NCBI RefSeq assembly: GCF_020745735.1
Contig: NW_026867533.1
Location: 62,001 to 126,000, forward strand
Reading direction: 5' to 3'
Source of the DNA: Hemiscyllium ocellatum
Taxonomy: Eukaryota
Length of the DNA: 64,000 nucleotides
The position numbers were made by a program, and so were the translations under genes. Under the pieces are notes generated by a model. That model worked only from the letters and a program-made list of their open reading frames with translations, was not told where the DNA came from and made no database searches. Shown here piece by piece: positions 1 through 64,000 of the stretch (position 1 is the first letter of the stretch; each line of letters starts with the position of its first letter).

Positions 1-1270
1 AGGCGTTACCATTGACCAGGAACTCAACTGGACTTGTCACACAAACACAGTGGCTATCGGAGCAGATCAGAGATTAGGAATCGTGTGGCAAGTAACTCAG
101 GTTGTGACTCCCAAAGCCTGATTATTATCAATATGGCACAAGTCCAGAGTCGGTTGGAGGGCAACTTGCCTGGATGAGTGCAGCTCCCACAATGCTGAGA
201 AAGCTTGACACCATCCAGGACAGAACAGCCTGCTTCATTGGCTTTACATCCACTCCCTCTGCCACTTATGCTCAATAGCAGTAGTGTGTACTGTCAACAA
301 GATGCACTGCAGAAATTCACCAGAGATCCTCAGACATCACCTTCTAAAATCATGACCACTTCTATCTCAAAGGAGAAGAGCAGCACCATCACCTTCGAGT
401 TCCCTTCTTAACGTCCACTTAATAGTCTGACTTGGAAATACATTGCCTTTTCTTCATTGTCATTGGGTTAAAATCATGGAATTCCCTTCCTCATGTCAGT
501 GTAGGTCAACCTACAACAGGTGAACTGCAGCGGTTCAAGAAGGCAACTCACCACCACCTCCTCAACGACAACTAGGGACAGGCATAAAATGCTGGCCAGC
601 CAGTGATGCCCACATACTGCAAATGAATAAAAGGTCCATAAGCTGTTGGTGAATCCACAATGCACTTAGGGAAGAAATTCCAGGGTTTTGATCCAGTGAT
701 TGAACAAATAGTAATATTTTTCCAATCCTGGATGGCGAGTCGTTTGGAGGGGAACTTGCTGGTGTTGGTGTTCCCATGAATCTGCTGCCCTTGTCATTCT
801 GGATGGAAGTGGTTTTACATGATGAATCATGTTAGGCACATATGAATTTGATTGTGATTGTTGGAGGCCAGTCACCTCAGCTCCAGGACGTGTCTTCAGG
901 AGTTCCTCAGTGTAGTGTCTGAAGCCCAACCATCTTCAGCTGCACCATTAATGATGTTCCCTCGATTGTAAGTGCAGACTAAGGATCTTTGGTGAAATTG
1001 TGCAGTTCATGTTGTTGCAGTGTATCCTGGGTGCCTGGTATGACTTTACCCAGCAGAGAATTTGCCACCCACCCCTCGTATTCCAGTTTTCCTACAGCTC
1101 CTTGATGCCAAACACAATTGAACATAGTCTTGATGTCAAGGGCTATCACTTTGGCTTCACCTCCATGTTTGAACCAAGGTTGTAATGAGGTCAGGGACCT
1201 ATGTGGCCCTAGTGAAACCCAAACTGGGCTTCATTGAGCGGATTATTACTTGAAATTTTCTTGAGAATTT
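1..1270. mobile_element. Two opposed L2/Crack-like LINE 3' relics (1-635 plus, about 640-1270 minus)
   Basis: Shared motifs GCTTGCCTGGATGAGTGCAGCTCC, TGACTTGGAAATA and GCAGCGGTTCAAGAAGGCA recur at about 11050-11400, 38330-38620 and 54750-55900. The clade assignment is tentative. Confidence 0.55.
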
Positions 1271-2495
1271 AGAAGGTTAAAGGATGATCTGATTAAGGTC
1301 TTTATGATATTACCAGGAAAAGACAGAGTAAATTAAGATAAACTATTTCTACTGATTGGGGATTCTAGAATTAGGGTACATAGTCTGAGAATTAGGGCCT
1401 GACCACTCAGGAGAGATGTTCAAAAGCACTTCTACATACAAGGTGGGAGATATTTAGAACTTTTTTCTCAAATGGCAGTGAATGTTAGATTAGTTGATTT
1501 TCAATCTGTGATAGGTAACATTTTGTTATGAGGGGATCTTGACCAAAGGCAGCTTTGGCACTTAAGTGTAGGTAGGCTATGGCTTATCACAATTAATACG
1601 ATATTAACAAAATGTGAACTAACAATTTACACTATAAATCTAATGAACTGTCTTGTGCTTTAGCTTAACTCTAATTAACCTTAGGATGCTGACGTCAGCG
1701 TGTACAAGGGGGCATAACTACAAATTGAGGGTGATAGATTTAAAACAAATGTCAGAGGCAGGTTCTTTACACAGAGAGTGGTAAGGGTGTAGAATGTCCT
1801 ACCTGCTAATGTAGTCAACTCAGCCACATTAGGGATTTAAACAATCCTTCGATCAGCACATGAATGATTTTGGGATAGTGGAACGAGCTGAGAATAGTTC
1901 ACAGGTCGGCGCAACATCGAGGGGCGAAAAGCCTGTTCTGCGCTGTATTGTTCTATGTTCTATGTTCTCTATGTTCTATAATCTACATGATGATGATCAT
2001 CTAGTCATCTTCTCCTGCTGGTTTCAGGCATGTCTTCACGTGGTTGGTCTCAGGTTACCGCTCCTGAGGATGGTCTTGCAATGATCCTTACACTTTGAGG
2101 ATTCTCCCAAAAGGGTATAAAGACTTCAGCATCCACCAATACATTGATCAGGAAGCCATCTCTAAGTAAGGGCTAAGGCGCCCCTGCGTATGGTAAGCAG
2201 CTTAATTTTTCCAGTTGTCCTGGGGATGATATTCAGGTAAATTCAACTCAGTTGAAATTCAAGTGTATATTGTATTGTCTACAGCTGCTGAGTCAATTGT
2301 ATACTGTCTGTCTGTAGCTGCAGTCTCCCTGGATTCTGCACTTTTGGTTAAAGCTTGTCTCAATTTCCCAGCATGCCTCACTTATTGTCCATTTCTCATA
2401 AGTCCACCATTTTGAGTGGCCTGCCTGGCCACAAGGTCCTTCAGCTCTCCAAGTCTGCGCCAACTCATTTCGCCCTTCTATACTAAAACCGTCCT

Positions 2496-4686
2496 CACAG
2501 AACATAGAACAATACAGCACAGAACAGGCCCTTCGGCCCACGATGTTGTGCCGAACATCTATCCTAGATTAAGCACCCATGCATGTACCTATCCAATTGC
2601 CGCTTAAAGGTCGCCAATGATTCTGACTCTACCACTCCCACGGGCAGCGCATTCCATGCCCCCACCACTCTCTGGGTAAAGAACCCACCCCTGACATCTC
2701 CCCTATACCTTCCACCCTTCACCTTAAATTTATGTCCCCTTGTAACACTCTGTTGTACCCGGGGGAAAAGTTTCTGACTGTCTACTCTATCTATTCCTCT
2801 GATCATCTTATAAACCTCTATCAAGTCACCTCTCATCCTTCGCCGTTCCAATGAGAAAAGGCCGAGAACTCTCAACCTATCCTCGTACGACCTATTCTCC
2901 ATTCCAGGCAACATCCTGGTAAATCTTCTCTGCACCCTCTCCAAAGCTTCCACATCTTTCCTAAAGTGAGGCGACCAGAACTGCACACAGTACTCCAAAT
3001 GTGGCCTAACCAAAGTCCTGTACAGCTGCAACATCACTTCACGACTCTTGAATTCAATCCCTCTGCTAATGAACGCTAATACACCATATGCCTTCTTACA
3101 AGCTCTATCCACCTGAGTGGCAACTTTCAAAGATCTTTGTACATAGACCCCAAGATCCCTCTGTTCCTCCACCTGACTAAGAACCCTACCGTTAACCCTG
3201 TATTCCGCATTCTTATTTGTTTTTCCAAAATGGACAACCTCACACTTGGCAGGGTTGAACTCCACCTGCCACTCCTCAGCCCGCTCTGCATCATATCTAA
3301 GTCCCTTTGCAGCCGACAACAGCCCTCCTCACTGTCCACAACTCCACCATCCTCACTGTCCACAACTCCACCAATCTTCGTATCATCTGCAAATTTACTG
3401 ACCCACCCTTCGACTCCCTCATCCAAGTCATTAATAAAAATTACAAACAGCAGAGGACCCAGAACTGTTCCCTGCGGAACTCCACTTGTAACTGGGCTCC
3501 AGGCTGAATATTTACCATCTACCACCACTCTCTGACTTCGGCCGGTTAGCCAGTTTTCTATCCAATTGGCCAAATTTCCCTCTATCCCATGCCTCCTGAC
3601 TTTCCGCATAAGCCTACCATGGGGAACCTTATCAAATGCCTTACTAAAATCCATGTACACTACATTCACTGCCCTACCCTCATCCACATGCTTGGTCACC
3701 TCCTCAAAGAATTCAATAAGACTTGTAAGGCAAGACCTACCCTTCACAAATCCGTGCTGGCTGTCCCTAATCAAGCAGTGTCTTTCCAGATACTCATAAA
3801 TCCTATCCCTCAGTACCCTTTCCATTACTTTGCCTACCACAGAAGTAAGACTAACTGGCCTGTAATTCCCGGGGTTATCCCTATTCCCTTTTTCGAACCG
3901 GGGCACAACATTCGCTACTCTCCAGTCCCCTGGTACCACCCCTGTTGACAGTGAAGACGAAAAGATCATTGCCAACGGTACTGCAATTTCCTCTCTTGCT
4001 TCTCACATAATCCTAGGATATATCCCGTCAGGCCCGGGGGACTTGTCTATCCTCAAGTTGTTCAAAATGTCCAACACATCTTCCTTCCTAACAAATATCT
4101 CTTTTAGCTTACCAGTACGTTTCACACTCTCCTCTTCAACAATACGGTCCCTCTTGTTGGTAAATACTGAAGAAAAGTACTCATTCAAGACCTCTCCTAT
4201 CTCTTCCGACTCAATACACAATCTCCCACTACTGTCCTTGATCGGACCTACCCTCGTTCTCGTCATTCTCATGTTTCTCACATAAGCATAAAATGCCTTG
4301 GGGTTATCCTTGATCCTATCCGCCAAGGATTTTTCATGCCCTCTCTTAGCTCTCCTAATCCCTTTCTTCAGGTCCCTTCTGGCTATCCTGTATCCCTCCA
4401 CTGCTCTGTCTGAACCCTGTTTCCTCAACCTTATGTAAGCCTCCTTCTTCCTCTTTACTAGACATTCAACCTCCCTCGTCAACCAAGGCTCCCTCACACG
4501 ACCATTTCTTTCCTGCCTGATAGGTACATACATATCAAGGACACGTCGTATCTGCTCCTTGAAAAAGTTCCACATTTCCACCACATCCTTCCCTGACAGC
4601 CTATGCTCCCAACTTATGCTCCTCAAATCCTGTCTTACAGCATCGTAATTTCCCTTCCCCCAATTGTATTCCCCCACAGGATCCAT
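2496..4686 (-). mobile_element. Young 5'-truncated CR1 LINE (ORF2 RT region to 3' tail)
   Basis: ORFs 4003-4686, 3127-3975 and 2564-3319 give [45 protein letters not shown]. One TGA (4003-4005), one frameshift (about 3290), an in-frame 24-bp duplication, and a TTCTATG-type tail at about 2500. Confidence 0.93.
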
Positions 4687-4695
4687 ATCCCTCTA

Positions 4696-5400
4696 CAGTG
4701 GAACCTCGATTATCCAAAGTCCTTGGGCGAGCAGGTTTTCATTCAGGTAATTGGTCATTCGGTAAATTGATTTGACGTTAAACAATTGAAGCTGCATTGC
4801 CCATAATTGCATTAAAAAGCATGCTAACAGTGTGTTTATTTCATTTGATTGCTAAAATCTGCACAAACACTGCATATTGCTTAGAAATTGATGACATTTT
4901 ACAACTCAGATCACTTTTTATGTACTTGTACAATTAAAAAAAATCATTGAGGTGGAGTTTATTTATTATTTCCGAAGAAATTATCCAGTGGCTGTTGTTT
5001 GAGGAAGTGCTGTCTCTTTTTTGTTTCCAAACAATAACATGTGACGAAGATGCATCAGTTTAACAGCATCAACTTCATCTTGTGTTTCATACCACTCCAT
5101 GAAAAGTCACAAACTGTCAATAGCTTCATTAACTGGAGGTGGTGCCGGTATCAGAATTTCCTTACTATCCACACCATTCATACAGTCCTGCTGTTCCTCT
5201 GTGACTACGTTGACTATTTGATCATCAGAGAATGTGTCTGTTTCAATTTCATTGTCAGAGTTCACCCAAGCATCAATCTCTGTCTCTGCAAAGTCTCCTA
5301 AACCCAGGTGTCTGCAGTTTTCAGTGATTTCAGTGGTTATGCTTTGTTCTGAACGGGTGTCCACTTCACTGGCACGGCTCCCAATACACAAGCTATTGTA
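4696..5400 (-). mobile_element. Tigger/pogo-like DNA transposon relic
   Basis: TA followed by TIR-like CAGTGGAACCTCGATTATCC at 4696. Minus ORF 5107-5391 (EIDAWVNSD...DDQIVNVV) resembles the acidic C-terminus of Tigger/Jerky transposases. Confidence 0.5.
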
Positions 5401-6051
5401 CCAACAGTCTGCAATTGTTGATGGCTTGATGTGGTCCCATCAATACTCTCCTGATGTTCTCTCTCTCTCCTCTCTTCTGAACCTTGCTCTTTTGGTTTTT
5501 AGTTAGAGGAGGAAGGGGGCTGACCATTCCTTAACACCAGGTTGGTCCACGATGCTCTGCAAAGTCCACTCCCAAAATAGTTTTTTTAATTTCAAAAATA
5601 AATTTATTCATAAGAAATCTCATAATGTCTTTATAAATACATTGGCACAAGTGCGGTTCAGTTCTATACAGTTGCATATCAAATAAGCAAACAAAACATT
5701 GGACTTTGACCTGTCCAAATACCCAAAGACTTCTCTTATATATGCAATACTAATAGTTACATAAATGAGGCAGTTTCTCAAATATATCTACCTATTAGTA
5801 TTTGCACACAAGAGTGGATTTTGCTTCTGTTTTTTGGCAGAATCCAAGTCCAATGTTTTGTTTGTTTATTTGATGTGACACCGTACAGTCCACTTCCAGA
5901 ATGCAAATGAGAAATGTCACAGCTCCTCCAGTTAGATGCACTTCCTCCTGCTGGTCACCTGGGGTGGTCTTCCACGATGCTCTCCACATCCATGCTGATT
6001 GTGAAGTCCACTCTCAGAATGCAAATAAGTGATGTCTCCACACCTTTAGAT

Positions 6052-8620
6052 TGAACATAGAACATTATGGTGCAGTACAGGCCCTTCGGCCCTTGATGTT
6101 GCACTGACCTGTGGAACTAATCTGAAGTCCATCTATCCTGCACTATTCCATTTTCATCCAGATGGTTATCCAATGCCCATTCTAATGCCCTAAAGGTTGG
6201 CAAGTCTACTCCTATTGCAAGCAGTGTGTTCTACGCCCCTACTCCTCTCTGAGTAAAGAAACTATCTCAGACATCTGTCCTATATCTATCACCCCCAATT
6301 TAAAGCTATTTCCCCTTGTGCCAGCCATCACTATCTGAGAAGAAAAACTCTCACTGTACACTCTATCTAACCCTCTGATTATCTTGTATGTCTCAATTAA
6401 GTCACCTCTCAACCTTCTCTCTAATGAAAACAGCTCAAGTACTTCAGCCTTTCCTGTTAAGACCTTCCCTCCATAACAAGCAACATCCTAGCAAAGTTTC
6501 TCTGCATCCTTTCCAAAATTCCCACGTCCTTCCTATAATGCGGTGACCAGAACTGTAAGTAATACTCGAAGTGCAGCCGCACTAGAGTTTTGTACCGCTG
6601 CAGCACAACCTCATGACTCTGAAACTCCATCCCTCTACCAATTAAAGCTAACACACTGAGTGCCAACTTAACAACCCTATCAACCTGGGTGCCAACTTTC
6701 AGGGATCCATGTACATGGACACCGAGATCTATCTGCTCAGCTACACTACCAAGAATCTTACCATTAGCCCAGTACTCTGTTTTCCTGTTGTTCCTTCCAA
6801 AGTGAATCACCTCACGTTTTTGCATTAAGCTCAATATGCCACCTCAGCCCAGCTCTGCAGCTTACGTATGTCCCTCTGTAACCTGCAACATCCTTTGGCA
6901 CTGTCCACAACCCCATTGACCTTAGTGTCATCCATAAATTTACTAACCTATCCTTCTACACCTTCATCTAGGTCATTTATAAAAGTGACAAACAGCAGTG
7001 GTGGCAAAACAGATCCTTGCGTTACACCACTGGTAATTGAACTCCAGGATGAACCTTTCCCATCAACCAACACTTTTCAGCTAGTCAATTTTCAGTCTTT
7101 CAGCTAGCCAATTTCTGATACAAACCATTAAATTTCCCTCTTTTCCGTGCCTCGCTATTTTCTGCAATAGCATACCATGAGGATCCGTATCAAACGCCTT
7201 ACTGAAAACCACATCAACCACCTTACCCTGATCCATCTGTTTGGTCACCATCTTAAAGCACTCAAGAAGATTTGTGAGGCACAATCTCCCCTTCACAAAA
7301 CCGTGTTGTCTACCCCTAATCAACTTATTCCTCTCTAGGTAATTATAAATCCTTTCTCTTATGACTTTTTCGGACACTTTACCCACAACTGAAGTAAGGC
7401 TCACTGATCTATAATTACCGGGGTTGACTCTATTCCCCTTCTTGAACAAGAGGGAGTTGTCCTCCAGTCTTCTGGCACTATTCCTGTAGACAATGACAAC
7501 ACAAAGATCAAAGCCAAAGGCTCTGCAATCTCCTCTCTGCCTTCCCAGAGAATCCTGGAATAAATCCCATCCGACCGAGGTGACTCATCTACTTTCACAC
7601 TTTCCAAAATTGCTCACACCTCCTCTTTGTGAACTGAATTCCATCTAGTAGCCTGTTTCTCAGTATTCTCCTCGACAATATTGTCTTTTTCCAGTGTGAA
7701 TACTGATGAAAGATATTCATTGAGCAATTCCCCTACCTCTTCAAACTCCACCCACAACTTCCAACTCCGGTTCTTGATTGGCCTTAATCTTTCTCCAGTC
7801 ATTCTTTTATTCCTGATATACCCAGAGAACGCTTTAGAGGACACTGGTGGTTCTTAGCCTTCTCTTTAGGTCTTTTCTGGCTGACTTGTAAATCTAAAGT
7901 GCCCTAAAGTGTCTCATCCTAATAGAAGCCTTTTTCTTCTTCTTGACACGAGATTCAAACTTTTTAGAAAACTATAGCTCTATCGCTCGACAATTTCCTC
8001 CCTGCCTGACAGGCACATGCTTATCAAGGACACGCAGTAGCTGTTCCTTGAAAAAGCTTCACATTTCAACTGTGCCCAACCCCTGCAGTTTCCTTCCCTA
8101 TCCTATGCATCCTAAATCTTGCCTAGTCGCATCATAATTGCCTGTCCTCCAGCAATAACTCTTACACTGCCGCATATACCTATCCCTTTCCATCACTAAA
8201 GTAAACATAACTCGAATTGTGGTCACTGTCACCAAAGTGCTCACCTACCTCCAAATCTAATACCTGGCTGGGTTCCTTACCCAGTACCAAATCCAATGTG
8301 GTCTCGCCCCTTGTTGGCTTGTCTACATACTGTGTCAGGAAAACATCCTGTATACATTGGACAAAAACGGACCCATCTAAAGTACTCGAGCTATTGTATT
8401 TCCAGTCAATATTTGGAAAGTTAAAATCCCCCGTAACAACTATCTTGTTACTCTTGCTGCTATCCAGAATTATCTTTGGTATCCTTTCCTCTACATCACT
8501 GGAACTATTCGGAGGCCTAGAGAAAACTCCCAGCAGAGTGTCATCTCCTTTACTGTTGCTTACCTCAGCTCGTGCTACCTCAGTAGTTGAGTCCTCAAAT
8601 GTCCTTTCTGCCACCATCCT
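6052..8620 (-). mobile_element. Older CR1 LINE (endonuclease, RT and 3' tail remnants)
   Basis: Fragments VTGDFNFPNIDW (EN), [20 protein letters not shown] (RT) and VQFWSPHYRKD; ATAGAAC tail at about 6055; many indels. Confidence 0.85.
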
Positions 8621-11600
8621 TGACTAAGTGCACATCTCTCCCTCTTTTAGCATCTTCACAGTTGCATGTGAGTAGTTTTGGACCCAATATTTAAGGAAAG
8701 CTATTATTTCATTGGAGGCAGTTCCAGAACATTGATGTGGGTGATCCCTGATCAAGAGGAAAAGGCTAAACAGGCTGAGAATTTAGAAGAATGCGATATG
8801 ATCTCATTGCAACATATAGGGTTCTTAAGGGACTTGACAGGGTAAATGCTGAGAGGATATTATCCCTCACGGGAGAGTCGAGGACCAGAGGGGATGGTCT
8901 CATAATGAAGGGTTGACAATTTAAGACTGAGATGCAGAGGAATTTGTTCCTAGGTTTGAGAGTCTTTGGAACTCCTCATTACATAGAGCTGTGGGAGTAA
9001 CGTCCCTGTCTATATTTAAGGCTGAGATCAATTCTTGAGCAGTAGGAGAATTGAGGTAATAAGAAAATACAGAAAAGTAAATAGTGTGGAATGTCGTGTC
9101 AGCAATGATCCTAATGAACGATGGAGCAGACTTAATGAGCCAAATGGTCTGTTCCTATTCCTATTTCTTATGGTTTAGGACCTTGAGCTATAATTAACCT
9201 ATATCATGTTCTCCTTTCCCACAACATCACTCACATTTTCCATTGCTGTGACCTCAGGCACATTAGTCGAAAGTGGATGCAAGGAGAACATCTACAGAAG
9301 TCTGTGCCTGGCATTAGGAACCTATTGGAAGTAGATTGTTCCTATTGGACACTGGCCTATGTTATATCTCAGCAGGGGCCAAGTAGCTGGTGTCATGGAA
9401 GTTAAATTGACTCGACTCAAATGCTAGCAAGAGCATAGACAAAGCTTTATTGTAACCTCTACAGGGGGCTAATAGATTTGGCAAAAATGTCTTATATAAG
9501 GGCCCTGAACAAGTTTCACATATTCTCTTTATACTATTTTTTGCTTATTCTTATCACAAGCTCAAGCACAAGGGTTGGGAACATTCAAGCCTCTTCCTGC
9601 CCACCCCCCATTCTTCACTCCCTCCAAAATCATTGCCATGGGTCTCCAGAGTCTGGTGACATTTGATGAAATATGCCTACATATTTGAAGAAATATGGCT
9701 ATGGATTAGGACCGGCTCCTGGTCTCCTCGCCTTGGTCTATCTCCCATACAATGTCGCTATTGAATGCTTTGCACTTTTTATAATTTAAGTTGGCCAGAG
9801 GTCATGTAAATCCACGGAGTCAGGCACATTCCCTAGTAATAGGTATTTGTTTGAATCAAGCTTATAAAGTGTTTTCATGGCAAATTCAATACAGGCAGCA
9901 TCACATCCACACCGTTTCACTGATGTCATCAATTAACAGAAGTCTAAATACTGAAGTGATTACACTGCTCTGGGTCAGAGACCTGTAATTATTCCTGGGT
10001 TTATTATGGTCAGATCTTTCAGTAAACTGCAAATGGATGAAGGAGCAGGAAAGGAAAAGGAATAAAATTCTCTTTTCAACAAAACAGCCAATACTGACTA
10101 ATATGACATGAACCTTCAGTAAATTTGAATAATGAGAAATTACTATGTTTGGATTCTGAATCAAACATTGAGTTACAAATTGTGCTTGTAAGGGTTAAAT
10201 TAGCAATCGTGTATAAAGACCTTGAGCTTCTTGTTCCGAGATAAGGAAGTTAAACTTGAATCCTTGCATTTGCGATGTTTTCCCTCTGTCCGAGTGCAGA
10301 CAAGTCTTTATTTGACCTCCTTACTCCCCACCCACCAGCTCCTGCCCTCACAGCCAAAACTCTCGATGTTGATAAGAAGTGCCAAATATTAACTTTGTGA
10401 TCATGCACATATTTAAAATGATTTAACTGGTATTTTATGACCAGTTGCGGCTGTGAAAATGTTGACACCTCACACTGTGAATTAAGTGGAAATCTAAGTT
10501 TGTCAGAAATTAAAGGAAACAAATTGGCAAGTAAGTTTGGTCTAATATCAGATTAAATCTGCTATATTAGGGATCCAATAATGAGAAAGGGAAGTGCTGG
10601 CAGTTGTTGTCAGATTATGTCAGGATTGCCTCACGAAGGCATCCCACGGCAGCGTGGTGAACACAAACACAGATGAGAACAATTACAGAAAACAACTGCT
10701 TGACTGGTTCAGAAATGCTTGGCTTATTTTGAGAGACCAATCTTAAATCAGCATAAAACATCCAAAGTTTTTCAATGGTCTGTTGAATTTTGCCTGTCTT
10801 TCAGTATAAAGGTATTGCATAGCCCAGAAATGGCTTTAAACAAGGATGACGTACTGTGACATACTGAAGAAATGGTTTTCTCTTTTTTTCGCTCTGTGCT
10901 GTCTCTTCCACACCCCAACCCCTGCATTCCCTCATTGTGGTGTACTGTAGACATCCTGTGGAAGTCAAAAGAACCCCATACCAACACGACCAAGATGGTT
11001 CATGATGCATCTTGAAAACAAATAAAATCCCAGCAGCATTTTTTAGATCATAGGACAGCATTGTCAATACACTCCAGGGGGATGGGTGGTGAAGACAGCA
11101 ATAACTAGTTACATTAGCAAGATTACAAGACTGGGATACAAGGTATACTGCTTTGTCATTACCCCCTCATTAACTTCACCATTGCAAGGCTAAAATCGGG
11201 AGCATTGGAATCCTCACTGCTCACCTGGTGATTTGTTTAATTGCAACAATAGTCAAGAAGCTCAATATGATCAAAGAGAGAGCAGTTTGATTGACTGGCA
11301 AAAGAACTAACGTACCTAATTTCCACTCCCTTCACCATCACTGAGCTACGATGTTGGGCTACCTAGCACTTACACTGTACGGAATGAACTGCAGCAACTC
11401 ATTAGACTTACACTGAAAGGACCTTTCCTGTCTATAATCTCTATTTCTGAACAGAACAATAATCAGCTAAAGGTCTATTCCACCTGATTCTGACTTTGCA
11501 TGGATATCTCTGTTCTTTTATTATCACTATGGCAAAATAATGCGATTTATTAAAATTGCAGTCATTGACTAACTTAGGAAAACTAGTCGACCAGGCTTGG

Positions 11601-12639
11601 AATATTGAATCTCAAGTCTGTGATTTCTTTTTTTGTTAAATTGCTTTGGACTTAATTCTGAATAAGTTTACTGATGTTAAATGAGTTAATTTGTGCTCTT
11701 TGATGAATTGCAGTTCTGGAAACATTGTCAGTGCAAACAGTGAGGAAAATGGGAATGCAGATTCTCCTGGATCAAGTGAAGTAATTGCAAAGTAAGCTTA
11801 GTTGCATGCATGACTAAGTTAGTCATTATATCAGAATATGACAAACCATTAGGAAATAACTGGTGAGCTGGTAGTTTATGCAATGTTATACAACGATCAA
11901 TGGTAACAACTCGGAGGCAATGATTTGATCAGCTCTCAAAGAGGAACTTGCCGATGTTCACTCCCAAGTCCTTTTACTATGTGATACTGCAAAACCTCTC
12001 CTTATGAAAATTGTAGATTCCTTTTGAAGACCTCAGTTGAAGCTGCCTCCACCACTAAACTATCAGGCAGAACACTCCAGTTTCCGAGCAATGCTGTTTT
12101 TAAGAACAGTTTTCCTTGTAACCGTTGTTTTCTTTTTTTTGCTGATCAAGTTAAATCCACTGATCCTTTTCTTCTCAAGCCTTTTTAAAATATAATCCGC
12201 ACAGTATGGAAACAGGCCACTTGGCCCAACAAATCCACACCAACCCTCCAATCCAAATGCATTCTCCTACCCTTTTACGCTACTCTATCCAAATCCCTCA
12301 TGATTTTGAACACTTTTAAAATGAATTCTTCATCTTCTGTTCTCAAACTATCCACATAGTTCTCCAGTTGCTCATCTCTGGTACCATTTTTGTGTACCTT
12401 TTGTGCACCTTCTCAAATCCCTTCCTGAAGCGTGCTGCATAAATACTAGACATGAGGGAAAAGCATGTTTATAACTATTTGTCATAATTTCCTTCTTTTG
12501 CATACCACTGTCTTATTTATAATGTTCAGAATCCTAATGATATCTTCAATCTGCAATCTGAGGAAGTTGACAATTTAAGTTCACGAGAAAAGAAAGTGAC
12601 AGTCAACAAGTAAGTTTGATCCAATGTATGACCATGTTA

Positions 12640-13000
12640 TGCTTCAACATGTGTTCAGTCTCTTTCTGAACCTGTGCCACCCTTCAAAGGTTAAGTCCAT
12701 AGGATGTTGCTTGATTGGAACAGCATTTCCTCAATCAATATTATGTGCAGTGAGATTAGTAATTCCCAGGTTATTCCCACATATCTCCCCATGTGATTAT
12801 AGTAACTCTTTCAGGTCATTTCGATTTTCATCTGGAAGGTAACTCAGCAGTTTATCCCAGTTTTCCAGAACTTCCTCATTATTCAATTTAATTTGAGGAA
12901 TGTCCAATTCACAATCATCTGAAATTGTTTCGTCACTCTGTGTTGTAGCCAGTAACACATTCTCTTTTGTTTTGCTATCAAAATAGCTTTTGAACAAAAC
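12640..13000 (-). mobile_element. Gypsy/Ty3 pol relic (protease-RT linker)
   Basis: Broken frame ..LLSYLPDENRNDLKELLLSHGEICGNNLGITNLTAHNID*GNAVPIKQHP..QVQKETEHML resembles the segment upstream of Gypsy RT. Confidence 0.55.
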
Positions 13001-13959
13001 ACATCTCTTTAAGCCACAGAATGGTCACAGAAATAGGTGGAGCAGTAAGCCATTCAGCCCCTTAAGCATGCGCTGCTGTTCAAAATGACAATGGCTGATT
13101 ATCCAACTCAATATCCTGTTCCATCATTCTTTCGATAAGCTTTGATCTCTTTAGCCAGAAAAAAAACTATTATGTTTTGGACTCAATCAATTTCTATGAC
13201 TGTGAATTCTAAAGAGTCACCACTGTCAGGGTGAAGAAAGGTTTCCTCATCTCAGTCCAAAATGCCCGAGCCAGTATCTGTAGACCGTGACCCTGGTTCT
13301 GGACTCCCCAGCCGTGGAGAGCATCCTTCCTGGTTATCTAATTCTGGATATAAACACTGACTTGTGCTGCATCTTGTGATCTTAGCCTGGGTCAATTTGG
13401 GGAGGGTTATTCTCAGTATTGCCACACTTTGACAGTGCAAGTTAACCTCTTGCTGACAGCAGGCTGGAAGCAAGGTAGCCATTTGTTGCTAAGGAAGAGA
13501 GAGGGCTGAGTGCTCACTGCCCATATTCAAAAGGGAAGAATGACCCATTGAGGAGAGATTTTAGAGGACTTTTTGTAGCTGTAACGGTGGACACTGATAG
13601 AAATTACTGACTCCCGTATAACACACAGAGAATCAGCAAAGGTGACTCAAAGTGCTGATTCCTAATTAGCACTTTCCAAATGACAACAGCCCATTGGTTG
13701 AAGAAGCTTTCCTTTTTAACATTAAAATGTTCAGCAATGTATGACATGCCTCTGGAATAGGTAGGACAGGAACTTAAACCTACTAAGTCTAATCTAGGAA
13801 CTTAAGCCTACTGATCTAGGGGTAGGGAGACTATCATTCGACCATAAGAGACCTGTTTTGCATCTCATACAGAATCAATGCAATTTCCCTTAATTGCTTC
13901 ATTAATTCCTGGGGATGTAAATAATAAGCCGCCTGTCAGAGTATTGGGTGTTGCTCAGG

Positions 13960-14310
13960 TGTCACTGAGTAGTTTGCTGATCTTTGAGTCGGAGGGTTCA
14001 AGACCTACCATCGGGTTTAGAATAGACTAATTGATGCTGCCACAACAGTGCAGTCCTGAGATAATCCTACGCATCAGATATATATGAGGCATTAAACCAA
14101 AGCCACTCTGCCCTCTGAAGGGACCCTTATTTTGAATTAAAGTGAGGAGATTATACCTGGTGTCCCGGCCAATACTTATCGCTCAATCCCGATGAGCAGA
14201 TGATCTGGTCATCATCTCCTTCCTGCTTTTCTCATGGTACACAAATTAGATCTCACATTTCTGACATGTGACTACATGATCAAAAGTACTTCAGTTGTTG
14301 GAGAGAACAT
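13960..14310 (+). mobile_element. Old DeuSINE/SacSINE-like element
   Basis: GTGTCCCGGCCAATACTTATCGCTCAATC..GATCTGGTCATCATC..GTGACTACATGATCAAAAGTACTTCA resembles the Deu central domain as I recall it; not confirmed by search. Confidence 0.45.
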
Positions 14311-16949
14311 CTCTGATTGAAAATTGACTTTGTCAGAACCTGCATGGATTGTTACTCAACTTGGTTGTTCATGTTTCACTCTCTGCTGTAAGAAAACACT
14401 CCTTCCCAACTTCCATCAAATGAGAATGAGATAAAGCTCAGTGCTGTAATATTTCACTTTGTACTAACATCTGGATCAAACTAATATACCATTCAATGCA
14501 AATATAAAATAAATGGAACCAGTTTTAAAGTATCAAAGCAAATTATATTTTCCACCAAAGGAGTGTATTGAAATATTTCAATAGTTCTCATTGTGTCAAG
14601 TACCAGCAAACCGTGGAGTCTGTTCTTGTCTTTTATCTTGTCTAAAGAATAGGCTGACGAAAAGAACAGTGCATGAGGAGAGCAGTACAGTGTGGATCAG
14701 TGATTAACAGCAGGAGAATTATTCTCCAGATTAGAATAGATATGTAGTGGAATATACTAAAATGATAGAGTAAGAGAAGCTAAAGTGAGGTGTTGTCAGC
14801 TGAAAGTTTTATAAGCTTGTTAAAATCGGGTCAGCCAGGATCTTATTGAATAGTGGAGCAGGCTCGAAGGGCCAAGTGACCTGTTCCCATTTATTGTTCA
14901 TGCCGCGAAACAATTTTGCTAGTTACTCAAGCGAAGGTATTAAACACACATTTTAAACTGTTGCATGGGCACATGCTGACATTTCCATCTATGATTCCCA
15001 GGGTTTGATAGCATGTAGTTGACAGTGGCCCCAGGGGTTCTGCACTTGTTTCAGAGATCTGGAAAGAGATGTTTAGGATACTGTGAGATTGCATTAAGAT
15101 GTTATATAAATGCACAACTTTTCTACTTGCCTTCCTGCTGGGGTAGAGGGTGTTTTGCTCTTCATCAAACCTGTGCATCATTTGACTTCAATTTGCTTTT
15201 CTTTGTTGCATTATTGTATGGAGTTTATTCTCTTAAGTCAATAGCCTGGATTTTGCCCAAAGTTTAAGAGGATTTTACTCACATTGGTGAGTTTCTGTAT
15301 CCCATGAAGTAACTTCATTGCAGTCAGTAATGGGAAATAAAGCAGATCAAATATAATGTTGTTAATTGTTATTAGGTCAATTAATAGGGATAACTATATG
15401 CTGTTCTATGAGCCTCAGGATTTAAAAGCCTTTTCAGTAGGGCCACTGCTGATTTACCCAACGCGCTATATTGGTGAACTCACTGATACTGAAACCTCTA
15501 TAATCTGGGACAATGATGAAATACAAACTGACTGGAACCGCAACTTATCAGAAAAACTAGGGAACAGAGAGAGATTGGGGCCGAAGCTCAGAACACAGAG
15601 GCACTGCAAACCCAAGCACTCATTGACACAGCTTCTCGAGATGAGTTATGATGTGGTTCTGCACTATTCAGTTCTGATCTGTGATCGCAACCAATGCTTC
15701 TCTGTCAAGCAGATGTGGTTTATTGATAAAAATAATGTCTGCTAGAAGGTAACTACAAAGCTCTCTTGCGATAATGTGACACAGACTCAAGTGAAATGTG
15801 GAGTATCTCCTTTTCGGTCTTCTTGCATCCTTTCAAGTGGCAGCTGAATTTGGTGATCAGGTATCAGTTACTATCGAATTGAATGAAATCTTGTCAATGG
15901 TTCAGTTATTTACATTTCCCTATCTCTGAGGTTTGCTCCATTTCGTTATTAAAGAGCCAATGTGTGTGAGATCTCTTTAGTGCTGTCCATAGGATAGCCG
16001 TACTCCTGCCACTGTGCAACTGCATATTGATAGCTGCCTTTAAAAACAATCTGAATCTATGGTCGCATACTGGTGTAGGAACTGAGCGGGGCCCAGAACA
16101 GAATGAGCAACTCTTCAACTGCTGCAAACCAATGTCATTATCACAAGGGTGCTTTTGGTGCCATCTTCACTATTCAGAATAACAATTAGTTTTCCTGCTG
16201 GTGCAGCATTTCTCTCTATTACTTTACATAATAGTATGCTGTGTGTATGTGCATGTGGTTTGTTTCTATTTATTTCTGTTCCTCAATGACTTTGAAATTG
16301 TTGCTGTATAGGATCAAAGGTAAAGTAATGTCTCCACAAGGACATTGTTGCTGGTTTCCCTCTGAGACCAGTGCAGAACTTTACCAGTTCATTGTCGGCC
16401 TGATACATTATAGTGATGTTTCCCCTCTGCCAGCTGGGACAGCATGGACATTTGAGTATTGATGGAAATAAAGGTTTTTTTATTTCGGTCTTTAGTATTG
16501 TACTTATCAGGACACTCTCAAGAATACCAATGGGAAGGGAGAAAGCATTTAATCTGTCTGGGTAATGAGTGCTTATTGGTAAAGGCATGGAGAATGGACC
16601 AGGTGATGATTGCCAGTTAACAGCCAATGCTTGTTGTGATTTGACTAAATTGGTGATGGCCATTCTCGGACTCATTTGGCAGGGCAATACCTTGACCACA
16701 AAGGCAACCTACCAATTGAAAACTTAACAATGTTTAGCTGTTAACTGTCCGTCACCATCTGACCAGTCCATTTCCATTGGGGACATCTCGGTCAATCATT
16801 GTGCACTTTCCAAAGCATCAGAACTCTTTTCTTGTTCAGTGTAAAATGTTGTTTCCCTTCATATCAAAATCCTTGCAGCTATCCTGATGTATGCAAGACA
16901 AAAAAAAAGAGCATGTCCTATTTTATAGCAATATCCAATTTCTATTTAA

Positions 16950-18090
16950 AGTCTATTTAAACCCAAACTCTGGATCAGATACGTCGATGACACCTTTGTA
17001 ATCATCAAAAACACAGAAATAGAAAAAACACACCGAATCATCAACGCCACACTCACAGGAATACGATTCACGAGAAAAGAGGAAAAGGATAGGCAACTCC
17101 CATTCCTAGACGTGTTAGTAGAGAGAACAACCAACGGAGAATTCACCACAAGGGTACACAGGAAACCAACACACACGGACCAAGTCCTAAACTATGAAAG
17201 TAACCACCCCAACACACACAAACAAAGCTGCATCAGGACACTATTCAAAAGAGCCACAACACACTGCAGTACACCAGAACTGCGAAAAGAGGAAGAGGAA
17301 CACCTATACAAGGTATTCGCCAAAAACGGATACCCATGCAACTTTATCACCAGATGCCTAAGAGATAGACCACGGAACGAGGACATGCCACAACCAAAAG
17401 GACTAGCCACACTACCATACGTCAGGAGCGTCTCAGAACTGACAGCCAGACTACTGCGACCCTTAGGACTCATAACAGCACACAAGCCAACTTCCACACT
17501 CAGACAACAACTCACTAGAACAAAGGACCCAATAGCCAGCACGAGCCAAACTAACGTAGTTTACAAAATACCATGCAAGGACTGCACAAAACACTATATA
17601 GGACAAACAGGAAGACAGCTAACAATCCGCATCCATGAACATCAGCTAGCCACAAAACGACACGACCAGCTATCCCTAGTAGCCATACACTCAGACAACC
17701 AGGAACATGAATTTGACTGGGAAAACACTACCATCAAAGGACAAGCCAGACAGAACAGCCAGGGAATTCCTAGAGGCATGGCATTCATCCACAAACTCCA
17801 TTAACAGACACATAGACCTGGACCCCATATACAAACCACTACAGCTGAAACTGACACCCGGAAGCGGCAAGAACATCCATCAACAGACACATCGACCTGG
17901 ACCCCACATACAAACTAGTACAGCTGAAACTGACACCCGGAAGCGGCAAGAACAAACCACTATAAATACTGGAAGAAACATCAAAGCAGCGCTTCACAGG
18001 AGGCTCGAATAGCACTGATGATGTTCCCTAGCCAGGGAACGAAACGTTTGCAGCAAAAACTTCCAGCTCGGCGAACAGAACCACAACATC
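16950..18090 (+). mobile_element. 5'-truncated Penelope-like retroelement (Poseidon-type): RT C-terminus, GIY-YIG endonuclease, 3' pseudo-LTR
   Basis: Open frame from about 16950 with WIRYVDDTF (RT motif), then NVVYKIPCKDCTKHYIGQTGRQLTIRIHEH (GIY-YIG). Frameshift near 17750; 79-bp tandem duplication 17797-17875/17876-17954. Confidence 0.9.
18012..18051 (+). ncRNA. Minimal type I hammerhead ribozyme in the PLE pseudo-LTR
   Basis: GCA-CTGATGA-T-GTTCCCT-AGCC-AGGGAAC-GAAA-CG-TT-TGC: intact core, 7-bp stem II, palindromic stem III (AAACGTTT), stem I GCA/TGC. Confidence 0.75.
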
Positions 18091-18779
18091 CAATTCCTAT
18101 ATTTGCAAACAACCGTTTAATATGGGAACCTTTTGTTAATGGAGTATCCAACATCCAGCTGATATCATTAAAATGGAATCTAGTTTTCGAATTTGAAATG
18201 ATTTAACCCCCTGACACGCCCACTTTGTGCATGCAGATCCTTTTTGAATATTGTATCAGTCTGGCTGTTGAAAGACAGCTTTGGAAAGTTGTTTATTTCT
18301 GTCAACTTCTATTTAATGAATTGCTGAAACGGTAGATAATGCATCCTATTGCATTTACAAAACTGAGATATCGTGTGAAATCAGGAGATGTGCACAGTGC
18401 AAATAAAAATCCCATTTAATGCTGTCCCGGACAAGACTGGTAAACTTAAACTTGTGCTTATAGAGAAAGGACTGAGATCTTAACTGGCTCATTATCATCT
18501 AATGTATTGAGTTTAAACTTATGTCTATCTCTAAATTCTTGATCCACGCTGTCTCTTGTACCCCTTATATACACACTCTGTTCTCTGGTTCTCTGATTGC
18601 TTTTGTCCGTGAGTCTGGTCAAGTCCCCTGAATTAGCTGTACTTTACTGATAAACTTCCTTACATGCCCTCTGTACTCATTCTCACTTTGAAAGCTTGCT
18701 TAAAAGCCGGTTTCATGTCATTGGTCCTAACTCTTCTGATACATGCCAACAACCTTCTCCTGTTTGGCATTCGGTGCAT

Positions 18780-19557
18780 CCTTTTCCAGTTTGGAAGGTC
18801 AAACTCGAATGCTGAATATAGGGTTAAAGGCAGGATTCTTGGCAGTGTAGAGGAACAGAGGGATCTGGGTGTGCAAGTACATAGATCCCTCAAAGTTGCC
18901 ACCCAAGTGGATAGGGTTGTTAAGAAAGCAGATGGTGTTTAGACTTTCATTTACAAGGGAATCGACTTTGAGAGCAGCGAGGTTTTGCTACAGCTCTACA
19001 AGTCCCTGGTGAGACCACACCTGGAATATTGTGTCCAGTTCTGGTCACCCTGCTATAAGAAATAGATAGAGGCTTTGGAGAGGGTGCAAAGAAGGTTTAC
19101 CAGGATGCTGCCTGGACTGGAGGGCTTGCCTTATGAAGAAAGGTTGAATAAGCTCAGACTTTTCTCTCTGGAGAGAAGGAGGAAGAGAGGAGACCTGATC
19201 GAGGTATACAAAATAATGAGAGGAATAGATAAAATCAAAAGCTAGAGAATTTTCCCCAGGACAGGATTGACTGGTACGAGGGGGTCATAGTTTTAAGATA
19301 TTAGGAGAAAGGTATAGAGGAGACGTTAGAGGTAGGTTCTTTATGCAGAGTGTTGTGAATGCATGGAATGCTTTCCCAGCAGTGGTGGTGGAAGCAGAGT
19401 CATTAGGGACATTTAAGTGACTGCTGGACATGCAAATGTTTAGCAGTGAGTTGAGAGGTGTGTGGGTTGTTATTATATTTTACATTAGGATTAGACCTCG
19501 GCACACTGTCGTGGGCCAAAGGGCCTGTTCTGTGCTGTATTTTTCTATGTTCTATGT
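18780..19557 (+). mobile_element. CR1 LINE 3' fragment
   Basis: [29 protein letters not shown] through to GGGCCAAAGGGCCTGTTCTGTGCTGTATTTTTCTATGTTCTATG tail. Confidence 0.85.
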
Positions 19558-21904
19558 TAAAGCATCTCATAAATGTGAGTATTAATATCCACTTTGGCAG
19601 ATTTAATTGATTCTCATTGGAATGTATCTGCCAAACCTTTAGCAAAACCGAATCAGCAAACAGCTTCAGACTGTGCACACGTCCAACACAAAACATTGCT
19701 GCTCCTCATTCACTTTTCAAATGCACTGCTCCATTCCAAATAGCGGACCACCCATTCCCATTCATAGACATTTGTTTCTGATGGATGGAAGTGGTTGTTT
19801 CTGTACTTCTGCCATTTTTATTGAACTAATCTCAAGTTACACTTTAGAATTTGACGGTCTGGCCAAGACTGTTTGTGTTAAGCTTTATCAATTTTGACCA
19901 GGTTGCCAGCTCTTCATGTTCTTGAATATTGGAATGGGACTGGGTTCTATCAGCCCTCTAGGGACAGGCTGCAAGGTCATTAGGTGGATAGTGGAGTGGA
20001 AGATGATAAGGGAAGGAAGGAGTTTCCACCTCCGTAGTATTTTATTGATCCCAAATTCGGGAAAGGATGACCACTCAGGTGGCCAATGCAGAGTCTGTTC
20101 CTGCCAATGCTGGCAGTTTATTAGCAGTAAGGTCCTCCGTTGTGTGGGAGACTTCCCCCTGCATCCTAGTGACACACCTGGAGGATGTCCCTCCTAATGG
20201 AGTACCTTATGGCTCACAACAGGGTATCCCATCTGCACACTGGAACAGTCCCCTATCCATGGTGGCGATCATTACGGGAACTGGAAATCAGAGTAAGTGA
20301 GTGAAAGAAGCCGTGAGGGCTAGAGTGTTCACAACATTCCCAGGACCAGGTTGGCAGCTCCTACTGAGGCCATTAATAAGTCATTGAGATCCCCCAATTG
20401 GTGCATGGACAATGGGTTACTCCTACTCCTAGTAAGAGTACTGTGATTACTGCTTTTTCAGTCTATCAAGCAAATAGTGAAGTGGGGCCATGTGATAAAA
20501 TCATTTACTTTCAGTGCTGGATACTTGAGACTTTTTTGTGAGAAACTTTATAATTCTTCTAAATGTTCTTAATGCACTTTTTGTTTCATACAATGGTGAT
20601 TTTCTACATAGGATTACAGAGGAAAAACAGACCGTTTGGCACAATCAGTTTATGCCAGTGTGTATGTTCTACTCAAGGTGTTTCACATCTTTCCTCATCT
20701 AAATCGCCCGTTGTAATTCTCTATTCCCATCCCTTCCAAGTGCTCCCCTAGTTTCCTTGAAATACATCTAAACTATTGATTTCAACTATTCCGTCTGGTC
20801 ACATATTCCCCATTCTCATCATTCTTTCAGTGAAGAGGTTTCTTCTGAATTCCCTTTTGGATTTCTTGAGGTACCGTCTTATATTGACAGCCTCGAGTTA
20901 TATTCTATCCCACAGTGAAATGTTTTCTCTGTACCTTCACTTTTCAAAACCTTTCATAATTTTAGAACTGTCAGCCTTCTTTTCAAGAGAGAAGTGAACA
21001 GCACAACAATTCTTCCTTGATATACACAGCCAGAAACTTGTGTATCATTCTCATAAGTCATCTCTTCACTCTCTCTCATACATTCTACAATATGTCAACT
21101 CGAACTGCAGGCAATACTCTGAATTATAGTCAACCAAATTTTTATAGTGACCCTACTTTCAAATCTATCCCTTTAGAGATAAAACTTAGAGCTTTGTTTG
21201 CATTTTTATGGCCTTTGAGACTTGTGGTGAAATTGTTAGTGATTGATGTAATTGTCTGAAATCCCTTTGTTTGTCTCCCTCACTTAGACGTGCATCTTAA
21301 ATAAGTGACCTGCACATTATTCCTACCAAGCTGTAACATCTTACGTTTATCTGTGTGGATCTTCATTTGCTAATTATTTGAACATACCATCAATTAATTA
21401 ATGATCTCTTGCAACTTCTTGTAGTCCTCAGAATTGGCTACATTTCAACATTCCTTTCCAATTTGGTGTCATTGAATTGCTAATTTTTTTGTCGTAATTA
21501 GACGCAATATTTAATTTGCAGTTTTACTTTATTTTGTTTTGAATTTTTAGAGAGGTGCAGTAATCCACACGTTAACTATAATAACTAAATGTAGAATGAC
21601 AGATAGATGAAAATTATTACCAACACAGGACTAATTAATAAACTCTATTAACTTCACGGTCAAAACAGCGAATTATTTTTTACACAAATGATATGGTGAG
21701 ATGATCTGTAGTGCAATAACTTTTTGTCCATTTTTTTTCTTGCAGTTTATTTCCCCAGGCCTTTCTGTGCTACTGATATGAAATTGAAAAGGCACCCATT
21801 CTCCACTTTAAACTAAATGATAATAAAAAAAACAGCATTTATAGAAAATGCAACATGATTTATGAAGCCATCCCTCTAGGCGTATACATTTTCACAGCCA
21901 TGTA

Positions 21905-23220
21905 GAGTTATATAGGGAGAGGCTGAAAAGGCTGGGGCTGATTTCTCTGGAATGTTGGAGGCTGAGGCATGACTTTATAAAGGTTGATAAAATCATCAGA
22001 GGCATGGATACGGTGAATAGACAAGGTCTTTTCCCTGAGGTGGGTGGAGTCTCATCTAAACCGTGAGTATAGGTTTAGAGTGAGAGGGGAAAAAGTTGAA
22101 AGTACCTAAGGAGTAACTTTTTCATGCTGAGGATGGTGTGTATGGAATGAACTGCCAGAGGAAGCGGTGGAGGCTGGTGCAATTTCAACATTTAAAAGGC
22201 ATCTGAGAGTGTATAAGAATAGGAAGGGTTTAGAGGGATATGGGCCAAGTACTGGCAAATGGGACTAGATTAGTTTAGGATATCTGGTCAGCATGGGCAA
22301 GTGAGACTGAAAGATCTGTTTCCAAGTTGTACATCTCTATGACTCTATGATCTACCCCTTTGCTCTTAATGTACTAGTCGAATCTCCTTGGATTATCTTT
22401 AACATTATCTCCCAAGGCTATCTCATTTTCCTTTCTTGCCCTCCTCATTTCCCTCTTTAGAATGTCCCTGCACCTCTTGTACTCTTCGAGATTCACTTGA
22501 TCTCATTTATCTATATCTAATATATGATTCATTCTTAATCTGAACCAGAGCCTCGATATCTTTATTCCTCCAGTGTTCCCTCCTCTTACCAGCCTTACCT
22601 TCACACTAACTGGAACATCACGCCTCCGAACTCTCGTTATCTCACTTCTGAAAGCTTCACTCTTGCCGGCCGTCCCTTGAGCTGCAAACAGTCTACTCCA
22701 ATCAACTCTTGAATGATTTTGTCTCATACTATCAAAATTTGCCCTAGTTAAATTAAGAACTTTAACTTATACATAATGCCAATCCTTTCCATAGATGTTT
22801 TAAACTAATCAAATTATGACCCCGGCCCCAAAAAGCTCCCCTACTAACCATTCAGTCACTTGCCCTGTCTTATATCACAAGAGTAGGTCAGGTTTGCTCC
22901 TTCTGTGATAGTTACATCTGCATATTAATGAAGAAAATTGACTTTAACACTTACCAAATTCCTCACCATCCAAGCTCTTAAGACCATGACTGTCCCACTT
23001 TATGTTTGGAAGGTTAAAATTTGCGATTATTACAATCCTATTATTCTTACGTATAAATAAGATCTCTCCACGTATTTGTTACTCAATTTCACTCTGACTA
23101 CTGGGGGGACTATTACAATTGCATCAAAGTAATCATGCCCTTCTTATTTATGAGTTCCATCCACATAGCTTCACTGGACCATCCCTCAGAAATACCTTGT
23201 GGTAGAACAGCAGTAATGTT
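21905..23220. mobile_element. Two adjacent CR1 fragments (about 21905-22350 plus, 22390-23220 minus)
   Basis: CR1 3' region with CTATGACTCTATG tail, followed by an opposite-strand ORF2 linker relic. Confidence 0.65.
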
Positions 23221-23798
23221 TCACCACAAGAAAAATTGACTCCAATCTCCTTCTAGCTCTTCCTACTTCTGCCGTACCTTTGATGGTGGGAGTGGCTTTG
23301 AACATAAATTATTCAATTTACTGGTGATGGTTAGTAGCTGAAAATAAAGATACTATGGGGGACTTGGGTGATGGGAAATAAAAGGTTGCATTGTGTGGAA
23401 GGAAAATTCTGGATATAATCAAGAATTTTAAAAAACTAACTCCACTCTGTCTGCCCAGGTCTTCCCTACACCGCTGTACCTCCAGAGTACTTTCCTTTTA
23501 TTTTGATGAGTTCAAGTTAATCTCACCCGCTGTTTTGTACTTGTCAACCATTTGTTAACGGGTGTTTGCTGTTTCAGAATGTAGGTTGCCTTATTGTGTA
23601 TGTTCTCAGAGTTCAGTGTTTGGAGTCCTTGTTGTTCCAACCTGTGCTTTGGTCTCTAATGCAAAATTACAGCAAAATATTAACAGCAATTTAAGGTAAA
23701 ATGTTAGGATATTGGAAGAACAGCATAGAGCATCAAGTTTGACAGAGGGGTTGTGGGAAAGGACGTGGAAAGCAGCAGGGTTTCCAGAACTTCTGATC

Positions 23799-24462
23799 TC
23801 TGCCTTCTCTGATCGAAATCAACCTGTGATTGATCATTTTTGAGGATTGTTATTCATTAATATCGGTGTGTCAGATAGATCTCCGTCTCAGGGAGGGGTG
23901 ACGTGCTCCTTTGTTTTGTGATGAACTCAGGGGAACATACAATAGGAAGGGGGTAAACCCAAAGGGGTGAAGGAGCAGAGGATCCTCCGTGTGTATGTGC
24001 ACAAATCAGGGAATGGACCATGACACGTGGACAGAAGAGCAAATAAACCCTACTTCATCAATAACACCGCAGAGAACAAACACAAAGCTATTATGTTACA
24101 CTGAAATCAAACAGTCTCTTGTCTCACCTGGAATATTGCAGCTAGTTTCAGGTGCCACATTTTTGACAAAATGCGAAGTTATGAGATTGGGTGCGTGACT
24201 GATTCACAGTACTGTTCCCGGGATGATACACCTCACCAACTCTGAGAAATTGAGAATGTTCTCCTCTGCTGATAGTTCCCAGACTCTGTGAACAGTTGCT
24301 ATGATTGGTTCTCAATTCCGTCTTGCATCATATAGATCCCAATGGCTGAATATTTCAGGGACTCATGAGCTCTGCCTTGTCTGATCAACATCGACCTCTG
24401 ATTTATTATTTTTGAGGGTTGCTGTTCAGTAATATCCCTGTATCAGATAGATCCCAGTCTCA
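23799..24462. repeat. Dispersed 92-bp direct repeat (23799-23890 and 24371-24462) with a third partial copy near 24481
   Basis: Ungapped alignment, 76/92 identical; ends ..TCAGATAGATC.C.GTCTCA. Confidence 0.8.
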
Positions 24463-25068
24463 TTTCCTGGGATTTGACAGGTGTGGTGTGTCAAATAGAT
24501 CCCAGGAATTCTGCTCCATGAGATTTATGTGTGAGAAAAACACCAGTTCTGAGAATCCGCCCTTGGATTGTGCACATGTTGCTGTCTGACTACCTGACTG
24601 AACGTTGACATTTTTGGCTGATGAATGTTTCGTTGGGTGTTTTAGGTGGTGAGTTATGCATTACTAACCCAGGCTGTCCGGACATTGGGAGTACATGTAG
24701 TTTAGACGGTGTAGAGTAAACTTTCAAACTCCTTTGCCTGCCTTTTATAGGCTTCTGGTGGAGCAAAGCTCCTAATTTGTATCATTACGTGACCCGAGGC
24801 CGTGACCCTTGGTGCATAAGAGGAAATGTTCTCTAATCATTCTGCCTCTGGAGTGTTCCATCAGGCATATCGTGTGAAAGATGTATTTACATTAGTGGGC
24901 GGCATGGCAGCGCAACATTAAACTAAATGACTGGATGAAACACAACCAAACAGAACAAGTGAAAGTATTTGGCTGGGAAAGGAGTAGGATGTGGGAAAAT
25001 GTATGATTACTGACTGGCCTTGAAGAAAGAATGAAGCAAACTCAAGGTTAGTGCATATTCATTCGAGA

Positions 25069-25074
25069 TTTATT
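25069..25074 (-). terminator. Probable AATAAA poly(A) signal for membrane mu mRNA
   Basis: An AATAAA on the minus strand about 425 nt after the TM2 stop; actual use not shown. Confidence 0.5.
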
Positions 25075-25497
25075 AACCATTTCAGAAAGCATTTTCATCC
25101 AAAAAGTTGATGTAAAAGCTAACAGAAGTGAATATAATGGCTGGTTGCCACATTGAGATGAGAACACATGCGCTGTGAGGTGGGAATTTTCTGTACATCA
25201 GTAACAGTCACAAGAAAGGGAATACAAAGGCTGATCAGAAAGGGTAGGCAACCATTAAGGAACAAATAAAAACAAAACAAATGGGCTTCAAACAACAGGG
25301 AAGCTATAAATTCTTCCAACCACAACCATCTCAAAGATATCAAAGTAAAAACGAAAATCCATCAATAATTGTCTCAGTTACACACTGATAAACTGCAGTG
25401 ATCTCACTGTTAGAGTCAGCAACAGGACAGATTGTAGATTGGGAATTCAGAGACCTTGATAAGCAGATCAGGAAAATCAAAGGGGTCCACAATTCAT

Positions 25498-25506
25498 TCA
25501 CTTAAC
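25498..25506 (-). CDS. IGHM: IgM TM2 exon (VK*)
   Basis: Polypyrimidine acceptor TCTCTCTTTTCCAG|GTTAAGTGA completes the canonical KVK cytoplasmic tail; 139-nt intron. Confidence 0.9.
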   Translation of the reverse strand, partial: VK

Positions 25507-25645
25507 CTGGAAAAGAGAGATAAAGCAATGACGCAGATATTTATGATCAGGGACTTTCAGAATTAATGTTTATTCAATGGCACACTTAGAGATTTCACAA
25601 AACATATTGGGCTGCTTGGCGTGAGAAAGATGTGATTATTCTCAC

Positions 25646-25773
25646 CTTCACCAGAGTGACGGCAGCGCTGTAGAAAATACTCAGGAAGAACAAGGTGATG
25701 AACGTGGAAGCAGTTGTCCAGATGTTGCTGTTATCATCCTCATAGTCTTCAATCCAAGTGCGATCTATTGAAT
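25646..25773 (-). CDS. IGHM: IgM TM1 exon
   Basis: Acceptor TTCATAG|AT; DSIDRTWIEDYEDDNSNIWTTASTFITLFFLSIFYSAAVTLVK with the CART-type transmembrane motif; phase-0 donor AAG|GTGAGA. Confidence 0.95.
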
Positions 25774-26284
25774 CTATGAATATAAAGCCGAGAGAACACA
25801 TTTAGATCGTTTATTGATCCAGATCGATCTATGTGCATCCAAGTCATGTAATTAGAGACCATTACATCTTCATAAAGCAGTCAGGTATTTCTCAAGTGTG
25901 ACTCTTATCTGTATCCATCAGTGCATTATTGACTCTCAGCAAGAAATTACAAATACTAACTGCACATGTTCTTTCGTCATTGTCCATGTCAGAATGTTTT
26001 AAATTATTTTTCTTTTAATCTATTATTTAAGGATATTATTATTTGAGGAATGCTTATTACGAATGATTCTTTTAATTATATCATTATATTTTAAGTATAG
26101 GCTGTGACAGCACTTTAGTTGAAAATTGTGGCCATCACTGAATAAAAGTTCAAATGTGATTCTCACCTTTATGTATTGGTGACCAATTGCTTGGCAAATC
26201 GTGAATATAAGTGACATCACAGTCAGGACATTGCTTCACATTTTTGTTTGTAGGATCTGTATATTTAGGAATAAGTTTTTGTAC

Positions 26285-27400
26285 ATGTGTCCCTTAATTT
26301 ATTTGACCTACTGCTTGGTGTGTTTGGTTTCCCTTTAATGTTTGTGTATGTGGTTATGAGAGTCTCTTACTTCACACTTGCCCATGTTGGAGTCTGTGCA
26401 TGTATAAACATATTCCTGTTCCTTTACTGCTGGTGTGCTCATGTGTTTGGGCACCGAAATTTTGGTCTTTTCACATTGTGTAAGCATCATCATGCTAATA
26501 TGCCATTTTGTTGCTGCCTATGCTTATCTTGTAATGTCTTTGTGAGTGTTCACTTTTCATTAGTGCTATCTCAAATGTGCACTTATGTGTCTGTTTCAGG
26601 TCCTACCTAAACGAGGTTATTTTCATGTTTATGCTTAATAAATGTTAGCATGCAATGTTATGTTTTGATGGATGTTTATATTTATATGATGATGTTTGCT
26701 TGTGTGGCAATCTTTCCCAAACCATCTCCTGAGAAGCTTGTTTGTGTTACTGTGTGTGGATGCTTGCTGATGCTTGTGCCCATTCTCCTTATTTAATAAA
26801 CGCCCCTCTATTTGTTGATCTATGCACTTGTGTGTCTGCATGTGAGACTCTGAATTTGTGTGTACGTGTGACATTGTATACATGCTGATCAATGTGGTTT
26901 AAAAATAACTAATTAAGCTGCCTCTGTCATCGTATGTTTGTGATTCTGAAAATGGGAAAATAATGATATTAATATTTATCTCTGTGCACTTACGTGCCTG
27001 TATGAGTTGACATGTGGGAGGACATTTTTCGGAATTTGTATCTGTGTGTTCATGCGTGTATGTCTGTACGCATTGTGCTGTATGAATGTATATGTATTCA
27101 TGCCCACTTGTGTGTTACCGTGTGTCTATATTTCTCATGGTTATGTGTGAGTACCCCTGTTCATTTGTGCAAATAATTTTCTTTCGGTGTATGTGAGTTT
27201 TTGTATGAGCTTAGGTGAGTGTTCAAGTATCACTTGCATGTGTGGCTCTGTGCAAGTATGCGTGTGTGACATCTTATCTATATGCACATTTGAGTGTGCA
27301 CATAAAAACGTGTCTTTAGGTGAGAGCCCATATATGTGTCATTACGTGTGTATTTGCGATCATCTCTCTGTATCTGTTCTTATACCAGACTGCAATTTTT
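26285..27400. repeat. Degenerate TG/CA-rich low-complexity tract in the CH4-TM1 intron
   Basis: Dense TGTG, ATGT and TGTGTG motifs for about 1.1 kb without a long perfect dinucleotide run. Confidence 0.7.
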
Positions 27401-28502
27401 ATTATTCTAATTTATTGTTCTAATTTTAATGGATTGCCCATAATTAGATTTGACCTTGGTGTTGTAGGAAACATTTCCCATCATCGTGGAGAGATAAGCG
27501 TTTTATGAGCAACTCTTCTGTTGCAGTGATAGAATTTCTGTCTCTGAGAGAAAAGGCGTGAGTTCAAATCCCCACTGCCCCAGAGATAACATTTCTGAAT
27601 ATGTTTATTAGAAAATGTCTACTTGTGTTCTGTCTGTGAAACAAAATGATATCAGGTATTCGAAAACCAGAATTGATCCCATGTGCTCCAGAAAACTGAG
27701 ACAAAACTGTGGAATTCAAACCGGGACGATGCAAACACCAGTTTTGGATTATGGGAATCGATGTTAATCATTTGTTAACAGAGCCAAGCATGTCCAACAT
27801 GTTTCAAAGGTATTATTTTGCATGGAAATGTTCAATCTTTGGACAGTAAGCAAGAAGCTGACTGTTCCTGTTAGTAACTGGGTTACATTACAGAGGACAT
27901 CAACCATGAAAACTCTGCACAGGGAGCAAGAGGACAGACCATTCATCGTTCCCCTCCCCTCTGCTCCACGACAACTTATCTGTCGATTCTCTTTGGTGTG
28001 AAAGTGAAGATACATTCTGTCAACTCATGCGCTGGCGCAAGATCCCTGGCAGTTCCCCAGAAACAAAGGTTACATTCAAACTGTTCTGCACTCTTTACGA
28101 TTGGTATGTTCCAATCAAATTTAATTTTAAAGTGCCTTAAATTTACATTTCCTATTGGTGCAATGTGGCAGTTGAAAACTGACATGAATTTTGTAAGAAT
28201 GTCCAATCAGGGGAATCAAGAACACCAAGTTCAAAACTCGTGCTCTACCCTTGACATAAAATGGACAGTGTCAGATTTCGTCACAGAGGGATTTAGGATG
28301 GATAAGGGACTTGGCGGAATCCTGCAATGAGTGAGCTTTACTCTGTCTCTGACCCAGGGTGTATCTGAGCAGAGAACATTAACTGCACAAGACACTTGTC
28401 CTAGACCTGTTAATAACCCACTTTAACTACACCGATGTAATGTAAGTCAGAGTGAGAAACAACTAATTCAGTATTTACCTCACAACTGGAGGGAAAAGAA
28501 AC

Positions 28503-28508
28503 TTTATT
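28503..28508 (-). terminator. AATAAA poly(A) signal for secretory mu mRNA
   Basis: AATAAA on the minus strand about 37 nt after the secretory stop codon. Confidence 0.75.
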
Positions 28509-28544
28509 ACTTCTGTTGAATTATTAAATGCAACTTTGAGATTT

Positions 28545-28936
28545 TTATTGACATGAATTAACAGTGTCCATCAGTGCAAGTGAAATGTTTACGAAACTCG
28601 GTTTACCGCTGGATTTATCGACTGTTCTGTTGATGATCTTCAATGGAATCGCTTCATGTCCCACCACACAGGAGTAAGAAGCACCGCTGGCCCACTCCTC
28701 CGCTGTAATGGATAACAGGCTGTAGATGAAGAAGGAAGTGTTGTCACTCTCCGCCATCACCTCGGTGTTCTTGTAGTTACTGGGATTCACCGGCTTGTCA
28801 TTGTTTGTCCACTTGACGAAGATCTCTCGGGGGGAGAAACCTCTCACTAAACAGGTGAGGGAGAGAAACCTCTGAGCGGAGATTTCTTCTGTTGGTGGCA
28901 GGAGGACCGACACTGATGGCTCCAGCGGATTAATCA
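28545..28936 (-). CDS. IGHM: IgM CH4 exon plus secretory tailpiece (internal donor at 28606 for the membrane form)
   Basis: Acceptor TGCAG|TG; [43 protein letters not shown]...[24 protein letters not shown]|GTAAA. Tail [19 protein letters not shown] has the NIS glycosylation site and penultimate Cys. Confidence 0.96.
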
Positions 28937-29391
28937 CTGCAGAATATTTGAGACAAATATAAATCAATCAAAAATATCCTGAACCAATATCACAATTTCA
29001 CTAAATATTAAAATATGCCATTTTTAATTTGGGATTTATTCACTTTCCTTTTCTAAAGGAGCAGTATGGTACACATTCTGTTCAGTAAAAAAAGTAAAGT
29101 TTAATGTGAAAGTTGCCTCCATGTTTCCAGCCCACAACAAGGGCATTCTGTCCAACTGTCATTGCTGATGGTGACATCACAACCCAGGTTTCTTCCCACC
29201 TTATCTGACTTAATCAGAATACAATATCCTTTGGTCCATCTTTTTCTTAATCAGCTACTTAGCTATCCTGCCTTCAGATGCATCATTAATGCTCCCAACG
29301 GTGTTTGTTCATTACCAATCAAAGCCTGCCATTGATGTAACTGGATCTGGATTCCACATGGGATGCTGTGTGTTTTAATCTCACCGCTCAC

Positions 29392-29700
29392 CTTTCTCCT
29401 TGTGGATGGAGTCTCTCAGCGGAGTCGGTAGATTCTGATGGTACACCACACATTCAAAAGTAACGCCACTCAGCCAGGCTTCAGTAGAAATGTCTAATTT
29501 GCTGATCATGCTGTCGGGATTCTGTCCAGGCTGGTCAGCAATCTCGGATTTCAGAGGCTTCTTTTCTTGTTTCCAGGTCACGTTGACTCCAGAAGGAAGA
29601 TTGGACACAACGCAGGTTAACGTCACTGTCGCCTCCAGTAAGACTTGTTCTACTGGCGGTGGGAGGATTTTAACGGTGTTAGGGTGGCACTCGGTATCTT
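29392..29700 (-). CDS. IGHM: IgM CH3 exon
   Basis: Acceptor TTCATAG|AA, 309 nt: [43 protein letters not shown]...[22 protein letters not shown], donor G|GTGAGC. Confidence 0.95.
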
Positions 29701-30709
29701 CTATGAAACAAAAATCAAAGTCAATGAAAAATGCCCCTTTATGATACAAACACCCAATCTTCAGATTACTTCTTCACAGGGTGAAGACACCACCTTGAAA
29801 ATGGCAACTCCAACCACTGCTGAAACAATGCTTACTATTGTTGATGTATTTTGATTTGTGAAAGCATTTGTGATTACCTATGACATACCCTGTGTCATTA
29901 TTCCTAAAGAACACTGGCTTTGTAACAAGTGACACCTGTGAAAAAAGTAAAATCATCGAAGATACCATTATGTAACCCATGGAATTACCTTTCTTTCAGA
30001 GTTTATCTCTCGCTTAAGACCATCTATTGATACTTGGGACAAGAGTAATCTGAATATAATGAGCTCAATTCCATGTTCATAACCCTTAGGTGCAAGTGCT
30101 GCTGGTCACGCTGACTGCCAAATCACAGCCCAAATTTCGGACAAATTATAATAAATAATAATTATTCTCTTTGCAGAGTTCTAAAGTGTTACAGGAGCGG
30201 TGAATATCCATGGAAATTCTGTTCATTATATTTAACGTGATCAAAAGTACTTTGCGTTATTGGTGTGATGTCATTCTCTAATTTATGTCATTGTTCTTCG
30301 TGGGCTGAGTTTGGAGTAGATCTGAAAACAAGACACTGAGTACAGCATTGGATATCGAGAAGGACACCCATCTCCTTAAGTCTTTCCCTCCATTCAGTTC
30401 GTTCATGACTGGTCTGTACTTTCACTTTATTTACCAAGCTGCATTTTTTAATTTATTCATAGAGCAGGGGAGAAAAAAAACCAAACAAAAGCATCTTAAA
30501 TTAATCTACAAATGTGATGGAAATGTACACTAATTTTATAGACATCCACTACCCACTGTGTAAACATCGCCACCCCAAACCAGGCTAAATCAGCCTGTCT
30601 CGAGTTCCTCGTTCATTCATCCCTATTGGAGCATTCTTACCAGAATTTATTCTCCTCCCTCACCCTCTACTTACAGAGAGCATCTTAAAGAAGCTCAGTG
30701 AGATCAGAA

Positions 30710-30792
30710 TGATGCTGGAAAAGCACAGCAGGTCAGGCAGCATCCAACGAGCAGGAAAATCGACGTTTCGGGCTAAAGCCATTCTACTGTCT
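30710..30792 (-). mobile_element. Single-arm pLTR copy in the CH2-CH3 intron; hammerhead core mutated
   Basis: Minus strand CAGTAGAATGGCTTTAGCCCGAAACGTCGATTTTCC; CTGAAGA is changed to CAGTAGA. Confidence 0.65.
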
Positions 30793-31398
30793 TCTCCCCA
30801 CACTAAACAAGAGCCGAACTATCTCTGCCTTGAATATACACAATGGCCTGGTCTCAACAGCCTTCTGCAGCAACAAGTTCCACAGATTCATCACCCTCTG
30901 GCTGAAGAAATTCCTCCCCATCTCAGTTCTAAACGGTGCCCCTTTGACCCTGAGACTGTGCCCTTGGGTCCTAGTCTCGCCTACCAGTCAAAACATCTAT
31001 TCCACGTTCACTCGACGTCAGTCTCTTAGTATTTTTTATGTTTCAATTGGATATCTCTCCAATATCCCCCCTCCACCCCCAAACTTATCCTTGAAGCCAC
31101 TACCAGGCAAGGATTCAGCACTCTGAATGCCTCTCCCAGCATGGTCAGGCAACAAACTATTTAACAAAGCTCACTGTCTATATATCTATCTTCAACAGAG
31201 AGGAAACATGCTTTTCTGACTTGCCAAAATGTTGAATTATGAGCAATTCTAATGTAACACTCAAACTGAAATGAGATACGTGACATGTTGGGAAACGAGA
31301 AGCTGTGCCTTGCTGTTTACTACGCCTGATAAATTAGTGTGTTTGATTCACATCAGAGTTCAGAGTGATTTGTAGCTCTCTCAGCATGTGTCTCTTAC

Positions 31399-31710
31399 CC
31401 TGGAGTGCGGTGATGTTTTTACTTTGAACGTTCTCTTCATGAGTGACCTGGCAGGTATAGACTGCGCTGTTGTACCATTCACCATAAGGGACCATCAGCC
31501 GACTCGTCACCGAGAAGTTCCCGTTCGCCTCACACACGGGAGACGTGAAGAAGCCAGAATCCAAGAGTCGGCCATTTTTCAACCAACTCACGGAGATTGA
31601 CTTCGGATGGAAATCGATGATTGAACAGACAATGGTTGCAAACTTGCTGCTTGCGATTTCTTCACTGGAGCTCACAGTTAGGAGAAGAGTTGGTGGGAGA
31701 GGACCTGTAC
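31399..31710 (-). CDS. IGHM: IgM CH2 exon
   Basis: Acceptor CCTAAAG|GT, 312 nt: [47 protein letters not shown]...[20 protein letters not shown], donor G|GTAAGA. Confidence 0.95.
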
Positions 31711-31799
31711 CTTTAGGAAACACATCGCATAAATTATCTGATGAATTTCATAACAAATACAATCAGTTCTCATATATCAAGGTTTCTTGTGGTTAATGG

Positions 31800-34700
31800 A
31801 TACGAGAATCATAATTGTGCAGAGTGCTGGAGAAGCTGGGATCCACACAGAAAGATCAGCAGGACAATGTGAAAGGCTAAAATTATAGGACACAGCAAGG
31901 GAGTCAAGGAGGCATAGAAACGATAGGCCGGTAACATCAGAAGGGAGATAGCAACGTTGGATGGTATTCGTTTTAATGACAGAGTCTGATGAACAAGGCA
32001 GATGAAATACTGCCATAAATGAGGAAATGATGCGGTTGCTATCACGGAGATATATTGAGAGCGGGGCAGGAGTGGCTATTCAATATTCCAGGATTTAGTG
32101 CCTTCAGGCGAGACAGGGAAAGATGGAAAAGGATAGGGGTGGGGGTTTGCGGCACAGAATGTTGCTTCAGTCGCAATTCTGACAAGAGTATTTTAGGCTG
32201 TAAAGAGAAATGAAATCATGGATACATCTTCGAACAAAGGCAAATGGACAGTACTTCAAAACCAAAATACAGCAAACATAACTACTGGGAGAGCACGATA
32301 GACCTTACTATAGGTTCAAAAGACCAAGTGCAAAGACATGGGCAAATTTCAGAGAAATGTTAATTAAATAGGGGAATGAGAAAAGAGGTTTTTGACTTCC
32401 TCAGAATAGGCTTGGATATTCATTGTGTCAAAAGTTTAGAGGGAGCACAATTCTGAAAATGCCCCCAGGAGAATATTGTAACAAAGTATGTGTTAATACA
32501 GAGAATTTTAATCCAGACCTTGCAAGAAAGGGGTGAACCTGGACTTAACTTTTGGAAATGAAGTCGACCCAGTGGGTCATCAATGGTGGTGCACTTTGCA
32601 GACAGTGATCGTAAATCAGTTGGATTTCAGATTGTACTGCAAAGGAATAGAAATTGTCCCAAAGTTCTGAAAAGGGGAAGGACAATTTTAGTAAGATCAG
32701 GTAATGACTTAACCAGAGTGGACTGGAAGCTGACACTTATTGGTAAATCTGAGTCAGAGCAGTGTGACACATTTAAGGAAGAGATAGGAAAATCACAGGG
32801 AGGACATTTCCCAGGAAGCCACTGAATGGGACCAAGAATGTAGCGGGCTCTGGACACCAAAGGGCATGGAGGGTGAGATAAAGAGAAACAAGGGAGGCTT
32901 CCGGTCTATACTGAAATCTCAAAACAGTAGAAATTAGTCTGGAGTACAGGACGTGCAAGGGGAAAGGAATTAGAAGAGCAAAAAGGGACCATGAGAAAAT
33001 AATAGCAGTCAAAATAAAGGAAAATATTTTTAAAAGTTACAGGTTCATTCATAATAAAAGAATGATTTGGGAAACAGTAATGCCCATTAAGTGTTATTAT
33101 TGGAGTGGAGTCGGAGGATTAGGTTGTGGTCAAAACGAATGTGTTGCGTCGGTGTTCACTAGTAAGACGGACAATGTGGGGACAGAAATCATGGAGGGGT
33201 GTTGTGATGTACTTTCAGAAATTAGGACACATGACGTGATGTTCTGTGTTGTCTTGCTGAATGAAAAGTGGTTATATTTCCAGGGCAGATGAAAAGTATA
33301 CCGAGCGGTTGAGTGATGCAAAGGATGAAATAGTTGGGTCACTGACAATAATTTAGAATTACTGTCTGGCCACAGCAGTTGTGCCAAGTGAGTGTAGATC
33401 AGCCAACGTTGCACTGTTACGCAGGACAAAGGAAGGGATAAATAATGTAAACACAGATCTGTCAAGCTAGTCACAGTGGTAGGGAAACTATTGAAAAGTG
33501 AAATTAGTCTTCATTTGGAAGATAAATCAACAATTTTCAGCACGGTTTTATTGAGAGAAAGTCATGTGTAACAATTTGATAGTAGTTTTCAGAGAGATAA
33601 CTTGATGTCCAGATGATAGCAATAATCAGAGCCAATGGGATCCGAGTTATTTTGACAGATTGGATCTCGAACTGGCTGAGTGATGGGAGCAGGGGATAAT
33701 AGTCATCAGCTGTCTGTGTGACTGGAAATCTATATCTCCTGGTGTTCTGTAGGGATTGGTGTTGATTTCCTTGCTATTTCTCTTACATACCAATGATTGA
33801 GACTCAAATTTAGGAGGATTAACCAGTGAATTCACAGATGAAATGAAAACTGTCATGTTGGTAAGTCATGAGCATTATGGCTTTAGATTGCAGGAGGATA
33901 TAAAAGGGTTGGTTGTATGTGAAGAGAAGTTGCAAATGGAAATTATTCTGGATAAATGTAAGGTGATGTAATTCGGCAGAAGAATCTGTGAGGTATGACA
34001 TTTTGAATGGTGGAACCCTGGAAAGGCCTGAGGATCTTTGGTGCATGTACCCACCGATCCCCTATAGTACTGTGTCGTCTGGATAAAGAGACTAAGAAGG
34101 TGGGAGGATATTTGCTTTTATTAGCCTAGACATTGACAATGAAGAATAGGGATATGATACTGGAACTTAATAGAACACTGGTTAGGCCATACTGAAGCGT
34201 TGTGTGCATGTTATCGAAGGAATATGATTACACTGAAGGCAGTATTGATTAGATTTGCCAGGATCTTGCCTGGGTTGGAGGGTTTTAGTTATGAAACTAG
34301 ATGAGATAGACAGGGGTTTTCCTTGAAGCAGAGGAGAATTAGGGAGAAGATTATCATGATGTCTAGAATTATTTTAGGCATAGACTGGGTAAACTGGATC
34401 AAACCTTTCCCCTTGATGGAGAGATCAATGCCTCAGGGGCACAGGGCGAAGCTAAGGCCAGGAGGTTCCAAGTGGATCTCAGGGGAAAACAAAATCAAAC
34501 AGAGGGTGGTGTTAGCCTGGAGCTCAGCACCTATAAGTCATGTAGAAACTGAGCCCCTCATAATAAGTATGAAGTATTGAGATGCATCCTTGCAAGGGCA
34601 AGTCACACAAGGCAATGGATCATGTGCTGGCACATGGGACTGGAATAGTTAGGTGGCTGTTATTGATAGGCGTAAACTGGATGGATCAAAGGGCCTTTTT
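31800..34700 (+). mobile_element. Heavily decayed CR1 ORF2 filling most of the CH1-CH2 intron (antisense to IgM)
   Basis: Scattered CR1-type EN, RT and 3' motifs (e.g. CACGGTTTT...GAAAGTCATGT; GGATCAAAGGGCCTTTTTCCTGTGCTGTATA at the 3' end); no long ORF. Confidence 0.65.
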
Positions 34701-34800
34701 CCTGTGCTGTATAAGGTGATTCTGTGAAAATGGTTATAAATAATGCCTTATTCATATTAATCCCAGATGCTCTGTTTATCTCAGTTCCCACAATACGTAC

Positions 34801-35109
34801 CACATGGCATTTCTTTGCTCTTGTGTGAGTGTGACCCGCTGTGTTCAACCTCACAGTAGATTTTGCTGGGGCAATCTACCGCTGACCCGGGCAGGGTTAA
34901 CTGGCTGCTCAGGGTGTAGGTTCCCTTCTTGTTTCTCACTGATGGGTAAGTCTTCAATCCATCCGTGATTAGCTCCCCACCTTTCTTCCAGGTTACCTTG
35001 GTGACATCAGGGGAATAGTCCATCACCAAACAACCAAAGATTGTCGAATCGGTGTTGTGCTCCTCACAGGAGGAGACCAGGCCATAAAGCGTGGGGGGAG
35101 ATGGTGTCT
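34801..35109 (-). CDS. IGHM: IgM CH1 exon
   Basis: Acceptor TTGTAG|AG, 309 nt: [43 protein letters not shown]...[20 protein letters not shown], donor G|GTACGT. Ig C1-set Cys/Trp/Cys plus the N-terminal Cys expected for light-chain pairing. Confidence 0.95.
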
Positions 35110-35446
35110 CTACAATAGAATGACTAATTGAGCATGTTAGTTTCTATTAATTTGACCTTATCAGTTACTCAAATGTATCCTCAGCTGTCACCATTTGCCA
35201 GTATGCTCCCGCTGAAGTCTACAGCATAACTGGAGTTTATTTTTGTTTCCTACCAGTTGCTGATCATGATCATTGGTTCCCTCTTTAGAAACATGCCCTC
35301 GACCTTGACCATTGCCATATCATTTAGGAAGAAGAACATCCTGATCCCACCCCAGTAACTGTTTGAAGATCTCACCAACTGACACTTTCATTGGATTGCT
35401 GTGAAGAGCAGAGAAGTTTCACAAAATACAAACCAAGGAAATGCAG

Positions 35447-35771
35447 ATTCATCGAAATTCTACAGTGTGTGCGACCAGGCCATTTGGACCAACAAGTCCA
35501 CACCCACCCTCTGAAAAGAAACACATCCAGACCCATTCCCCTACCCTATTATGCTACAGTTAACACTGACTAATGCACCTAACCTCCCAATCACTGAACA
35601 CAACATTTGCAATTCCCCCTGCTTGTACAGGTTTGGACTGTGGGAGAAAATGCACACAGATATGGGGAGGAAGTGCCAACTCCACACAGACAGTCACCCG
35701 AGCCTGGAATGGAACCCGAGTCCCTAGCACTGTGAGGCAGCAGCGCTAACCACAGAACCAGTGTGCCGCCC
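35447..35771 (-). mobile_element. HE1-type tRNA-derived SINE
   Basis: Minus strand GGGCGGCACAC..GGTTAGCGCTGCTGCCTCACAGTGCTAGGGACTCGGGTTCC..TGTGTGGAGTTGGCAC..TTGTTGGTCCAAATGGCC. Confidence 0.8.
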
Positions 35772-35837
35772 TACTAGGTACCCTGCTGCTGGAAATACCC
35801 AACAGCTGGCAGTACCCCCGGAGAGAAATCAGAGTGA

Positions 35838-38075
35838 ATCATAGAACATAGAACAGTACAGCACAGTACAGGCCTTTTGGCCCTCGATGTTGCGCTGCTC
35901 TGACATACTAATATGAAGCCCATCCCACCTACACTATTCCATGTACATCCATATGCCTGTCCAATGACAACTTAAATGTATTTAAACTTGGCAAATCGAC
36001 GACCGTTGCAGGCAAAGCATTCCACACCCTTACTACACAATCAGTAAAGAAACTACCTCTGCCATCTGTCTTATACCTATCTCCCCTCACTTTAAAGTTG
36101 TGTCCCCTCGTGTTTGCCGTCCCCATACTTGGAAATCAGGTCCAGTGAGCCTTCCTCACTTATCACTGCAAGGCAGAATGTTCTCTCTGGGAGGAAGGTC
36201 ACTGCAGCAGCAGCAGCAGCAGCAGCAGCAGCACAGGCAGGAGCTGAGCACTGGGACGGGGAGGATGGCTGTCACGGCTGAATTCAGGCCAATTGGCTGG
36301 AAGTTGAAACATCTCATTTACAATGATCTGAATTCTGGAGGCCTCTGAAAAATGGAGAACCATTAAGATTCAGAGACTTTGGACTGTTACAGCTGAGTAT
36401 TTACGTAAATATGATTTGAGAAATGAACAAGTAATCTTTAACTTTAATAACTATCAAATTGATCCGCAGTTCACCACCAAACCTCATCTCTCAGACTAAC
36501 CACTGCACTTACTCTGCCTAGACCTAAATTTCCACTCACATTGACAAACCCTACCCTGCTATACACCCATTCATGCCCGGAACACACAAGCCCTATCACA
36601 CAAAACACATCCAAGGCAATCCATATTGGTAGTGTAGCTGAGCAGAGAGATCTCGGTTCCCATGTACATAGATCCCTAAAAGTTGCCAGCCAGTTTGATA
36701 GAGTTGTTAAGAAGGCATACTTTGTGCTGGCTTTCATCAATAGAGGGACTGAGTTTCAGAACCACGAGGTTAGGTTGCAGCTGTACAAAACTCTGGTGTG
36801 GCTGCACTTGGAGTATTGTGTACTGTTCTGGTCACCACATTATAGAGAGAATGTGGAAGCTTTGGAAGAGTTCAGAGGAGGTTTACCAGGATGTTGTTTG
36901 GTATGGCGGGAAGGTTTAATGAGGAAAGGATGAGGGTCTTGAAGCTGTTTTTGTTTGAGAGAAGAAGGTTGAGAGGTGACTTAATTGAGACATAAAAGAT
37001 AAACAGAGGGTGGACAGTGAAAGTCTTTTTCCTTGAATAGTGATGGCTAGCAGGAGAGGACATAGATGACAGAGGTTGTTTCTTTACTCAGAGAGTAGTA
37101 GGGCCATGGAACACACTGCCTGCAACAATAGTACACTCGCCAACTTTAAGGGCATTTAAAAGATCATTGGATAAACATATGGATGAAAATGGAATAGTGT
37201 AGGATAGATAGGCTTCAGATTGGTTCCACAGGTCAGCGCAACATTGAGGGCTTGAAGGGCCTGTACTGCACTGTAATGTTCTATATTCTATATTCCAGAT
37301 GGACATATGATCTCATTTCCTTTCAGTCATTTACACTCCTGCCACCCCGCACCTGGCCCATGGCGAATCTGGCCCTGACTGGACCTGGCACCATCATTTT
37401 CACAACCTCTGACAAAAGCCCACTACCCAAGACATGACCTCAGCCCTTGATCACTGACCTCTCATCTTACCCAAGACAACCTGTGCACATTGCATCCTAG
37501 CTCCGCTGGCATCTGTGCTTTACAACCTACCATTTTGCCAGACTCCGAGCTTTGCATTTTGACAACACGTCCACCTGTCATTTCATTCCAGTGACCTTCC
37601 ACCCCCGAAACATCCTGGCACTCTGCCCACCTCTACACAAACCAGCCTGGCAAAGACAGACCTCCTGCATTTCAGCTCAAACTACCCCTCACCTACCAAG
37701 CACAATTCGACCAAATTATCCTGTGACTATTACCATTTACCTTGATGCCACCTTTTGCCAGACAGAGTGCACGCAAGCTTACCCAGCAGCCAGCCAACCA
37801 GCCTCCCAGCCCAAACTCTCCCACATGCCCAATCTAGCCCCTCACTTGCTCACCACCTTCCAACTTTAAGCCTCCTCCACCATAAAGTCAGTGAGTCATA
37901 AAGTCGTAAAGCACAGAAACAGTTCCTTTGGTCCAGCCCAGCCATGCTGACCAGAGTTCCCAAATTAAACTCATTCCACTTGCCTGCCTTTGGCCCATAT
38001 CCATCCAGACCGATCCAGTTCCTGTAGCTGTTCAAATGTCTTCTCAATGTGGGACCTATCTCTGCACTTACCGCT
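35838..38075. mobile_element. Cluster of CR1 3' fragments in the J-CH1 intron (about 35838-36110 minus, 36625-37295 plus, 37895-38075 minus)
   Basis: ATAGAACATAGAAC tails; GSVAEQRDLG..LEYCVLFWSPHYR; RGHNFKVRG. Confidence 0.7.
36205..36231. repeat. (CAG)9 microsatellite
   Basis: Nine perfect CAG units. Confidence 0.95.
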
Positions 38076-38764
38076 TCCTCTGGCAGTTCATTCCAATGTT
38101 TTGGACAGTTACAACATGAAGCCCTAACTCCTGCACTCAGTGCTCTGACCAATGAAGGTACATGTGCCAAACACCTTCAACACACTAGGTACTTGAGACA
38201 ACGCTTTCAAGAATCGATGAGTCTTGAATCTATGAATTTCTGTGGTGGAGAATTCCAAAAGCATTCACCATTGTTTTGTTGAACAGGAAACAATCAGGTT
38301 CAATGTTATCGAGTGTTGGGAAGACTGGTGAGCAGCAAGATTAATGATGATCCCATGAATGGAATAGCCTTCTAGAGAGGCCGAGATGCCTTCTTCAGCT
38401 TCCATTTTGCATGCTGACATGTCCCTTCGGCAGCATGTTCCAAAATTGTGATCCTTGAGGATAAGGGCACACATGCATGTAAAGCTTTCCTCCAAATCAG
38501 ACTTCAGCTTGACTCTAAACTATTTCCCTGCCCGTTTCCTTTTCCTCAATCACAGCCATGGGACTCACTTCCTAACAGCGCTGTGAATGTGCTAATACCA
38601 CACAAACTTCAGCAATTCAAATAGACTGATGACAACTGGTTTCTCAAGGCGATATAAAAAGTCTGACACTTCCACACCTGTCTAGAGATTGAAACAACCA
38701 CTGGAAGAATTGAAAATTATTTGAGGCACTTGTGTGTCTACAAAAGATGACATGGTTTCCTTTT

Positions 38765-38968
38765 TTAAAAATCACACAACACCAGGTTATAGTCCAACAG
38801 GTTTAATTGGAAGCAAACTAGCTTTCGGAGTGACGCTCCACCATCACCTGATAAAGGAGCGTCGCTCCGAAAGCTAGTGTGTTTCCAATTAAACCTGTTG
38901 GACTATAACCTGGTGTTGTGCGGTTTTTAACTTTGTACACCCCAGTCCAACACCGGCACCTCCAAATC
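38765..38968. mobile_element. Fold-back PLE-derived element (75-bp arms) with a hammerhead-like core at 38845-38879 (+)
   Basis: Arms 38765-38839 and 38856-38930 are near-perfect inverted repeats. CAC-CTGATAA-A-GGAGC-GTC-GCTCC-GAAA-GC-TA-GTG, with G8 changed to A. Confidence 0.75.
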
Positions 38969-39067
38969 ATGGTCTTCTTTTTGTGTGATTTGACTGTGTT
39001 TTCACTGAATGAACAGAGCTATTTCTTCATCATATAATAGGAATGAAGCTTCCCTCATTTTTAACAA

Positions 39068-39262
39068 CTGCTGAAAATGTGTTGCTGGAAAAGCGCAGCA
39101 GGTCAGGCAGCATCCAAGGATCAGGCAGCATCCAAGGACCCTTCCTGAAGAAGGGTTCATGCCTGAAACATCGATTCTCCTGCTCCTTGGATGCTGCCTG
39201 ACCTGCTGCGCTTTTCCAGCAACACATTTTCAGCTCTGATCTCCAGTCCTCACTTCCTCCTC
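39068..39262. mobile_element. Fold-back PLE pLTR-derived element with a degenerate hammerhead at 39145-39172 (+)
   Basis: TGTGTTGCTGGAAAAGCGCAGCAGGTCAGGCAGCATCCAAGG and its reverse complement flank CTGAAGA-A-GGGT-TCAT-GCCT-GAAACATC. The left-arm hammerhead is missing; a short TCAGGCAGCATCCAAGGA duplication sits in its place. Confidence 0.75.
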
Positions 39263-41964
39263 ATTTTTAGCAAGGCAATCACACATTATATTTCTTGATT
39301 CCAGGGAAGTTACAGTGTTAAATTAATGAAATATGATGATTGGGATGTTTCAATTGGAAATTGTCAGAGATTTAAAGTTTACTTTCATGTGCAATTAATT
39401 CCAGCCTCATTGTGTCACAGTACTCACAGGAATGTCTTTCAGAAATGGTGTCTCCCTTTGTTATGGGCAGTCGAATCAGTAAATCTGGGATAGTTTTTGC
39501 TTGTTAAACAAAGGTGTTAAAGAGTTTTAGCCAAAGGGAGACCTGGGGATTGAGCTCACAGATGCACCAAGATCTAAGTAAGTGGGGGAACAGCTCGAGG
39601 GGCTGAGTGCCCTCCTCTTGTTCCTACCTTCCTATCATTGTGTCATTCATTAAGCTAGCACTGGCCGTGAGTACTTTTTATTAAAATATTTCAACAAATT
39701 AATTGTTTGACACATGCTTTAAAAAAAACTTCTGTTGATTATTTGGAACGGGATCATTGACATCCTCTATTTGCGTGATCAAAATAACTTCCACCCAATT
39801 ACAGCAGCCACTGCACTCTGCAGTGTGTTGTTACTTCATAATAGTTTCTTGTGAAACTACAGCTCGAGATCGGGGCGCTCAAATTCAATAATATCTCTGA
39901 ACATTCGCAATTTGTTCAAATGCATCTTTTCTCTGAAGAACGTGTTTAATTGAACAGAACTTTTTTCAATGAAACAACAAACTTTAAAGGCTAGAAAACC
40001 AAAATAAAGACAGAAACTTCTGAAGAAACTCAGCAGGTCTAGCAGCTCCTGTGGAGAGAAGGCAAGGTTAACCTTTCGCATCCAAAGACCCCCTCTTCAC
40101 CAAATAGTTTTCATGTTTTTGGTACAAGAGCTCACACCTGTTGAGATAAACAGTGATTACGTTGGCTTGACTCCTGTTGGAAACAGAATTCTTAGCAGAG
40201 GTACTGGATGGTCTGAGATAGCAATGGAAGACCAACTGAAAATCTATCACCATCTGCTGCAAGTGTTGGATTCAGCAGAACCCTCACCGTACTGAACTAT
40301 CAAATTCAGCTACAGCACTGGTTTAATATAAAGTAAAACAGCCTCAGCATAATCTCATCAAATATGCTTTGAAATGATTCATTCTGGATTAGTTATAAAT
40401 GATATTGTTAGAACAGCAAGTCAAAAGCTGGGATTTCTTTGAGCACTTACTCCATTAACCCCATCTAGCGATGCCCAAAAGCTTGTGAACAAATATTGAT
40501 CTGGAAAAAGCTGCTAACCACCAAAATTCTGTTTAATATCTAAGAGACACAAGTAAGAACAGCGACTGAATAGATTTCACTGGCCTCTGTGAGTGGAATT
40601 CCAACAAACACCCAAACATCTCAATCTGCTTTCTTGCATTGAAGTAACCTGATATGAGATGGTGTTACATACCTCTCTAACAGGTTGTAAGTGAACACAG
40701 GCCACCTGGCACAGAATCAGGGACCCTACTATAACTTCACAACAGACCTGAACACAATGAGCTCGACATTATCACGGAGAACATAGCCCACCTGTTTTGA
40801 CAGTACATAAACCATGTTAGTTATTAACACCTTCCAACAACCAGGGATTGTTCCAGAATGTTTGTACAATGAAAGTAACATTTCAACATTTATCCAAGAA
40901 TACTTTGACAGCAGCTCCAAATTGTTCAAACTCTATGGGAACTACAGAGGAATAAAACTAGGAATTGCATTGCCATCAATTCACTGTCACTAGATTCCAA
41001 CCTCGAACTCCCTTCCTCTTTCCCCTGTGATTGTTGCTGCACCAGACGGTCTACTGAGTTTGAAAAAGATTAAAATGTTTTGAAGTGTAATATGACCATT
41101 GCCAGTGACATTAAAATCTGATAATAGGTTTTCAAATAATAAGATGCAAAAAAAAATTCTGATTCTACATTGTGCCACGAAACATCTCCTGCATAACTGA
41201 GGCACAAAGAAAATATGCAGCATATTTCCCTCTGCCTCGCTCAATCAAATATCTCTTGTTGCCAACAACCAATTTCAGAACTCTTGCTCTCTGCCTTTTG
41301 TTCCTGAAACGTTTGTTCTGATTGGAACAACTTAGTCAGGGCTCTCAATTCTGAGGCACCTATTGTATTTCTGGCAGATCAAAGTGGTTTTGAAGCACGA
41401 GATGAAATTGAACTGTCTGAGATTCAGGTATCCGAACTGGACAATTTATAAATGGTCAGGACCGTTGACAAGTTAGTCAGAGATAGCACTGAAACAAACT
41501 GTACAACAGACTTAATCCTAGAGGATACATTGCTCAACTCCTCACGTCAAATATATTCACTGTAATTGAATATTCATCAGAAGAACTAACCAGTGGATTA
41601 ATGTGAATGAGAATGTGCTCACAATGAACATAAATAACCACTGAGTTAATAAACTTAATAAGTCATTGCATTTAACAAAATTATTGAGGTGGGAAATATC
41701 GCCAATTAAAGCACAGATCTGGAGGAAATGGGTTATTCTCTAAATTATTTTTACATATTCTTAAAATATTCCTCAAACTGTGGAGATTTTGCATGCACTG
41801 CATAAACAATACTACATTCCAGTGTGGAAAGCATTTCTGTTGAAGGAATTAGGGCAAGGTTATTTTCTTGTTAACTGCTTTTAATGAACTAAAATGTTTA
41901 AAAAGGTGTGAATTGAAAACATGCTTCTGTCTGGAGTTGCCCACTTTAACGGATGTCTAAGTAA

Positions 41965-42243
41965 ATGTGGCACTGCTGCCTCACAGATCCAGGTACCCAG
42001 GCTCGGTTCCAGCCTATGTGGAGTTTACACAATCTCCCCTGTGTCTGTGTGGATTTCCTCCCACAATCCAAAGATGTGCATGTCAGGTGAACTGGTCATG
42101 CTATATTGTCTATAGTGTTAGGTGCATTAGTCAGGGATAAATATAGGGTAGGGGAATGGGTCTGGGTGGGTTACTCTTCAGAGGGTCGGTGTGGACTTGT
42201 TGGGCCAAATGGCCCGATACATACTGCAGGAAATCTAATCTAA
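41965..42243 (+). mobile_element. HE1-type SINE
   Basis: CACTGCTGCCTCACAG..TGTGGAGTTTACAC..CCTCCCACAATCCAAAGATGTGC..TTGTTGGGCCAAATGGCC with CR1-like tail. Confidence 0.8.
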
Positions 42244-42489
42244 ATGATTGCCACACTGAACTGATGTGAATAGATTCCTTCTGATCGCTACATTGCAATA
42301 AATTGGTCAAGTATATTAATTAAAATAAATAGTACTCTATTTTCAGTGTCTGAATAAACAATGTGCTCTGTTATCCTCTAGTTCATGTCTTCTGCAAATT
42401 TGTGAACTCTGCATCCGCCTGAACACATCGATGTAAAATGAATTCTCTGCGTTTGCAACAAGTACTCCCATGGTTTAAGAGGAGAGTTC

Positions 42490-42828
42490 CTACAGTATGG
42501 AAACAGGCCATTTGGCCCAACAATTCCACACTGACCCTCTGTTCAGTAAGTAGCCCACCCAGACCCATTCCCCCTAATTTATATTTGCCCCTGACTAATG
42601 CACCCTAACATACACATCCCTGAACACTATGGCTGTGCTCAATTACACAATCACCTAACCTGCACTTCTTTTGGACTGTGGTAGGAAACCAGAGCGCCCG
42701 AAGGAAACCCACGCAGACACAGGGAGAATGTGCAAACTCCACACAGGCAGTCACCCGAGGGTGGAATCAAATTTGGGACCTTGGCGCTGTGAGGTAGCAA
42801 TGCCAATCACTGAGCTACCATGCTGCCC
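42490..42828 (-). mobile_element. HE1-type SINE (inverted relative to 41965-42243)
   Basis: Minus strand GGGCAGCATGGTAGCTCAGTGATTGGC..GTGTGGAGTTTGCACATTCTCCCTGTGTCTGCGTGGGTTTCC..TTGTTGGGCCAAATGGCC. Confidence 0.82.
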
Positions 42829-44440
42829 TGCGAGTTCATGAGTGGATTACTTTAATTAATTCAAAATTTGACCTTGGTTACATAACTCACTATAGCAGTT
42901 GTTTCCGGAAGAATGACTCTTCAGTTGATATTTTGATGTAAAATGTAACTATTTATTTAAAATGCACAGATTGGGAACACCTAAAGTACTGTGCAGGTTA
43001 AATAATTCAGTTAATGTTTTATTTTTATCCTGCAAATCCATTTTAATCAGGGACATAACAATTAATTAACTCAAGTTATGTGTGAAACTGATCAAAGCAG
43101 TGAACCTGATCTGTTCTTCATGGAATTGAGCAGAATTTCCAAATGGGCTTTGCCAATGATCTTTTCCAGCCAGAAAAATATGTATGTCGTGTACAGCGGA
43201 ATTGAAAGGTGTTTCTTGATCAATTATAGCACAGTCATGGCATTTTTGCTCAAGAGCAAGAACTATTAGAACATTAGACTTTTGAAATTCTATTTATATT
43301 TCTCTATGACTTGTAAACTGTTTAAAGACAGACGTTGTGATTTAACTAGATAGTTGAGTTTTGAATTTGGATTGTAAAGCATGGATTAGATTAATCCTTA
43401 ATTATTTATTTTACGTAAAAATAGCGCCTGAAGATATCTGTTTTCCCTTCATTTCTAAAACCTTTGCGATTTGCCTTTCACTTAATAATAGACTCTATGA
43501 AATTTTAACTCGCATGCTGATTGCATTGAATGAGGAAAGAGCAGTTCACTGTCACCAACCGTGTTAACATTGCAAAAACAATGTAGAAACCAGAAACAGT
43601 TTCCCAAATATAACACATTTAATGTTACCCAAGCACAGTCCCTCCTCAACAGATCAACGATCACCAGATCACAACACGGTGTGTTTGCAGCAGAACTAGC
43701 TCTGCAAACACTTTCAACAGAACCAAGAACATGATGTAACCTCACAAAAAAACCAAATTGAAGTCTAACAAAGCTGCTCAGAATCAAGCAAAATAGTGAT
43801 TAAATTGAATAGAAATAACAGGTCATAAAGCAACCTTGTTGGTGAGGGGACTTAACACTTAAAACTGTAACGTTTCTGGCAATAGTTCAATTTACTTCCA
43901 ACCTGCACACCCTTCCTGATCATGACAATCTTGTGCAGCGCACAGTCGAGTGGGGTTGAAAGCATATATTGATTAATCACTTCATGGTCAAAGCAAAATT
44001 ACTGAATGGACAAATATTACCACATTATAATTTTAAGTTAGTTTCAATTATGTAATCTGATCAATTCTGCAGTTTCAGATTTTAGTCCCAAATTTTATTT
44101 TGAATGAGGCTACTCAAAACAAAATTCAGTTAGTTTACAATTAGAACGGAGTTTTTTAAAAAAATCAATGCATTAAAAACTCGTTTTTTTTTCATTTCTC
44201 ACACTTCCGGGTTTCTGCCTTAAGTTGTTTTTCAGACCGTTACAAATAGATGTAATGTTTTCAATCAAGCAGATAAAAATGTGTCATATAAGTTTAACAA
44301 ATGCAGAAATGATTCATGAAAAACAAAAGAACTTCACAAATATTGGTAATGAAAAGTATTCCAGAGAGTCAATCTCCTCACCAGAAAGAAAACACCAATT
44401 CAGAAAGCATGAAAACGCAGATCAATTTCACAAACTGAAT

Positions 44441-44730
44441 AAGAATCCAATCAACTCAATTCAACAGAATCAAGGAAAATAAAATCAGAATCCAATCAAC
44501 TCAAAACAACAGATTTGAATGAAACATAATCAGAATCCAACAAATTCAATTCAACAGAATCAATTAAAACAATTCCAAAAGCCAATCAACACAATTCAAC
44601 AAAACCAAGTAAAAACAAAGTCAGAATCCAATCAACACAGTTCAACCCAATCAACTAAAACAAAGCCAAAATCCAATCAACTCAATTCAACAGAATCAAG
44701 TAAAACAAACTCAGAATCTAATCAACAGAA
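44441..44730. repeat. Degenerate 45-bp tandem repeat, about 6.5 copies, in the J-CH1 intron
   Basis: Units close to CAGAATCCAATCAACTCAATTCAACAGAATCAAGTAAAACAAANT run from 44441 to a partial unit at 44712; period 45 with one 46-nt unit. Confidence 0.9.
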
Positions 44731-45244
44731 TGCAATATAGCACCTCAAGAAACTTTTATGACAGTTTCTAACCTGCTTGTCATCAACAAAATTAACAAAA
44801 TAAATGAGATAATATAATCATGGTAAGAACATATATTCAAGAAATGAATAATGATATTTTAGCATATTTTAGTCATGTTTGGTAATATCTTGAACGTCTT
44901 TGAATTCTTAGGGTTTGTTGTTGATAATAAAACTCACAGTCAGGGTGTCACTGGCATTAAACATTATTTATAGCTGACTGATTAAGAGACATTAGGTGTT
45001 TCAAGTAACCCAGCCACATAGAATGTCCATCTGATCAAAAAAAAGAGATACACCGAGCAACTGACTCCATCATCACCATTTTAACTATTTGCTAAGCATT
45101 AACTGAAGTCTATAATCCGTCTGAACAAAAATCAATCCGAACCAAACCAAACTCAGCACAGAATCTGAGTTTCATTTAATTCAGAAATTAGTCACATGAA
45201 TAGAAAGTTTTTAAAAAGTCACTAAGAATGTTCAAAGTTCTTAC

Positions 45245-45298
45245 CTGAAGTCACTGTCACCATGGTCCCTTGGCCCCAGTCGCCAACTCCAGCTATAT
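45245..45298 (-). CDS. IGHJ: Joined D(2)-JH exon (IAGVGDWGQGTMVTVTS)
   Basis: ATATAGCTGGAGTTGGCGAC-TGGGGCCAAGGGACCATGGTGACAGTGACTTCAG|GTAAG: WGxG motif and phase-1 donor at 45244. The usual FDY before WG is replaced by a D-like sequence. Confidence 0.92.
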
Positions 45299-45326
45299 CA
45301 CTGTGGGACACATTGTGCCAAATACT
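45299..45326 (+). other. Recombination signal sequence, 12-bp spacer, 5' of the D-J exon
   Basis: Read outward from the coding end: CACTGTG (45299-45305), 12-nt spacer GGACACATTGTG, nonamer CCAAATACT (45318-45326; 6/9 to consensus). The essential CAC is intact. Confidence 0.82.
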
Positions 45327-45627
45327 ATGACAGACTGTAAACTGTAAAATGCAAATAATTTCTTCACTTCCTCGAAAGCAGTGATTCAGACTCCTCTAAA
45401 AATGACTCTGCATTATTTCAGCTTTTACTATTCATTGCATTTTGAAAGCTTGGAATACTTTTCCAGGTTTGGTCTGCATTTAACTTGACAATCAACACGA
45501 AGAAGGTAGAAAAAAATTATACATTTATACAAACTAGCACGACTGGATTGTGTTTAAATTGCATCTCACATTATTTCTCGCTCCTGCCACGGTAGAAATC
45601 ATCAATTTGAGATAAATCCTTATCAGT

Positions 45628-45665
45628 GGTTATTGTATGAGGATGTAGCTGTGCACAGCACTGTG
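45628..45665 (-). other. Recombination signal sequence, 22-bp spacer (23-class), 3' of V(D)
   Basis: Minus strand: CACAGTG (45665-45659), 22-nt spacer CTGTGCACAGCTACATCCTCAT, nonamer ACAATAACC (45636-45628; 8/9 to ACAAAAACC). Confidence 0.93.
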
Positions 45666-45971
45666 ACCCACTTGCACAGTAATAGATGGCGGTGTCTTCG
45701 ATCTTCAGGTTCCCCATGTTCAACGAGAAAATGTTGTTTGAAGTGTCTTTGGACGCAGTAAATCGACCCTTGATCGCTGGTGCATAGTTATTGCTGGATG
45801 GATTCTTGTAGCTAACCAGCCACTCCAGACCCTGGCCGGGAACCTGGCGGATCCAGTGCATCCAGTCGCTGCTGAGATCGAACCCGCTGGTTTTACAGGT
45901 CAGTTTCAGGCTGCCTTCGGGACGGCCAGTCTTTGCCTCTGGCTGGGTCAAAACAATCTCCGACTGGACAC
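45666..45971 (-). CDS. IGHV: VH exon, apparently with a D1 remnant pre-joined at its 3' end (ends ...YYCASG+T)
   Basis: Acceptor TTTTAAAG|GT. Translation [49 protein letters not shown]...[33 protein letters not shown] has the conserved Cys, Trp and YYC and no stop, and is followed directly by an RSS. Confidence 0.97.
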
Positions 45972-46099
45972 CTTTAAAACAGAAAAGAAATAAACCATGA
46001 GCATTAATGCAGATGAAATGATGCCTGAGTCTTTTACATTCCTGAGGTAGACTAACATTGAGACAGTAACAAAGACAGACTTGAACAAAAAACACTCAC

Positions 46100-46148
46100 A
46101 TGATAAGAAAGTCAGTAATAAACTGAGAAAAATTGTCGACACAATCAT
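46100..46148 (-). CDS. IGHV: IgM heavy-chain leader exon (MIVSTIFLSLLLTFLS + phase-1 T; spliced leader ends CVQS)
   Basis: ATG at 46148, hydrophobic signal peptide, donor T|GTGAGT at 46099. Joining to the acceptor at 45971 gives ...[13 protein letters not shown]. Confidence 0.93.
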
Positions 46149-46234
46149 TCTGATAACTTCTGGGAAGCGGTTCTGTCAAGATCTTTCTAAACAAAGCCGA
46201 TCCCGGAGTGTTGAATTACGGTCCAGTGCCTAGG

Positions 46235-46241
46235 ATTTATA
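46235..46241 (-). promoter_or_regulatory. VH promoter TATA box (TATAAAT)
   Basis: TATAAAT about 87 nt upstream of the leader ATG. No ATGCAAAT octamer seen in the proximal promoter. Confidence 0.7.
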
Positions 46242-46518
46242 TGGCCATCGGAAAGGGCAGGCTTACAGCTTCCGCCTGTTGGTTTCCTGCTGGAGGCTGA
46301 GACTGGATCCTGGTCTCAGCTTGCGCAGCCCCAACACATGGGCTCATGTATTTACCAGGTTACGCTTAAACACGGATATATACACATCTTGGGATATTTA
46401 TTTTGCTGAATAGCTTCTTTGGGAGTGTTTTCTTTAAATGGTGGAAGTAAAATTGAGTAGCTTCAGGTCTGTTTCACATGATAGTTGCAAGTATTTTGTT
46501 TTAAAAAAAATTCATTCG

Positions 46519-46965
46519 GAAGTTAGCTCCCTTTATTTCTACATTCATTCACAAGCAGATAAAACTAAAATCAAAGTTCAAACGTATTACTAGCTAGTAA
46601 AACAATTGAGCTTTTATTTCCCAGGACACTGCCAGTCTCTGTCCCACTACAAAATAACATGTAATTCATACTAAACATTTCAAAATTCAATTTAGGCAAC
46701 TGAATACAGAGCGTGTCCAAAGTGATTCTATTCAGAATATTCAATTAGAAGTTAACTCCCTTTAATTCTACATTCCACCACAAGCAGATAAAGCTAAAAA
46801 GAACTTCAATCAGTTATTAACCAACAAAATGAGTGACTTTATTTTTGCTGTCACTCAAAGTCTCTCTCACTTTACAAAATAACATCCCATTTCTAATCTG
46901 CGTTTCTAAATTCCATTTAGGCAACCTAATATGGAGCAGGTCTAAAGTGATTATGTTCGGAATGT
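46519..46965. repeat. Old tandem duplication, 2 x about 229 bp, upstream of the VH promoter
   Basis: GAAGTTA(G/A)CTCCCTTTA..CTACATTC..CACAAGCAGATAAA starts at 46519 and 46748; collinear similarity continues to AAAGTGATT...TTC.GAAT. Confidence 0.8.
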
Positions 46966-48424
46966 GAGTGGATGTCACTAAACAGCTTGGACCCGGAGAT
47001 TAGAAGCACCTCCTTACATTGCAGAATGTCTCTCCTTGCATCTTTTTTATCAAATTGCTCCGACCCTAAAATGCATAGTAAAGGAAAGCTGTGTGCCTGC
47101 GAAACAAAAAGTGAGTTGGCAGTGATACATAACGCCTAGGTAAACTTTTGAAAGAACATCTAATGAACCAGAACAGGACAGTCCATACGTTTTTTTTTTA
47201 AATCCTCAACATCTAAACCTTTGCAGGTAACTGTCTGGGGACATCAGGAGTGTTTGGTTAAATTAGAGAGTATTACAATAATCATTACCACGAATGTAGG
47301 TTATAAACAGTACATTTCTCTGTTCACTGATAGCTCTGACAGGGGCAGTTAACTCATAAAAATAAGCAAAAATTCACTGTTACACGACACCAGTGTTCAC
47401 CATGTATAAAGGGCCCACTCAGTTTTCATGAGATACATGAATCAGAGAATGATGCAACAAGTGATGTGAGTTTGAACCAATTCAAGTTTGTTAATTTACT
47501 TTGAGATGATAACAAATGTTACTGCAGTGTGGGATTTTGGATCCATTAACTTCATATTCAGGAGCTTTCAAGATACTCAATAAACAGACTGGACTAACCA
47601 GAATGTCACTGCATTCACTGTCCTGTTTCTGATAGTCATACAGTGAATGCTGTATTCTGTGACTTTCCTTTTTAAAGAAGAAATGCCAAGTGAAATGTAT
47701 CCATTGTGAGTAAATGGGAAAATATAGTTTGTTTGGTAGGATTTTACTTTAGTTGATTCATTTTCCCTTTAATCGGCCAGATACAATAGTTGGCAGCAAT
47801 TAAGCTGACTGCAGAAAAGGTCCTTGAGTTTCAGTTTCATTTACTGGAAGCAGGTGGAGTTTCTGCAGTGGATCAAAGATATTTTGTCTCACTGTTGACC
47901 AGTTGGTGGAAAGCAAACTGCAAATCATAACCACTGCCTCTGCAGGAACACATCTACTCAGCAACAATACTGGAGAAAAGTTTATTTTTCAGTTGTGAAA
48001 CTTGGAGAACCAATCACTCCTCTTATTGAAGGAAATATTCGCAGAGTCTCAGACACAACCTAAACATCAACAGTTCATTCGAGGGTCACTGTGTAATATT
48101 GAGAAAAATTGATAAATGGTCATAGAGTCATGGAGTGATACAGCATGGAAACAAACACTTCAGTCCAACCAGTCCATGCCAGTCATAATCCCAAACTAAA
48201 CTAATCCCACCTGTGTGTACTTGGCCCATATCCTTCCAAACATTTGATATTCATTTACTTATCCAAATGTCTTCTATAGGTTGTAAGTATCCATTGCCAG
48301 ATCATCCCACACACAAACCATTCTCTGTGTAAAATGTTGTCTCTGATATCTTTTTTAAAAATTTTCTCCTCTCATTGTAAAAACATGTTCCCCATTGTTG
48401 AAATCCCCCACCATAGGGAAAATA

Positions 48425-51400
48425 CGCCATGTCTGGGTCAAAAATTGAAAACAATCCCAGCTCCAAACATTTACAAAATATCACTATGGATCTTCCTTGA
48501 GTCCAAAAAAGATTGTCCCCTTTGATCAATGATTTGTAAAATTTATTCGCGTATCTAATGCGATGGACGTTTTCAAATAACTTCTGAAATGCAAGTGGCT
48601 CACATCAATCGTATTAAAGTGACATTTCGTGTATTACCCCACACACAAAAAAAAACAAGTTTGTTGACATGAGTTGCTCTGAGGAAGTCTACGATGAATT
48701 CTTTTATCAAACAAAATCATTTCCGGTGTTGTGAGGGCTCGACCATCTTCTGTGCAATGGTCTGAATTTTAAGTTGTGTCTGACTGCAGATGAAACCGGC
48801 TGCTCTGGGTAAAAGTACAGTTTGTGCCTTTCACATTGTTAATGTATATTGCTGACTTTAGTTGAATAAAGGGATGTTGTCCCAGGCATCGTCTGGCACC
48901 ATTAATTAGACCATTAATTTCCACATCGCTAGCCAGAGGTTCAGGTGAAGTTTATTGATTTTTATGTTTTTGAAACGAAAGCTTCGTACATTTCCAGGAT
49001 GAATCATGTAAATTAGAGCCATTCACCTTTCCACTCATGGCTTTATAAACTTATATGAGGTCACCCCCGAACTCCAGTGAAACAAGTTCCAGTCTATCTG
49101 GATTTCCAATGGTAACTTTGTTCCCTCACATTCTGCTGTTAAAGATCCTCCTGCCACCCCAGGCCCACAGAGAATGTCCCTTGATACTAGTTCAAAAAAA
49201 TGAAAGGAATTTGGTCCCACCATGTTGTTTAATTTCATTTGGTTTCAAACACCATAAAAAATAAATGTTCATGTCATTGCTGATTTATGGGAGAATTCCG
49301 TTTACACAGTATCTGCTGAAATACCTGCAGTACCATCCTGAATCTGGTTCGCAGGTTCACCTGTTGCTCACAAATGCAACCAGACATCAGGGAACAGTGT
49401 GTGGGATATAGGTAAAGTAGTGTTACTTCTGCAATTATAATTACTTATACAACGTAAATGAACTCACACCAGTGTGTAATTGTTTCAGCCAAGAGCTGAG
49501 TCAACAAGAATGGAAACTATGTGGAGGAAATACATAATTGTTTTTGTATTAGCTAAAATTGTATGCAAGAATGAAACGGGACTGCAAAACAATGGTAGAT
49601 ATTACAGATGAATAGGCAAGATGCTGTGAGGGGAGGGAGTTAAGCTAGAAACGCCTGTACAAACAGTAGGTATAAACATCTGTTTCCCACTTTTACTGAA
49701 ACACAGGAACAAACCCCAATTAAAAGGGTCATAAGGATCAGTATGGTAGGGGAAGGCACAGATGGAGGGAGTAAATAATGGTGAGCAACAGATATGCCTA
49801 ACAATGACCCACTGTGGTATGAGGTCAAATGGCCTCATGATGTCAGAAATAAGCATTTTGTCACAGACAAGGCTGGATAAGGCAAGAGATAAACAGGAGT
49901 AATGGGTGCTGGTCTTAGGGAAGTGGAAGATGTAAACAGGGGAGGAGCAATGAAATAAAAAATAGAAACCAAATTACATCAATATCGTGTATTAGTTGAA
50001 TTCAGTGTGTGGGTCCCTGCCTTGTCGACATGGACATCACACCATCTTGCAAGAGTCAAATAAAGGGCACCACTGATTCAGATTTTGTCTCGGACTGAAA
50101 TTATTGAAGTGTGTGAGCTTTGTTTCTCACAAGTGAACATCGTCCACACCCAGCCCTCCACCCTTCCCTTCTGTACTTTTCACTTTGTGAAATCCGTATT
50201 GTCAATAATCAGTTAAAAGAAAGATTTTTAAAAACTTTCTTAATTCATGTTGCTGATCTTGGCTGAGTAAAGGTATGTTGCTGTCAGCATTTCTGGGGAA
50301 CATGTCTACATTTTTTCATGTCAGTTTACAATGATATTAAGTCAAGAATTGTCAAAATGTCCTGAGAAACAACGTTTAGAAATAGACGTACGGCCCCGTC
50401 TTTTTTCCCCATAAGCCAGGATTTACAGCATGGGAGATCATATCTTTTGAATAGTGTCCTGATGCAGCTTCGTTTGTGTGTGTTGGGGTGGTTACTTTCA
50501 TAGTTTAGGACTTGGTCTGTGTGTGTTGTTTTCCTGTGTGATGCAAACTCCACACGGTCAGTCGCCTGAGTCGGGAATTGAACCCGGGTCTCAGGCGCTG
50601 TGAGGCAGCAGTGCTAACCACTGTGCCACCGTGCTGCCCATATTAAGTCAAGAATTGTCAAAATGTCCTGAAAAACAACATTTAGAAATGGGCGTTCTGC
50701 CCCTACTTTTTTCCCCATAAGCCAGGATTTACAGCATGGGAGATCATATCTATATTGATAATGGATTAGACCCTACACAATGTTCCCGAATGTTTACTTC
50801 AAGTGCTATCACCTGCAGGGTTATGGACAACATGCTATAAAGTGGGTGTTGGCTGGAAGGTTCTGTTTTCACGTGATACAGGTGTGATGGGCGAAGTGAT
50901 CTCTCTCTGTCGTGAAAACTTCATCTTTCCTCAATTCATCTTTCCTACTTTGTCTCGTTCAGAGGCTCTAATTCACATGATTCATACTGGAAATATTCCA
51001 AGCCTTCGGTTCAATGATATCAATAAACTCCACCTGACTCTCCGGCTAGTGATGTGGAAATTAATGGTCTAATTAATGGTGCCAGACGATGCCTGGGACA
51101 ACATCACTTTATTCAACTAAAGTCAGTAACATACATTAACAATGTGAAAGGCACAAACTGTACTTTTACCCAGAGCAGCCAGTTACATCTGCATTCAGAT
51201 ACAAAATTCAGATCATTGCACAGAAGATAGACGAGCCCTCACAACATTGGAAATGATTTTGTTTGATAAAACAGTCCATCCTCGACTTGCTTAGAACAAC
51301 TCGTGACAACAAAATTGCTTGATTTTTTTTGTGTGGGGTAACACATGAAATGTTACTGTATTCCGACTGATGGGAACCATTTGCACTTCAAGTTATTTGA

Positions 51401-51548
51401 AAACGTCCTTCACAACAGATATGGGAACAAATTTTAGAAATCATTGATCAAAGGGACTTTTTTTTTCAACTCAAGGAAGATCCATAGTGATATTTTGTAA
51501 ATGTTTGGAGCTGTGATTACTTTATATTTTTCACTAATGCATTGGCAT
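48425..51548. repeat. Inverted duplication: arms about 48425-49020 and 50963-51548, spacer about 1.9 kb
   Basis: For example GTCCCAGGCATCGTCTGGCACCATTAATTAGACCATTAATTTCCACATC near 48880 is the exact reverse complement of the sequence near 51050-51098, and the arms stay collinear for about 590 bp. Confidence 0.88.
50334..50751 (-). mobile_element. Chimeric insert (HE1-type SINE head 50542-50639 + PLE RT fragment 50446-50540) between 112-bp direct repeats (50334-50445, 50640-50751)
   Basis: SINE head with A box TGGCACAGTGG and B box GGTTCAATTCC. The PLE part (HRKTTHTDQVLNYESNHPNTHKRSCIRTLFKR) nearly matches 17155-17250. The direct repeats are 104/112 identical. Confidence 0.88.
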
Positions 51549-52059
51549 ACAGTGGACAACATCACAATTTGCTGTAACATGAAACTCGCAACCACTGAGA
51601 ACCACCGCCTGATGGTTCAGAATTTAACAAGGACCTCGCAAGGTTCGTGGAATGGACCGACGAGTGATACATGAAAATTAACAAAGGCATTTCTGAAATG
51701 ATTAATTTAGCTAGGAAGAATGTAGAGACTTCACATCTCTGTTTGCATTTCAATATACTATAAATTACTTTTCTATTATATCCTAAAATACTCGTGTCTT
51801 TGTTCATATTTAATACACTCTATCTTGTTCCGGGGTTAAGATAGTTTCTTTATTTATTTCACTCAAGACTGGATGCTGTAGTTTTGCCTCAGTATTGACC
51901 AACCTCGGTTTGGTGCCAGCTTATATCACTTGAGCTGCTTTTTCAGGAAGTGAATCTCTCCACCTGTTCAGTCAAAATAATCTGTTCATGCTTCGATCGA
52001 AATAAATCCTATTAATATCATCCCAAATTCAGACTCGGTTATTTTGTATTTATTCATTG

Positions 52060-53180
52060 GAATTGAACAGGAATATGACCGGCTGTTCTTGGTGGAGTGG
52101 GAGGGGGAGTTAAAGTGTTCAGCCACGGGGCTGTGGGGTTGGTTGGTACGGGTGTCCCAGAGATGTTCTCTGAAATGATCCGCAAGTTAGTGTCCTGTCT
52201 CCCTGATGCAGAGGAGACCACATCAGGTGGAATAGACACAGTGGATGACATTTGTGGAAGTACAGATAAGTTTCTGTGGGATGTGGAAGGATCATTTGGG
52301 GCCTTGTCGGAGGTGAGGGGGCAAGTGTGGGTGCAGGTTTTGCACTTCCTGTGGTGACGGGGAAGGTGACAGGGGTGGGGAGTGGGCTGGTGGGGCATGG
52401 ACCTGACGAGGGAGTCGTGGAGGGAATGGTGTCTCCGGAATGCCGATAGGTGTAGGGAGGGAAATATACCCCGAGTGATGGGGCCTGTTTACGGTGGTGG
52501 AAGCAGCAGAGGATGATATGATGTATGCAAGGTTGTTGCGGTGGAAGGTGAGGACCAGGAGGGGTCCCTGTTGCGATTGGAGGGATGTGGTTCAAGGGCA
52601 TCATCGACCACGTGGGAGAGGAAATTGCAGTCTTTGATAAAGGACCTGGGATGTTTTATGGTGGAACTGGTCCTCCTGGGAGCAGATGCGGTGGAGGCAG
52701 AGGAATTGAGAATAAAGGATGGCATTTTTACCTGAGGTCGGGTGGGAGGAGGTGTCGTCCAGGTAGCTGTGGGAGTCAGTGGGCTTGTAGTAAATGTTTA
52801 GTTGGTCACTGGAGATAGAGATGGAGAGATCTAGGAAAGGGAGGGAGGTGTCCGAGATGGTCCCTGTAAAGTTTAGGTCAGGGTGGAAGGTTTTAGTAAA
52901 GTTGATGGACTGTTCAACCTCCTAGTGGTTGCATGAGGTGGCGTTGATACAGTCATCAATGTAGCGGTGGTAAAGATGGGCAATGATACCGGTGTAGCTG
53001 TGGAAGACTGACTATTCCACATATCTGACGAAGAGGCAGGCATAGCTGGGGTCCATGACTACCCCTTTGGTTTGGAGGAAGTGGGAGGATTGAAAGGAAA
53101 TGTAGTTGAGGTTGAGCATGTACTGCTTGGGTTGGCGTGACAGGAAGAAACGGAGGGCTTCGAGGCCTCCATCATGGCGT
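52060..53180 (-). mobile_element. Degenerate Penelope-like element (Neptune-type): RT thumb and GIY-YIG relic
   Basis: Broken frames give ..CKTCTH..TSTNVIHCVYST.CGLLCIRETGH.LADHFREHL..PVAEHFNS, a decayed GIY-YIG signature, with multiple frameshifts. Confidence 0.7.
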
Positions 53181-54470
53181 TTGGATGTGTACAGGGCCTG
53201 GACATTGTGTTCATTCTGGGGCTTATCAATAGCTTGCAGTTATTATGGAACTGCAAGGGCAATGGCTGGGAACTCAGAGAAACCAATGGTTCAGTCTTCT
53301 GCTTGAAGCAAATTTTGACCAGAACATTTAAACACCACAAAGCTCACTGTAGGAAATGCCAGTGCTGCAACTTTTAATAATATTTGAAACTTGGTTAAAA
53401 ATAGGGATTTTTAGTTATAGTTTCTGAAATAATCAAGAAAAGAATTAACCGTTAGAACAAGCTCTATCAAAGAGAGAGGATTTGCAAAGTTTGAAACCAC
53501 ACAGTGCTGTGGTTTATTTGAATTCAATGTCGGTCAGAGTTAGATACAGCCAAGGTGATCTCTCCATATATTGATTCTGTTAATCGGACACACCAACAGA
53601 CCTGTCTGTACTAAACTGTATTATTTGTTTAGTTGATCAAAATTTAGGAAATAGATCAAACAGAATGTATTCGGCTGGGAAGGTGATGGACACAGAAGAC
53701 AGAATCAAAAGCTGGGAACATTAAATCTGAAGAGAGAGTAACAAGTAGTACACGATCAAAGACATGAAAAGGTGCATGTCAATGTGTTCCAGACATTAGT
53801 GAATCGAATGAGCTTGTTAGATAGTCGAGAGACTCGTCCAACGACATCCTGGAATCAGACCATGAAATAGAGATCGAAAGGTCGATTTGCAAATGTCACT
53901 TCAATGTGATCACTTCACACTCTGTGTCCTGATATAGGCCACATTGGCAGGTGGTTCTGCCAGATTGTATCCCCTGGGTTTATTTTCTGATCAGAAGTGA
54001 GATGTGTGGCTTGCTGCTGGCACATAGAAACAGGAAGTTGCGCGCCAGCTGAGAATGATACATCAGGCGCTACTTTCCGTATTATCAGCACAAACAGCCT
54101 TCCTACCTCTGAGGGTGAACACACTGACAGTGTCAAGAACAAACAGACAGTTTGCTGTTGGTCTCAACATTGCATTCAATTCCATTCCCATTTTCCAGAA
54201 TGAAACAGAAGAGACACAAGATTATTTCAGCGAGAGTAAATTATCTGTCAGAGAGATAAGAGAGTTATCACCGGGTGAAAGGAGCGAAATGACAATATGT
54301 AGTTTCGCTCATAAACCTATGTTTAAAAGTACAAAGCTTGAGGGAAGTTAATAAATAAATCTAAGAGGCAGCATTCATTAAAAGTTAGAATTGTAAGGTT
54401 TAAGCAATAAAATTCAGCAGGGCTTTGGTGGAAGTGAGACCATCTGGGAAGTGGTTGATTCTGTTTTCCG

Positions 54471-54698
54471 GAGCTGAAAATGTGTTGCTGGTTAAAGCGC
54501 AGCAGGTCAGGCAGCATCAAAGGAACAGGAGAATCGACGGTTTGGGCGTAAGCCCTTCTGAAGCCTGATTCCTGAAGAAGGGCTTATGCCCGAAACGTTG
54601 ATTCTCCTGCTCCTTTGATGCTGCCTGACCTGCTGCGCTTTTCCAGCAACACATTTTTAAGCTCTGATCTCCAGCATCTGCGCTCCTCACTTTCTCCT
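54471..54698. mobile_element. Fold-back PLE pLTR-derived element with an intact hammerhead core at 54572-54599 (+)
   Basis: Inverted arms about 54471-54560 and 54572-54664. CTGAAGA-A-GGGC-TTAT-GCCC-GAAA-CG-TT. Same family as the copies at 39068, 55533, 56276 and 30710. Confidence 0.8.
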
Positions 54699-54749
54699 CG
54701 TTGATTTAAACATGGACAAAGAACTGAATTCCAGAAATGAGGGAAGAGT

Positions 54750-55900
54750 GACAGCCCTTCACATTAAGGTCACATTCGACAGAGTGTGATATTATGGAGT
54801 CCTAGCAAAACTGGATTCAATGGGTATCAGGTGACAACCTCCCTGCTGCCTGCAGTCAGACCTCACACATTGGAAGGTGGCTCTGCTTGTTAGAGGGCAG
54901 TCGTCTCAGCCAAAGCAAATCTCTGTTGGAGTTCCTAAAGAAAGTGTCCTTGGCCCAATCATGTTCAGCTGCTTCAGCAATGCCTTTCTCTCCCTCAGAA
55001 GGTCAGAAGTGAAATCTGCATTGATCTAGCACTTTTTTTGGGACTGCTCAGTCCACATTCAAACGCAACAAAATCTGGACAATTTCCAGCCTTGAGCTGA
55101 CAAGTGGCAAATAGCATTCACACCACAAACCTGCGAGACAATGACCATTGACAATAAGAGACAATCTAACCAAAACCCCTTGACATTCAATAGTGTTACC
55201 ATCACGGAATCCCTCACCATCGACATCCTGGGTTTTATTGTTCATTAGAAATTGAGCTGGACACTCCATATAAATACAATGGTTGTAAGAGCAGGCCAGA
55301 GGCTAGGAATACTGCAGCGAGTAACTCACCTTCCTGACTTGCAAAGCCAATTAACTGCCTAAGAGACAGAAGTCAGGAGGGTAATAGCACAGCTCGCCCT
55401 TTGACTGGACAGGAGCACCTTCAACTGCACTCAAGAAGCTAGGCATTGTCCAGGACAAAGCATCCCACTTGATCAGCAGCACATCCACAAGCTTCCATTG
55501 TCTCCAAATCTGATGCTTAGTACCTGCCATATGCTGAAAAATGTATTGCTAGAAAAGCGCAGCAGGTCAGGCAGCATCCAAGGAGCAGGAGAATCGATGT
55601 TTCGGGCATAAGCCCTTCTTCAGGCAAACCTGCCATATGCACTATCTAAAATACTGCACTGCAGTAACTTAGCCACTTCCTTACACAGTACCTTCCCACT
55701 ACCCCTTGCATCTCGATGGATAAGAACAGCAGATACATGGGAACAGCACCACTGTAAGCTCCTCTCTAAACTACTCGGCATCCTGACTTGGAAATATATC
55801 ATCAATCTTTCACTGTAACTGGGTCAAAATCTGGAATTCCCTTCCTCAGGTCATTTTGGAAGATGTTATTTCAGAAAGGCAGCTTTCTGCCATCTTCTGA
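54750..55900 (+). mobile_element. L2/Crack-like LINE relic (same family as 1-635), interrupted by a pLTR copy
   Basis: CATTCGACAGAGTGTG..GGAGTTCCT..GTCCTTGGCCCAATC (RT-like) and the same 3' motifs as 1-635. Confidence 0.55.
55533..55624 (-). mobile_element. Single-arm copy of the same pLTR family with a hammerhead (G16.2>A)
   Basis: Minus strand CCTGAAGAAGGGCTTATGCCCGAAACATCGATTCTCC, inserted in an L2-like relic. Confidence 0.72.
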
Positions 55901-56275
55901 AGGACACCTACCGACAACTAAAAGCAACCACCGTGTTCCATGAGTCAATAAAACAATCATTGAAGCTAATATGACAGTTTGAGAAAGTGGTTAAGGAGGC
56001 ATTATGAGTATGTAATAAGCAATCGAAAGGTTTGGAGTAAAGTTCCAGAACCAATCTCAACCATAGTAGCTTCAATTAATGAAAGAGTATGAAACGAAAC
56101 TGCTGAAGTAACGAATGATAATCACAGACCTACCAAAGTTTTGAAGCATGTTACATGGTTCAGTATTGTCCTTCAGAGGAGGATGTGTGACCTTCCTACC
56201 TGGCCTGCCCGACCTGTTCAACAAAAAGGCGATGGTCCCTTTCCTGTGCCGAACCTGACTAAGAAACCCATCAGG

Positions 56276-56494
56276 AGAAAGTGAGGATTGCAGGTGCTGG
56301 AGATCTGAGTTGAGAGTGTAGTGCTGGAAAAGCACAGCAGGTCAGGCAGCATCCAAGGAGCAGGAGAATCAATGTTCCAGCCATAACAACGACATCAGGT
56401 ATCTTAATGAAGGCCTTATGCTCAAAACATCGATTCTCCTGCTCCTCAGACGCTGCCTGACCTGCTGTACTTTTCCAGCACTACAGTCTCGACT
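56276..56494. mobile_element. Degenerate fold-back copy of the same pLTR family
   Basis: GTGCTGGAAAAGCACAGCAGGTCAGGCAGCATCCAAGGAGCAGGAGAATC with its reverse complement at about 56430-56480; hammerhead core decayed (CTTAATGAAGGCCTTATGCTCAAAACATC). Confidence 0.7.
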
Positions 56495-58839
56495 GAGAAG
56501 CCATTTGGTTGTAATAAAGTTTCTTAAGAAAGATCAACCATAATTAGCCGAACAAGACGGCAGGCCTTCAAAAAGGGAGCTGATGGCCACCTTCTTGGGA
56601 TATGTGACTAACGCTTTCATAATTCAGTGAAGAATTCAACAAATGCTAATTACGGTGAGTCAGGCTCTTCAGACAGAGTCCGGTACAGATTTTAGATTGG
56701 TGAGTGGATGCAAAGTCTCCTGTGATGTTGCTGTGAACAGCAAGAGAGTTCTTGCCAGTATTTCACTCCAGTATTTGTTCATGATGTAAAGTGTCAGATT
56801 TATTGCATTTCTGTGCTTTCTGTACATTGCCAACATTCGGATCACAGGGATGATATCATGGGACCAGTATTCTCGAACTCCAGTTTGATGTTGGATGGCC
56901 AGGGTTTGGAATATCATCGTTTGCTCAGGGTGAAATGTGAATTTAAAGAAATCCTGGCATCAGAAAGGAAGGCAAATGGTGACCATGTAACCCGAGTCAA
57001 TGGAAAAATACAAAAACAGCTGGTTCACGAATGACAAGGCATCTGTCACCTTTACATGGTCTGGCCGACATGAGATTCCAGACCCACTGGGAAGTAATTG
57101 ACTGTGTTCTAAAGTGGCTTTCGCAAGCTATTCAATGGGCAGTTGGGGATAGGGACTCATTGCTGACCCTTACCATTAAGTAATACGTGTAACGAAACCT
57201 TGTAACAACGATATCAATTAAATGTAATTGTGCGGCAGTTCCTGTATTTCACGTGGATATTCTAAATTTGCAGAATTTTCAGCACTGAATTGTTAACCTA
57301 AATAAAAGTTTTAAATTATTTATCTTTCAGAAATAAATAAAATCTGTTGCAATTCGGCTTCATAAATTTTTATTCACTTCTGCAAATGGTCAACATTCTT
57401 AAAATAAACTTGTTTCGATTTGAAACTTACCACCAAATCACTTCATTCACCTGGCTTTGCTGCCATCATCACTTCCTTGAAGCCAATTAAGCATTTATGT
57501 AAATAAACACAGAAATAGAATTCTCAGAATAGATTACAGAACCACAAAACCCTAATTTATATTTCCCCACAAGCACATCACACGAATTGTGGAAAAATGC
57601 AAATAACTCAATGGATTCCAATACTAATTGATGTTAGGACTTTTTAATACATAAGTTGTATGATTGTTGAATGACAGAGGTATCAATTGTCATGTTTAGT
57701 CAAAAAACTATAAATAAGAGATACATTGGCACAGCTAATATTTCTGTGTCTCTTTTTCTCTCTTCCCCTCCTGCCTGCCCCCTTTTTTCTTTATCTCTGA
57801 TGCCTTGTTTTGCCTCTCCACAATCGGACAATGTTTTCCTCAATAACATGAAGCCAACACCTCACCAACATTGCCTCTCAGCCAAATTCATCCATTTCTT
57901 TCGAGAGATTTGAGTCAGGACAGCAAGATTTTCTCAAAAATCTGTGAGTATTGAGTGATCTGGAAATGCTTGATAGGAATGAGGCTGCAAGACTTTCCTG
58001 TGTTAGTGTTTTCATTGTATCTCTGCACTATTATTCTTGTCTGAGGAATGTTTAATGGTTCAGTGTAATGCATATTTAGTCTATAATTAACCTTACACTG
58101 CACATCTCATGGAAGGTTTAATATTGTAGAGGTCAATTTATTTTGTGTCAACTCTGGGAGGATTTTTTTTAGGGAATCCTGGATGCAGCTCTACTCTGTG
58201 TCTAAACCAAAATATATTTGACATGATTGCATTGGACAACACAATATAGAGGGAGATTTACCCAGCACATTACATGAGCTGTACAATCACGGAAAACATT
58301 TGATGTAGCCATGTAAAGGGGCTTGAACTCCTACCCACTGTCTTTCTGGTTTTGAAATGCTTGATACTAGAATAAAAAGGGAACAATACTATGCATCAAA
58401 ACTTTGTTATACAAGTAGATTATCATCTACAGGCACAGACATACACACACACACATAAGCAAATCATCTCTGAACAACCCTTGCAGTGTATAATGGATGA
58501 GTACTGAGAGAGCTTTAATATGCAATGTGTGTGTATTCCATGCAACACATGCCGACAGTGTGCTTGATATGGTAGTTTAAATGTCGTTTTGATCTGTCTT
58601 TAACCTTTTCTGTGACAGCTATGGTTGTGTTTGACAAATATTCAACAGAACTGGAGGACTATAAATGTAGTCACTGCATTAGAGGCAGAATGCAATGCCA
58701 TCAAACAGTGAGAAAGATGATCCCTGTCTTTTTTCATGATGAGGAGGGATTGAAGCAGCTGGGCTTCAAACATGAAATGGAGGGTAATTTCGATGAGACC
58801 TATATAATTCTGAAAAGACTAACTTCGAGCAAAAGTCAA

Positions 58840-61800
58840 TGAGAGGGAACCAGAAGCAGTCTGTTCAGCCAATGGGGTTTGGGCTTCCAAACAATGACAT
58901 CATAGCTGAGCTGATAATCCTCACCTCCACTTTTCAGCGTTTAACTGTAAGCATTGATTCAATTCCCAGATCAAAACCTGCCCATTTCAGCCTTCAAAAT
59001 ACTGACTGACCCAGCCTCGACAGTGTTCTATGGAAACAAATTCCACAGATTCACTACATTCTGGGAGACAAAATTCTGTTCTGCCTGACATTTGTGACCT
59101 CTAATTCAGAGATTTTACTCACTGGTCCGAACCTCTCCCACAAGGGGAAACAACATTTCTGCATTTACACCATCAAGTTTCCTGAAAATAATCGATGTTT
59201 CAGAATGTCACCACTGAATCTTCTATGTTCTAATGGGTATAGGCCCAAACGACTCAGTCTCTACTCTCAAGACAGTCCCTCCATCCTCAGGATCAGTCGA
59301 CTAAACCTCGTGTGGATTGTCTCACAGTCCAGTGTACCTTTTCTTTGTGAGATGAGTCCCAAGAACAGTCCACAGTATTCCAGCTGTGGTAAAAATAGAG
59401 CTTCTTTTCAGTTTAAACAAACATTATAGTCATACAGATATCAGGCACAGAAACAGACCCTTCGGTCCAACTGCACTGACCAGATATCCCAACCTGACTG
59501 AGTACCATTTGCCAGACATTTGGCCTATCTTTCTCTAAATGTTCCCTGTTCATACACCCATCCAGGTGCCTTTTAAATGCAGTAATTGAACCCACCTCCA
59601 CCACTACCACTGGCAGCTGTTTCCATACATACACGTGAAAAGGTTACCCCTCAGGTTCTTTTCAAACGTTTCTCCTCTCACCTTAATCTGCTGTCCTCTA
59701 GTTTTGGACTCTCCCACTCGAGGAAAAAGGCCTTGGCTATTCACCATATCAATGCCCTGCATGGTTTTATAGGGTCTTGTTCAGGCCATTCCTCAGCCTC
59801 CTTTCCTCTCACTGTAGGGAAAAGAAAAGCCCCAGTCTATTCAGCTTCACCTTGTACCTTAAACACTCCAGTTCCAGCATCATTCTTGGAAATCTTTTCT
59901 ACATCCCCTCAAGTTTCACAAAATCCTTCATAGAAATGGTCAGCCAGATTTGTCTGTAATAATTCTAAACGTGGCCTCACAAATGATCTGTACAGCTGAG
60001 ATATGACATCTCGACTCCTACACTTAATGTTATGACCAATGAAGGAAAGCATGCCAAACACTTTCTTCCCCACCCTGTCTACCTGCAACTCCACTTTCAA
60101 GGAATGATGCATCTGCACCCTTTGGTTTCTTTGCTCAGCAACACTCCCCAAGGCCTTACATGAGATGGCACTGGGGTGGGGCTTGCTGAGGAGGTTGATT
60201 ATGTTGATTCTGGAAATGAGGGGGTTGGCTTGTGAGGAGAGATTGAGCAGACTGGGAGTATATTCATTGGAATTCAGAAGAATGTGGGAGGGGTGTTGTA
60301 AAATTATAAATGGGATAGATAAGACAGAAGCAGGGAGGCTATTTCCACTGGTGGGTGAAATTAGAATGACGGGACATAACATTAAAATAAGGGCAACAGA
60401 TTTAGGACTGAGTTGAGGATCAACATCTTCACCCAAAGGGTTGTGAATCTGTGGAATCCCCTGCCTAGTGAAGCAGCTGAGACCAACCTGTTGAATGTTT
60501 TAAAGGTGAAAATAGATTTTTTAACAGTAAAGGAATGGAGGGTTATAGTGAGCGGGTGGGTAAGTGGAATCTTAGTCCATTGAAAGATGATCCATGATGT
60601 TATTGAAAGGCAGAGCAGACTCATGGGGTCAGATGGCCTACTCCTGATCGTATTTCTAATGTTTGGATGTTGTTATGTTCTAACAGGCCTCCCATCCAAA
60701 ACGTAATGCTCTCTGACTACTAAGTAAAAACTGAAAGAACTGTGGATGCTGTGTATCAGAAACAAAAACGGAAACTGCTGGAAATGTTCAGAAGGTCTGG
60801 CAGCATCTCTGGTGTGAAAGGCTCACCAGTTTATGGTTCCCTGGCTTTTCCATACAACTTTCTTCAATAATGCTGCCACATTAGTCACTCTCCAGTCTTC
60901 TGGCATCTCATCTGTGATTATCAACGATACAAATATCTCAGCAAGGGGTCCACGAATCTCTTCCCTAGCTTCCCACAAAGTTCGGAGAAAACCTAACCAG
61001 GTCTCCAGGATTTATTTCCATTTTTCTACTGTAAGACCTCCAACACCTCCTCTTCTGTAAGATGAACTCATTTTAAGATCACATTATTTATTTCCCAAGT
61101 TCCTTAGCTTCTATGCTCCTGTCTACTGTAAATATTGATACAAAATATTTGCTTAGTGTCTCAGCCATCTCCTGTGGTTCCATGTATGGAAAGCCATGTT
61201 GATCTTTAAGGGCTGTATTCTCTCCTTAGTTATTCTTTTAACCTTAAAATAATTTTAGAATCTTTTCGGATTCTCCTTAATTCTATTTGCCAAAGCAATT
61301 TCATGCCCCCTTTTTTCCCTCATGATTTCCTGGTTAAGGATACTCCGACTGCCCTTATCCCCTTCTCAGGATTCACTCAATCCCAGCTGTCTATATCTGA
61401 TGAATGCCCCCTTCGTTTTCTGGACAGGAGTTGCAATTTCCCTCATCATTGAGCTTTTCCCATGCCTTGCCCTTCACACAAACAGAAACATACCATCACT
61501 GAACTCTCATTGTCTCATTCTTAAAGGCCTCCCACTTGTCAGCCGTCCCTTTACCTGAGAATAATCTCCCTCAACCAACTTCTCAAAGTCTTCTACCATC
61601 GAAACTGGCCACATTCCAATTTGAAACTTTCATTTTTAAATCAATTCTATCCTTTCTCATCATTATTATTAAACCAATAGAATTATGATCACTTTCCCTG
61701 AAATGTGCCCCTACAGACACCTCAGTCACTTGTCCTGCCTTGATTCTCAACAGAAGGTCAAGTATTGCGAACTGTCCAGTAGGTGCATCCACATATTGAA

Positions 61801-64000
61801 TAACAACGTTTTCTTGTACACACTTAACCAATTTCTCCACATTCCAAAATCTTAACACTACCCCAAACTCTGGTTGGAAAGTTAAAATTCCCTACCATTA
61901 TCCTCTTTCCTTACAGATAGCATAATCGCTTGTAAATTTCCCACTGACTATTATTTTACAATCCCAGCAAGGTCATCACCTCTTTCTTATTTTTAAGTTT
62001 CATCCATATAACTTCACTTGGCAGTCTCCAAGAAATATCCTCTCTACATCCAGCTGTAATGTTCTTTCTAACCAAAACACTACTCCATCTCCTCTCTTGC
62101 TCCTCTGTCTATACATTCTATAACATCTGTATCCTGGAACATTAAGTTGCCAGTCCTGTTCATCCCTGACCCACATTTCTGTAATGGTAATGTTATCCTT
62201 GTCCCACATTCCCATCTATGCCCTATGTTCATCTGTCTCACATGTCAGATCTCTTGCATCGAAGTAAATGCAGTTTAGCAGTCTTACCTTACCAAACTGT
62301 TGTCTGCCTTGACCCCTAGAATTGCTCACCACATCTCAACTCAAAAATTTCTCTTTTCTCACTATCTTGTTGGTTCCCACCATCCCCCTTACTAATTTAA
62401 AACCTTCAGCATACTGCTAGCAAATTTGCCCACAAGAATATCGGTCCCCTTCCAATTCAGGTCCCTCTTATATAGGTCATTTCTATCCCTGAAGAGATCC
62501 CAATGATTGAAAAATGGGAATCCTAACCCCTGCAGCAGCTCCTCAGCTACACATTCGCTGCTCTATCTGACTGTTCCTAACCTCAATATTCCATTAGTTT
62601 TTAAACAAACCCCGACATGACATTTGCCATCTTTATTGACAGTTGAAATTAAACGCTAACTTTTTGTGGTTCGGAGATGCAGACTTCCTGTAGATTTCTG
62701 AATTCAATCTCTATCTTGCCTGTTAAAATGCACAAGTTCACTGTTTATGTCTGTTCTCATTTATTTAATCCACATTACATTAATGTGCAAAGCTCCTTGT
62801 TCACTCTCGTCCTATCTGTATCGATCCACAAACTTCTTTTTGTGTCATACTCACCCACTTGTCTCCGCTCCAATTTTTGTGTCATTCGCAAACTTGCCTT
62901 CAATATATTCACTTTCCTCATCTAAGTCATCAAAATACTTTGTAAATTTTTTTTCTCCCCCAGAGCAGATTTATGTGGTACTCCACACTTTGACATCCTG
63001 TAAAATAAAACACTTCATCAAACTTTTCTGATTGGAATTTCAAAAATCCTCTCTCCACATTAATACAGTCCCTCCAAAGCCAAGGCTCCTTTCTCATTCA
63101 GTAATCTTATGCAAGGGTGCTGTCAAACACCTTCAGAAAATCAAAACATATTACAATCACGGTTTCCTCCATTTTCTCCAAGAATTCCAATACATTTATC
63201 AGGCAAGATTTCCATTTTGTAAAGCCATTCTCAGTTTTCTGCTGTAACATTCTTTTTTAAAGACTCCACCATTTTTTTCAATAAATGATGTTAAACTAAG
63301 TAGCCTCAGTCAACCTTTTGTATGCCTTAACTTTTTATGAGTGAAGGTGTTGGTTGAAGGATCTACTATCAGCCGTCACTTCCACCAGCTGGAGAAGCAC
63401 TGTCATCTACTGTGAAAAACTCAACAAAATGTATCTATGTTCATTTACTGAGAAAGCAATTCCACAAATGTTCTAGCTCATCACCTTCTGCTGGCAGTCC
63501 CAGATTTTATGAAGCAATTCATTGAAAGTCGACAAGGCTAATTAGCATCAAACCAAGATCAATATTTGAGCAGAAATATCTCAATTCCCGGTCATGTATT
63601 TTTGTTCATCTCTTTTTAGGACATTAGCTTTGACAATGTGGAGACTGTATGGGTGGAGCTGTGAAATACCAAAGGACAAAAAACATTAGTGGGTGTCATA
63701 GACAGACCCCCAGACTGCAGTGGTCATATCGGAATAGTATTAAACAGGAAATTAGCCAAGCATGTGATATGGAGACATCTGTGATCATGGGTGATTTTAA
63801 TCTGCATCTAGATTGGACAAATCAAATTAGCCACAATGTCTTAGAGGAAAAATTCCTGGAGTACATGCGGGATGGTTTTCTTAACCAATATGTGGATGAA
63901 CCAACTAGAGAGCAGGCCATCTTAGACTGGGTACTGTGTAATGAGAAGGGAATCATTGCCAATCTAGCTGCGTGAGACTCCTTGGGGATGAGTGACCATG
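58840..64000. mobile_element. Nested CR1 relics of both orientations; an endonuclease-domain fragment runs off the right end (63620-64000)
   Basis: IMGDFNLHLDW..DGFLNQYVDEPTREQAILDWVL (EN) at 63649-63975; RT C-terminal and tail fragments at 59425-60660; EN/linker relics at 60830-62580. Confidence 0.7.

Follow-up and report, generated by a model that had tools for sequence, protein, structure and literature searches.

A probable VD-DJ IgM heavy-chain cluster in the assembled genome of Hemiscyllium ocellatum

A 64-kb stretch of the Hemiscyllium ocellatum assembly, analysed at its full length and called the window below, carries an IgM heavy-chain gene on its minus strand. The gene is very probably a cartilaginous-fish IgM mini-locus derived from an ordinary V-D1-D2-J-Cmu cluster by two V(D)J joins that have become fixed in the inherited DNA. 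The V segment runs directly into the end of D1, and the beginning of D2 runs directly into J. Between these two coding ends lies the interval that separates D1 from D2 in unjoined clusters of a close relative, flanked by one pair of recombination signal sequences (RSSs).

Results

Organization of the V region

The 5' part of the gene contains the following elements. L001 and L003 are unjoined IgM clusters of the close relative Chiloscyllium punctatum.

Near 46241, minus strand: TATA-like ATATAAAT, about 90 bp upstream of the leader ATG
46100-46148, minus strand: leader exon 1, with the ATG at 46148, then MIVSTIFLSLLLTFLS plus 1 nt, and the donor GTGAGT at 46099
45666-45971, minus strand: V exon with the fused D1 remnant (VD1), an open V-set domain (Pfam V-set, E = 1e-16)
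45628-45665, minus strand: D1 3' RSS, with the perfect heptamer CACAGTG at 45665-45659, a 22-bp spacer at 45658-45637 and the nonamer ACAATAACC at 45636-45628
45327-45627, minus strand: D1-D2 intergenic DNA, 301 bp, non-coding, aligning with the D1-D2 intervals of both L001 and L003
45299-45326, minus strand: D2 5' RSS, with the nonamer AGTATTTGG at 45326-45318, a 12-bp spacer at 45317-45306 and CACAGTG at 45305-45299
45245-45298, minus strand: fused D2-J coding segment, ATATAGCTGGAGTTGGCGACTGGGGCCAAGGGACCATGGTGACAGTGACTTCAG, encoding (Y)IAGVGDWGQGTMVTVTS, with the donor GTAAGA at 45244

The leader is split, with a 128-bp intron between the leader and V exons, and the region upstream of it is 88-93% identical to L001. 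At its 3' end the VH exon reads TGTGCAAGTGGGT; the exon, from 45971 to 45666, terminates in ...TATTACTGTGCAAGTGGGT (...TAT TAC TGT GCA AGT GGG T), and the VD1 protein end is YYCASG plus T. The TGTGCA-AGTGGGT ending given in the preliminary description is therefore what is seen at this position. Within it, the V part extends up to GCAAG, the AG at 45672-45671 is common to V and D1, and the TGGGT at 45670-45666 comes from D1. The D2-J segment reads ATATAGCTGGAGTTGGCGAC and then TGG GGC CAA GGG ACC ATG GTG ACA GTG ACT TCA G, followed by GTAAGA; the J protein is WGQGTMVTVTS.

The two coding ends are 367 bp apart, or 353 bp if both heptamers are left out. We scanned the 772 bases from 45971 to 45200 and found no CACNGTG or heptamer/nonamer pair beyond the two RSSs; by chance, about 0.1 CACNGTG per strand is expected in 367 bp. 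The same scan shows no RSS between D2 and J, and J has none of its own. A tblastn search with the V exon as query found no second V in the 64-kb window. These results bear out the earlier claim of a single 353-bp spacer with one 22-bp and one 12-bp RSS and no third heptamer, in its coordinates, its spacer lengths and both the 353- and 367-bp figures. The earlier account of JH holds only in part. JH lacks an RSS and is fused to sequence upstream, as described, but the motif displaced by the fusion is not FDY: the unjoined J of the relatives reads YLDYWGQG (ACTATCTTGACTACTGGGG), and it is the LDY part that is replaced here by ...VGD.

Constant region and membrane exons

Downstream of J, the gene continues on the same strand with four constant exons and two membrane exons.

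34801-35109, minus strand: Cmu1 (C1-set, E = 2e-15)
31399-31704, minus strand: Cmu2 (C1-set, E = 2e-18)
29392-29700, minus strand: Cmu3 (C1-set, E = 2e-11)
28545-28936, minus strand: Cmu4 with the secretory tail and stop (C1-set, E = 2e-22); AATAAA at 28508
25646-25773, minus strand: TM1, SIDRTWIEDYEDDNSNIWTTASTFITLFFLSIFYSAAVTLVK, 95% identical to the C. punctatum cluster L004
25498-25506, minus strand: TM2, 9 nt, GTT AAG TGA (V, K, stop), preceded by a pyrimidine tract and CAG

The exons Cmu1-4 are open, have AG/GT borders and are in phase 1. An internal donor in Cmu4, at 28607/28606, serves the membrane form. Cmu4 shares 90% identity with a C. punctatum protein and 62% with Callorhinchus IgH. 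An untrimmed D1-D2 join is in frame (CASGYIAGVGDWGQG) and reads ...YYCASGYIAGVGDWGQGTMVTVTS. With this join, the predicted secreted chain has 574 aa and the predicted membrane chain 599 aa, each with one terminal stop, and Pfam assigns the predicted chain a V-set and four C1-set domains. The four C exons, the tail and both TM exons, which had been called intact, are indeed open, with their splice sites in place, and the frame is closed at TM2. The cluster thus consists of one VH, a J, four Cmu exons, the tail and two TM exons on one strand in about 20 kb. It is collinear with L001 across the J-C intron of about 9-10 kb, at about 89-91% identity.

The window also contains several repeats. The J-Cmu intron contains a 45-bp tandem array (44438-44735; 6.4 copies, 76% matches) 500-800 bp 3' of J, and a similar array, about 77% identical, occupies the same relative place in L001 (12180-12384) and L003 (12259-12472). 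A 79-bp unit present twice at 17797-17954 (93% matches) and a (GCA)10 microsatellite at 36204-36233 look ordinary. At 2564-4686 on the minus strand, where GC skew is strongly negative, three adjacent or overlapping open reading frames of 251, 282 and 227 aa are what is left of a broken LINE-type retroelement; the middle one matches RVT_1 (E = 8.5e-30).

Comparison with unjoined clusters

The joins were mapped against another species, C. punctatum. We compared three of its IgM clusters (L001, L002 and L003), of which L001 and L003 have the ordinary unjoined V-D1-D2-J layout. The C. punctatum IgM paralogues differ among themselves by 11-15%. In L001 and L003 the V ends in GCAAGAGAC, followed by a heptamer, a 23-bp spacer and the nonamer TCAAAAACA. 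D1 is ATACTACAGTGGGT in L001 and ATGCGACAGCGGGT in L003, and its 3' RSS in both is CACAGTG-22-ACAA(A/T)AACC. D2 has the 5' RSS AGTATTTGA-12-CACAGTG and a coding start of ATATA(G/A)CTG; in L001 it reads ATATAGCTG..., with the 12-RSS on the 5' side. J is ACTATCTTGA(C/T)TAC TGGGGCCAAGGG with a 23-RSS on its 5' side, the L001 version being ACTATCTTGACTAC TGGGG with the 23-RSS ahead of it. The unjoined clusters of the relative are themselves partly decayed: the V exon of L003 (10001-10476) is frameshifted and its V heptamer is CGCAGCG, and the D2 of L001 (11296-11340) is without a recognisable 3' 12-RSS.

In a blastn comparison with L001, window positions 46300-45100 fall into three collinear blocks, and L003 gives the same pattern.

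Window 46300-45671, L001 9848-10479: block 1, 92.7% identity; promoter, leader and V to GCAAG
Window 45672-45290, L001 10919-11304: block 2, 91.5% identity, E about 1e-155; last bases of D1, its 22-RSS, the full D1-D2 interval, the D2 12-RSS and the first 9 bases of D2
Window 45286-45100, L001 11511-11697: block 3, 95.7% identity; J and intron

Block 2 matches L003 10841-11216 at 88.2% identity. Two segments of L001 are absent from the window. The first, 10480-10918 (439 bp), extends from the V tip and V RSS through the V-D1 interval to the D1 5' RSS and the 5' part of D1. The second, 11305-11510 (206 bp), extends from the 3' part of D2 and its RSS through the D2-J interval to the RSS and tip of J. 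In each case the edges of the deletion fall inside coding ends and exactly one 12/23 RSS pair has been lost, a footprint characteristic of V(D)J joining and not of random deletion.

The interval that remains also identifies itself by its RSSs and its length. The 22-bp spacer in the window agrees with the D1 3' RSS spacer of L001/L003 at 19/22 positions, the nonamer ACAATAACC is identical to the D1 3' nonamer of L003, and the D2 5' RSS has the same layout as in L001 and L003. By comparison, the V RSS spacer and nonamer of L001/L003 are unrelated to the RSS that follows the V in the window. The D1-D2 interval also agrees in length, with 367 bp in the window against 370 bp (L001) and 356 bp (L003). 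The retained pair is the 22/23-RSS 3' of D1 and the 12-RSS 5' of D2, with both heptamers matching at 7/7 positions and nonamers as in L003 and L001.

At the V-D1 joint, blocks 1 and 2 overlap on the AG at 45672-45671 (GCAAG|TGGGT). The joint can therefore be accounted for by trimming and a 2-nt microhomology, and no N nucleotides are needed. The D2-J joint is less sharply placed. The D2 start ATATAGCTG leads into ...ACTGGGGCCAAGGG without an intervening heptamer. The alignment to D2 covers 45298-45290, that to J and the intron covers 45286-45100, and the boundary lies within 45289-45281. Here 0-3 nt are unexplained and possibly untemplated, and the trimming is ambiguous, the references being from another species and only about 90% identical. 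The segment can be parsed as D2 ATATAGCTGGAG followed by J TTGGCGACTGG..., which differs from the J of the relatives at 2 positions, or as D2 ATATAGCTGGAGTTG, about 2-3 N nucleotides and J ACTGG....

The preliminary description proposed that V-D1 and D2-J are both joined and that the surviving RSSs are those 3' of D1 and 5' of D2. It expected the spacer to match the D1-D2 interval of unjoined clusters, and it read the V-D1 joint as an AG microhomology without N addition. The three collinear blocks agree with each of these points: the spacer matches the D1-D2 interval of L001 at 91.5%, not the V-D1 or D2-J interval, and the AG at 45672-45671 is shared between blocks. At the level of sequence, the comparison supports a V-D1 coding joint and a D2-J coding joint, and hence a VD-DJ layout in the assembled genome.

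Related clusters in other sharks

The V exon has its best protein match, at 85%, in a C. punctatum VH. A V-region search for a VD-DJ orthologue in C. punctatum returned four V genes, none of which ends in CASG. Searching with Cmu4 leads to two further clusters, L004 and L005, both of which stop short of the V-J region and are largely N (L004 is half N). L004 is the closest match to the intron and 3' flank of the window gene, and its 92-93% is the best noncoding identity, a level that points to a source animal that is probably a hemiscylliid but not C. punctatum itself.

The third cluster that we compared, L002, has two inverted IgM V regions, at 11670-11760 and 2180-2300 (minus strand). In both of them V, D1 and D2 are fused in the germline sequence, leaving only a D2-type 12-RSS that faces J (VDD-J). 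The second copy looks like a pseudogene: its J has TGT in place of TGG, and its heptamer is CAATGTG. In Rhincodon typus, a gene model annotated as 'Ig heavy chain V region' (P0008) reads ...YYCARDWGGSLHYWGQETMVTVTA uninterrupted, which suggests that this gene may be a fully joined VDJ in that assembly.

Alternative explanations for the layout

The window on its own would also fit a cluster that never had the usual segments. It has only one 22/12 RSS pair, as in a light-chain-like V-J gene, and one could suppose that the V natively ends in AGTGGGT with a 23-type RSS, and that a D-less or one-D cluster carries a J-proximal element with a 12-RSS. The comparison with the relative makes this hardly credible. 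The RSS after the V and the next 300 bp share homology with the L001/L003 D1 3' RSS and D1-D2 interval, and not with a V 3' flank, and in both unjoined relatives the V ends in GCAAGAGAC and J has a 23-RSS. The block alignment to L001 excludes both a V that natively ends in AGTGGGT and a spacer that corresponds to another interval. It is also very unlikely that the inherited locus is truly V-D1-D2-J and that the joins entered the assembly from reads of a lymphocyte VD-DJ clone, or through misassembly or repeat collapse. Such intermediates do occur in shark B cells and thymocytes (PMC2435157), but an assembly consensus represents the bulk of cells, in which a single lymphocyte clone is unable to dominate. 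Both joins lie on one contiguous and otherwise collinear cluster with no N in the sequence, and a repeat collapse is not expected to stop exactly at coding ends and remove precisely two RSS pairs. The V-D1 joint, moreover, requires no N nucleotides, and joined clusters are found in the independent assembly of a related species, as L002 of C. punctatum. From the assembly consensus and from precedent we infer that the two joins are germline.

Whether a germline VD-DJ cluster is used is a separate question. It is quite possible, though we lean against it, that the cluster is structurally open and yet silent, with B cells failing either to transcribe or to rearrange it. Expression of the joined and partly joined H genes of the horned shark went undetected (PMC2193156), and neighbouring genes in the relative are decaying, as seen in the V frameshift of L003 and the W-to-C change in the J of the second L002 copy. 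The gene also has no canonical octamer upstream of its leader: neither ATGCAAAT nor ATTTGCAT was found within 550 bp at one mismatch or fewer. The exact octamer is likewise absent from the 600 bp upstream of the unjoined L001 and L003. Other points speak against silence. Over about 20 kb the exons, splice sites, RSS heptamers and WGQG motif are all intact; the promoter region is no less conserved than in unjoined L001; and the fully joined nurse-shark gene IgM1gj is expressed in neonates (PMC5192425, PMC4279169). The dN/dS of the V exon against L001 is 0.68, a value that favours neither reading, with the frameshifted L003 left out of the codon comparison; among the returns of the protein searches there was no transcript-derived match to the window V. 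We would expect the gene to be expressed and to rearrange once, in the manner of a light chain.

Discussion

Based on these observations, we suggest the following history for the VD-DJ cluster. Its ancestor would have been an ordinary V-D1-D2-J-Cmu cluster. Two deletional joins, V to D1 and D2 to J, would then have become fixed in the inherited DNA, each with the loss of a 12/23 RSS pair and the DNA between. Both joins were probably made by RAG acting in the germ cells of the ancestor, which is the published explanation for joined genes in sharks (PMC2193156). The present gene consists of VD1, a 22-spacer RSS, 301 bp, a 12-spacer RSS and D2J, with Cmu intact behind them. Its one RSS pair fits the 12/23 rule and is the pair used for the D1-D2 join where clusters are unjoined. 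RAG would thus have to delete only 367 bp, in one step, for a lymphocyte to complete the VDJ exon. The D1-D2 joint would be the only place for junctional diversity, while GCAAGTGGGT and ...GGCGACTGG would stay fixed on either side. In nurse-shark lymphocytes the order in which H-chain segments join is not fixed, and VD-DJ is a natural two-step intermediate (PMC2435157), so a germ-line event frozen at this stage would not be surprising.

Germline-joined shark Ig genes have been noted in general terms (PMC2193156, PMC4279169), with RAG activity in germ cells as their source (PMC2193156). The first finding of partially joined IgM clusters (VD-J, VD-DJ and VDJ) is attributed to work on Heterodontus francisci (Kokubu et al., 1988, as cited in PMC2193156; PMC5192425), and germline VD-DJ clusters are among those that a 2016 review records for cartilaginous fish (PMC5192425). 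The doubt in the preliminary description about whether the configuration is new was thus justified, and the window gene is a clean further example of an already described class. It shares with the partially joined clusters, whose VD-DJ state is named in PMC5192425, the inheritance of some of the three joins and the retention of the remaining RSSs. It differs from them in species and V family; each of its pieces is, moreover, aligned at base level with an unjoined relative, and its whole Cmu region is open. We found no published survey of joining among the IgM clusters of bamboo or epaulette sharks; one study gives the number of IgM clusters in C. plagiosum as 37 but does not describe them (PMC8692893), and another covers linkage only (PMC12227049).

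Two nurse-shark systems resemble the window gene in different ways. The somatic '2R' VD-DJ intermediates have V-D1 and D2-J joined and keep the D1-D2 interval with its 23/12 RSS (PMC2435157). They are, however, somatic, differ from clone to clone and often show N regions and hypermutation, whereas the window copy is assembly sequence with a V-D1 joint free of N. IgM1gj is, like the window gene, a germline-joined IgM heavy chain with a restricted CDR3 (PMC5192425, PMC4279169), but it is fully joined, without RSSs and without Cmu2, in contrast to the one recombinable joint and four Cmu exons seen here. Closer to H. ocellatum, the VDD-J regions of C. punctatum L002 and the pre-joined D of bamboo-shark IgNAR (PMC8692893) show that the same shark family has partly joined clusters, and thus that the joining process recurs in this lineage. 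The joins themselves are not the same: V, D1 and D2 are fused and J is separate in L002, D is fused to D in IgNAR (PMC8692893), and the window has VD-DJ.

It is conceivable, but on balance unlikely, that VD-DJ clusters form an expanded and maintained IgM subclass in this lineage and are not sporadic accidents. If they did, one-step assembly with a semi-fixed CDR3 might provide, for example, a fast and restricted early-life repertoire beside the three-step clusters. Germline-joined shark Ig genes are classic evidence for RAG action in germ cells and for the evolutionary interconversion of split and joined antigen-receptor genes. The VD-DJ cluster described here adds an example and leaves this general picture unchanged. 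Mapped and apparently intact, it offers a substrate for asking whether half-joined heavy chains are used and how much diversity can come from one D1-D2 joint.
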